Source: Yuukianura sp. NJ FZ-2021 (lineage: Eukaryota). From it: a DNA stretch of 64,000 nucleotides. The first letter of the stretch is position 1; every line of letters begins with the position of its first letter. The position numbers and the translations under genes were made by a program. Under the pieces are notes generated by a model, which had not been told where the DNA came from, did no database searches, and was given only the letters and a program-made list of their open reading frames with translations. The stretch spans positions 4,898,001 through 4,962,000 of the forward strand of contig CM102288.1 of the NCBI GenBank assembly GCA_046563655.1, in the 5' to 3' direction. Below, one piece after another: positions 1-64,000 of the stretch.

Positions 1-545
1 TTGTTTTGTCTCCTCTTTTCATGATTTCAATTGCAAAACTTTAGCTACAGATGTATTCAAATTTAAAATTCATCTCCGTCTTCTTTATTAAGCCGAAAAA
101 CTAAAAACCGGAAAAGGAAAAGCTAAGTTTTTCATTTTTCTTTGCAAGAAATTTGCAAGATTGAAAGAGAAATTTCGTTAGAAGAGGAAGTTCATTTTGT
201 TTTGGGATCGGCTCGTGGAGCAGTGAATGGTTCGTTAGATCTGTTACACCGCTGAATCTTTAGCAAAAATAAAGTTTCTACAATGTTAGTCAAGGTTACT
301 TTTAGAAAAAAAAATTCGAGTAAAAAAGAGAAAGTTTTTGTTGACTGTCAAAAGTGCATTTGCCTTTCAGCACTACGGAGGTGGAAAAGAAAGTCAAGAG
401 AAAAAAGAAAGTTCTTCCTTCTTAAACATGAATTAGATTCCTCATTTAAAACGACTCCGAAACAGACGCCTCCAAGGTTTTCTTTTCTCATTTTTTTTTA
501 AAAAGTGAAAAGTTTTTTAAAAGTTGAAAATTTGCTTTCACTTAC

Positions 546-3500
546 TTCGCTGATGATGGTGGTTGACGAAGGGTCTGAAGACAGTTCGTTGAGAATTATA
601 ATTGTCTTGAAGGCGATGACGAAGATTCCGTTGAGTAACATTGACGAAAACAAGTTCTCATGCAGAATTATTCTGTCCACGCGCAATTGTCTGAAAAACG
701 TCAATTTAGTTTAATTTAGTTAAAATTTCAATTAAAGTCTAAAATAATTACTTGTATGAGAAGAAGATGATGAGAGCAGGGATGATTGCAATGATAGAGA
801 CTGCATAGGCCGTCACATGAACATAAGTTCTGCGTTTCTGAACTTCGATTACTGACGATGCGCAGTTGCTATAATTTGTCCATTCTGCGTGTTTTGCAAG
901 ACTCCCAGGTTTTGAAAACCAATGACCTGTGACCTCGCAAGTCTTTTCAGCTGTCACTTAGGTTAGAAAAAAAACAAAGAATTGGTAAATTACTTTTCAT
1001 GAGTTTTCATCAGATTTCTGTGGGTTCAGAATTTAAAAGTGAAAGTGGAGTGACGAAAGCCTGAGTGTCAGTTACAGCCTACTAGGATTGAGTAGTTGAA
1101 TAAATTGGTTTATTTCCATGTAGAGTTGTATTAACTTTGGTGGTGAAAGTTGAGTGAAGGGTTGCGTGCATGTCGTTGATTGTGGATTCAGGAGAAACTG
1201 GAAACTTTTGAATTTTTTGTCACATAAATTATGATTCAACCATCTCTCCCTCCCCTTTGTTCCATCCACCCCAAATACAAAACACCACAATTCAATCCAT
1301 ACAACCTCAAAAAATCTATGAACAGAATAAGCAAGTGAAAATGGAAGTTTCACATGCAGACTCCCTGGAGGAGATGAGACCTTGGAAGTAATAATGATAT
1401 ATTGATTCTCGCACAACCAAAACACTTTCACTTTTAAACTCCCATCTTCCCGTTTCCAACAAAGGAAAAACTTCTTTTCACTTTTGATATTTACTTACGG
1501 CTGCAAGACGACGTTTCTGATAGAACTGAGTAGATGTAGTGAGGACATGGAGCGTGGACTTTCTTCCCTGCTTCTGTCTCGTTCCAACACTGCCATCCAT
1601 CCCAGGTAGCTGGACAACTTTTCACTCCTGGAGAAAATACATACAAGTTTAGGTAAAAATCACATTTACTAATGAAAAATTACATGAGTCTGTGTCTCCA
1701 TGTGTGAGTTACTTGATAAGTTTCATTTCCTCTTGAGTTTTGTAAAATGGTAATGAATTCAAGTTGTAGCTTTCAGGAGAAGTGACATAAACATGAAATT
1801 GAATACTTGAAGTGATGTTTAACATCACGCTTCACTTTTTATTAAAAAATACCAGAACCAGCGCAGCGTTACGTTTCTGTGCTTCCTCAAAAAATATTTC
1901 AAAATGCACGGACCCGTATCGCTTAACGTAGTATAACCAAAAATTAGCATAGAATTTATCTAGGCCATAGGTTATTTTCTGCTTCTAAAACCTAGATTAG
2001 CTAAACCTCTGAAAATGTTTTGAAAAAGAGTAGAACGGTAAATTCTCGGGTGTAATTGATTAGAAGGATTCGAAATAGTGAGAATGATTGACACTCACTG
2101 AGTGTTAATGTAGAAAACGATTCGAATTTAATTTTCCGCTCTTCCAAATCTCGGGAGCGAAGAAGTTAATAGATTACCTTAAGTTAACCTATAACAACCT
2201 GCCCTGGAAGTTGGAATTCCTGCGACTTACGCATGATGGTAGACGGGAGAAAGTAGAATTTGTGGTTCAGTCAGTGTGAAATTAAGTGCAAATTATCGAC
2301 TCACATTCAACCTCCCTCGCTAGAACTACAGACTACTATGCAGGGTTCAGTTTTAATTTAATTTGTTTTACCACATCCAACTCATTAACGTATGCACCAT
2401 TATCACTCTTCCACTTTCACGCCTGCAATCTCTGAACATTCATCACTCTCAACCTAAACTTTCCTTCTGCTCCACTACTTGCATTATTTCCAAGTGTTCA
2501 GGAGAAAGCAAACAGAACCCCCATGGTCCTCCACCAAAGTTCGGAATTGGATTCCAAAGTTTAAGAAAACAGAAGTTTGTTTGTGAGACGGGAGTAAATG
2601 AAGGAGAGAATCAAACGGAAGTTTCCGCACTTTCATCTTCATGATTAGGCTGGAACGGATCCACTTTGTCACTTTCACTCTCTACTGTCCCACCAGGCGA
2701 AGTGGGACTCATCAGTCTATTTGCTCATGAAAACTTTAGAACACCCTTATCACCCCTCTTTCTCAAAAAATATTCATATTTCATCATTTTTAATAGACAT
2801 CACATCTAAAACCCCAGGAGATTCCAAGATGAAGATGGGCAGGCGTCAGATCTCCTCTATTTTCCACATCTCAAGCACTTACGGAAGATGAAGATCTCAC
2901 CTGACTCTTGAGATGCATTCGTCAGCCGTGGACTTTGCATGTTTTGGCAACATCTCTCCGCTGCTTCACAACAGTCCACCCAGTTCCTTCGCGCATGCTC
3001 CCCGGCAAACGACGCTAACAGAGGACTCGACGGGTCAGATGAGTTAGCAAAAACCTAGAGACACAAAAACAAAAAAATAAGTCACACTAAAGTCAGTGGG
3101 GAGTGAATGAGAAATTGTGGGCTGTGGACCATGTTCCCTTGAGAATTTATGACACAACAGACTTAAGTCTTAAATCCTCGGAATTTGTTCGTTTTTGTTC
3201 CAAATCAACTGAAGTGTTCATCCTTCTGTGCCTAGTTATGCGAGTGGGGACAACAAATTTGAATTGGAAATATTTCTCATAAGGTTTTTCTTCCTAGTAG
3301 CACTAAACTTCCAAAAAATTTCAGTTCGCACTTCCTCCCTAAGCCTTTCTCCTCTCGATGCTCGGGGTGTAAAAATTCATTCATTTGAAAAATGGTTGAG
3401 CCCTTTGCGACTTGACGTAGCACATGATTCAGTTTGGCTCATGGCGTCTCATAAACTGACGTCTGCTGTCTCTCTGCCTAGCAACCGAGGTGTCCAGATC

Positions 3501-6500
3501 CATAGTAGGTCATAAGCTGACGCTTCATAACTGACAACCAAAAATTCACGACACCAAAAACTGTCAAACCCAAAAAAAGACTCAGAAGTAAGCCGCCAAA
3601 TGTTTACTTCCAGCAACTTGGTATGACGTGGCCAGCCACGTTTGAAGTTAAGCTATAATTCAGTTCATAAAGTGTAAAATTCTATCTTACAACGTCATTT
3701 TTACTGTATTTCAAACGATTTTTTGCATTCAAAATTGTCTGCGCTTGAAATTGTGGGCTTTTAAAAAAGTGGGATGTTGACATTGCCTTTATTTCTGGAA
3801 CGCTAGACAACTTTTGAAATTGTCGGCAATTGAATTGTCGGCTGTTGGAAATGTCGACTTTTGATATAGTGATAGTCCAACTTTCGGATTGTAGTTTTGG
3901 ATTGACAATTTTGGATTGCTTGCTGTTAAAATTGTCGGGTATTGCATTGGCGACTGTTGAAATTGTCGCACTTAGAATTGTTCATTAAGATCATAAAGCA
4001 TCCAAATCCCTCAAAATTTTTTCTTTCTTTCGTATCACAAGAAGCTGACAAAACTCCGAGGCTCGTTTTCTCGGAATAGGACGCCTACGAAAACAGATAC
4101 CACAAACGGCAGAGACGAGATTCTAATTAGGACATCAGCATTATCACTCATGGAAACCATAGTATCACTTCCTTCACAGATCACTGACGATCCACACAAA
4201 GAGTTCCTCTTCCAGATTTAGCCTATCAAAATAAAATCTTGTATTCTCCGTTCCTCCTCCGTTTGTTCCGGTTTTTTAACAAACAACTTTCTCCTAGGAA
4301 TTCTGTGGGATTTGGGATACAAGAGAGTGGAGAAAGCACGGGATGAATAATTCATTTCAAAGGCGTCTGATTCCTTCATGACAAATTGTCCCACCAACCC
4401 CACAACCACCCAGTATCCTAGCAACGCCGAATTAAAGCCTCATTTCTCCAAGGCAACTTTTCAACTCTTTTTCTGGTCTTCAATTTAGTAAGTCATAGTT
4501 CGCCTTATGGCTATTTCCTCCTTCTATTTTGCATCTTATTGTCCATTAAGCCACACTTTCACTTTTTCTCGTGTCACGATGAAGATTTCTTGAGGCGACA
4601 GCTAATGTATCCAACTCAAACGTCCAAGGTTTGTTGACTTGCGATTTTCTTTAACAGGTTGGGTAGTACCTCATGTCTTTTTTCGATTTTGCAAAATAAA
4701 GTATCTTTTCATTTCGGAGCAGCGTAGTCATAACAATACAGCTAATTTCTTAAATTTTGCATACGAATTGTTAACAATTTTTTCGGATTGGTACTATAAA
4801 AAAATAAAAGAGAAATTAACACTTAACATTTAAAAATTAACAAAAAAAAAATTAAATTACAATTTTTTTTTTAAATTAGTACTAATTCTGAAATGCTAAT
4901 TCTTGTTTTTGTTTTTTTTTTGTCAACAAGCGAGGTAGTACCCAACGTATTTACGAAAATTAACTTTTCGTTGTCAAGCAACCTTGCATACGTCTAGCTT
5001 CCGGAAGGGCTTATTTCATTTTGGAAGAGCAAACTGTAGGACTTCTAGTTTTGTTAGATGAAATGAATTTGTAAACCCACTCATTCTTATCTTATGTTGT
5101 GAGGAGAAGGAGAAAATAGAAAGTAGAAATGGCCTTGAGTGGGGGTTGGGAGAAAGTGGTTGAATGGAGCCATAGACCAAGATTAGATTCGGAGCGTATG
5201 CGAAGAGTGACAGTCACCGGAGGCACAAAAGAATCCAGAAAAGTAAAAAAACGTAACCTGTTTCTAAAATTGTCTCCACTTCGCTTAATGGAAAACTCTG
5301 CTTTCCCTTTTATACAAAAAAAAAACGTAAGCAAAAGAGATCGACTGTGATTCGAGTCTAACAAAAAAGAAATGAAAAACAGGCAAAAAACTCATCTCTT
5401 CCTTTTTTTTCTCTCAAATTTTTAATTTTTTGAATTCAAAATTAATATTTCTCTTTTCATAACCTACTAACTGCATGCTGAGTGGAAAAAATTGAACCTT
5501 TACAAGTGGAACCAATTAAGTCTATTTTTCATTTTCACTCCATCCCATGCAGGAGAGTTCCAAAAAAAAGTTTACTAGAAATTAATCATGCTAAAGAGGA
5601 CAGCGGAAGCCTCTTAAAAAACTTTCTCCATCTTTATCTCCATTTTTTGAAAAGTCGCATATTTATGAGTTCTCATACTTTCACTTTGAGCAATATCTGA
5701 GCAGAGTGAAGTCGAAATGGTCCATTTTGAATTTGTATCAACTTGAATTGAGGGACACTTTTGTCTCAATGGAACTGTTTATTTGTAAATGTAGTTCAAT
5801 TAAACTTCATCCATTCCCCTATATTCACTTTGCTCAATCTCATCGTAAACAGGAAGCGGGAGACTTGGGCGATGCTGGATTTATTATTTCGTGTCCTCGA
5901 AACTAACTTTCTCTTCTCCATCAACTTACTCCACACTGCTGTTTCAAACCAAATCCAATTTCCGCCTGATAAGCCTAAAACACCATGGTTATTTCTATAA
6001 ACACGATCAACGCTAAACTTTCTCTTTCTCTCGCCCTAGAGAAAACGAATGGAGTGGAGAGCGACGACTGATGTAGCCAAATCTGAACAATTTTTATGAT
6101 TCTCCAATTCTATTTATAGAGCACTTTGGGTAGGAAAATAAATAATTCGGCAGAAAGACTCTTGAGTGGAGGCCAATCGCAGGATTTGTGCTGGAACGTG
6201 CGATTAGGACTCTCTCTGCGGCCTTTGTATCGGACAGGAAACGAAAAAAAGGAAAAGAAAAGTGTCTTCATAAATTTGGCGGTTGGAGGATCATAAAGTC
6301 AGATTTGCTCCAGATATTTTCCCAATGGCCTTAAACTAAAACTCAATCCGCACTTTCGTCCAGACCACTCCGTGATACTAATGGCAGCTCAGAAATCTAA
6401 GCAATAAAAATCTAAGCGACAAAAATCTCAACAGTCCAATATCGAAAAATCCGAAGCGCTGATAATGGATTTTTCGGATTTTATGAGAACTTTGCTTGTT

Positions 6501-7605
6501 CATGAAATCAGGATTTGTTAATGTAATAATTCATTTTTTTTCCAATTTTTTTTTCATTATGTGGTAACACTCGGAAATAAATGCAATACTTGTACAAAGA
6601 TATTCAGATTGCTTGAAATATTGATAGGAAATATTTCTGGAGCGTATGACAATTGGTATTTGAACGGTAAAATTAACGTGTCAGATTATTGGAGTGTCGA
6701 GATTCTTTGTGCAGAGATTATTGCGTTTAGATTATTTGTGAGCTTCCCTCTGCACATTTTTCCTCAACATAACTTCCACAAAATGGAATTCCCAGTTGAC
6801 CCTAACTTTCTTTGTGGGCTAGCCATTGGAAAGTTGACATTTAGAAAGTTGACCTTACCGTGACGCTGGAGTTTGGATTCAGGAGAACCATCACTTCATG
6901 TACATTCCCATCCGGGCTTCTCCAAGCTTTCACTCTGGTCAACCATTTTCTAGAGGGAGATCCAAACATTCCAGCCACATTCCTTTGGTAGTGGTAGCAC
7001 GCAGCACAACTATGGACACTGAACAGAAAATGTGGCAAGTATGTCTTGTGACGACAAACCTTGACTTCCTCACCAACATCACTCTTCATCAAGTCCACGT
7101 AATTAGAAACGGAAGAAATGTCACTCACTCCTCGCTCGTCACGACCACGCCCACCAATCACAGCGCCGTCACCAGAGGTCAGCACAATTCCTGACCTCTG
7201 ACTTTTCTCTGTCTCGTTCCCACTGTCACCGCCTTCTCTAAACGAACTTCCCAGAATATGGTGAATGTCCGGTTTAGTCGTAGCTGTTGAGTGATGATGC
7301 GAGTGTCGAGTGGGGTGTTGGTCGTTTGGGGTGTGGGAAGGATTGACATGCGGTTGATGTGGTTGTGTGGCTCTGGGGGTGACAGATTGACCAGTGCTGA
7401 CCCGGTGGTTCGTACTAAAAGTCCCACTGGGCACAAACTCAACTTCTACTCTGCTGGGGTAGTTTCCACTTTCACTTTTGGCGCCAAAACTGTCACTTTC
7501 TCTGCCCAGACTTCCAGTGACGAAGAGTGCTAGGAGCATAGAGAGGCAAAGTTTGCTGAGCGCCTTCATCCCTCCAGTCTCTGAAATCACCAAGTCACTT
7601 TTCAT
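546..7605 (-). CDS. Class B (secretin-family) GPCR, calcitonin/Hector-like; 5' part only, continues beyond the left edge
   Basis: Phase-consistent exons 7605-6859, 3054-2901, 1627-1499, 956-752, 690-546. Signal peptide MKALSKLCLSMLLALFVTG; WVDCCEAAERCC; hormone-binding domain CPATWDGWQCW..PCP..C..GHW..WTNYSNC; TM1 (YAVSIIAIIPALIIFFSY); TM2 (QLRVDRIILHENLF). Confidence 0.88.
4625..4986. mobile_element. Non-autonomous TIR element (MITE) with CAAGGTT termini and 8-bp TSD (P- or hAT-type)
   Basis: Starts caaggtttgttgac and ends gtcaagcaaccttg; inner inverted gttgggta(g/c)tacctc; TSD caaacgtc / catacgtc; similar to the copy at 7715-7974. Confidence 0.8.
6383..6746. mobile_element. Degenerate foldback/MITE with roughly 15-bp subterminal repeats
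   Basis: Left end gcagctcagaaatctaagc..aatctcaacagtccaat mirrors the reverse complement of the right end (gaagctcacaaataatctaaac..aatctcgacactccaat). A similar structure lies at about 11590-11965. Confidence 0.5.
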
Positions 7606-7714
7606 TAATTATCTCCCCACAATTAATTACACACAACCACCAACACAACTTTCACTCTCTCGAGAATCAAAAACATACTTTCACTAATCCACTGGATACT
7701 GGAATGGATCCATT

Positions 7715-7974
7715 CGAGGTTTGTTGACTTCGGATTTTCTTTAACAGGTTGGGTGATACATCATGTTTTTTTTGTCATTTTGCAAGAGAAAGTACTTTTT
7801 CATTTCGTTGCAGTGTAGTCATAAACATTATTTTTTTTCAATTTTGCATACGAATTGCTACCAATTTTTCGGTTTGGTACTAATTTTTTTTTGTTTCCTT
7901 CGTTCTTTTGTCAATAAGCAAGGTAGTACTCAACCTATTAAAGAAAATTAAATTTTCGTTGTCGAGGAACCTTG
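7715..7974. mobile_element. MITE, same family as 4625-4986
   Basis: cgaggtttgttgac...gtcgaggaaccttg with a perfect 8-bp TSD gatccatt (7707-7714 / 7975-7982). Confidence 0.85.
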
Positions 7975-10900
7975 GATCCATTCCAGAATGGTTTAGTCTA
8001 ATTAAACAAGCAGAGTAACCTTTTCCACTGCCCACTTCCTTTTCGCATCAATCATCTCCACCAACTTTCTACTTTTGGTCAGTTTAAGAAGCGTTAGGCT
8101 TAAAAGGTAGCAGTTTTTGACAGGAACGACATTTCACTCAGCACAAAAAAAAGTTTCGACTGGGGAGAGAAAGGAAGTGACTATCTCGCGGAAGCTCCGA
8201 GAGAAAACTTTGAACTTAAAAAATTAGAGTAGTTTCCGTTCAGTTCAAAGGGAAGTTTGACTTTCCTTTTGTGTGGGGTTTGGTTTAGTTGCCTCCAAGG
8301 GGAAAACCACTTTCATCTCATTAAAATTTACAAATCCAATTCCGACAGATCACACAATTAACAAAGTTTGGAAAAATAGGATCCTCTGGATGTGCTGAAA
8401 ATGGTGGTGTGAAGTGCCTTCCAAAAGCCAACTCATGAATGTGCTGCACGTCCCCTTCCTAAAAGGCAATCAAAGTCTCAACATGGTTTCAATTCTGTTC
8501 ATCAAACTAACCTAACCTCCGTCTTCAAAAGAATCTCAGAGGAAAAGGAGTTGGACGTGGCGGTTGAGGAATTAATTTGAACTCTGCCGCCTCATTTCTT
8601 TCTTCTCTGCCGCAAACTCTAATCTTGGAAAAATGAAAAAGTGCTTTCTCCGCAGAACCGCTCAAAGGAAAGCCCTCCTCTGCCACTTAGAGGCTTTTAG
8701 CCCATGGGCAGCCATTTGTTAATGGGTTTCTACACGTCTAATGTAAGAAGCTTACGAGGTGCCTCACTAAACTCTACCAAAGTAAAAGAAAAACTGGAGA
8801 AAGTTATTTCATTGAAAAAGGCGGAGGTTGTCTCATATTTTTAGTGTGAATGATGTGCATAGCGGCAACTTTTTCTTTTAAATGATACGGGTGACGGCAT
8901 TTTTATTTCAAATGACAACGCAATTCCATACACAAAATGAAACTCTCGAAAGCTAAATATGCTTAAAAAAAATTGAGTTTTTGTTTATGGAGAAAGTGAA
9001 GTTTCGCCCATGGTTTTTCCTGAAATCACGCCTACTCCAGAAACTTCCATCTTCAGCACTAAGCAGTATATACCTTAAGTTTTGCTAAAATTGTGAGATT
9101 TGCCTTGACAAATGACAAGTCGTAAACTGAGGAAGAAGTGACTTTGTGTGTGAGCAGCAAACGGAAGAGTGCACTGGAGACTGAATTAGAAAACACCTTT
9201 GTCAGACCCATCTTACGTCTGAAATAAGTCTTCGCGTCTTCATAATGTAAAGTTGATGGGCCTTTTGGCATAACATGGCAGCCCGGGAAATGAGAGAGTT
9301 ATGGTGAATGACAAACTATAATTGCCAATATACTTTCTCCAAATTGAAATTACACAATTCGGCTCTGGCTTCCCGCCAAACTTAAATACGATTTGCACAA
9401 AACGGCATTAAAAGAGAGAAGTGTGGGAAGAAGGCTATAAAACGACATTCTCTGAATCCTAAGTGAAATCGGATTGGGCTGAGATATCCTGATTCCAAAT
9501 CTTCTGAATCTGTCAAGATCAACTTTATGACACGAAGGAACCTTGAATACTCAAGTACTCAAAATTCTCAAATCTTATTCTGAGAAAGCATTCACTTCCT
9601 TCCATCACCACACACGATGGAAATCTTCTGTTTCAAATTAGATTCCAGGCCAAAATTACGCCTAATTTCATTAAATTTATTCTATTTCTTGTATACTTTA
9701 TTTTCTCACCAACGGATTTATCTCTTTCAGTTTATCCAAAATGAACGCACTCGTTAAATTGTTTTGCTACAAAAAAAATCAAAACACGGAACAAATACTG
9801 AGAATTGGGTTAGATGTTTATTTGGTTCCAAAAAATAGAAACAGAGAAGTTAATATTTTCTTGTTGTCTTCTCGTTTCCGTTGAATGGAATTCGGAGAAA
9901 CGTTAAATTGAGTCATAGATACAGTAGTAATAATCCAAACTCCTCGGAATGAGATTCCTAAAAGTGGAAATTATTACACTTTTCTCCAAAAATAGCCTAA
10001 CTTAAACCTTTCTCCAAGCCTAACTTAGCCTTTAAACGAAAAATAACTTTCCAAGAAATCCGCCTTAACCCCGCAGTGTCAGCAACATTCTCCTCGTTAT
10101 GTCTCAATTTAAACTTTCATTAAGAGACCACAATCCACAATTGGAAAGCTCCAAATAACAATAAAATACTGAGACACTTGGACCAGAAGCGAAATTAACC
10201 TAAACCTCAACCTAACTAACCTCACTTAAGCTTAACCTAACGACTATTCTTTCAGCACTTTACTAGAAATTGTATTTCACTTGTTTCCTTAGCCTTTGTT
10301 CTTTGACCTTCCATTGAATCCCACACAGTTAGCTTTATCTTCTGTTTTAGTCTGACTCAAATGTTGCAAGTTTTGAAGTTACAAAGTATACCGAGTGTTT
10401 CGCAATGTTGGCCAAAACAGAACTTCGTGTATTTGTTTAAGGCCTTTGTTTATCAGCGCCATTTTAGCATGTGCTAAGAACAAGATGCAATAATTCTGTT
10501 CTTTCCAACCTTCAACCGAAAAACTCAACTCAACTCACATCAAAAGACACCAAATTTCAAACCCAGAGTCAAAACAGACACAGAAAGAACTAAAAAAGTG
10601 AAGAGACAAAAAAAGTGGAAAGTGGTGGAAGTTGGAAATGGTTGTGCATATCTTAACTGTTGTTGAACTGAATTAGTAAAAAATGTGGGTGCGGAAGGCA
10701 TCTGGCGATGACTGTGGAGGGGATTAACTAAGAAAAAGTAAAAAGTGAAAGTGAGTGATGGACTTGACTTCCAAAAGTAAACCCAAAATGCAATAAAAAT
10801 TAATTCCAACAAAAACTCGCACTTTTCCCATTGCACATTTTAGAGCTTTAAAAGCACAACGCTTTGCTTTCACTCCCAGGGGTCCTTTTCCTTGACACAT

Positions 10901-11589
10901 TTTTTCCTTCCCAGTTAGAAAAAACGTACAGTCATAGTCTGTGTAACGCCATTTTAGCATTTAACCGCCCTCCACTTGGGAGCAATACTAAAACACAAAT
11001 CCTCGCCTCGCCTTTTACCACAAGCCAACTTCAACTCCTCAGAACAAACACTCTTTTCAAAAAAAAATTCAGAAAAGTAAAAAGTCTTACTTCCTCTCGA
11101 AAATAGTTGAGCGTCCGAGTGAAATTGGTTCAGTTCCTGTGTGTTAATTTACCTTGGGATTGTGGGTTTTTGCCAAAACCAACACTAGCCTCAGGGGGAA
11201 TGTTTGAACTGGAAGTGTCTGGAGAGATTCGGGGGTACGGAGAGAGTCCTTTGAGCTTTCACTTTGAAGTTTGGATGTTCTTAGCACTTGTGGGATTAGA
11301 ACTCACTTCCGCTGATGGAAGCGTAAGAAGGGAACCATATTCGACCCAGTTTGAAACTTTCGGCAGGAGGGAAGCATCCGTGCGTGTTGGATCGGAGGCT
11401 GGAAGTGACTGAGTTGGTTCATGGCAGAGAAAGTCCACCAAACCCCCTCCTTCCACCCGCAGACTGAAGATAGAGGAACTTTCCTGGAAGGAGACCCAAA
11501 GGACTTTGACGTGACACAGTGTCATTCAATTGTAAACAGTGACAGGACAACGGGTCATCTCTAACAAGTGAACCCACGTCATGCAAGCA

Positions 11590-11965
11590 AGCCTAAACAT
11601 CAAAAATTTAAACGCCAAAGGACTATGCAGGTAAAAATCCAAATATAAAATATGAGGATTATCTAAGCGCCAAGAATCTAAACAGCAAAAAAGTAAACAA
11701 ATGAATATCTCAGTGCGAAAATTTCAACAGATTGAAAATGTTTTGAATCATAAGCACATACCACAAGCACCAAAAAATTCAACAAGATTTTGAATGAAAG
11801 GATTGTTCAGGTTAGGCTACGTATGTGTTTAGTGTATTTGAAGCGGTTACTTCCATCACCATTTCAAGAATTCGGTGTACGCGGATAGTTTTTTTGCACA
11901 TTTTAATGTTTGTTTAGATTTTTGTTGTTTACATTATTGGTGTTTATAAATAGTTGGATTTTGGC
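11590..11965. repeat. Degenerate foldback element related to 6383-6746
   Basis: aatctaa(a/g)c-type subrepeats on the left and inverted tgtttagatt-type repeats on the right; boundaries approximate. Confidence 0.4.
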
Positions 11966-12330
11966 TTATACTGTTAACAAGTGGCCCATTTGTGACCAAC
12001 GCCCATCGACATAATAAATTAGAACTACTTTCTTTTCATTTCAAAGTGAAATGCTTTCACTCTCTTAAGTCTTTTTTCTTTAGTGTAGTTCATCACCGTT
12101 TCGAAACAAAAACCCTAACATTTCAATTCCATTTCGTCGACTCGACGCCATTCAACCAGAAAAATTGAAGCTGTTTTTCCAGCGAAGTGGCGTTTATCAC
12201 TCCAAACTAGGTAGTGGGCCTGCTTTCTTTTTAATTTTATTTGTGGAACTCAAAATTCACAATTTAAAAACAGGGTTCACCCGCCACAGTTTGTCAATAA
12301 AGTAAAAAGAAAATGTTCGAAACCCAGGAT

Positions 12331-12820
12331 CAGGGTTGGTCTTCTTAGCACTAAAAAGGAATGGCTTAAGATTAGCGTTTTTTTTTTCAAAAGTGCTAAA
12401 AGCCTCGCTATTTATGCTAAAAACAATGCATCCTTATAGGGATTTGGTACGAAGTTCGCAATCTGGACGCTAGGCGACAATTCGAGGTATAGAAAACCTT
12501 GAGTTTCCGTGAAAATTAAAGATTCCGTGGAGTTTCTAAAATATTTTGCAAATTAAACGGTAGTAATAAATTAATAACAAGAAAAAAAGATTGAAATAAA
12601 GAATAAAAAATAAAACGAATTATTAAATTTGTAAAGTGTAATTTTAAATCTTTCACAAAATTGTTTTCAGTTTGTTGTTTTTCTTTTGTTAATTTTTGAA
12701 TGCTTTTAAACTATCTTTTTAAATTTTGAAGTGAGCTTATCATCACAGCCGTTCTAGCTTAGCATAGTTAGCAATAAAAGCTTGCGATGAAAATGCTAAC
12801 CTAAATACGAGCCAGCCCTG
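12331..12820. mobile_element. hAT-type MITE
   Basis: Termini cagggttgg / ccagccctg; flanks cccaggat / cccagggc form a degraded 8-bp TSD. Confidence 0.6.
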
Positions 12821-13988
12821 CCCAGGGCTATTGATTCTCAACTGTAATTTTCATTATACAAATAGAACCGGAGAAGAAAAATAGATTTACGACTCTCCTG
12901 GGCCCAATGACGCTTCAATTAAGAAGAAAGGCGCCTCGTTTCTAACGGTTCCTGCTAAAAAAACAAGCCGGAATGTTGAAAAAAAAACTACCCGGAATGT
13001 TCAGAATTTATCCGAGTGACCTTTGAATTTGACCTTACCCATGGCGGGGTCAACTGGAAAAAAAACTAACCTTGTTTTGTTTGTTTTCTGGAAAAGAAAC
13101 TAGTGTATCCGCTAGGCTTTACTCGAACTCACAAACCAGACACTTCTGGACGGTCACTTACGCACCAGCATTCTTCTGGACTGTGACTTATATCCAGTAG
13201 ACTTATGAACGGCGATTTTGGATTATCTTTAAGTTTATCTTAAGTTTATCTTTATCTTTAAGTTTAAGATATGTTACGCGTTCTTGAGAGTCTTGGTACG
13301 GGTTGGAGTGACTGCCAAAGTAGTTTCATTCTCACCGACAAGAGTGGATGAACCGTCGCCTGTCGAATTACGTTTTTGCAACTCACTGCCACTCACCTGT
13401 CCCTTTCCAAACTCTAATTTGGCTAATTCACTTTCTCTAGCACAACACGAGCAGGTTACTAACCTAACCTAACACGAGTAGGCTAAGGACATAAGCCAAC
13501 CTTTGTAGGCAGTTCGGCTTAAAAAAATACACCGCTCCACCTTGTTATCCAAAGACGCTTCAGTTGACCTCAAAGACAACTTTATGGAGACAAAGTGCGA
13601 GGAAAAAGAACGAAGAGGAACAGTTTGTTTGTTCTCTGAGGCCTAAAACAAACTTGGTAGAAATGGGCCTGTTGTGACCATGTTGGGTCGTAAAGTGGAC
13701 ACCTAATAAGGATCAATTCCCTTGCAAATGACAACGACTCCAAGGACACCGGACACCACACCCTAACATCTTCCCCCACAAATTCACTTCCTCCAATTCC
13801 TTCTGCCAAGTGCTCTCGTTTCCTTCATCACGAACTTACCTTACCTAGACGAAGGAACGTCCAGCTCAATCTTGAATTATTGGAGAGAAAGTGTTTCAGA
13901 CACTTTCACCATCTTCCCTCAAAATCCTAACCAAGCATGGGTTAGGCTAGTCTAACTCCAAATGAACAAAGACAACTAACGTTAGGTC

Positions 13989-14240
13989 CAAGGTTTCTAT
14001 AGCAACGAAATAGTTTTCCTTTAACAGGTTTAGCAATAAGTCCCATTTACAGAAAATCCTGCGCCGAACAAATATAATTGCGGCGATTATTTATCATTTC
14101 CGCCAACTCTCCGCCAATCCCATTTGATTGCATATAAATAATAGCCATAGGAAGGCACGGTGAAGCAAGTTTTACTATTTTTTTTAAACAAAATTTAAAA
14201 AGTTCTAGTTATTGCCTAGCCTGTTGAAGAAAAAACCTTG
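13989..14240. mobile_element. MITE with CAAGGTT termini and 8-bp TSD, related to the 4625/7715 family
   Basis: caaggtttc...ctttaacaggtt ... cctgttgaagaaaaaaccttg; TSD gttaggtc / gttaggtt. Confidence 0.7.
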
Positions 14241-15180
14241 GTTAGGTTTAACGTAGGAACAACAAAAGAATGTAATTAGCCAGTAGTGACAATGTGAACC
14301 CCACAAAGCTCGCATGTTAGGTTTTGTTAGGAAAAACTCAAACTTACCTGGGTTCAGACTAAAAGTGACTTTCATAAAGGGAAATGAGGAAAGTTTGAAT
14401 TGTTCCAAACCGGGACGTTGTTCCTTTGTGTGTCACAAACTAATGGGCCATGCTCCGTCCTGTTCAGAACACAAAGCAGGCGAGGATTAATAGAGTCCAA
14501 AACCACGCATAAACTGACTCAAACAAAGTTTAGGTTAGGTTTCCGAGAAAGCGGAAGTGAGTGGGGGAACAAATGACTACTTCCCCTGTCTATTGATTTC
14601 TTACTGAAATAGTTTATTTTGGCGATGGGACTGGAAGTGACTTGTGATGTGACACTTGAAGCCGTAGCTGCTTTCTCTTTTAGTCTAATGACAAACTCTG
14701 CATCACAAAGGATTAAGACAATCCTAGACAAGGGCTTTTGTTGGATCTTCTGGAAGTGAAAGCAGAGTCAACAAAGTAGACAACCACTCTTTGCCAAATC
14801 CAGCTCCATTCTTCTAGTATCTCCAAATGATCCACAACCGAAACTTGTTGCAAAGTTGTCAAAAATTTGGCAAAAAAGAGTGAAAGGCATGAGTCCCCTG
14901 GGAAGGAGAAAGTTTTAACCCAAAAGCGTAGTGTTTTGTGCATAAACATTTATTTTAACACTTGATGATGACTAATAACAGACAAAGTCAAGAGAAAACA
15001 TACACTACGATCAGCATCACACTATGATGATGATCATCATCATCTCCCGTGATGATCATTAAACTAAGGAATTTAATTGAAATCTAACAAAAGTTCAACA
15101 GATTTTGAGCAGAACAGGCAGAATAAGTTAAAATTCCTTAAAAGTTGAAAGTTAAAGTCAAGAAGTGACTAGATTTAGGC

Positions 15181-18100
15181 TTATGTGGTGCAAGTGGGTA
15201 AGTTCACTTGGAAGAAGACGTTGAGTTCAAAGAGTGACGAGATGACGAGGAATGCTGCGTACATGAGCAGTGCGATGACTCCGATTCTGTTGTTAAGGAT
15301 GAATCTGTTGCATGCGAGGAGGAAGTACAGAACAAGCACTGATGCTATTAGAAGAATTGTGGAGTACTCCAGACCACCAGAAATGATTTCAATTGGATTA
15401 GGCGAGATGATGCTGGCACGAATTAGCCACGGAACTCCCAAGCAGATAAGAATGTCAAAAGTATTCGAGCCTAAAATCACAAATTTACTTAACAAAAATA
15501 AGATTTAGTTCAAAATTTTAAAAAATAACTCTTACCAATTGAGTTACTTATGCCCATGGATCCCAAACCTGAAAATATGAAAAGCGTGCGTGAGAATTTC
15601 TTTTTGAAAATTTATCTCAGATTTCTTGGAGAAAGTTAAAGACTGGTGCGACAGAATATTTCCATAATCTTGGCCATGCTATGGAAATGGATTGTCGAAT
15701 GATCTTGGTTCTTTCTTGCAGACAGAGCTGGATGCTGCAAGGTTACGCAGAAATTCTTCGAATTAGAGTCTATCCTGTGCGTTGCGTAGATTGGTTGTGC
15801 TTTTGTTTGAACATGAAAGGGGATTGTCCAAGTGCCATTTGAAGTCAAGAGCGTCCTTAAGCCTCTCTGCTTCCTCAAAGTCCGCAATTCCAAAGGATCC
15901 ACCTTACTTCTAAAGAAGTGGCAGCAATCAAAGCCACCAGCCAAGACCAAGTGCCAACTTTATGTTCCCATTAACTCAATTTTTCACTTCATCCACCATT
16001 AGCCTCCACCACCTATCTTACACACTCCACTAAAAAAAGAAAAGACAAAAGGTCAAAGGTCTCACCTTGGCGGGTTACAATAACTGACGAAACGGCTTCC
16101 GGAACGCTAGTTCCTGGAAACAAACAAAGAGACAACTGAGGTAAAGAACCACTTTGTCTCACTTTACCCCAACTTTCTCCATCACTTTAGGTTTAGGTTA
16201 ATAACGTGGTTCCAGGTCATAATCGCCAATCCAATAAACGCCAATCCTATAACCGCCAATCAAAAACCGACAATCCTTTAACCGCCAATCTTAAAACCGA
16301 CAATTTCAAGATTGTCGGTTAAAGAATTCGCTGTTTTTGACATTGTCGGTGAAAGGATTGTCGGTTTTTGAAATTGTCGGTTATTGAATTGGCGATTATG
16401 ACCTGCTACGAATAACCTAACCGTTTACCTGCTGCGATGAAAGTGAGTCCCATGACAGAGTCTGGGATGCTCAGCGTTGAGCCGATGACTGTCATCATCC
16501 AGGCCATGGCGTAGGTGAGCAGAGCAATCCAGACAATGCACATCACAAAGGTCAAAGGGTACCACTTTCTGAATCGGTGCTCCCTGCAGTCCGGAATGGT
16601 GAAAACAAGAACAAATCGAGCTGGCCACCCCACAATCCATTCCACCCACTTGAGCCACCCCCGGCCCCACGGAACGTGGAACAGCCCCCATTCCTCTGAA
16701 ACAAAAAAACATGAAAGTTAAGAGAAAGTCCATAATCCAACTGGGCAGTTTCTCAAAAAAGTGAGATCGACTTGTTATCTGATCTTTGTATCGCCAGAAG
16801 GTGGCTGTTCGAATTGATCTGGGAGTGGTCCATAGTCCGCTTAAACTAAAACCTAACCTTAACCTAACTTTCTAAGAAGCTTAGCCACATAAACAAATGA
16901 TGACCACCACTAGAGTATGCAGTCCCTTAGTCCCTCGTCCATTTCTACCAGCAGAACCAAATCCAACAGAAAGAAGAAATGGATTTTAGATGTTGTTTTT
17001 GTTTTTCTGCTCTTTTTTCTAAGAAAGCGGAGAAAGTGGATTGATGTTTATGTTTGGAAGTGGATCGTAATCCTTTCGGTTTTTAGGCTAATTGACATTG
17101 GAGAAAGTGAACGACAGGCCCCACCCCTTCGCATTAAATAGAATACAGAATAAAACCACTTTGAGGATTAATCTACGATGTCAAAGGTCAAACTTCCTTA
17201 GTAACTAAACTTTGACCATTAACTTTCTTTGAAAAGGTGATGAAAGTGATGGATTTGAGAAAAAAAGTGGAGTTGTGTGAATTTACCTTCTTCGTCTATG
17301 GCCTGGGCTTCCTCCTCCTGCAATGCTTTTTCAATCAGCATCTCATCTTCCTCTTCCGAAAAAATAGGAACATCATCCCCTTCGTCTGTGTAGGCACTTT
17401 TCTCTGCACTTTCTCCTGTTAGAAACACAAATTACTCAACTCAATTAAAAAGTTAATTTAAATATTAAGATTAATTTTAAATAGTTAACAATTAACTGTG
17501 ATTTAGTTAAATGATTGCCAAACTTGCCTAAGAGAGGTGCTTTCTCTGATTGGTGCCCCAGGGACTGTTCCAAAACAGTTTTGCTTTCTCTTCTTCCCTT
17601 CAAACTGCTCCGTCGAGAAGAGGTGACTCCACACACTAAGCGATTCGCCCACGCTCTGCAGGATGAGTTGTAGTACATTACTGCAAAAAATATAAATGAT
17701 AATTTCCAAAATCTATTAACATAATATAATAATTTTAATAATTAAAACAATTCATGGGTACCAACGATGTAGATGAGGTAAAGGACGACAAGAACAACGC
17801 CTTCATACCAAAACACTTGCCGATTGCTGAGTACAATCAGCAGGAATATGACAGAAAGCGAGTAAAAACCGCAGTCACGAGTCAGCGACCACCAGTCCAA
17901 GTGAATCGGCTAAAATCCAAACATTCCCAATAACTTTCACCACAATTAACTGTACTAAAAGTCAGGTCAACTTCAAAACTAAAGTGAAACTAACTTCTTT
18001 GGCTGCGAGGCCACACAAGGCACTGACAGCCAGAATGTTGAAGACAGCGCTTCCAACGACTGTTCCTATTCCCAGGTCACCGTGGGTCACAAAAGTTCCA

Positions 18101-19084
18101 ATGACATTCGTAAATAGCTCGGGAGCACTCGTGGCAATCGCCATGAACGTAGCACCAGCAACATCACTCGGCAGTCGCAGAGCTTTAAAACAACAAAAAC
18201 AAATTAGACAAAGTACAAAGTTACATTCTTTTCTATTACAATTTTTTCTTGAAAATGATTTGACCTGTGCTGACCTTGACAGATGGATTCGATAGCGGGA
18301 ACAAAGAAGTCGTCGCAGACGAGTGCGATTGCGTAGAAGATGTAAACCGACGCGAGGAAGTGGACGATCACTGCCCCATGCTTCCGCTGCTCGGGAGTGA
18401 ACAAGTCAGGCGGGAAATCGTTGATTGTGGGTGGGGTACAGTTGGCCTTGGACACGGGAGCCACAACTACTGCTGCATTCGTTGTATTACCACCGGCACT
18501 AGATGTCTCTGCAACAAATATATATTTTAATTGAATAGTATTTTAATTTAAACTAACATAATTTAATTTACCGCAGTGTAATAGGGAGTTTGCGTTGTAA
18601 ATGATTGATAGAATTTATAGAATTTAGTAAGTCCGCGCCCCTTTCCACCCTTGCTGCAACATGATTGGTTGATTTCAAATCTATGACGTCACTTTCTAAA
18701 CTTTTCTCATTTTTATGGAACTTAGGTCGGGTTTATAATTTTTGGAAATCCGAAAAGCTTGAAAAGTGACGTCATAAATTCTATAATTTCAATAAATTCT
18801 ATAAAGTATTTTTTTATAACGCAAACTCCCTAATAATTATAAGCTGTAATTATTATAATTTATGTTATAGTTAAGCAATTACCGGTGGATGTTGACGTAG
18901 AATAGGTTCTGTAGGACGGAACTACTTTTGGGTTGACATCCGGAATGTCCTGTGCAGTGATCATGGCACAGGCCAGTCCCACCGTAAAGATGGCCACCAT
19001 CACCGGTTTCTTGTAGGTCGCTTGGACACGGCGGAGGTTTCTCCTCCTAACAGATTCCATGTTAAGCATTAGTCCCACCACCAT
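15181..19084 (-). CDS. K+-dependent Na+/Ca2+ exchanger (NCKX, SLC24 family), paralogue A
   Basis: Exons 19084-18883, 18508-18275, 18182-17995, 17909-17762, 17680-17528, 17415-17287, 16695-16429, 16113-16066, 15568-15536, 15470-15181. Alpha-1 repeat [27 protein letters not shown]; alpha-2 repeat [26 protein letters not shown]-terminal VNLPTC. Alternative starts at 19069 and 19060. Confidence 0.93.
16213..16405. mobile_element. Foldback MITE in an NCKX-A intron
   Basis: 18-bp perfect TIR caggtcataatcgccaat with mirrored tandem aaccg(a/c)caat subrepeats on both arms; no clear TSD. Confidence 0.7.
18583..18831. mobile_element. MITE (PIF/Harbinger-like, 3-bp TSD) in NCKX-A intron 1
   Basis: TIR agggagtttgcgtt; aat on both sides; internal inverted segments atagaatttat and tatgacgtcacttt. 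Confidence 0.75.
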
Positions 19085-19946
19085 CAAATGCAGAAATGAG
19101 CTTCAACGTGGAATACTGTCAGAAACAATGAGCAATTGTTTGTTTTTGCTACAAAACTGCCACAAACCCGTTTGACACCAATTGTTCAGTGAGGATCGAC
19201 AGGTATGCTTTGAACTGAATAGGAACTAAAGGTGTTTCAACCGTAGATAGTGTCACTATCTCACAATATCACAAAACCAAAGTCACGCTCTTTCTACACA
19301 ACAAAGTCAAGTGCACTTGTCACCCTCAGTAGTCGAAAAACAAACAAAAAAACAACAAACATCATTTAGTTCCACACTTTACAACTTCTCCGCAGCCGAA
19401 TACGAACTATCGCCATTTAATCAAAAGATGCTGGAAAAATTTTCTTTGACTACATTTTTGTAATTGAACTGAAATGAAACCGTCGAGTCCATGGTTATTG
19501 GCAGGTTCAAACAATTGACCCGAATTAAGCTACTAGTAAATGTCCATGTGACAATGTCAATGTCCATCGCAACTGTCACCAACGCTATTTGGTTTCTCCG
19601 AAAACTGTCACTTACAACATTTCATTGGTGGTCACGCAAACTTCTTTCAATTCTAACGACTTTCACGTTGGACATTCAGAACAACTGAAATCTGAATTGA
19701 TTTCTGCAAATTCTGTGCCTCTGTCGAGCAGAAATGTCAGAGCTTGATTCAAGCGACCTGCAAAGCATGCAAGTTCGTTTCGACCTTTGCAATAAAAACT
19801 GGTTTTGAAGATTATTCTTTCACACGAACTGCTTAGCATGTGAAGCCATATACTTTTATTTGAGTCCATAAGTAGGAAGGAGTTGCTAAGGTTTCTCAAA
19901 GCAGAATCAGGAACTGCGTGGACCACTGTCCCACCCAATGAGTGGC

Positions 19947-22900
19947 TCAGTCGTCGTGATACTGACATGTGGGTAGATTGACTTGGAAGAAAACGTTCAG
20001 TTCGAAGAGGGAAGCCATGATGACGAACAGTATATAGAGGAACAGAGAAGCTAGCCCCACCTTCCTGTCCAGCACATACTTGTTGGCAGCCAGTAGAAGG
20101 TAGAGTAGTGCCAGTGACATAATAAGCATGAGGGCGGAGTACTCGAGTCCAAGCGAGTTGATCTGGATGTAAGGCTCTTTGGGGTCACTGGCCAGACGAC
20201 TCGCCTGGATCAACCATGGCAGACCAAGACATATAAGGATGTCGAACGTGTTGGACCCAATGGAGTTGGACAAAGCCATCGTACCCAGACCTAATGGCAA
20301 TTCAGTCACATTAGCACTTTTCAAAAAATTACAAGAAAAAATTATGAAAATTTCAAATTTTAAAATAATTACTGACCTTGTCGGGATACAATGAGGGACG
20401 AAACTACTTCGGGAATTGACGTTCCTGCTGCAATAAACGTGAGACCCATGATGGAGTCTGGAATCTTGAGCGTGTGACCTAGGGTCAAACAAACACTATT
20501 TAGTTTTCTTATGCACCAAACACAGTCAAAGTATAATTTGGTCCGTAGAGGTCAAAGGTCAGGTCACGGGTCACGTTACGCTCTTTCCACTTTTTACCAG
20601 CGCAATTCAGAGCTTTTGAGCTGCTGACCAAATTATTTTGACCATGGAACCATCATACTACCCAGAATTTTATGGCTACTATTGTATGGAGCCATAAACA
20701 AGTGAAAGTGAAGTGAAAGTCAGAACTTTTTAATTGAATGTCATGAATCCTCACCTATGATGGTCATCATCCAGTTGACAACGTATGACAGAATCCCAAT
20801 CCAGACAATGCACATCATAAACGTCAAAGGGAACCAAGGACGCCATCGTGGTTCACGACAGTCCGGAATTGTCAGCGTATAAGCCGCTCTGATTGGCCAG
20901 CCAATGAACCATTCCACCCAGGCTCGAAAACCACGCCCACGCGGAAACGTCGTCAGAGAAAACTCATCTAAAACAAAACAAAACCAAGAAGGTGAACATT
21001 GGATTTTGACTTTGAACTAAAAGTTTAGAACTTTGTTTTTAGTTTATGACCGGAAGTTATAAAAGAACCAACTTTTGACTTTCATAATGACTCCAATGTT
21101 TGTTCGTGCAAAGACAGAAACAGCTTCCGGAAGCTTTTTTAGCTTACCTTTCTCCTCAACTGCGTATTCCTCAGCGTGTCTCAATGCTTCTTCCACCACT
21201 TCCAACTCCTTGGCTTCACGTTCGTCGTTGTACACGTCAACTGCTTCATCAATCTGTGCTTCATCCAGGTTCTCCAGGTTCTCCAGCTTCACTTCCTCTT
21301 GACTCTGGACGCTGAGATCAGTGGGCTGGAACTTCTGGAGCTCCGCCTCATCATTGGCTACGCCCGGCGGTCGCTTAGCAACACTCTTCGGTTTTCCTCG
21401 ACAACGACGCCACTTTCGTCGCAATCGGTAAACTACCTTTTCGCATCTTCGTTTTATTTTTTCATTGTGGTACATCCCTGTAGAAAAAAAAACATAAATT
21501 AAAAAAAAATCTTGGAAATTGAATTTTGAAATTTTGAAAAGGACTGAAAAAATACCAAGGATGTAGAGACCGTAGACGCAGACGAGGATCAGAGCTTCGT
21601 ACCAGTAAATGGCTTCGTCCCGAAGACATCCAAGCAGAAGCAGGACGGAGACAGAGTAGAAGACACAGTCACGTGAAATGGAGTACCACTCCAATGGAAT
21701 GATCTAAACAAATAAACGTCCGTATTAGACAAATGTTAATGTAAACAATTCATTCATGTTAAACAAGTGTAAGTGCAAATGAGATTATCACCATTCCAGC
21801 CCCAAGTCCACACACGGCACAGACTGCCAGAATGTTGAACACTGCGCTGCCTACGATCGCTCCAATCCCAATGTCTCCTCGTGTGATGAACGTTCCGATG
21901 ATGTTGGTAAATAGTTCTGGAGCGGAGGTAGCTAAATACAGGAGATTTTAAATTCAAGTGACATTATTTTTCTCAGTGTAAGTTTAAAAGATTTAAATTT
22001 AAGAAATGTGATTGGCTACCGATGGCCATGAAAGTGGCTCCAGCAACGTCACTCGGCATCTTGAGTTCTTCGCAGATACATTCCATGGATGGTACAAAGT
22101 AGTCGTCACAGACGAGAGCCAATGCGTAGAAAATGTACAGACTCACTAGGAAGTGGACAATGACGAAACCTTGTTCCCGCTGCTGCGCAGTGAACAAATC
22201 GGGTGGAAAGTCATCGATTCCAGGCGGAGTACAACTTACTCCGGGTTCTTCCGAGTACCTTCCTCGGTGGTGCTTTTTGGAGCTGTTCAATTTATGCAAC
22301 TCATTCTCTACAAAAATTAAAAAGTAAACATTTCCAATTTCAATTTCAGAATAATTTCAAACGTTTTTAATAAGTAACGAAAGCCACTTTATGAATTCGC
22401 ATAGCCGTCCGTCTGTCGGATTCCGTAGGCAGCAATTATCTCGGAAACACCTTAACATTTCATGAATAATTTTTTACATTTGAACACAAGACGCCCTTGT
22501 TGAATGCATTCAGTGTTTAGTAGTTGACCCCCATCATCACGGTGGGTCAATTTCCTTCTGGGTCAAAGGTCATTGTCAGCTCGTTTTGTTCTCGGTGACA
22601 TGGAAAATGAAATACTACACAAAAGTTGTTTATGTCATCACAACTTTCGTGTATGTCATTCAATTGCACGGTTCAGTGGTTCATCTCTCGCTACTTCCGG
22701 TTCACCGTTTTTATTTGCATCTTAAGACTAACCTTGGTTTAAAGAATGTAGGCTGTCGAGTGGGAGTGTTTCGTTATTGACTTCATTCCCTTCGTCAGCT
22801 GAATCCTGACTCGATAGGAGTGCATCTGAATTGGCTGCTTCTGCGCAAAACGAGCCGGTGAACTTTGATACCGTGCTGTGATGTTCCACATTCCAACTGT

Positions 22901-23015
22901 AGCAAAGAAACAGGAGGGTCCATACCACAAAGAGAAAGTTCCGTTTCACTCTGAATCTGGTCTGGAGACGCTTCTGTGAAACTGAGTCTGTGCCTGTCTG
23001 GTTCATTTTAGTCAT
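19947..23015 (-). CDS. K+-dependent Na+/Ca2+ exchanger (NCKX, SLC24 family), paralogue B
   Basis: Exons 23015-22733, 22307-22020, 21931-21792, 21703-21556, 21477-21148, 20967-20755, 20478-20377, 20290-19947. Motifs [52 protein letters not shown]. Confidence 0.93.
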
Positions 23016-26000
23016 TGAACTCTGACACTCGCTTTCACTTTTTAGCGACCTTTCTCCATCTACTTAGACTGTCACACTGCCAGTTGACTCTCGAAACTTC
23101 TTCTTGTAAGTGTGGATTGACGTCGCTGGAGAAAAGACACGAGAGTGGTTGAAGATGCGCCGAAGACTAGGATTGTTCTGGTTGAGTTGCAGAAGTGGAT
23201 TTGGACCATTCTAACGCGATAAGTGGGAAGACAATCACCTGGGAACAATGAGGGAGATGCGATAGGAATTGTTATTCTTGCGTCCCTATCTCTCCACTAC
23301 TACGACCACTGCAGAATCATGGACCATCTTCACACTAGAACTCAATCACTGTCAAATCCCAATATTCCACTGACTGACTGAATGCCTGGATCAAGCAAAT
23401 CAGTTCATGCGATGGACACTACGCAGATGCCCCTCTGACACACATTCTCCCTTTGTTCCACAAATCTGGAACTGCTTTGGCAGGAGGTCCATGGCCAACG
23501 CCCCACCAAAGAGTGGGTCAAGTGGACCACTTTCCATGAAAAACGCATCTCACTAACCATTTTTCTAAAAAGAAACTAAAAAGTTTCTAAGAAACTAAAT
23601 GCTTGGAGCATTCTCTAGGTTAGAAATCAATTGAGGCCTTTTGTGTCACCAGGCGTCACAGAATGCACAAAAGCAGATTTAACCAACAATAAGATTGTCT
23701 AATGACTTTGTTGTTACAACGGAGGTCAAAGGTCATTGACTTATCTATGGAGAAAAATCACGCAATTAACTCCTCCTCCTTACTACAGTTCCATTACAAC
23801 CTATTTACTAAAAGTCATTTAGAAAAGCAGCATGGGAAATTCCCTCCTCGTTAACTATTTTTGTCAATTATTGGCCCTTAGGTAGGCTAAATTTGTCAAA
23901 CTTTTCAAATAAACTTTTCAAAGAAAGAAAAAGTGATTTTCCAAAATGCTTGAATTTCCAAAAAGACGCCGGTTGAAAATAATTCCCAACTCAAACTGGA
24001 CATCAACCTGAAAAACAAAAAAGTTGAAATTGAGCGGAGGGAAAGCTCCTCAGCTGTTTTTCTCTTCAGAGAAAAAAAAAAATCGCTCATCTCCAACTTG
24101 GAATTGATTTTTGATTTGTGAAAGTACTTATAGTGACACTAATTAGTGCGAGACTGATTAATCGATTAGTGTTAAGGATGAGCAAGTCCTTGGGAACTGC
24201 CTTTGACATTGCCTTCTTTACTCTTCTTGCCATCTACTTCATAGTGGGGATGGTCGTAAGAAAGTTCGTACGGGGGGCAGCGGGCTACGAGATTATTCCA
24301 CACTATTATTTCTGGGCTGACCTCCCCCTCCTCATCAGAGTGAGTGTAAACTAATTTAATTGATTAATTGAATACGTCTTGCTAATTAAACGCTAATCTT
24401 TGTATATAGGATGGAATGGTGTTTACGATCCACGGATGCAAACCAGAACTGAGCTACGAGCCAATTTAGCTGAGGGTCAACTGCTGTACAGGTCCACCAA
24501 GGTCATCAAGTACCACTGTCTCCTCCATCATCAACTACAAGGTGCTCCTTCTCCAAAAATGTCCAGCTACTTCCATATTTCGGATATTCAACTCGAATAT
24601 GTTTATAAAAATGCTAAGTCATATTGACAATTCATATTTTCCTTCTTCTTTTTTAAGGTTGATATTGCTGGAAAATTAAACAAAAGTTCGAATTTCTAGA
24701 CTTTATGATTAACTTGCATCTCGATTCAATTCAAACTTATTGTAGAAAAGTCATTGTGGATTTTTTTTTACTGTATTCAAAAAATTTAAATCCTGGAAAC
24801 AGTTGTTAATTTCTAGGAGAATTTATTTACAGAATTGATATGTTTAGTATTCTCGGATTCAATTTGGCCAATGGTCCATACTCAAATACTATGAATTTAT
24901 ATCTAAACTAAAATTTAGTCAATGTTTGGATTTAGGCGCTGAGGTTGATTTTGTTCACGGCTCCAACAAACGCTTCACCCTGAAATGACAAAGGTCAAAG
25001 GTCATCCAAGGCCAGCATTTGACTAGATTTAGTTTTACCTTGAAGAACTGGACGAATTGTTCTGCAATTTCTTCGCAGACGCGAACCTGGGCCTCGGCGG
25101 TACTCGCACCAAGATGGGGAGTGCAGATGAGCTTGGGGTGTTTGAACAATTCCCTACAAAAACAATTTTGAAATTTTGAAATTCAAGGTTAAACTAATTT
25201 TTGAAAACTCAAAAAATTTTCGAATGAAAGCGTTTTGAAAAATGGGCTCACTTGTAAAAGTCCTTCTTCGGTGGCTCCTCTACAAAGACATCCAGAGCTG
25301 CTCCACCACATTGTCCGCTGACGAGGTTGCGCAGAAGAGCCTCTTCGTCAACAATCCCACCACGGGCTACGTTGACCACTCGAACTCCCTTTTTGCATTT
25401 CATGAACACTTCGTCATTGATCAGATCTAGAACAAAACAAAGAAATTCATTAAGAAACAAAAGCAGAAAAAATAGAACAAAATTGGAAACTTGAAAATTA
25501 CTCTTGGTCTGTGGAATGAGCGGCGTGTGGACGGTGATGTAGTCTGCCTTGGGCCAGATTTCTTCCAAAGGCATGCTTTCCACTCCGAATTCCTTGGTCA
25601 CTTCTCCTGGGATGATGGGGTCAAATCCAATGGTCTACGTACAAGGTCAAAGGTCAATTTAGAAATTCAAATTAAAAGTGAGAGATGCTTACGGTCATTC
25701 CGAATGATTGCATTCTGAGTGCCACTTCCTTTCCGATTCTTCCTAGTCCAAGAATGGCCAGTGTCTTTCCGAAAAGTTCGTTTCCGGAGTAGAGCTTCCT
25801 GTCCCATGCGCCATTCTTCAGAGCAGCACAGGCAGCAGGAACGTGCCTAAATACAGTCACAACGAGAACTAATTTTGAGCAATTCAAAATCTGACGAGAA
25901 ATGGTGTTAATAGGTAAGTGTGTGTGTGTTGAAAAGTACACGAACTGAGCTTACAGTAGAGTTCAATTAATGCTATGTCTTCCGAAATATTCCATTTCCA

Positions 26001-26562
26001 GAGTGAAAATTAGTTTCTGCTCAATTAAAAGAGTCTTTGTGGACCAACTCTTCGAATCCAATCTATTTACCATTTTATGACTCTTGCCCAATAAACTGTT
26101 GCAACCACTTGACTCTATTCTACCAACAACTCCACTTTCCAAATCTAAAAAAAAATACTTTTGGAACAGATGAAGAGGAAAGATTTGGAACTTGAGTAGC
26201 TCAAATGGTGTAAAGCAACTGAAGTCGATCCTCCCAATCCCAATGCATTATTTTTCAATTGGTTATGCAATAAAAAGGTAAGCTACTTCACGCAATGAGA
26301 TTGTCTGTCGTTCTGTCTGGTATTCTTAGGCAGTTATCTAAGGAAATATTTTCAAAATTGAGCATCTTGTGACACATATCACATTATTGGGTAAAATTCC
26401 GGTATGTCAACTGTTTCCGTGTCGAAGGTCAAGTTTAACCGGTTTTTTTTAAAGGTATCAGGCGAAATTGAGAGATATACAAAAGTTGTTTGTCTCTTCG
26501 AAACTAGAAACTTTCTTGTATATCATGTGACCCTATGTAATCTCATTCCGGGTCAAAGGTCA
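20549..26562 (+). promoter_or_regulatory. Cluster of six perfect DR1-type nuclear-receptor motifs RGGTCAAAGGTCA
   Basis: Exact copies at 20549, 22560, 23723, 24992, 25644 and 26550; function is inferred from the motif only. Confidence 0.5.
24178..24469 (+). CDS. 73-aa single-pass membrane microprotein resembling the TM and cytosolic tail of M6PR/ATG27-family receptors
   Basis: Exons 24178-24339 and 24410-24469 (gtgagt..tag, phase 0): MSKSLGTAFDIAFFTLLAIYFIVGMVVRKFVRGAAGYEIIPHYYFWADLPLLIR|DGMVFTIHGCKPELSYEPI*. G-x-E-x-IP-xxx-FW-x-DLP-x-L-x-x-DG tail signature and a terminal YxxI motif. Confidence 0.75.
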
Positions 26563-27241
26563 CAATCGTGTTTAACCGTTTGAAAATAGTACTTCATGTT
26601 GCGCTGCGGTTTCCCACAGTACAGCTCATCGTTCGTTACTTATGTACATCCGTTTTACGACCGGTTTGTTTTAGGGGAAAGTGTATGGAGAAAGGAAGTG
26701 TTTGTGTGAAAGTTAATTAAGAATAGCTAACCTGGCCATGGATGCGATGAGAATACAGGTATGTTCTGCGGCACTCAGTGTGTTTCCACCAGGCGTGCTA
26801 ATAAAAGCAATGAAAAGAGACGAGGATTAAGTTTAAATTAAAGGGCTCTCCGGGGAGCCTTCCCAGTATGACCGACCACCAAAAAACTCACTTCATCACA
26901 AGGACGTTTTTCTTCGTGGCGACGTCACAGTCGATGTTGTCAGTTCCAGTTCCAGCACGACCAACAATTCGGAGCTTCGTAGCCGCTTGCAGAACTTCGG
27001 CAGTCACCTTCGTCTCCGATCGCACAATCAACCCATCGTAGTTCTAAACGGAACAGAAATGCTTTCAAATTCTGAAACAAGTTTCCCGAGTATTTCTCTA
27101 TAAATCGAACCTTACCTTGATGGTGGCCAGGAGCTCCTCTTTGGTCAGCTTCTGTTGATCCACTTCGAAACCATTTTTACGCAGGATTTCTGCGCAGACT
27201 CCATCGAGTGGATCGGAAATGAGGATTTTGCCAGCGACCAT
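24932..27241 (-). CDS. PHGDH: D-3-phosphoglycerate dehydrogenase, short form (about 322 aa)
   Basis: Exons 27241-27116, 27043-26892, 26797-26732, 25846-25693, 25634-25502, 25426-25252, 25153-25039, 24979-24932. Motifs [56 protein letters not shown]. Confidence 0.95.
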
Positions 27242-28074
27242 TTTGAAAGTTGTTTGAGATGTGACCGAGGTGGAAGGAGCGAAGAAACAGGGAAGAGGCA
27301 GTGTCAATGCAATCCCTTTTATCACGACAGAGTAAATTTGATCCAGTGCCTCTGTAAATTCATCCTCTGTGGAAGATTACTCAACTCAAGAGCCACTTGA
27401 CTTCCACATGTAGGAGAGTCCCTTATCTGATATTCCAGAGGTCACAAGGTCACCAGACTCAAAAAGATTCTCTTTACCAGTCATTAACAAACACAGTTTC
27501 GACTTGACACAATTCTTAGACAGAATGACGTTATCCTCATGTGACGCATCTTCCGAAACCCAATTTAATTTAACATGCTAATGCAGAAATACAACTAACA
27601 ATCATCGACTCAAAGTTTTCATCTGGTTGGTTGCACTGCTTCAATTCAGCTATAAAACTTTACCTGATACAGCATCTAAAATAAAAACGGTCCCGTAGAT
27701 CGAGAAATGCCTGTGTGACCACGTTTGAAAACTACGAATGATCGGAAATGATTTTATTAGTCTTTCTTGGGCTTTGTTACAATTAATTTAATTAAAATTT
27801 AACTAAACAACATCCATTGTTGTTTAGAAAATCGAAAAAGTTTGTCAGGGTAGGAGAGAGTTTTTAACACGTACGATCTCGCCGCTATCAGATTCTTACA
27901 AACTCAATTTATAAAACGCTACATAACAAAAATAATCATACTATATTTCATTGAACTCCTTAATAATTTTTCAATTTTTCAGTTTCCATCTTTGTCTTCG
28001 ACTAATGTTAAACTCAAATGACATTTCATAAGATATAGGAAGAACAGTTATGAAATGTGAATTGAATCAAAGTA

Positions 28075-29641
28075 TTACTCTAAGATATCAAATTCATTCG
28101 CGAATGCCAGCAAAAAGTGTAGTTTCCTCAAAGTCTTCGTCGCAACTTTGGAATTCAGTTTAAAAATCATTCTACTTGGAAACGATGCATGGAATGATCC
28201 ATCTGAACTTACATTTCGTTGTACGCTAGTATCGCCGAATTTTTCATTTCCGATTGAGTTTCTTGGCATATAGTGCTGGTTCTTCGAGGCAGAAGTTTTC
28301 CTAGTCGACTTGTCGACGAGTGTTGAGAATAGGCGATGGCATTCGGACATAGCCGATAAAACGTATGACCTTGACGGATGTTTGGTTGACAAAATAACTG
28401 AAAGCGGTCCTTGTAATCCACCGCTGAGAATGGAGTAAATATCCTTTTCTAATGCTCTTTCGAGTCCGGGACCACCATCCAACAGTTCCGGAATCTAAAG
28501 AAGTGAAATATAAAACGGCTGTTATCTTGAATGATTATATAAGAATAAGAAGCTACTCATCTTAATTAAAAGGTCTTACTTTGGCTGCATTTGTCTTAAT
28601 ATCAACCACCGCTTCACGAAATGATGTCAACACTGTGTCATTTGCTAAGTATGACGATAATGAAAAAAAAGCATAAGCCACTTCTCTCTGATTCGAAGCG
28701 TCGAGGAAATCTCCACCGAATAATCGTACAGTCCAAGCATAAGCCCCAACGACGTTTACGAGCCCGAATTTCACACTTTCGTTCGGTCTCATTTTCTGAA
28801 ACGTCAAAACATAAAACAACATATGATGAATATCAAAATCTGAATAACGTTGCTTCTATTTCATCCAGTAAAAATGGTTACCGTACCGTCAACGACGATA
28901 TAGTTGGAATTGGGTCTACGATGTCCGGCTGATCGTCGTGAAGCTTTGCTAGTTTTGAGTTCGGAGGACTCCTCGGACATGTCTTGGAAGCGCTGTCTTG
29001 TATCTCCTGAACTCTCTTGACAGGCAATGTCCACCATGGAATCCATTCCGGGATCGTTTCAGTAGAGTTAGTCGTTTCAACTCGGTGAACAAAGTTCCTA
29101 AAGTCCTCCCTCTCTTCTACGGTGAGATATTTCCATACTTCCTCCGGATTATCCAAACTTATACCCTCCAACCTTTTAGCCAAAGGTTCGTCGTCGTCAG
29201 AATCTAAATAAAATCAACAAGTCAACAAATCAAGTAATGACAGCGTCCGAAACCGAAGCGGTACTTTTCCCGCCCCAATTTGACAAATCCGATCCCGAAT
29301 TTCACCTTTGTTAACAAAACGTACCTTCCGCGTAATCAGTTTCACAAATGTATTCCTCGTTGAGGCGTTGAAGAATTTCCTCCATTCCCTTGACCTTCGC
29401 CGGGTCATTCTCATTGCTTAATTCCTCTTGAACACACTCCCGATAAAATTGTTCAGAACAGCCGGAATGCTTCTGCAGATTTTGATAACAGCTGAGAGAG
29501 CAGTAGGCTATTCCACATTTAGGGCAAACGTATTTTCTGTTGGCCGTGGCGCATCTACGTAATAAATAATGACACTCGATTGAATAACTGAAAATGAATA
29601 AAATGTAGAAAGTTTACTTACATTCCGCATAAATCCTCCAT
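28075..29641 (-). CDS. ZNHIT2: Zinc finger HIT domain-containing protein 2 (about 400 aa)
   Basis: Exons 29641-29622, 29554-29325, 29203-28887, 28795-28580, 28494-28075. N-terminal CGIC..YVCPKCGIAYCSLSCY..H..CSEQFY; DSDDDEPLAKRLEGISLD; WIPWW; LVNVVGAYAW. Confidence 0.85.
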
Positions 29642-29981
29642 AACAAAAACCAAGTGATATAAATAAGTGTACTGCAACGGCTGTGGAATGGCACAGAAAA
29701 CTTTCAAAAAACGAATTACACTACTGTCACAGGGGGCCGGCTATTCCGCTGATACGGTGATTGGCTGATTTGGATTCCGCGTGGCAAGGGCAACCGAAAC
29801 TACCTGCACAAAATTTTCTTACGACATTCAGAATATAACCTTATAACCTTTCGCTACTTAATAATTTCAAATATATTTTAAACCTGAAAAAGCAATAGCT
29901 ATAAACATTAACCATTTATTTTATGTTAATTTGTGAGCATTTAGTTCAAGGAAACATTGTTTCGGAAGTCAACTGCATTTT

Positions 29982-31717
29982 TCATTCATTTGCACTATTG
30001 TTCTTCTCGTTCAGTTCCTTTTGCTCCTGTAATACGCGATTCGAGGAACGAAGCATAACAGATTCCAAATTTTTAATTTTGTTGCTAAGGAATGAAAAAA
30101 GTGTTAGGAGAATCTCAACATCATAAGCTGCTCTGCACATCATTTGTACTGTTAGGGGACGAACGTGAACCCAATTGGGCTGCGTGAACTACAACAATAA
30201 TTGGAATGTCGACAATAGTTGAATTAAATACATTTGCAAAAATACAATAATTGATATTACCACATCCAGGTACGGATTGCTCGGGATGTTATAAACTTCA
30301 CATAATTTGTTCAACCCTATACAATTCCTCTCCAAACCATTTGGGGACTTAATAGCCCGATGTGCCATTTGTGTATCAAAAACTCGTTTAATTTGTATCG
30401 CGTAAGGGCGATACAGACTTGACACGGCATCTCTGCAGTCATGTACAACCTTTTAAACAAAAATGAACCAGATATGACTCATCCTTTGAATATGAAATAT
30501 GCCCTTTGAATAGAAATTTGAATGTAAATAAATCATTACCTTCACCAAGTTAGTACATTCCATAAACGTTCTGACGAAGTCGATAATTACGTCAGAGGTT
30601 AGGTCGAAAATAAAATATTCTCGAGCTTCCGTTCCAGCGTTGAGCATGCATGGTGTAACTGTACCGGAATCATCTTCAATCCACTTGATATCTACGGCGA
30701 TAAACTTCTGTTTTAGTAAGCGTTCGGTAACTTTGGCGGCTTTCTTCTTGCCGGCTACAACCACAGTTTTCTCGAACTTTGATTTCTCAACACATAAAAT
30801 AGAAAAAGGTTTCGAATCTGGACTTCGGATTTCCTCTTTTACGGAATGTGTTGAACACATTGTGGGAGTCTGTGGAGATCCGGAGTTGAACACAATATCT
30901 CTTATTTTCGAAGCGCAAATTTCCAGGAATTCCAGCGGCTGTGCAATTTTTGCCCTGAGAAGAGGATACAGCTTTACCAATGACAGCACATCACTTGCGG
31001 CATAACACATCATATCCTCCGTTAGTGGTCTTTGCTCCCAGTATCGTTGGTTTTTGGAATACTTTGAACAAAGATTACAGTGAACATAGCAAATAATAAG
31101 TAGGAAACAAATTCAAGAAATTTAATTCTTAAGTTACTTACGTCAATTTTTCCTTTGAATGGATTCGATGGTAAACCGTACATAATATTTAGGTCATTCA
31201 GTCCCAGTTTCGACCTCGGCGAATTGTTTCCATTTTTTGAGTCGATATAAATTTGAGCGAGTTTGGTGTCTACCACTTGCTGGCAAAATATTTTGTGTTC
31301 AGCGAACAAGTTTGCGACATCTGACTGGCAGTCATGCATAACCTGAAATCCAATACAAATATAAATTCGTTTGTAAGTTTGATTGGATATTGTATTACTA
31401 GAAGCTCCTTCATAAAAAACTACAGTGACAGTATACTTTTAGTGCCTCACCTTAATAACATTCGATTGTAAAAGCGTCCGTACTCCATTGTGTACTCCTC
31501 TTTGTAACATATCAAACAAAAAGACAAATCCAGCTGGGGTTGCGACTTGGACTAGTGTAACCTTGCCTAAGTAACCCAGATTAACTCCTTCGCAGTCCAC
31601 CCCTAAATACTCCTGCTTTAACAAATGATCGAGAAGAATTGTCGTCCAATTTTCATCAGTGACAAAATGCATTATGCTTCCGAGGACTTCACTTTCCAAT
31701 TTTCCAGCGCCAGACAT
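29982..31717 (-). CDS. EXD1/Egalitarian-like DEDDy 3'-5' exonuclease protein with two tandem exonuclease domains (about 461 aa)
   Basis: Exons 31717-31451, 31342-31142, 31061-30540, 30449-30261, 30188-29982, all phase 0. Domain 1: GVDCEG..LVQVAT..LFD..KVMHDCQSD..DT..WEQRPLTEDMMCYAASDV. Domain 2: AVDIKW..IFD..KVVHDCRD..FDTQ..RPLTVQMMCRAAYDV. Confidence 0.88.
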
Positions 31718-32052
31718 CTTATATGTAATTTAAAAGTAAACACTTCAATATGTACTGTAAGTGAAATTATTTCAAATTGGAAATCCACACGTTCTTTTTA
31801 AATGTTTGAAATCGGAATGAACGAATCTGAAAACTGAAATAACAATAGGACATAATACAAGAAGGACAGTTGAAAAAAGAAGGTTCTTTTCGTCCTTGGG
31901 GGATGATAATGATAGTAAGGATTAAGGCTGCAGTCCCTCCAATGTTGCCACCACCCAGGAACCAACCGTAACAATAACTAACGAATGGTTATATTCAATG
32001 TGTGCATTGAAGTGGTTATTTTTTATCAACAGTTTTTATCGAGTGTAACCAC

Positions 32053-33617
32053 TAGGGGTAGGCATCCGGATTTTGGCTCCGGATTCAAATCCGGATTTTT
32101 GATGGATTCGGATTATCCGAAATCCGGATTTTTAAATACTGAAATCCGGATTTCTACGGATTTCAAGAGCTATTCGAGGGCATGTGCGGTATCAAAAAAA
32201 AATAGCCAACCTCAGATTTACTCAATTTCAGGGTTCGTAAAATACCGTATTTTGTATTGTTGTGCCAATGTTGTGCCAATGTTGTGCTAATGTTGTGCCA
32301 ATGTTGTGCTAATGTTGTGCTAATGTTGTGCCAATGTTGTGCTAATGTTGTGCCAATGTTGTGCTAATGTTGTGCCAATGTTGTGCTAATGTTGTGCCAA
32401 TGTTGTCCTAATGTTGTGCTAATGTTGTGCCAATGTTGTGCTAATGTTGTGCTAATGTTGTGCTAATGTTGTGCCAATGTTGTGCTAATGTTGTGCTAAT
32501 GTTGTGCCAATGTTGTGCTAATGTTGTGCTAATGTTGTGCTAATGTTGTGCTAATGTTGTGCTAATGTTGTGCCAATGTTGTGCTAATGTTGTGCCAATG
32601 TTGTGCCAATGTTGTGCTAATGTTGTGCTAATGTTGTCCTAATGTTGTGCTAATGTTGTGCCAATGTTGTGCTAATGTTGTGCTAATGTTGTGCCAATGT
32701 TGTGCTAATGTTGTCCTAATGTTGTGCTAATGTTGTGCCAATGTTGTGCTAATGTTGTGCTAATGTTGTGCCAATGTTGTGCTAATGTTGTGCTAATGTT
32801 GTGCCAATGTTGTGCCAATGTTGTGCTAATGTTGTGCCAATGTTGTGCTAATGTTGTGCCAATGTTGTCCTAATGTTGTGCTAATGTTGTGCCAATGTTG
32901 TGCTAATGTTGTGCTAATGTTGTGCCAATGTTGTGCTAATGTTGTGCCAATGTTGTGCTAATGTTGTGCCAATGTTGTGCCAATGTTGTGCTAATGTTGT
33001 GCTAATGTTGTCCTAATGTTGTGCTAATGTTGTGCCAATGTTGTGCTAATGTTGTGCTAATGTTGTGCCAATGTTGTGCTAATGTTGTGCTAATGTTGTG
33101 CCAATGTTGTGCTAATGTTGTGCCAATGTTGTGCCAATGTTGTGCTAATGTTGTGCCAATGTTGTGCTAATGTTGTGCCAATGTTGTGCCAATGTTGTGC
33201 CAATGTTGTGCTAATGTTGTGCTAATGTTGTGCCAATGTTGTGCTAAGGTTGTGCTAATGTTGTGCCAATGTTGTGCTAATGTTGTGCTAATGTTGTGCC
33301 AATGTTGTGCCAATGTTGTGCTAATGTTGTGCTAATGTTATGCCAATGTTGTGCTAATGTTGTGGCAATGTTTCATTTTTTTTTTCAACACTAGTAATTT
33401 GATTCAAAAAATAAACACGCCGAATTTATCATCAAGGTTTTAGCTACGAGTGTTTCCAACCTGCATTTCTGACACCAATATCTTAAACCAATTTTGAATT
33501 TCTTATGGGAGTTAACACAGAAATTGAAATCCGGATTTAAATCCGGACTTCAGGATTGAAATCCGTCAAAATCCGAAATCCGGATTTTAAGAAACCCGCT
33601 CCGGATTCCGACCCCTA
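32053..33617. mobile_element. Non-autonomous hAT-type element containing an internal satellite array
   Basis: TIR taggggt(a/c)gg(c/a)atccgga; perfect 8-bp TSD gtaaccac (32045-32052 / 33618-33625); multiple subterminal atccggat motifs. Confidence 0.9.
32258..33368. repeat. 11-bp tandem repeat array, (TGTTGTGCYAA)n, about 101 copies
   Basis: Directly visible; 1111 bp / 11 = 101 units. Main variants tgttgtgccaa and tgttgtgctaa, with occasional tgttgtcctaa. Confidence 0.97.
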
Positions 33618-34534
33618 GTAACCACAGATGGTTCTGTGGTTACACTGGATTCTAATTCCTGTATTGTAATTTTTCATACTTTTTTCGTTTTTCAAAACGT
33701 AGGATAGGGAACTTCTACTAGTCAAACGGCGTCTGAAGGGGCTGAAGATGCTTCAGAACAAAACAAACACAAGAGACGCATTCATTAGCAGATTTAGAAC
33801 GTAGCAGGTGAAATGGCCAAAATGGAATGACCAAAAGTGAAAAAATCCTTTTTTATCATTTCACTTTTTGGCCAAATTACGTGGAATCGATTCAGAATTT
33901 TTGTTTTTGGAAAATCCAAGTTCCAAATTCGATGTTTTGAGTTGAAGTTTTGTAACATAGGAAAAAGTTTCAAAATGTTTCTCATAAAACAGATTTAAGC
34001 AACAAAAAGTTTTCATTTCACTTCTGTTAAAACAACAAATGTTAAGCCAAACTTTTAATTTCAGTACTATTTGAATAAGAGAGTTTCTTTAATTATTATT
34101 GTCAAAAATAAGAGCAACTTTCTCAGGGTTCAGGAACAGATCAGACAATGGAGATTATTTCGTCATCTCCTGATTTTAATTACGAACTCCGCCGTTTCAC
34201 GGCTTCTTTCTCCATGCTTACAACTGACGTGCTTTTCAGTTTCAAAAAAAAATCTTTTTAAAAAAGCTATTCTAATATCACAGTATCTGATGTATCCAAA
34301 ATCCAATGTTCTCGATTTTCTGGAAGTGAAGACGCAAAGTTCCTTAATCAATTCCGTGTTCGCTTCTCTTTTCTCATTGCAGTGCAGATTTTGGAGATTT
34401 GGATTGAGAAAAAAAGTGAATCCCAAATTACACTTTTTAGACAAATGGAAGTGTAGTGGAAATGCAAATGTAGTGTGGTTCGAAAAAAATTTCTTTTTTA
34501 CTGAAACGGACCAAGGAGAAAGTTGCTGTTTTGG

Positions 34535-34908
34535 CAAAGAATAGCCATAAGAGGTAGAAAGGCCAAACTAATGCACCCCCACGTCATAGAGTTTTTATGA
34601 ATAGGTTTAGATATGGAACCAATCAGGCTCTATGAGTCTGAATCCAACCGCCAATCAAATCGTACGAGTCTGAGTCCGTATATCACGATATATCCGGTGA
34701 TGGCGGGAAGAGAAATCACTCCACATTACACCTAAGCTATACCAGCGGTCACCCCACTGAAAACCCCACTCATCCAAATCTCACGGCTTCGGCGAAACTC
34801 GTGAGGCCGAGTAAACATCGGAGAGGGGGGGAGCTGAGGGGAAGAGAAAGTATTCATAAACACTTTTCTCCACCCTTTGGCCTTTCTACCTCTTATGGCT
34901 ATTCTTTG
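34535..34908. mobile_element. Young MITE with a 33-bp perfect TIR and 9-bp TSD (Mutator-like by TSD length)
   Basis: caaagaatagccataagaggtagaaaggccaaa and its exact reverse complement; ctgttttgg on both sides (34526-34534 / 34909-34917). Confidence 0.9.
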
Positions 34909-36391
34909 CTGTTTTGGAATTGGTTTGGAGTAGACTAGTTCTTTTTTTTAAACTACAAAATGAAACACAGCCTGTTGAAATTACATTAGCATAGTGTAAG
35001 CTATACTGGGAATTGGGACAGCAGAAAGTGGAAGCGGAAGAGACTCTTTTTAATCCACTTTTTTTTTGTTTTAATTTTAAAATGAAAAGCAAGATTGGTT
35101 GGGTTCGGAAAGAAAGCAAAAAAAGAATAGGACTGACACTCTCCTTCGTCACGTTCAACGTAGAAAAAGCAGCGCTTCACAATTTTCACCTTGTCCTCGA
35201 CTCCTGTAGTGAAAGTCACGTCTGCTTTCGCTCCTTCAATCATTTTCTTATCGACGACTTTCAGAGTCCCTGTGGCATCAACTATGGCAACGCTCCAGAA
35301 ATTGACTCAACTCCCTCAAGGTTTTTTCTGTAGAACAGCAAAAGTCAAAATCTTAGAAAAAAAAAATTTCTTTAAAGATGTTTACAACCGCAAAAACTTC
35401 ACACGTAATTAAAATTATGTAGAAAAGAGAGTACAACGTGTTTAAATTTATTGACAAAAAGGAGAAAAAATAACGACAATTACGACATACTTGTTCACAG
35501 TTTGTTATAAATTAGGTACATAAGTTAATGTTAATGCTAAAGTTAAACATAATCGTGATAAAGTCAGTTAACACTTTAAGTGTCATGTTTGTCACATTGA
35601 GAGCACCACCGAAACATCAAAAACTAACTAATGCCTAGCTAAACGTAAGTTTTTTAAGTGGTTAGGTTAATCTTTAACCTAATCGAAAGTTACGCAAGTT
35701 AAGCTCTTAGCCCACATTTGGTTTACAAATCCCTTGGGAGAGGGGAGGGATTTAAACTGAATTATAAGTTATAATATCTTAAATTTCGTTTTATGCAACT
35801 AATAACATAAATCTTGGACATTTAACTCAAACGCGTGTAAGCATTTTCAGGTTAGTCTAAATTTAAATACATTAATTACTCACTTTTGCTTTCTAATGAC
35901 TTTAGCATGGCACAAACTAACTTTCACAAGTTTATTCGGAAAGTCTAGAATAGAACTTGGAGAGTGTAAATTTCAATTTACGCTATTTGTTAGAATTCAA
36001 TAAAAGTCTGACGCTGTAAACTTAAAGGAAATAAGAATAAGTCATGTCTTCCATCATAGCTCGTTAGATAAAATTTGACGTTTTTTACGTTAGGGTAAGC
36101 GTCGGGAAGTCTTGAGGTTTTTTGGTTTTAGTTTCAGTTTTACTTTTTAATCTCATGCTTCATTTCACTCTGATTAATCCCCGACTCATGGATGAGGAGA
36201 ATCCAAAAATCGGCTTTATGTGAGATATGCCCATGAGGCAACTAAAAGTTTCGATCTAGAAAGTAACTTCTTGGTAACTTTTAACTAATTAGTGAAAAGA
36301 GACTAGCTAGCTGTTTTTGAAAATAGCGCACTGACCAGGACTTTTCTAAAAACGCCTTAGGGCAATTAAAAAAACTGACGCTGCGTAGAAT

Positions 36392-39300
36392 TCAGTTCAG
36401 GGTGGTTGAGATGACAGGATGGGATGGAGATCCTGGTAAACTGATGATGCGTGGAGATGATATGTCCTTGTCCTCCATTAAACCTTCGTGGTCGTTGCTA
36501 GGATACCGGACTCCGTTACGACCGGAGATTCCAGGTGAGTCGACGGTGTTGCCAGACAACTGCTGCTGCTCTACTGCAACGACGGCTGCGCCTGACGGTG
36601 CAGCAAATACATGATGCTCCTCAATTTGTGTCGTGCGTGTAGGACTCAACTGTTGAGCGTCACTGTGGCCCACACTCTTGCTGCTTCCACGGCGCGAACC
36701 TTTGCTCGTGCGCAGTCCACCGCCGCAACAAGTCGAACTCGAGTGGTTACGATGTTGTCGGTGATGGTCGCCCGCCGAACCGTTGTGGGCTAAAAGGTCA
36801 TCATGAGTTGACCTAAGCAAAAACAAAAAAAATTCAGTCAAAATTTGAATTCCAAATTTTTTTCATGCCATCCATTTGAGTTTTAGTATTTTTCATTTCA
36901 TGGTAACGGTAGATGCGATGTTTTTAAGCAGCATATGAATTTATGGTTTTCAGTTTTTTTCGCATTCGCATGTAAAAATAGCTAATAAGTTTCTTTTCTT
37001 CCTTTCATTCAAATTTTTTTTTCCAAAAAAGTTTCCAAAAACTTTTTAATTTGAGTAAGTTCTTACTCCTTAGCCTACTACAATCTGTGTTGTTGCCTAG
37101 GATTCACCTGTGATAAAATTTTGATGAGATTTGATTGAGTGGGACCCATATATTCTTCGAGTCTGCTTCGGATCTCCACTGATTCCATTTTTTATTCAGT
37201 TCAGATCGAACTTCTCCGTTGATCAAGCAGTACAAAATGCTCACAAAAAATCCCTGAAACAACAGAAAAACACTTTTTTTAACAGAAAAACGAAATTTTG
37301 AAATTGAAAAAAAAGCAGCAGGAGTTTATGAATAAGACAAGAGGAATTGGGGAAAGTGTTCCCAATGACAAATGAGGAACAGAAAAAACAAAAAGAGCCG
37401 TAAATCGTCTCTTCCTTAAGAGCCCTTTAATTCAATTTAATCTTCGCTTTCGGATTTTTCAATTTACAAAATGGATCAACAGGAGGACAGATTTTCAAAA
37501 CAAAAACAAACAAAAAACAGCACTTTACTTTCGAAGAAGGTAAATAATAATATATTTATGCAGTGTTACAAAGTGGCTAACCTGGAAGGAGGCAAAGAAT
37601 TGGTCACAGAAGAGCCAGGTAACTTCGATGACTGGATTTTTTCCGGCGTAGGTTGACATCCATAGGAAGAGCATGTAGTGCACTCCAAACAGTGGCACGA
37701 GCACTAGAGTCGACTTGGCCCACTTCCTGTTTAAGTAAAAAAATTCAGCTAGTGACCTTTCACCTCATTAGAATTCAAGAATTGAACAACGTAATCATTG
37801 AGAAGCGATGGGAAATATGAAAAGCTTTATCAAGCAACTTGGAGCATTTCTTGATCTATCAACAATTCGACTTCAAGACTACAGAAACTAATTAAACTAA
37901 GGCTAAATTAAGTTATAATTCAACATAAACGTCATATCTGTACACAGTGGTTAACCTACCTATACCTGTATTTCCTCGTCTCAATGGACACTGCTGACTG
38001 GAGCTTCAGCAACAGCACGCGCACGATGTTCACGAAAAACAAAAAGTTTAGCTAAAAAAAATTCAAAAATTAGTCAATTTTTACGCCCATTGTTTACCCT
38101 AAATCTAAATGTCTATAATATCTAAATATCTAAATGTAATGTTTATAAACATTAGTGGAGTTTATAAACTCCACTTTAATCCAACTAAAATTAACATATG
38201 TATATTAGAAAACGAAATCCAGAAAAATCAGATAATTTTTCAAAAGAGTCTTTTTTTTACAAGTCTTGGAACGCATTACTTTCACCGTATCATCCGCAGT
38301 TAACCAAACTTAAAGCAACACAAGTTTCTTTTATGCTAAAGCTTTTCTCAACTTTCACCTCACACGTTCGAAGTTTTAAAAAGGCCAAAGTGGACCTTTG
38401 AGAGACCTTCTGTGTTGATTTAGGCGGGAGGATTTAAACTTCAGTACTCCGGTTGTGTGACACGTACTGGAGGAATGGAACAAAGGGCGGCAAAGTAACC
38501 ACAAAGATTCCTTTGAAGTGTCGCACAAAGTTGCCATTTCCAATAGGAAAGGAAAGAAAAAAGTGGGAATTGTAACTTGCCTGCCTCTGTTTATTTAGTT
38601 TAGTTCAAATTGGAAAGACCTATGTGCTGGTTTTCCTGAGTGAGTTTATCTTACCTAACCTAGAAATCCAAAAACCTAACCTGAAAAGTGTAAGTTGAAA
38701 AGAAAAACCCAAGTTTTCTTTTGTTAAATCCCTTACCACGATGGAGACAATGATGGGAATGCGGATAATGAGGAAGAGATCTTTGTTATCGTGCGTGGTC
38801 CAGCAGAAGGTGTCTTCCAGAACGGCACGAGCCACTACCCAGGATCCAACTACCACAAGTGGACACCCTGTGGACCAAAGTCACGAAGAAATACATTAGG
38901 ACGGTAATGGACGGCCACTCGTGGACGGTTATGGACGGCACGAATGACTCATAGGTAATGGGTTTTTACTAGGGATGCCGCCGTTTCCGTGTAGAACGGG
39001 ACACGAAACGGGCTTTCCGATTTTTCCGTTTTCGTTTTTTTAATTTTTTGAAACTTACCTTTCGTTTCGTTTCCGTTTTCGCCAAAAAACGAAAACAAAA
39101 ATCAAAAAACGGAAACGTTTCCTTTTCGTTTCCGTTTTTAACAAAAAACGGAAACGGAACGCACCGCGGCAACCCTAGTTTTTACACACTTTCGGCTTTA
39201 GAGGCTTTAGAATTGTTTTTGGTTGGAATCTTTTTTTTTATAAGATTTGGTCCATAAGTACGGCCGTCCATGATCGTCCAAGAACAAAGTGAAAAGAGCA

Positions 39301-42300
39301 CCGCCGACAGAGAAAGTGGCAAGAATGCTAAGGATGATGAAGATGTACGGTTGTGGTGTTAATTAAATTTTGGTTTACCCCAGCCCAGGATGACGTAGAG
39401 TGTGATTGCAGAAGAGTCAGAGAATGGCGCCAAGAAAATCAAATTGTGGAGGTAGAGGCCCTCCATCAGAATCCAAGTGTAGTTGGCCACCAGAAAATAC
39501 TCCCAGATGCTAGTCACTAATTTACACTCCCAATTCTGAAATTTCAAAAGCAACATTTCAAAAACACAGTTCCAAGAACTTTTTTTGTACTTTTTAATTA
39601 CGGATTGGTGATGTTTGAAAATGAGACTCTGATCAGAGTCGCCTTGTTGTACAGAATTAGAGAGTCCAATTCCCTCTACAAAGAGAACATGTTTGAGTAG
39701 AGATACAAATGCCCTGAGCATAAAGGACAGAAAAAGATGGATGTGCAGCGTGTTCCTGGGACAGCGCAACTTTCTAAAAACAGAAAAGAAAGAAAAGATT
39801 TGCATTAGTTGAACTTAGAGTTTGTCGGTGGTGGGGGAGGTGGTTCTCGAACCCAGCCTGGTGGCTCCATTGACTCAATTCCCACCGGAGTTTCCTCAAG
39901 CAAGCCAAACTTTCTCCGGGGACAAACACTTTCTCCTTTCTTTTTGTGGGAAAAGTCGTCGCCAAGTTCAAAATAACGAGGGAAGTGGATACCAGACTGA
40001 AGAAAAACGAAACGGAAACTTTACTTAAAAGTGACAGAGACAGAAAAGAGAAAAAAAACCCTCAACACAAGAGTCGATAGCCCTTGAGAATTCCTCTTTT
40101 TTTTCCAAAAAAACCTTGTGGTTGGTAGAAACCAAAAGTTTTATGATTAAAGGCTAACTCAATATCCTAACTTAATCTTAACCTCAACTGGTCCAAGGCA
40201 CAAGCCAATCAACGTTCAGGATTTTACTTAATGCAGGGATTTATAACCGCTGTGGACCTGAGTTAATAACCTTCAATCTCTGCCTGCGGTGAAAGTAAAA
40301 GTAGGCACTTTTGGTTTAGTTTAATATCCTAAGTATTAAGAGCGGCACAAACTTAACCTAAAAAATTTGGTTTTAGGCTTAATTTCACGTTAGATTGGAA
40401 CCAACCGAACCATATCTTTTGTAAGACATCTTGCAAGAGAAAACACTTAACCTTTCTCATGTTGGTTGAGATGAGCAAAACGAAGCGAGAAAGTCGTATT
40501 GCCACGACGGATAAAACCACCCGCAGGCTGGCAACAAAGCTTTTTAATTTAAACCAAAACCGTGTTTCAACGAAAGCCTTCAAAAAGAAAAAAAAGGCTC
40601 AATCCTTTAAAAAAAAAAGTATGCAAAATTTTTCTAAATAAAGATGCTGAGAGTGAAAACTTCTGTTGAGGAATTCTCACACAAGATAAACTGTTATGAG
40701 GAAAATAAGAACCTCACTGTACACCGTAGTCCAAATTTACTAAGGACCGCAGATCCTTAAACTTTATCCACACCGATGAAGTAACTAACCAAAATTTTTG
40801 AAACATTCTGTACTTTCATTTTCTTTGACTTTACCTCTCAAATGTTATTCTTCATTATTTTATATTTTTACAGTTTTCTTTGCCCTTCCTAACCTCGCCT
40901 AAACCTAATAACATTTCATTAAAGCAAAGTCTTCAACATAGGAAGTATAACCTAAGGAAATTGGAAATTACGATTTTTTGTTCCATGTTTGATGAAATTT
41001 TATCTTTTTTTTTATTTTTAGGACACTAGTGAAACCGTGTGGGTTGACAAGTAAAAAAAGCAGTAAATCAGGAAAAGGAAAGGCGTAGACTAAGTGCCTC
41101 TTTTGCAATTCAAAGCCTCTTCTCCTTCCGCTTCCAACCTGCAGGCGAAAAGTGGTTAAAGTATGGCGGAAACGGAAGAGGAGGAGGATGGTACAGGAAT
41201 TTAACAAAGAAGATTAGATTTCCTATCACTTTCACCAGGAAAGCAGCAGGTTTCCAAATGATAAGTGGACCCAAACGCTTTCACTTTCGACACAACTGAA
41301 TCTTACAAAGGAAAGAAATTCGTCTTGAAATCCTATTTTCGATTTTAGGTTTTCAATAAGTCTATGGATTTTAGGTTTTTGCTTGAGCACTAGAATAGTT
41401 TAGGATAATTTATTCTATCCAAAAACCTCAGACAACTTTCACTCTACTTCCGTTCTAATTTCGAGAATGAATCATTCTCGAAATTGGGATTACATCATTC
41501 TGATTGATGTACAGTTTCGATAATTGTAGTTTCACTAGCTCGCAAAGACAACCTGACCCGACGTTCCTGCGTTTATCATTTTTTGAGATTTTCTACTTCT
41601 CTAGTGTCTGTTAGAACGTTTTCATTGTTCCGTTTTACCATTTTAGTGGCGAAATCGAGTGGCACACAAAATCTACAGCTTTGTGGTTCTAAGAGGTTTT
41701 GAAAGTTAGTTGGATGTTGTGTAACTTTTTGAAATGTTTTGGTTGAAGCCTTTCTTTTAGTAATTTAAAATTTGGGAATGTAGGAGACATTGTTTGAGAA
41801 AATTGTTTTAGAAATGCATTAGAAATAATTGAGTAGGCAGCATCCAGACTGCAGCCATTATGTAGCACTCCAAGGAAAGTTAACTGACAAAGCACAGTTG
41901 CCTAACTTGGAATTTCTTGGATAAAATGCTATTGTATCCCGTAGCCTAACGAACGAGACATGGCATTAGATTAGGTTTTATAACCTAACCAGAAGGTTCA
42001 CAACCTAACCAACTCCACTCAAGGATCACTGAAGTGAAACAATCTTAACTTCCAACGCTTTTTGTCAATGTCAGTTCCCTCTTACTAAAGTATGCTTTTA
42101 CGTCAACTTAATTAACTAACATGAATGTGGTCCAAAAAGTAACTTTTCATGAAACCCTGACAGTATTTCCTCAATGGAATTTCAGTTGTTGCCTTGAATG
42201 TGTGTGATTTTTCTCGAAGTTTAGAGATTTTCCTTAAAAGTAAAATAGACAAATGTTTAATTTTATACCAAAAGTGTAGAAAATGATGTTAGAAGTAGAG

Positions 42301-45300
42301 TTGAATAAAACGTTGAAGTGTTTTGTTTAGTGAGAAAATGAGAGCGGAGATAATGGAATTGAAATGGGTAGTTTCAACGGCATTGTGTTCAAACATGTTC
42401 AAATGGACTCGTGTTGTTCTAAATCCAACTCTCTCCCTGCTATTTGGCTTTTCTTTAGAACAGTTTTTATTACATTACGCATTAAATCGGATTTGAAGCT
42501 GATCCAAAACATTTGAACTTACTTGATTGAGATCAAGATGAAGAAAGCGAGCAGAAGCGTCACAAAGGAAATGCCGTAACCAACTTGCGAAATTTTTTTG
42601 ATCACGGGAATCCATTCCTACAACAATCACAGCTTAGTTGAATAATTAGTTGAATTAGTTAATATTAGCATCTTAATTAATTAATTCAATTAAAGTTTAG
42701 TTTAAGTAGTAATATTTCAGTACCTGTAGAATGCTGGGTTCAAGACATTTGGAATAATCCGTCCAAGTGCTATTTTTATCTGGGTGAAAGTACCAGTGCC
42801 CTTCTGGTGTACAAAATTTTGAAGCTGATGCCTAAAAAATTAAGGAAAAAAATTGTTGGAATTTGAAAAAAAAAAACTTTGGCAGTTGGAACCCGAGATG
42901 ACAACTTTGACATTTTTATCCTTTGTTTCTTTTTGATTGCGTAGATTTGTAATTAAAAATAAGTAACCCCTTATTATTTTTTGGCGCGATTTCTACTTAG
43001 AGAGTGAAAGCACCAAGGGAGTTTAGAAAATTAAAGTTTTTTGACATTGAAGGAACTCCTAGCCATTCTGCTCTTTTCCCTGTTCATTAAAATTGGACTT
43101 TTTTGTGCGAGATTTCGCTAGATTGTTACCAAAAACTGCTCAACTTCTTTCTTTTTCTATTTTTTGCACTCCGAGAGCGTCGTCGTCATAATTAATCAAA
43201 TGGAGAAAAATTCCCGGGAGGAATGGGCAGAAAACTAACGACACGGTTGAAGATGACGACCCGCAGGCATGCAATCTTTATATGACGACATCATCAAACT
43301 CTAAGCGAAATTCTTCCATATTACCAAAATTTCAGTTTCTCACGCTCACTATCAAACAGTTTTTCTTTATTTCAGAAATTTTTAAATTTGAATAACTACA
43401 CACCAAACTTGCAAAATACCCGACTAAAACACTAAAAAAAATTAAGCTCAATGCTGCTTAATAATAACTATGTACATATGCAACTAGCAAAGTTTGAAGT
43501 TCGTTTGAATTAGTCGTGTTCTATTTTTCAGTGGCATCATTAATTTTCAAAGTTCGAAAACATTGTTCAAAGTTATTTCAAAGCAGAATGTGAATGTATT
43601 ATTCGACTAACTTCTACAATTAAACTCAAAGGCAAACAACGACGATTGAGATAAAGTGTTCATCTGAAAGTTAAGTCGTTTTGATTAATCAAAATTCACT
43701 GCTCAGGTCATAAATTTTTTGCTATAGACTTTCATATCGTGTTGTAACATAAGTGTTCTAACTTATCTTTAGCATGGGCACTGCACAACCTGACCAAAAG
43801 GCTACAAAGTAAAGTGACAAAAAAATTATTCACAACTTTTTTACTGCGGCCAATTCCAAGTTGTGCTGACTATTGTGTACTCTTTCCATTGTTCTTCACT
43901 TCAAAGTTTTTTTTGATGTTACTTCAATTTGGAATTCACATTTTATCTTTGCTTGTGTATAATTTTTTGTATCTGAAACGAGACAAGGCCGAAAAGCCCT
44001 CAGTTAATAAGTGCCCACTTAATTTTAGTTCACATTCTTAGTTAAAGTTTCATTCGTGATGACACGCACATCTGGTGACCAGATTCTGGTCTAAACGCTG
44101 TGTTAATATTGCAAGGCTTTGGAACTTTGTCAGTCGAATTTTGTCATTTCACTGCGCAGAAGTCATCCGAAAGTTCTGATCATGAAGCCGGCTAATCTGA
44201 GTTTGACCTTGACCTTGGTTGGTCAACTGCTGTTTCAAGCAGGTCACAGTGCCAATATTTTATTCTTTTTCCAAGTGTCCACCTACTCTCATCGGATCAC
44301 TGTTTGGCCACTGGTAGAAGCCCTGGCAGACCGCGGTCACAATGTCACATTCCATACGATCTTTCACCCGAAAGAACCGAATCCCAAAGTTCGCGAATTT
44401 TTTCCAACTTCACTTCAAGCGAAAGTCGAAGCCCAAGTTGCAGAGAGAGCAAGTTTAATGGGAAACTTTCTTAACGTTAGAATCGAACAAGGACGAACCG
44501 GTACACAGAAAATGGCTGCGGGTTTACCGGAAGCCGGACTCGGTCTCTGCACAGAGTTTCTCAATGCTCCAGAAACTCAGGAGTTCATGGCCAACGAAAC
44601 CTTTGACCTTGTCGTCATCGATGCCCTTTTTAACGAATGTGGATATGGACTTGCGCATAGATTTGGCGCCAAAAGTATAATTTTTGACACTACACATCCG
44701 TTTTCATGGGTGCAGGAAGCTATGGGCGTGGTAGAAGATACTTCGGTTTTTTCCGAATTCCACATTTCTTATGCCATCCCGATGAACTTTTTACAGAAGG
44801 TCATGTCAACTCTGATCATTCTAGGAATATACCAGTACAAAGTGTGGTTCTACTATCCACTACTAGATGACCTCTTCAGGTCAAAGTTCAACGACCCCGA
44901 GATGCCCGGTATTGCTGAACTGGAACAAAAAGCAAGTTTGGTGCTGTTCAATAGTCACTTTAGTGAGGAGGAAGCGAGGTCACTCCCGCCTGTTTTTGTG
45001 CCGGTTGGAGGACTACATTGCGCATGGGCCCAGGGCAAAACGATTGACAACAAAAGAGTGCCGCCTGTAAGCAAAAATTTGAAAATTCTGGCAGTTCAAA
45101 AATAATCTCAAAATTTTAAAGCCGAATTTTTACAAATGTGTAGGCAATTTCAAAATTTATAAAAGACGCGGGGAACAAGGGATTCATCTACGTTAGTTTT
45201 GGAAGTGAAGTTTTACTTGGTCCGTCACCGCCAGAATTTCAGGACATTTTTTACAAAGTTTTTGCGGAAATCGATTTACCGATTTTATGGAAGTGGGAAG

Positions 45301-48300
45301 GCCCCCGCCCTAAAAATATGCCAAAAAACGTTATGACGGCTGATTGGATGCCACAACAAGAAATTCTAGGTAAAATTCATTTTTTTTTTGTAAATTTCGA
45401 ACTTTTTTTTCAATATCAACAAAATTTTGAATTGACCCAGCATCAAAAAACTGTCGTGTGTTTATAACCCATGGTGGACTGTTGGGAATGCAAGAAGCCG
45501 TGTCCAGTGGCGTCCCGATGATTTCAATGCCGGTTTTTGCCGAACAAGACTATAATTCTTTTCGACTAGAACGAACTGGAAGGGGCATCAAAATTGAAGC
45601 AAGTACGCTGACAAAGCAAATTCTTCGTGACGCAATTCACAAAATTTTAACAGATCCGTCGTAAGTCCAGAAGTTGTTTGAAAATTATATTTGAAATTCG
45701 AAAAAAAAAGTTAAAGTATTTTTTGATTTAGTTACAAGAAAAACGTTGAAGAGGTTTCAAGGTTATTTAAAGACCGACCGCAGACACCTCTAGAGACGGC
45801 ACTGTACTGGACTCAGTACGTTCTTCGGAACAAAGACACTTCGGCGTTGCGACCTACGCATGCGCAGAAACTGTTCTGGTTCCAGCGCCGTCACCTTGAC
45901 ATATGGGCCTTCATTTTCATAGCTTTGTTCATAGTGTTGTTCATCATGTTCCGAATTAGTACGGGATTGTGGCACTGTTTCTTTCCCAAATCAAAAGCAA
46001 CACAGTCAAAACCAAAAGTCAAAAAGAATTAACCAAATTGTGTTTTAAAGATTTAAAAAAATGAGCGTGTTAATTAAAATTTTAGCTTTGACTAGTAGTA
46101 CAAGGTTAACAGGATCGTGCAGCAATACTCCCAACATTTTTACTTGAATCTTTTTCATGTCTAATTAACTCAACATTTAGTAACTAAAAAACGATTTACG
46201 TTGTTACAAAACATTCTTTTGCAAGTTGTTGCTTGCAAAAGGCATTTTTTCCCGAAATGCAACAATTTCCTTGTGATGTCTTAATCTCCTTAGTTAAGGC
46301 CGTTGTCCTTTGGCCAACTTTTGGCAAAGTAAATATTGTTATCAGTTTTAGTCGTTTTGCATTTTCAGTGTTCCACAGGTCTTCCAGCAGTAGCCGTCGA
46401 TTAGCCTTGTTTTGTCTTTTCCAAAAAAAAAAAAAACTGTGAAGTATTTTGAAGAGTTCCTTCTACTATTTCTTTTCCGTAAAATGGAACTTTGGAGATT
46501 TAGCACATTGGTGGTGCTGCTCTTTTGCGCTCATTCATCTGAGAGTGCCAATATCTTATTCTATTTTGGCGTGTCCACCTACAGTCATCGAATAATAGTT
46601 TGGCCTTTGGTTGAAACCTTGGCAGCCCGAGGTCACAATGTCACTTTTCTGTCACCCTATCCAACCAAGGAGCTCGATCCGAATCAGAATGTCACCGAAA
46701 TGGCTCCAACTGAACTTACAGACTTCATGACATTCTATTTAGGACAAGAGTCTGACATGATCCTGGAGCGGACAAAAGGAAACCACCGAGCCGTTTGGAA
46801 CTTGTTGCCATTTCTGGGTACCGAGTCGTGTAAAGTGTTTCTGGGCATTCCATGGGTTAAGGAGTGGATACACAAGAACCACTTTGACCTGGTTGTGATT
46901 GACGGGGTCAGCGGTGAATGCGGGATGGGGTTAGCCCATAAGTGGGGGTCAAGGGTCATGATTTACAAAACCAGCACAGTTTTCCCCTGGGAGTATGATC
47001 TTCTGGGGATTCCGGTCGAGTCGTCATGGATACCAGATCCAACGTACCATTTTGACCAAGACATGCCCTTCTGGAAGAGAGTGTTCAACAGTTGGTTACC
47101 AGTGTACAACTACTTGTACCACAGGTGAGTTACCGAATTTTTCCCAAACCACTTTAAAAACATAACCTTTTACGTAACATTAGGTGGGTATACCATCCAC
47201 AACTGGAGGCCATATTGAGAAGTGGACTGGACATGCCAAATATGCCACCAATGTATGACTTGTTTGGGAACGTGTCTCTGGTCCTCATGAATGCAGACTA
47301 CACAACGGACTATGCCAGGTCACTTCCACCATTGCATGTCCAGGTACCCGGAATGCTCATGTATGGTTCAAAGGTCAAACAGATTCCAGAGGTAAGCTCA
47401 ATGCTAACACAAAAATTTTATTCGCCAATATGATTCAATAAGGTTGGTAATGCCCAGAATAAACTTTTCAGGAAATGTTAAGGTTCGTTGAGTCCGCTGC
47501 CGACGGATTCATTTATTTCAGTTTCGGAACTGCAGGTAAATCTTTCTTTTTCACTCCAACCAAAATTTGAGCAAAATCTATGAAAATTCGGTACAAATTC
47601 TTCATTTCTAGTTCAAATTTCCAAAATGGAGCCAGCGACACAAAAGATTTTTTTCAACGCTTTTAGAAATTTAGCTCCGCTGAAGTTCCTTGTCAAGTAT
47701 GAGCTGGATCAACCCCCACCTGAAATGTCGCAGAACGTGTTTACGGCAAAATGGATGCCGCAGCAGTCGATTCTGCGTCATCCAAAATGTCGTGGATTCA
47801 TTACACACGGTGGCCTTGGCGGAATTCATGAAGCCGTAGCATACGGCGTCCCGTTGATAGTCATGCCGATCTTTGCTGATCAAGATTACAATGCAGAGAG
47901 AATTGCTAGAATTGGGCATGGAATTAAACTGGAAATCCTGACTCTGAAGCAATCGGAACTGGAGTCGGCCATTAAAAACATAACGCAAGATCCTAGGTAA
48001 CTTTGAAAAAGAAAAAACTGAGTTTGAAAAAAAAAATAAAAATTGAATTGGTTTTTAAGTTTCAAGGTCCGAAGTGATGAACTTTCAACTTCCCTCAAAG
48101 ATCGCCAAAATAATCCACTGGAAACTGCCGTTTGGTGGACAGAGAAGGTCCTGCGCAGTTCTACCTTTGACCTGTCGCTTCTGCGACCTCTTGGACGAAA
48201 TCAACAATTTTTTGTCCGAAGATCCCTTGACACTTTCCTGTTCATGTTCCTGCTTACACTTTCTCCTATTGTAATACTCATCCTTGTTCTAAAACGATTT

Positions 48301-50771
48301 TTAAACTGTACTAAAAAGCAACAAGAAGAACCGACTTCTCACAAGAACAACTCCAAAAAGGACAAGAAAATTTAAGGTGTACGGTCAAATCAAATTAGAG
48401 GATTAACCTTTCTTAAATGTTTTTCAAATGAGCAATTAAGTGTTAGTGCAATTGAGATTGAGTTAAATTGGCGTAAAAAAATTGTTGCGGAATTCTGAAA
48501 TTCCTTCTCTTAAAATATACGCTTCTTCAAATCAAGATATAATTTTTAACATTTCATTTTCCTTTTTAAACAAAACAAAAAGGTGAATAAACTTTGATTC
48601 TGTTGAATTATGGATTTGGTAAATCTGCAGTGAAGGATCTAGAGATGAAAAGCACAACACGTTTTAGAAGCAGTGTATTTTTCCATCTGCACTAGTATTG
48701 TAAATGTCTCAGTCCTCAGGAGATTTTAATCGAATTTCGACATTGACCTTTTGAAACAAAAATATTAAAATCTCTTCTAGGAAATTAGGTTTTTGTAAAG
48801 TTTTTCAAAATGTAAATTCACTTTCCAGATTCTGCTGACTCGTTCTGGTGACAATGAAGTGTTATTCCGACATTTCAGTTGGTTTCTTCATCTTTCATTG
48901 TTCAAATTTTGAATTTTTAAAAATTCAAGAAATTTTTAGAAAATTTAAACTAATATTTTCTGCGGAAGAAGTTGAGAAATAGTTTGTCAATTCAAGACAC
49001 GTAATACTCAAACTACTTTACTTTTAAAGCCAGGTAAAATCCTTGTGTTTAAAAAAACGAAAAACACACAAGGTTCTTCAAATAAGCCCTAAACCTGAAG
49101 TTCTTTGCAGATTTTTTTACTTGCCTCAAAAATCAACATTTCAACGAGCTAAAAATTTCGTCTCTCACGTTGTCTAAATGACAATTTGAAGAAAATGAAC
49201 ATCTTTCTGGGAGTCTTGAACGACTTCATGAAAGAATACAGCATTATTTCCGTATAGCCAAAAAAATCTTAATGTGTTCAAGATTCAAAAAGTGAATTTC
49301 AGAATTTCATATTCTAAATTTTGAAATTCCAGAGACACATGTCATGTTCTGTTTAGCGTTTAACTTTTTATGCTAAATTTTCTACTTAGAGATTCAAATC
49401 CAAAAGAGAGGGCTAAATTGGACAGAGATTTTCCAAAATAAAATTTCAAGGGTTTAAGGCCCAACGGAATTTCAGAAAACTACGACAGCAGAAAACTGCC
49501 GCAATGCATACTAATTTCTTTTCTTTTTTCAAAATCAAAAATCTAAAAAAAGAGGTACTTTTTTCGTCTTATTTTTTTTTCATTTTTGAAAACCATGTGA
49601 AGAAGGAGCGTGCGGTTGGTTATATGGTTTGAGAATGATGATGATGATGATCATTAGTGTGAAAACGAGCCCTGCTCATCTTCCCGATTTTCAGTCATTT
49701 TGAGCTCTTCTGGATTCATGAGAATCAGGCCAAGTCGAGCATTGTTTCCCGGGTTTTTCGAAATTTTGAAAATCTCGTTATTCTCCGCTAATGGTCACGT
49801 GCGTCGACATGGTCGTATATTAGTAACCTAATTAATTATGAATACGGATTCCAAACGGTAGCACGCCATTGGTCCGAAGCCTGTTGCTCCGAATGAATTG
49901 TCACGAAACCAATTGTTCCGAAACGTAAATTAATCTGAAAGACAAGTAGTTTGGAAACTGAATAAATTCACATAAATGTGATCAGCGTTACACAGGTTCT
50001 GTTAGTATACTACTATTTTTATAGAAATCTGGACTTTCGGAAAAATTTACTTATCGGAGAAATTGTTTTCGTGGCAAGTTATTTAGAGCAATGGCATCGT
50101 ATCCACCTAATTCCTTTTCTGCGCTTTCTCTTTTCCAGAAATTTTTTCTCATTTTCTGAAGGGAGTAACTATCGTTAGAACAGCTTTTTTAAAGTATCTT
50201 CTTCAGTCACAATGAGCCTACGCCTACTTTGCATAACTTTTTTTTTTAAACTTACGTTGAGGTTTAGCCCATGGACATAATTGGGACACGGTTGAGTGAA
50301 AGTGGATCCAGCAGGATGTCTCGGCCAGCACATCAACCCATCCCAAGTTGTTGGACAAAAACCTAAGATCAAAATTTCGAAAAACTTTAGCCCAAAATGA
50401 AAAGACATTGAAAAAATGCAGGCATAAAAAACTCAAGACTCAATTTTGTAGTTCTTGAAACTGTTCGTAGGCCCTAAGTGTTGACTTCGTTGGACAGGTT
50501 TCCACTCCGCTTTAACCTGCTTTCTCCGTTTTAATTCCTGTCAACATTTGTGTCGCTGTCACTCGATATCCGCTTCCTGTCACCATCAATTTCCTGGAAG
50601 CGGATGTCTCCTCGAGTCTTAATGCTCCGTCTTGTTCAAAATTCTAAAAGAATTGAAAACTAGAAACTTACCTTCTATCTCATCATGTCTTTCCTGGAGC
50701 ATCTTCTGCTCACATTCAATTTCTAGCTGAAATTGATGAAGCCGAAGGCTACTTTCTCCATCCTCTGTCAT
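36392..50771 (-). CDS. Parathyroid hormone receptor-like class B GPCR (invertebrate PTHR-like)
   Basis: Exons 50771-50672, 50362-50256, 42831-42724, 42617-42523, 39773-39602, 39535-39379, 38867-38737, 38051-37960 (or 37966), 37726-37582, 37253-37108, 36812-36392. A possible extra 5' MSCQ micro-exon lies near 51621-51610. Motifs [80 protein letters not shown]. Confidence 0.9.
38970..39177. mobile_element. 208-bp hAT (Ac/Ds-like) MITE in a PTHR-like intron
   Basis: TIR taggg(a/t)tgccgc; perfect 8-bp TSD gtttttac (38962-38969 / 39178-39185); repeated aaacgg/ccgttt motifs. Confidence 0.9.
44182..46032 (+). CDS. UDP-glycosyltransferase (about 543 aa), nested antisense in the PTHR-like intron
   Basis: Exons 44182-45066, 45144-45369, 45441-45660, 45732-46032. 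Signal peptide; STYSH catalytic His; FDLVVID; signature [36 protein letters not shown]-terminal TM and KVKKN. Confidence 0.95.
46484..48375 (+). CDS. UDP-glycosyltransferase (about 537 aa), second nested paralogue
   Basis: Exons 46484-47124, 47184-47391, 47472-47535, 47612-47996, 48060-48375. [51 protein letters not shown] and KKDKKI ER-retention tail. Confidence 0.95.
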
Positions 50772-53700
50772 CTGGAAAGCAATTAGGAAAAGTAGTTACA
50801 AACGACCAACTACAAATAAAATTGTTACAGTTTTACAAGGGAGACAGACGCGTGTAGGGTGTGTACGTGTACAAATTAAAATCGAGGCACGGAGATGTAA
50901 CATTCTGTGGGTTAAGTGTTGTGGTAAAAACACGCAATTGTGTTTTTATGGAATTTGGACAAGAGTAGGAGATGCAATTAAAACGGGAAGTTATTTCCTC
51001 CCAGATGGTTTCTAGTTTTAGTGGGCCAAGCAATCAGACTAAAATTAGAACACTCACATGCAACAATAAACCAAAATATTCCATTTCAAAATTTTGAAAA
51101 CAACCCAAAAAATATTTTCCAAACTATGTTTAGAAAGGAGGTAAATTTAAAAAATTAACATCGTAAATTAAAATTTTTTTACCATTACGTTATTTAAAAA
51201 GAGTGATTTTCCTACTAAATTTTTAAATGATGCAAAAGTTATGTTTTTAATTAAAGGTGAAAGTTTTCAAAATCCTAGAATTTGAGAATTTTCCTTTGAA
51301 ATGCAATTTTGCCAACTTGATTACTTCCTTATTGCGTCTTAAGTGAGAGGTCATTTGTTAGTTGAAGGATGTGGCCTTCAACCTTTTGACAAATTCATTC
51401 TAATTCATATTCCAACAACTTTGTAAGACCAAGGTAACACAAAACTAGAATTCATTCAAATCTTGTTTTCAAAAGTGTCTCTTTTCATCAAATCAAATTT
51501 TGAAAGACTTCCATTTTCTTTACCATTTTCAAATTCTATTCCATTTCCACAACCTAATGCAGACTTGAGTAAAATAGAACCGGAACAAACGAACTTCTAA
51601 GGACGTTACTTGGCAACTCATCTTGCGCAAGTCTTCGTCTTTTGAAGTGGTTTAGAGAGTTTGGTTGAGGAGGTGATTTTGCAAAATTGCGAAATTGCGA
51701 CGTGGTTAGCGAATGTTGCAGATGCGAGTGGCTTTTTTGAACCTTGTTTTCCTCGTGTTGAAGAAGAAGATGATCTCCGTAATGGAAACGTCGACTCTTC
51801 TTCCAGATCAGTACGTAAATCCTTTCAGTCGAAATTGTTCAAGAATCCTTTGACTCCCTGAGGTTTTTAACGGGGAAAAAAGAATGTTTACTTTGACAAT
51901 TTTTTCAATCCGCTCGTGATCCACTCAGAAGTCAAAAACTTTCTACTTCACTTTACCTTTGACATATCCTTCGGGAAAAATCAAATACGTTACTTTTTGA
52001 AGAAAATCCGAACTTTTTCTTCAGCCAATTTTCATTTTGTTGAAATTTACCTGCTCTGGGCTTGTTCTTGGTAGAGACGTATGGAAATGGAAATATTTCT
52101 CAACCCTTGTCGATGAACTTGTGTCAAACACAAGGTCAGCGGATGTTGACTGACGTGTAAAGAGCACAGACCGACAGATCGTTCCAAAAAACAATTCAAA
52201 ACAGACAAATAATGTTTCAAAATCTCTGTTTTTTTGAAATTCAGTTCCACAAACTCTTGTTTCATAAAAGTTTAGAAGAACAAAGATCGGAAACAGATGA
52301 AACAGAGATGAAGTTACAAAAAAAAGAGACTCAAATTGCTTCAAAAAACAAAAGCAACAAAATAATTGGACAAAAAGTTTGAGACAACTTGTGTTTACTG
52401 TTTTCCCTAATTAGTTGCAGTCACGTTTTGTAAACTAAACTAAACTTTGGAAACATGTAAACAACATAAGCAACTTTTATTGAGGTTTAAAAATTTGCAA
52501 ATTGGATAAAAAGTTTTGAAAACTTCAGCACTTTAGAAAAAAAAATGACACTATTAATTTTTTGAAATACAAAGCAATCCCACGCTTTCATGGAAAGAAA
52601 CTCTTCTTTTTTGTCAACAAGTAACAAAACGCAATAATGCTAAAGTTAGAGGAAGTTTTTTAGGTTGACCTTTGACCTTGAAAAACGAATCTTGATGTGA
52701 CCTGTGACCTGCCATTGGTGCTGCTGTTAGCTATTCAATTCTGTTTTGAACATGCCATTTACACTGAATTAGTTATGGAAGTGGGGATGAAGTGTAAAAG
52801 TTTTATGACACTTTTAATTCTGTCGCCGTCAGTTCCAAGGGACTAACAATTGCAAAATAGAAGCATAATAAAGTTTAGTATGAACTTACTTCTGAAGGAT
52901 TGAAATAATTTAGAGTGTATCCTACTCAGAAAAACAAATTACTTCTGGTTCTACGCTTTTACAAAACAACTTTTGACTCATTGCACAATTCATGAAAACA
53001 AACACTATGTTTGAACTTAAACGTCGCGTAACACTGAAAACTGCAGAATGTTTCCACTGAAATATCTAATTAAACTACACTAAAAAAAGTGTACCGAATT
53101 TACAAAATTTCAGTTTTCCGAAAAAGTTCTTCGTCGATTTCAGTTCCCCAGTCTCACACATTTCACAGTAAAATGTGTAACGCGCTTTAAATTTTTCTTC
53201 AGCTGATTCTGGATAATGAAATTTTTTGACGCAGGACTTTGCAACAATTTTTCTAAGAATTCTTCGCCTTTAGCGTAATTTTTCCTACGCCAAAATTCTT
53301 TTGCGTCACTCCAAGTTGTTTTGTCTCACTCCAACTTTTCTTCCTACACCGCAAGTCCCACTGGATTTTGATTTTTTCTGACTGTACAAAATGCACAAAA
53401 CGTGTGTGTGTGTCAGTGAGTCAATTTTCATTTTCTAACCACAGAATCCAGTAAAGTGCAAGGATTCATCCTCCTACGCCATTGGAAATCCAACGACATT
53501 TATTTCCCAGAAAATAAAAACTCACAAATTTGCACCAAGGATACAACGAACCCACATTTTTTTTTCATTCAATTTCTTTTTGCTAATTTAATTGACACTT
53601 TTTTTCATTGAAAAAATGTTGAATTCAATGAAAAGGTTAACCACGAAGTAAGTGAGTGGTAAGAAAGAAATAAAAGTTTCACAGTTTTATTTCCTTTCAC

Positions 53701-56700
53701 GGTCGTTGGCGTCCTTGAGCACGTTTGTGGCTACCGCTACACACTTTTTCGAAAAGCCTTTTTTTTTTGTTTTCGACAGCGCTTTCGAACCTAGTTAGCA
53801 CCCAGCAATAAAACTGCGCAACTCTGTAATAGTTTCCTAGTAAAAAGTAGCTTCTACTTTTCTAAAAGTTATAAAATCCAGTAGTGACAGTGGTAAATTT
53901 TGAAATGAAGTGAAATATATGAAGGAAAACAGAATAATTATTACCACTGTCGTAATAAACATTTCATACAATTCAGGCAGAGGAAAAGAGTGAAGTACTT
54001 CCTTTTTTTTTTCGTTTCGCAAATTCCATTTCGTAACTTTCACAAGTTTTAATTTTAGACTTCAATTTTTTTCTTCCGTAACAGTCGTCAACTCCAGCCA
54101 TATAGCATAAACGAAATGGACTTTTTATTACTCTGTTCCCAAGTTTTGTGATATTTTTCTCTCGGAATGACAAAAATTGCAAGAAAAGTTGCTGAAATTG
54201 CACAAATTTTTGTTGTGACTAATAAAGCTTAGGGTTAAAAGGACGTGCTTACAAATTCTCATTAAGAAAGAATTCTTATACGAGAGAGAGTCTTTTTAAT
54301 TGAATTTCTTTTCAAATATCTTCCTCCTACTACTGGAAAGTCTCAAATTAATTTGATGTTGAAAAAGGAAACAATAGGAAGAGGAAATTCATCTTTCCAA
54401 ATTTTAATAAAAGCCAAATCGTTTAATAAAAAATAAACTAAATCCTGGAAAATGCTGGCACATGCACATGCTTACGTATTCCGGACCTTTTCTTTTCATT
54501 AAAAGCTATGGTAATTCATAAAAATTTTTAGCGTGGAATCATCACACTTCATTCTGTAAACTATAAAAGGTTGAAAAGCAAATAAATACGGAGTTTGTTA
54601 AAACTAATTTGTATTTTTTATTAGCCAAAAATTTGAAACTTAAACGTCCTACACAGTCCTACGTGACTTCTTTCATTCAGTTTTTGTATTTTGTTGTTTG
54701 AATGCTTGAAAACTGTGACCTCGTTAAAAACTTAATCTGTTCTGATCCTAAATCCAATGTGTCTCTTCACTAATTCCTGTGCTGTCTTTATTAACTAACC
54801 TTCTTTCAGACTTCATTTCTCAACTGTCGCTCAAGGACCTTTTGTTGTGGTCTCATGGCTTAAATTAATAGACTTCCAAATTTTAAAAAATAAAAATTGC
54901 CTGAGCCTAGACGGATAAGAACAAAATTTTGAAAATCAAAATGAAAAGTCTTCAAAAAATTTAATTTCTGAACTTTACGGCCAACTCTTTCAGCTTTACT
55001 CAAGAGATTTCACCTAGCCTAGGCATTCAATTTCGAACTCTACGAAAGGCTTATTGCTGCGGTTTACAAATGAAGCAAAATGGGAAGTTCCAGAATTTGC
55101 AATAGTATTTCCGAATCGTTGCTTCACCCTGTGAATTCGCTAAACAAATTGCGAGAATCCATTCCCTGCGGAACTCTCGAATAAGAGGATCGGAGATGAT
55201 GGAATGGAACAGAACACGCCTTATCAAGCATATTTTCCACTTTCACCTCATCAATTTACCTCAGAAGCCATTCTGGAAACGGACAAGATGCTTGCAAAGA
55301 GTGCCATTTTGAAGCAGAAAAGAGCGTCAAACTTAAACCAAGTCGTTTTGTAAACTTGTTAAGCAACTTTTTAGATTTTATGATCTCCTCCCCCATAATC
55401 CCAAACGACTTTCACCCTAAACACTCATTTTTTACGTTTCATGGCTAAAATCTCGGAATTTGAAATTTTTATCACCACGGGCGTTTTTGAATGTAACAAA
55501 TGTAACAAGTTACGGAAATTCCTTCAGGTCACGCGGATATTGGAAGTTTTGATTTCGGAATTGAATTTCAAAATTTTGAAAATCGCTCTTGTTTCAGATA
55601 ATCTTCAAAATTTTTCTCAAGGAGGAAATAGAAAGTTCTTGACTCGTGCTTTCCAGAAAACTGAGAAATCTGACCTGTCTGTGTCACTTAAGTACTTGAC
55701 GATAGAAACTAAGCTGGAGGCTCATCGGGTTAATTTATAATGGAGCGAAAGTTTGCGTGCAGGGCCTAGTGCGTCGTGTATCGTTTTTGCTATGATGGAC
55801 GGGCGGATGTGTTTCCATTTAAATCTCTTTAACAAACGGGGTGTAATAACTTTCTCTTTGCACTAAAGTGTTCTCGTGTAGCTAACAAGATTCAAACTTT
55901 GACTTTTTCAAAGTTCTCTCAAAGTTGAAGTGTTTAACTTTATTGAAAGTCAACGACTTCCTCTTCCTCTTGCCACTTCCCTTTAGAAACCTGCGTTAAC
56001 TTAACCACAACGTAAACGTACAGTTCAGTCGTAGTCAACCGGAAAAATAACGATCCAAAATACCACAAAAACGTACACTTTTGAATTTGTTTTTTTCCCG
56101 CCTCACAAAGCTCTTCCGTCGTTTTCACATCTTTCGATGCTTTTCCTGGATACAAGAATACATAAAGCGACGTTCAAGTGAACCCCATAGGGATCTCCAA
56201 GTGGCGCGAAATTTTCAATTCCAAATGTTATAAAATATACTACATACTATAATATATACATAGTACGTTATTGTGTAACTTATTAGTTTTACAACATATG
56301 TTTTGTTCTGTTCAGGTTAGGTTTTGACTACATTCATGTTAGGTTTCTGCGTTTCATTTCTCAAAAGCTTCGTTTGAAACAACACTTTAGTGAGCGTTCA
56401 CCTTAGTTTTCTCTTTTGTTTTACCGATTTTGAGTGAGACCGTCTCGAACAAAACCTTTTGAAACGAAATGAAAATTCGCGGGGTTTTGTCTTTGGTGTG
56501 GGATTTGGCTGGTGAAAGTTGAGGATTCAAAGGAAGGTTAATTCATTTAAGTTCTGCCAGAGTCAGGAGTAGCTTTCACTTACCATCATGGCCCTTCACT
56601 GCATGCCTTTTTTCTAATGTTAGTTTATGATTTCTCAAAATTTTCCCAGAAAAGCGTTTCAAATGGCGTTCAGCTTCTTCAAATCTTGGAAACTTTCAAA

Positions 56701-57634
56701 ACCAACCTTGCTTGGTTGCTTTTATCAATGTTCAACTTGGCTCCAAAAAGTTTTCACTTCAGATTCCGCAACAGCCGCCCGTCTTCTCACAAATACAACT
56801 TCACTTTCTACGTATTTAAAAAACAACTTTGTTCGTTCTTTTTTCCTTTTGTACTAAAAAAGTACGAGAAAAGTCAAAAGTTTGTTGAAGATCGTCAAAA
56901 TGGAAATTAAGTCCCTGAAGAAAACTGAAAGAGAGAAAAAATTCACAAGAAAATTTTGTAGTCGAAAAGTTCCATTTCAGAAGCACAAATTTTTTTTAAG
57001 TGCCTAGAAACCCGGTTAAGCACTTAAAAAAATTACAATACGGTCCAAATTCAGAATTGCGGAAGCGTTGCTTTTTGCTCGAGAAGTTCCACTTTAAAGA
57101 TTGCTTTTGTTGCCACTACTTCAAAATTGAAATTGGTTTCTTGGACGAGTTAAGTTTAGAATCGCATCGGAGTTTAAGAAAGCGGTTTTATGAGTGTAGG
57201 AAATTGATCTCTTCTGCGTCTGAAACTTTGTGGTTGTGTTTAATTGGTAAACAATTTGTAAAGGTAAACACTATAACTATTATGTCCTGCAATGTAACTG
57301 CACCGCAAACGAGTTGTAACTAAAGTTTTTTTTTTCCAAACTTTGTCTGTCCAACCACTCGCTCCGACTGTGTCAAAGCGACTGAACACCCAACTGGAAC
57401 CTGGTAACGCACAAAACTCAGCCGCCAAACTCCTTTGGTTATGACTTTCCTACACGACACGACTTCTCCAGAAACACGCTGGAAAAGTACACTCATCACA
57501 GCTACTAAGACGGGAAAGAGCAAAGAAAAATTGAGACTATAAAATTAATCTCTTGTTTTAGTTTCGAATTTTAATCGCAAACTCAGCTCTCTGAGAGTTT
57601 TCTAACAAATTGAAACAGAAATGATTTAGCAACT

Positions 57635-58427
57635 TCATTCTACACGCTTTTGGCTTGGGCAAGAGCAGGCCACTGAATTGTAGTTGAGGCGAGTGAAGAA
57701 CTTTTCTTGGAAGCCAATAGCCTTGAGATGGGCCACGATGACCTCGAGGTCACAAGGGTCAAGTGTTGGAAAACGCGAAAGTACAGCAAAGCTCCGTTGG
57801 CCATCTTCCCAACATCCGTTCACAATTAACCATGACTTGTTGTCACTCAGGGAAATTCGAAAAACACCTCCGAGCCCTGAATAAAAAAGTCATCAAAAAA
57901 CTAAAAATTTCAACAAAAAGTTATTTTCAACAATTTTTTACGCGCGCCAGAAACATTTAGTTTGTGCGCACCTTCTGGAAAAGTCTTGTTCCACAAAGTA
58001 ACATTTGGAGCGACGATGATATTCTGCATAGTTTGAGTTTTACCACAGTAGGCACTGATGGTCTCCGTCCGGTTTACAAAGCCCACGGTCACACTCACAC
58101 AGGAGTTCAAAATGTCAGCTACCGATAAGAAACTTAAATCCGCTTGTTTGAACAGAATTTGAGAAAACCTGAGAATGTGTAAACTGCTCATCAAGGGGTA
58201 ATAGAGTGGCATTGTTGTCTAAAAATCAACATTTCAAAATATTTTCTCAAACTCTTGTTTTTTTTCTTTAATTGTTGCTTCTGACTTACCCATCTTTTGA
58301 AATTTGCTGTTACGAATCCCTCTTGTGGTGAACATTGCTGTTCGAAATAATTTGAAACCAAAATCCCTTCGCTCAAGCATATTCCCAGAACGAAAAGAAG
58401 ACAAACTTTTAGAACTAAAGTTTTCAT
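57635..58427 (-). CDS. Secreted Cys-containing protein, possibly lipocalin fold (about 208 aa), paralogue A
   Basis: Exons 58427-58290, 58218-57972, 57876-57635. Signal peptide; C-terminal SFAVLSRFPTL..HLKAIGF resembles lipocalin SCR3; same exon structure as paralogue B. Confidence 0.75.
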
Positions 58428-58709
58428 TCTTGAAAAGACAAAACTTGCTGTGAATTGTGAAAATGTTAACCTAACAAGTACTTGTGCTAGAATGACTTTT
58501 AGTCAGTCGTTTTACTCCAATTTTATACAAGACGCCAGAAGTATTTCGCTGTCTTAGGATTGTCATGCCTTACGTTTTCAATTTATTTGCAACCTGCCGC
58601 TTTTGAGTATGTCAATTTAAATGAATTCCTAAAAGAAGGTCAGATGCCATTGGTAGAAATTCTGCTGACAAAAGAATACTTCATTTTCAAACTGTTTGAC
58701 GTTTAGTAA

Positions 58710-58816
58710 GCTTCGTCCGATTCCTGCGCCATGCACACGTTGAGTATTTGCTACACTGGCAACAAGGTCAAATCTATCTGTCGGAACAATTCCTGCGTGA
58801 GTCGCAGAAGGCTACG
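58710..58816 (-). pseudogene. Relic of a third copy of the secreted lipocalin-like family
   Basis: RSLLRLTQELFRQIDLTLLPV*QILNVC aligns with LDVLRLTQDLFRQSDLSFLSVDQVLNSC of paralogue B and has an in-frame TAG at 58752-58754. Confidence 0.75.
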
Positions 58817-59166
58817 AACGGCTATAAATTCGTGCGACTTCGTTTTTTCAGTTGCGACTTTCGGAAGTGACACGCAGCGGTGTGGTTGCGGAAATATATA
58901 AAACTGGATGCATTTTTCAAAAAGTTGTTTTGTTAAAATTTTTGTAGAGAATGACTTTAACTTATTTTTGCGAAAATGTAACAATATGTCTATTGGAATT
59001 TTCCTCAGAACCTCACATTTCATCCCTAACATGTTGTAACCATTTTGGTAGTTTTATTGCCCAATTTGAAAATTAAGAAATTTGAAATCATGAAATTCCA
59101 GGAACAAACATTGATTCATGGAGTTCAAATATATTTTTTGATGAGTCCATGCTTTGAGGGTAGAGT

Positions 59167-60085
59167 TTAGTAACTTTCGTAAGGAGAATACGTTGCTTCA
59201 AATTCTGGACTTTCTTTCTGTTGACAGGCACAAGTGGTGGGGTCATACTTTAGCCCAGTGAAGAACGGTTCCTGGAAGCCAATGGCCTTGACATGGGCCA
59301 CGATGACCTTGCGAGTGCATGGGGACAAGGTGGGGTACAAGGAAATGACACCAAAGCTCCGCTGTCCATCTCCCCAGCATACGTCAATCACCATCCACGA
59401 TTTGCTGTCGCTCAAAGAAATCTTGAATGAACCGCCAACTCCTACAGAAGAGAAAAAAGTTTTCAGAATTGAATAAAAGTTTGATTTCATAAATCATAAT
59501 TTAAAAAAATTCAAAAGTTAGAATTGAAAACGATCTAAAGAAGACCACTCACCGCCTGGATAATTTTTTCTCCATCTAGCTGTTTCTGGACTGGGGATAA
59601 CGATGTTCCTAGTGAAAGTTCGTCCGCAGTAGCCATTGAATGTCAAGTGAGTTCCGTCAATTTCGACAGTGATGCAGGAGTTGAGCACTTGATCAACCGA
59701 TAGAAAACTCAAGTCCGACTGTCGGAACAAGTCTTGCGTCAAGCGAAGAACGTCAAGGCTGCTCGACAGGGGGAAGTATAGTGGAGTTCCTTCGGTCAAA
59801 TTGGCTGTCTGTGATTCAAATCATTTCAATTTTTAGTTGTGAATTTAAAAAAAATTATGTTCCAACATAAAAACATTATAAATAAATCTCGAAAAAATAT
59901 TTTATGTACTTAAATTCAAGAAGAATCAAACAAGTAATTACCCAATCTTGAAAACTTTGTGTAATGAATCCTTGGTCGTGTCTGCAGCGTTGTTCAAAGT
60001 AATCCGCAACATCGATTCCTCCCCGCGGAAATCCAAATGCTACTGCTGCGAATCCCAGCACCAAAAAAACTGCGTACTTGGTCAT
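59167..60085 (-). CDS. Secreted Cys-containing protein, possibly lipocalin fold (about 224 aa), paralogue B
   Basis: Exons 60085-59942, 59808-59553, 59441-59167. Signal peptide MTKYAVFLVLGFAAVAFG; shares YFEQxC, PLYxPLxSSL, CWxDGQRSF and AHxKAIGFQE with paralogue A. Confidence 0.78.
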
Positions 60086-61093
60086 TGTTGTATTTCTGAA
60101 CACTGAGCGCTGGAAGTTAGCAAAGAGATGGAAGCGTCGCTGATGATCGCTGGCATTTAAATAGCAAGTCAAGATTGGAAGTTGGAGTGGCAAACATTTG
60201 AATTATTTGCCATTGCTGCATAATTGTTTCCCACGGCATGTGTCAGTTGGCATCTTCTGTTTTCCAACAATTTTTAGAATTTAGGGCACATGAAAGTAAC
60301 GTCTAACCTGACCTAACCCATTGGAACAGCACATTACATTCTTATTACGATGTACAGAAATTTGGAAAAATAAATTCTAATTTTTTTCCTTCACACAAAT
60401 ACCGAAGTGAGATCATAAAATTTTACGCAACTTAGTAATGGAAAAGAATCATAAAAAATTTCTCAACACTCAATCTAAAAATATTAAAGGTTGACCTCGT
60501 AAATTTCACAAATTTTGTTACAAATTCAATATCTGCGTACCGGAGGCTCTCCTTTGTCGTAAAATATTCTTAACACATCATCACAATTCCCGTGAAGCAA
60601 CAATTTTGCAATGAAATTCTAATAACGAGGTCAAAATGCTTTATGACTTCCTAAAATGCACTGATGCTTCCAACAGTATGAAATCTTAAAAGCCTCGTTC
60701 TTTTCAAGATATTTTGAACTTGGAATCGCTGAAACATAAGATTGGAAATTAAAATTACACTACAGTGGAACCTAGTAACAGTGGATTACCGTAAAACTCC
60801 AATTTTTGTGGAGATTTTGCTTGTTTCACGGCACTTTCCTTTTATTATGCTCCTTCGCTACGCCTACTAAAAATTTGTTAAGCAAAAACAGCGTAAAACA
60901 GTATTTGCTACAAGCGCCCAGCACCAGTGTTGTGTTTGAACAATAATTAAAAATACCAATTAACCTTTAACGAAAGAAAAAAAATCGAAATCACCTTGAC
61001 AACTCTATGAAAAATACCGGCATCCACAACATCAATTTTGTAAATATTCTATCATAAAACATTGTTATGTATACGTTTTCAACAGTCCGGAGC

Positions 61094-61950
61094 TCAACGA
61101 AGGGAGTATGCGCTAGCCTCGCTTGTCAACAGGTCTTCATAATCGGGTGGCACTGAAAACATTAATATTAGTATTACGTGAAAATATATTCGATGTTATA
61201 CACAAAAAAATCCTTTTGTGCATACATGTTTCAAGTGAGCCTGAGAACGTTTCGGCTCGCGACGCGATAGAATCCAGAGAAAGCGAAGAGTAGCGTGGAG
61301 GTCCAAGGATGCTCAAACTTGGACTTGTAAGAATACTCGTTTCTCGAATGCCCAGTGACCTGCTTACATCCTCCGAACGATGGCTGGGGGTCAGCGACAT
61401 TTCAGTAAGCTGTTGAGGCTGCGTTCTGTGTGGTACACGACTAAACGTATACTCAATCCTGATGGGATACTCCTCGCTCAAAATAGAATAACTCTCACAC
61501 GCCGCACCAATCTGAGCAGAAAAATATTAGTGGTAATCCTTCACCTTTGACCTCGATGTGACCTACCTGTAAAACATAGTTGTTGTCAATGACATTCAAC
61601 ATGGGAGGATCCCAAGTGTGCAGAGTGGGCATGATGACTTCCGGAATTTTCAGAAACCCAAACCAACTAGTTTCGTGGAAGCCGGGAGCTGAGGCTTCTT
61701 CGGCGACATTTCGCGTTTCCGTTTTAAACGCTTTTGCTGGATTCGAGGATGGTTTTCTTTTCCTCTGCGAAACTGTAATTGACTTTTGGATCAGCGTAAC
61801 AACGAGGAATTCAAATAAAACTGATCCGTTAGGATTTTCAATTTGAACTTCAAACGGAATGTGATCTCCTGGATGAAAAGTTGTTCTAGGTAACAACAAT
61901 GTGAGTCTAAACTCAGATGACCTATGTGACAAAAGTTTACCGGTTGACAT
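61094..61950 (-). CDS. Alpha-arrestin-like protein: Arrestin_C domain plus PY tail only (about 242 aa)
   Basis: Exons 61950-61567, 61511-61226, 61152-61094, phase-consistent. LPRTTFHPGDHIPFEVQIEN..VTLIQ..LKIP..PT..VIDNNYVLQI; PPRY and LPPDY motifs. Confidence 0.72.
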
Positions 61951-62455
61951 TTTAAACAAATATTTTCTTATAACTTGTTCTAAACAGGTCCGAATTTTCT
62001 ACCTACAGTTTTCGTTTCCTCGTTAAAGCTACAAGGCAAAGTGTAGGGAGTTATTGATTTTTCTACGGCTTGGTCTAAAAAGCTGAATCTCTCCTAAGGA
62101 GAAGCGCCAACGCATGTACTATATGTTTCGGTTTTTACCGCAGACTCAATACATTGATCTAATTACTTCACTTGTACTATTATTATTGGAGTTGGTCAAA
62201 GAAAAGCATATAGTTTATTACTTTCCGGATAGTCCACTCAAAGGAAAACTAAAAGCTTATTTAGAATTACTCGTAAATTAAGTTTTATCTAACTACCTAA
62301 CACGGATGTCTGTCGACGGCGATCCCTCAGGAATTTGTTTAATAATCGTGTTGTTATTTTAATTATGTACAGACTGTAGACGGGGCTAAAAGATCCTTCC
62401 ATTATCAATAACCATTCACGCGAAATTCAGCATTCAGCTTTCATCTGACTTTGTC

Positions 62456-63222
62456 CTAATCGAGCCACGATTGCTCCACGCAGGCCTTGACCCGCTTTTC
62501 ATACTCTCGTCGATTCTCCTTGTAGAGCTGGGCTGCCATAGAGTTAGCCGGAGAGTTAGGGTTCGGATCGCTAAGTAATGACTGAATAGAGGTGACTGCA
62601 AACGAAATTAAAAACAGTTAGGTACAATTCTTCTTGAATTGCAGTAATGGCTCTGGGTTCAGAGGAAAAAAATGATGGAGAAATATTCGAACTCTTACGA
62701 ATGGCTGAGACGTCGTACGTTGGACTCCAACGATTTTGAAGAATGTCCAGGCAAATCGCCCCGTCAGCATCTGTCCAAAAAAGACAAGTTCATTAAAAAT
62801 TGTGCATTCCTAAAACCAGTAGATCGTGTAAAGCATCGCCGTAATATCTCGAGCAAAAGTATCTCTACAAAAATATCTGGATTCGAATAGGTTGGGTAAG
62901 AGATATTTCAAGAGATATTTTTGGAAGATATGATGGCAATGACGCGACGCGTCATTGACGCGTCTTCATTCGTCTTACAAACGTTTGGATGAAACAATTT
63001 GGATACGAATCGAACAGTGGGTGGCTTATTAGGATATTCTTCAGTAAATTCAACGGAGAGTTTAAAAGTTCCATCCTCGAAGGGAGTTTCATGCGGGCCA
63101 AAGATGATGGCGTTCCAGAGCATAATGTTGTTGTCAGTCGGAGCACCACTCACTCCAGCCGGAGGATCTTCTTGCAGTTTCTTAAAATCACGCATAAGCC
63201 GACGTCTTGCTGGAGTCGACAT
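62456..63222 (-). CDS. UBE2A: Ubiquitin-conjugating enzyme E2, RAD6/UBE2A/UbcD6 orthologue (151 aa)
   Basis: Exons 63222-62979, 62770-62699, 62595-62456: [21 protein letters not shown]...[25 protein letters not shown]...VEQSWLD*. Confidence 0.97.
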
Positions 63223-64000
63223 CCTCGTAAGTTCCAAACGGCCTAGCACTGCCCTATCACAAAGAACTCGCTGCGGAATAGAAGAAAAGATCTGAAAAAC
63301 AGAAACAGGCATACAGTTAGACGTTGAACCAACGGGAATTGAATTATTCGCGTTTCCATTTTTCCCCGATCATTATTGCGATAAGAAACCCGCTTGGGAT
63401 GTGTTAACCATAATGCGTAGTATACTGCGCAAGTATACGTACCTTTATTACGTATACTTTTATTACGGACGGTAGTACTTTTATTACGGACGGGGAAGAG
63501 ACTCTGGTTAAATTTTCAGAAAAACTCTAAAGTTTTAGAAACTAAAGCGAGAAAGTGACTACAAATTAGGTAAGATTACTAGGTTATTACGACGCTTTTC
63601 CTGAAGCCACTTCGCCAGTCAACTAAACTTTAGGGCTTTTCTCTTGGTACTTAGGTGTAATCGGTGTCGTAATTCCCTTCGGACGCAGAGTAGTGGAATT
63701 TCAATGGAATTTACTAGAACTTACGGTGCCAAATTCGTCAAGGTTAAGGTTGTATTTGGTAGTTTGGTTGAATCACCTGATCGACTGCTCAACAGCTACT
63801 AGGTTATTCGTGTTTTAAGTGAACTAGAGTGGATGCCTGAGATTCAAATAGGCAAAATCGATTAGTTGTGTAAAAACTAAACGATGGATTGATGTGATTA
63901 ACTGTTATTTGTTTCTCAGGATTTCCAAATATGAAACGGAAAGGGAAGAGTGATTCACAAACATCTTTCGTCGTCGTTTAGTGTGTCCTCCTAGAACACC

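Follow-up and report, generated by a model that had tools for sequence, protein, structure and literature searches.

A compact gene for a predicted protein of two tandem Egalitarian-type DEDDy EXO domains, one with a complete catalytic set and one degenerate

On the minus strand of the window, by which is meant the whole 64,000-nucleotide stretch of DNA that was analysed, a reading frame between positions 31717 and 29982 appears to carry the same nuclease-fold domain twice in one chain. The locus raises the question of how a protein of this kind arose, to which family it belongs, and whether either of its halves would cut RNA. It is best described as a single compact gene of an insect-type genome, whose predicted protein consists of two tandem Egalitarian-type DEDDy EXO domains alone.

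The minus strand was read from 32300 to 29500 and spliced at the sole canonical sites that preserve the frame. This gives a gene of 1.74 kb (31717..29982, minus strand) with five exons and an open frame of 461 aa, beginning with an ATG at 31717-31715 and ending with a TGA at 29984-29982. The two ends of the frame agree exactly with the coordinates given in an earlier note on this DNA. All of the exon lengths are divisible by 3 and all of the introns, which are 108, 80, 90, and 72 nt, are GT..AG introns in phase 0. The features of the gene are:

Exon 1, 31451..31717, minus strand: residues 1-89, with the start codon and ExoI of domain 1; PF01612 profile positions 2-75
Intron 1, 31343..31450, minus strand: 108 nt, phase 0, GT..AG, between K89 and V90 (VIK|VMHD)
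Exon 2, 31142..31342, minus strand: residues 90-156, with ExoII of domain 1; PF01612 profile positions 80-123
Intron 2, 31062..31141, minus strand: 80 nt, phase 0, GT..AG, before Y157
Exon 3, 30540..31061, minus strand: residues 157-330, with ExoIII of domain 1, the linker, and the ExoI region of domain 2
Intron 3, 30450..30539, minus strand: 90 nt, phase 0, GT..AG, between K330 and V331 (LVK|VVHD)
Exon 4, 30261..30449, minus strand: residues 331-393, with the ExoII region of domain 2; PF01612 profile positions 80-128
Intron 4, 30189..30260, minus strand: 72 nt, phase 0, GT..AG, before F394
Exon 5, 29982..30188, minus strand: residues 394-461 and the TGA, with the ExoIII region of domain 2 and a 26-residue tail; PF01612 profile positions 143-172 at E 0.074
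AATAAA, 29915..29920, minus strand: 62 nt past the stop codon, a likely polyadenylation signal judged from sequence only

A stop is present in frame 4 codons upstream of the ATG, and exon 3 is free of stops from the end of domain 1 to the start of domain 2. The GC content is 41% in the exons against 27% in the introns. For either half, all 20000 mononucleotide shuffles of the coding DNA were interrupted (mean of 14-16 stops), and the remaining two frames contain 11-17 stops. The frame is therefore gene-like and not the product of chance.

DNA contigs of the source organism and of a second, closely related organism were aligned to the gene, with a depth of about 3-4 for the relative. Where the relative's contig covers 31193-31571, intron 1 (108 nt) accounts for 19 of the 26 differences listed and for each of the 3 insertions, with 7 listed differences in 271 nt of exon. 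Intron 1 is thus far more changed than the exons, which argues for coding constraint that is general rather than assigned to each domain. There are no exon indels among the differences listed for either organism, and no stop is made by any of the listed coding changes, 14 in the relative and 7 in the source organism. Five of the differences in the relative are clustered in the linker between the domains, at 30789-30808. The listed coding changes of the relative, seen at low depth and with partial cover of the gene, are 4 synonymous and 3 non-synonymous in domain 1 and 1 of each in domain 2.

The claim that the 461-aa frame contains two complete DEDDy-type domains is borne out by this gene model and by two full-length profile matches. 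For these, a local profile was made from the EXO segments of 120 Egalitarian-type proteins and searched against the spliced chain:

Domain 1, 30930..31621, minus strand: residues 33-200, introns 1 and 2 being inside the span; local Egl-EXO profile 154.0 bits, E 1.5e-49
Linker, 30750..30929, minus strand: residues 201-260; 27% Ser/Thr/Pro, pI 8.9, with a Lys-rich end; M224 is at 30860-30858
Domain 2, 30063..30749, minus strand: residues 261-435, introns 3 and 4 being inside the span; local profile 93.3 bits, E 6e-31 for a search space of one sequence

Each domain core is near neutral, with a net charge of +1. It had been proposed that PF01612 should give two hits. All five exons do match it, collinearly and twice over (profile positions 2-75, 80-123, and 138-172, then 80-128 and 143-172), but exon 3 alone is above the Pfam cut-off (30.2 vs 23.6 bits). 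Exon 4 is short of it by 0.1 bit, and the remaining exons fall below it because each exon is a fragment. The N-terminal third of domain 2 has no Pfam stretch in the exon-wise scan, and no meaningful solved-structure match was found for the N-terminal part of domain 2 alone or for exon 5 alone. Since the N- and C-terminal thirds of domain 2 are not recognised by themselves, either at Pfam significance or among the structures, they are assigned through the match to domain 1 and the local profile.

The catalytic residues were placed by alignment with an RNase D-like protein (P0004), two Egl orthologues, and solved Egl. In PDB 9uju, chain position i is Egl residue 511+i, a numbering that was checked at D561/E563. 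The available text of the Egl structure preprint gives the catalytic residues of Egl as Asp561, Glu563, Asp621, Tyr704, and Asp708. The corresponding codons are:

D41, 31597-31595, minus strand: ExoI of domain 1, on Egl D561
E43, 31591-31589, minus strand: ExoI of domain 1, on Egl E563
D97, 31321-31319, minus strand: ExoII catalytic Asp of domain 1, on Egl Asp621
Y176, 31004-31002, minus strand: ExoIII of domain 1
D180, 30992-30990, minus strand: ExoIII of domain 1
D280, 30692-30690, minus strand: ExoI region of domain 2
K282, 30686-30684, minus strand: ExoI region of domain 2, in place of Glu
A338, 30428-30426, minus strand: ExoII region of domain 2, at the Egl Asp621 position
R412, 30134-30132, minus strand: ExoIII region of domain 2, in place of Tyr
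D416, 30122-30120, minus strand: ExoIII region of domain 2

Domain 1 has all five residues of the DEDDy set and domain 2 has two of the five (D-K-A-R-D). The earlier note had correctly recognised the ExoI D-x-E and the ExoIII YxxxD of domain 1, which are D41/E43 and Y176/D180. It was mistaken in taking ExoII to be the Asp of the HD motif, as that residue aligns with Egl Asp617, an RNA contact, and the catalytic Asp is four residues further on. In domain 2 the changes E->K and Y->R are present as described, but a third, D->A (A338), had been missed, so that three of the five residues are gone rather than two.

The residues of the EXO domain that touch RNA are enumerated in the Egl structure preprint, as far as its text is available, and 16 EXO positions can be aligned. 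By this reading of the alignments, domain 1 retains 11 of the 16 contacts (E563, G564, N566, L567, H616, D617, K659, L663, K678, Y685, and Q689). Four of these, E563, N566, Y685, and Q689, are residues by which Egl grips the 3' OH and the terminal base pair. Domain 2 retains 5 of the 16 (H616, D617, R619, Q640, and L663) and has conservative replacements at Y685, which is Phe, and at Q689, which is Asn. According to the same preprint, all five catalytic residues are present in Egl, yet their mutation affects neither RNA binding nor function in vivo. As they are dispensable in Egl, the retention of the DEDDy set in domain 1 is no proof of activity.

Among solved structures, Drosophila Egalitarian is the best match for exons 1, 2, 3, and 4, with E-values of 1.3e-7, 9e-6, 3.6e-6, and 2.9e-10, respectively. 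Bombyx EXD1 is among the solved-structure matches for exon 4 only, at 1.2e-3, where that of Egl is 2.9e-10, and Rrp6 and RNase D chains have weak similarity (E 0.05-0.9). In a comparison with 126 proteins, domain 1 is 38-43% identical to the insect Egl EXO domain over 166-188 aa (E about 1e-37) and domain 2 is 29-35% identical to it. The first description of the protein was as 'EXD1/Egl-like'. The Egalitarian part of this stands, but the EXD1 part is not upheld by the ranking of solved structures, the retained DEDD residues, and the missing Lsm domain.

Egalitarian (PDB 9uju and 9rvy), the Drosophila mRNA-transport adaptor, has the same DEDDy type of EXO domain, although in a single copy where there are two here. 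N566, Y685, and Q689, which hold the 3' end, are all retained in domain 1 together with the five catalytic residues. Egalitarian is about 700-1000 aa, compared to the 461 aa of the present chain. Its winged-helix domain, PF23713, is found in most of the 120 listed Egl orthologues; no exon here matches PF23713 at E up to 1. The earlier note saw no LOTUS-like N-terminus, and indeed neither a LOTUS-like nor a winged-helix one is matched in the 40 residues ahead of ExoI. Behind the Egl EXO domain are a positively charged linker helix and a helical domain (EHD), and dimeric BicD arranges two Egl RNA-recognition sites, both as described in the available portion of the Egl preprint. In the alignment, the charged linker helix and the EHD follow neither EXO domain of the present chain. 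Similarly, the EXO domain of the Egl-type sequences runs on into a conserved stretch rich in Lys and Arg, and neither domain 1 nor domain 2 continues in this way.

The available text on EXD1 (Yang et al. 2016, PMC4712191) describes an RNA adaptor of the piRNA pathway, with an N-terminal Lsm domain that binds Tdrd12. It is a homodimer with a nuclease-like core that binds ssRNA without cleavage, its DEDD residues are not conserved in orthologues across animals, and it is fast-evolving, with a drosophilid form that has no Lsm domain (PMC4712191). EXD1 (Bombyx 5fiq/5fis and mouse EXD1) and the present protein share the broad Egl-like EXO subfamily and the pairing of two cores. In EXD1, however, this pairing comes from the homodimer, in which a hook of three C-terminal helices joins the subunits and the cores point away from each other; in the present chain a linker connects the cores covalently. 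The DEDD residues lacking in EXD1 are retained in domain 1, while domain 2 lacks three of five. No Lsm-type Pfam match was found in exon 1, where the stretch ahead of ExoI (residue 41) is too short to contain one, and exon 5 had no match to the EXD1 chains in the solved-structure search.

For the RNase D, Rrp6, and WRN-exo type of nuclease (PF01612), domain 1 aligns with the RNase D-like P0004 at ExoI D-x-E, the ExoII Asp, and ExoIII Y-x3-D. The HRDC domain of the RNase D type is absent here, with an inactivated second copy of the domain in the same chain instead. By its sequence, the protein is not an orthologue of Egl, nor is it a canonical EXD1, the EXD1 side having been compared via the Bombyx structures and the published description.

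The two halves of the chain, residues 1-215 and 216-461, are identical at 61 of 169 positions (36%, blastp E 1e-27). Introns 1 and 3 share a profile column, at K|V just ahead of the HDC motif, and introns 2 and 4 are both directly before an aromatic residue (Y157 and F394) that aligns with Egl Tyr685. The equivalent phase-0 introns on which the idea of a duplication was originally based are therefore real, both of the quoted pairs being correct and sharing profile columns. With both introns at matching positions in the domains, genomic DNA must have been copied with its introns; the original claim of a duplication is supported by these intron pairs and by the 36% identity of the halves. A LLKQ motif just ahead of ExoI is also present in both halves and is absent from the 4 other aligned sequences.

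The sequence thus shows that a whole EXO-domain unit was duplicated together with its two introns, and that the junction of the fused copies is within the present exon 3. This may have been an internal duplication, or it may have been a tandem gene duplication followed by fusion, as one genome fits either. No further copies of the domain were found in the 64-kb window. Domain 2 is about equally distant from domain 1 (36% identity, 7e-26) and from Egl (29-35%, down to 3e-25). In a maximum likelihood tree of 28 EXO domains, domains 1 and 2 are on very long branches of 4.05 and 5.31 changes per site, compared to a median of 0.13 for the Egl orthologues, and are not recovered as mutual closest relatives.

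Relatives with the same architecture were sought in several libraries. The queries to the protein libraries were single exons, and the search was of protein and metagenome collections. With exon 3, phmmer against 1.84 billion representatives gave 9 matches at E<=0.001, with 2.2e-5 as the lowest E-value and thus none at <=1e-10; 8 of these have one PF01612 stretch, 1 has none, and none has two domains. The word-indexed protein search gave no match at E<=0.001 among 655 scored candidates for exon 3 and none at E<=0.01 among 157 scored candidates for exon 1. The profile search gave 602 matches, of which the best 120 are all Egl-type; these 120 listed Egl orthologues indicate that the protein library includes many insect proteomes. 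Nine of the best 120 were scanned for PF01612 and P0010 alone had two stretches. The second stretch of P0010 is an exact repeat of its own sequence, thus it is an assembly or annotation artefact and not a two-domain relative.

A genuine two-domain EXO protein was therefore found neither among the 9 phmmer relatives nor among the 9 scanned from the best 120 of 602 profile matches. Metagenome scans with exon 3 and with the exon 2/exon 4 alignment found no relative, and the literature searched, as far as its text was available, contains no description of tandem Egl-like EXO domains. With single-exon queries and the best 120 of 602 matches, this means that these libraries contain no close orthologue, and the architecture need not be unique. 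On sequence grounds, the arrangement of one active-type and one degenerate domain is absent from every relative examined here.

What the protein does with its two domains can be suggested from the residues that each has kept. Domain 1 is predicted to bind the 3' ends of RNA and probably also to trim them, as it has the full metal-binding set (D41, E43, D97, Y176, and D180) and most of the Egl 3'-end residues. Domain 2 would be its non-catalytic partner, as three of its five catalytic residues and the greater part of its 3'-end pocket are gone, yet it is still open and folded-looking. It may offer a second surface for RNA binding or protein docking, like the second subunit of dimeric DEDD nucleases and of EXD1 homodimers. 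By analogy, the chain could be a covalent version of the pairing that is seen in EXD1 homodimers and in two Egl molecules on BicD. This reading, with 3'-end binding and probable trimming by domain 1 and a non-catalytic role for domain 2, has in our estimate about an even chance of being correct. A known role in the complexes of either relative is not expected, since everything that ties Egl to BicD/dynein and EXD1 to Tdrd12 is missing.

The main rival to trimming by domain 1 is that neither half cuts, which is unlikely but a serious possibility. Here, both domains would be non-catalytic RNA-recognition modules, with the DEDDy residues of domain 1 retained unused, as they are in Egl. The protein would then be an adaptor with two sites, holding two structured RNA elements or two sites on one transcript, like two Egl on the BicD dimer; the probability that we attach to this form is likewise low without being negligible. 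It is in keeping with both domains being nearest to Egl, with the dispensable catalytic residues of Egl and the organisation of two Egl sites by the BicD dimer that are described in the available part of the preprint, and with the binding of ssRNA, uncut, by the EXD1 core, as reported in the available text of PMC4712191. However, the linker helix and helical domain from which much of the RNA contact in Egl comes are missing after both domains, the cores are near neutral (+1 each), and domain 2 retains just 5 of the 16 Egl contacts.

It is doubtful, rather than merely unlikely, that the gene is a fast-evolving EXD1 orthologue, in which the Lsm domain has been lost and the nuclease-like domain duplicated, turning the homodimer of EXD1 into one chain that acts in piRNA biogenesis. 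Such an origin overlaps with both the trimming of 3' ends by domain 1 and the two-site adaptor. EXD1 is itself reported to be fast-evolving, homodimeric, and Lsm-less in drosophilids (PMC4712191, available text), which would suit the very long tree branches of domains 1 and 2, and among the three best Atlas clusters for exon 3 one is named 'protein Exd1 homolog', with a score of 0.90. Against it, domain 1 has all of the DEDD residues, which the same text reports as not conserved in animal EXD1, and Bombyx EXD1 is matched by one of the five exons, at 1.2e-3 compared to 2.9e-10 for Egl.

It is improbable that there is no working two-domain protein here, whether through an unexpressed or recently dead duplicate or through the production of domain 2 alone from an internal start such as M224: although the search of very large protein libraries yielded no orthologue, domain 2 has diverged strongly, and the linker has an in-frame Met, the gene has five open exons with canonical splice sites, none of the 20000 shuffles was open, the exons are far less changed than intron 1 against the relative and have no listed indels, the sequence between the domains is stop-free, and AATAAA follows the final stop only.

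Returning to the trimming of RNA 3' ends by domain 1 with domain 2 as its partner, an extended form of this can be considered, in which the protein is a lineage-restricted, covalently fused DEDDy heterodimer and the dead half is a specificity module that feeds RNAs to the live half. This is speculative and we hold it to be rather improbable. If it were true, this would be a factor of a new kind, trimming 3' ends as a single chain, that descends from the EXO domain of Egalitarian and works independently of both the BicD/dynein and the Tdrd12/PIWI machinery, with substrates such as small-RNA precursors or structured 3' ends.

Egalitarian and EXD1 are both cases of a nuclease fold that has turned into an RNA adaptor, with copies that pair by a separate assembly, the BicD dimer in one and the hook in the other. 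Whether Egl-type EXO domains ever cut is left open by the Egl structure preprint in its available text. A complete copy fused to a degenerate copy would be a simple system in which to ask whether these domains are ever active nucleases, and the same fusion would be a system for asking how a pseudo-nuclease half shapes the choice of substrate. From its sequence the gene may also be an example of a new gene generated by internal duplication in a fast-evolving RNA-pathway family.

The neighbouring genes suggest no functional link. No Rfam families or tRNAs were found in the 64-kb window. A HIT zinc finger gene on the same strand starts about 300 nt downstream (29311-29613). Elsewhere in the window are at least two UDP-glycosyltransferases, a secretin-family receptor, a Na/Ca exchanger, an arrestin-like protein, and a ubiquitin-conjugating enzyme. 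Upstream of the gene there is a 1.1-kb array of an 11-nt repeat at 32258-33372.

Two sequencing runs, X1 (from the window's own organism) and X5 (from a closely related second organism), each include contigs whose match to the exonuclease gene is confined to window 31010-31055, a 46 nt piece coding for the conserved ExoIII motif region in domain 1. In both cases the contigs diverge into unlike sequence at 31055, adjoining the boundary of exon 3, and the loose ends of the X1 contigs beyond this point are similar to those of the X5 contigs. These contigs may come from a paralogue at another genomic location that has an intron in the corresponding position.

P0010 is an Egl-type protein record of 846 aa, which the source database labels a 3'-5' exonuclease of Popillia japonica. 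A stretch of approximately 200 residues, covering its EXO domain and tail, occurs a second time in this record as an exact repeat. The repeat has the look of a duplication introduced in assembly or annotation, and it inflated the score of the record in the profile search.

The exonuclease gene is accompanied in the window by a repeat array and by exons of several other genes.

Features of the window surrounding the exonuclease gene
19947-20495, minus strand, Na/Ca exchanger exon (Pfam PF01699)
29311-29613, minus strand, HIT zinc finger exon (Pfam PF04438, E 5e-6)
32258-33372, array of approximately 101 copies of an 11 nt unit (plus-strand consensus TGTTGTGCTAA, 92% matches)
39359-39814, minus strand, secretin-family 7TM receptor exon (Pfam PF00002)
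44107-45105, plus strand, UDP-glycosyltransferase (Pfam PF00201)
46394-47128, plus strand, similar N-terminal exon in the UDP-glycosyltransferase region (no Pfam match)
47584-48000, plus strand, UDP-glycosyltransferase (Pfam PF00201)
61495-61998, minus strand, arrestin-like protein exon (Pfam PF02752)
62908-63369, minus strand, ubiquitin-conjugating enzyme exon (Pfam PF00179)

The HIT zinc finger exon is part of the next gene, which is on the same strand as the exonuclease gene and begins approximately 300 nt past its stop codon. At least two UDP-glycosyltransferase genes are in tandem on the plus strand (44107-48000). The 11 nt repeat array is approximately 540 nt upstream of the exonuclease start codon. 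Between the array and the gene, at 32060-32180, a short palindromic motif around ATCCGGAT occurs several times, as spotted by eye only.
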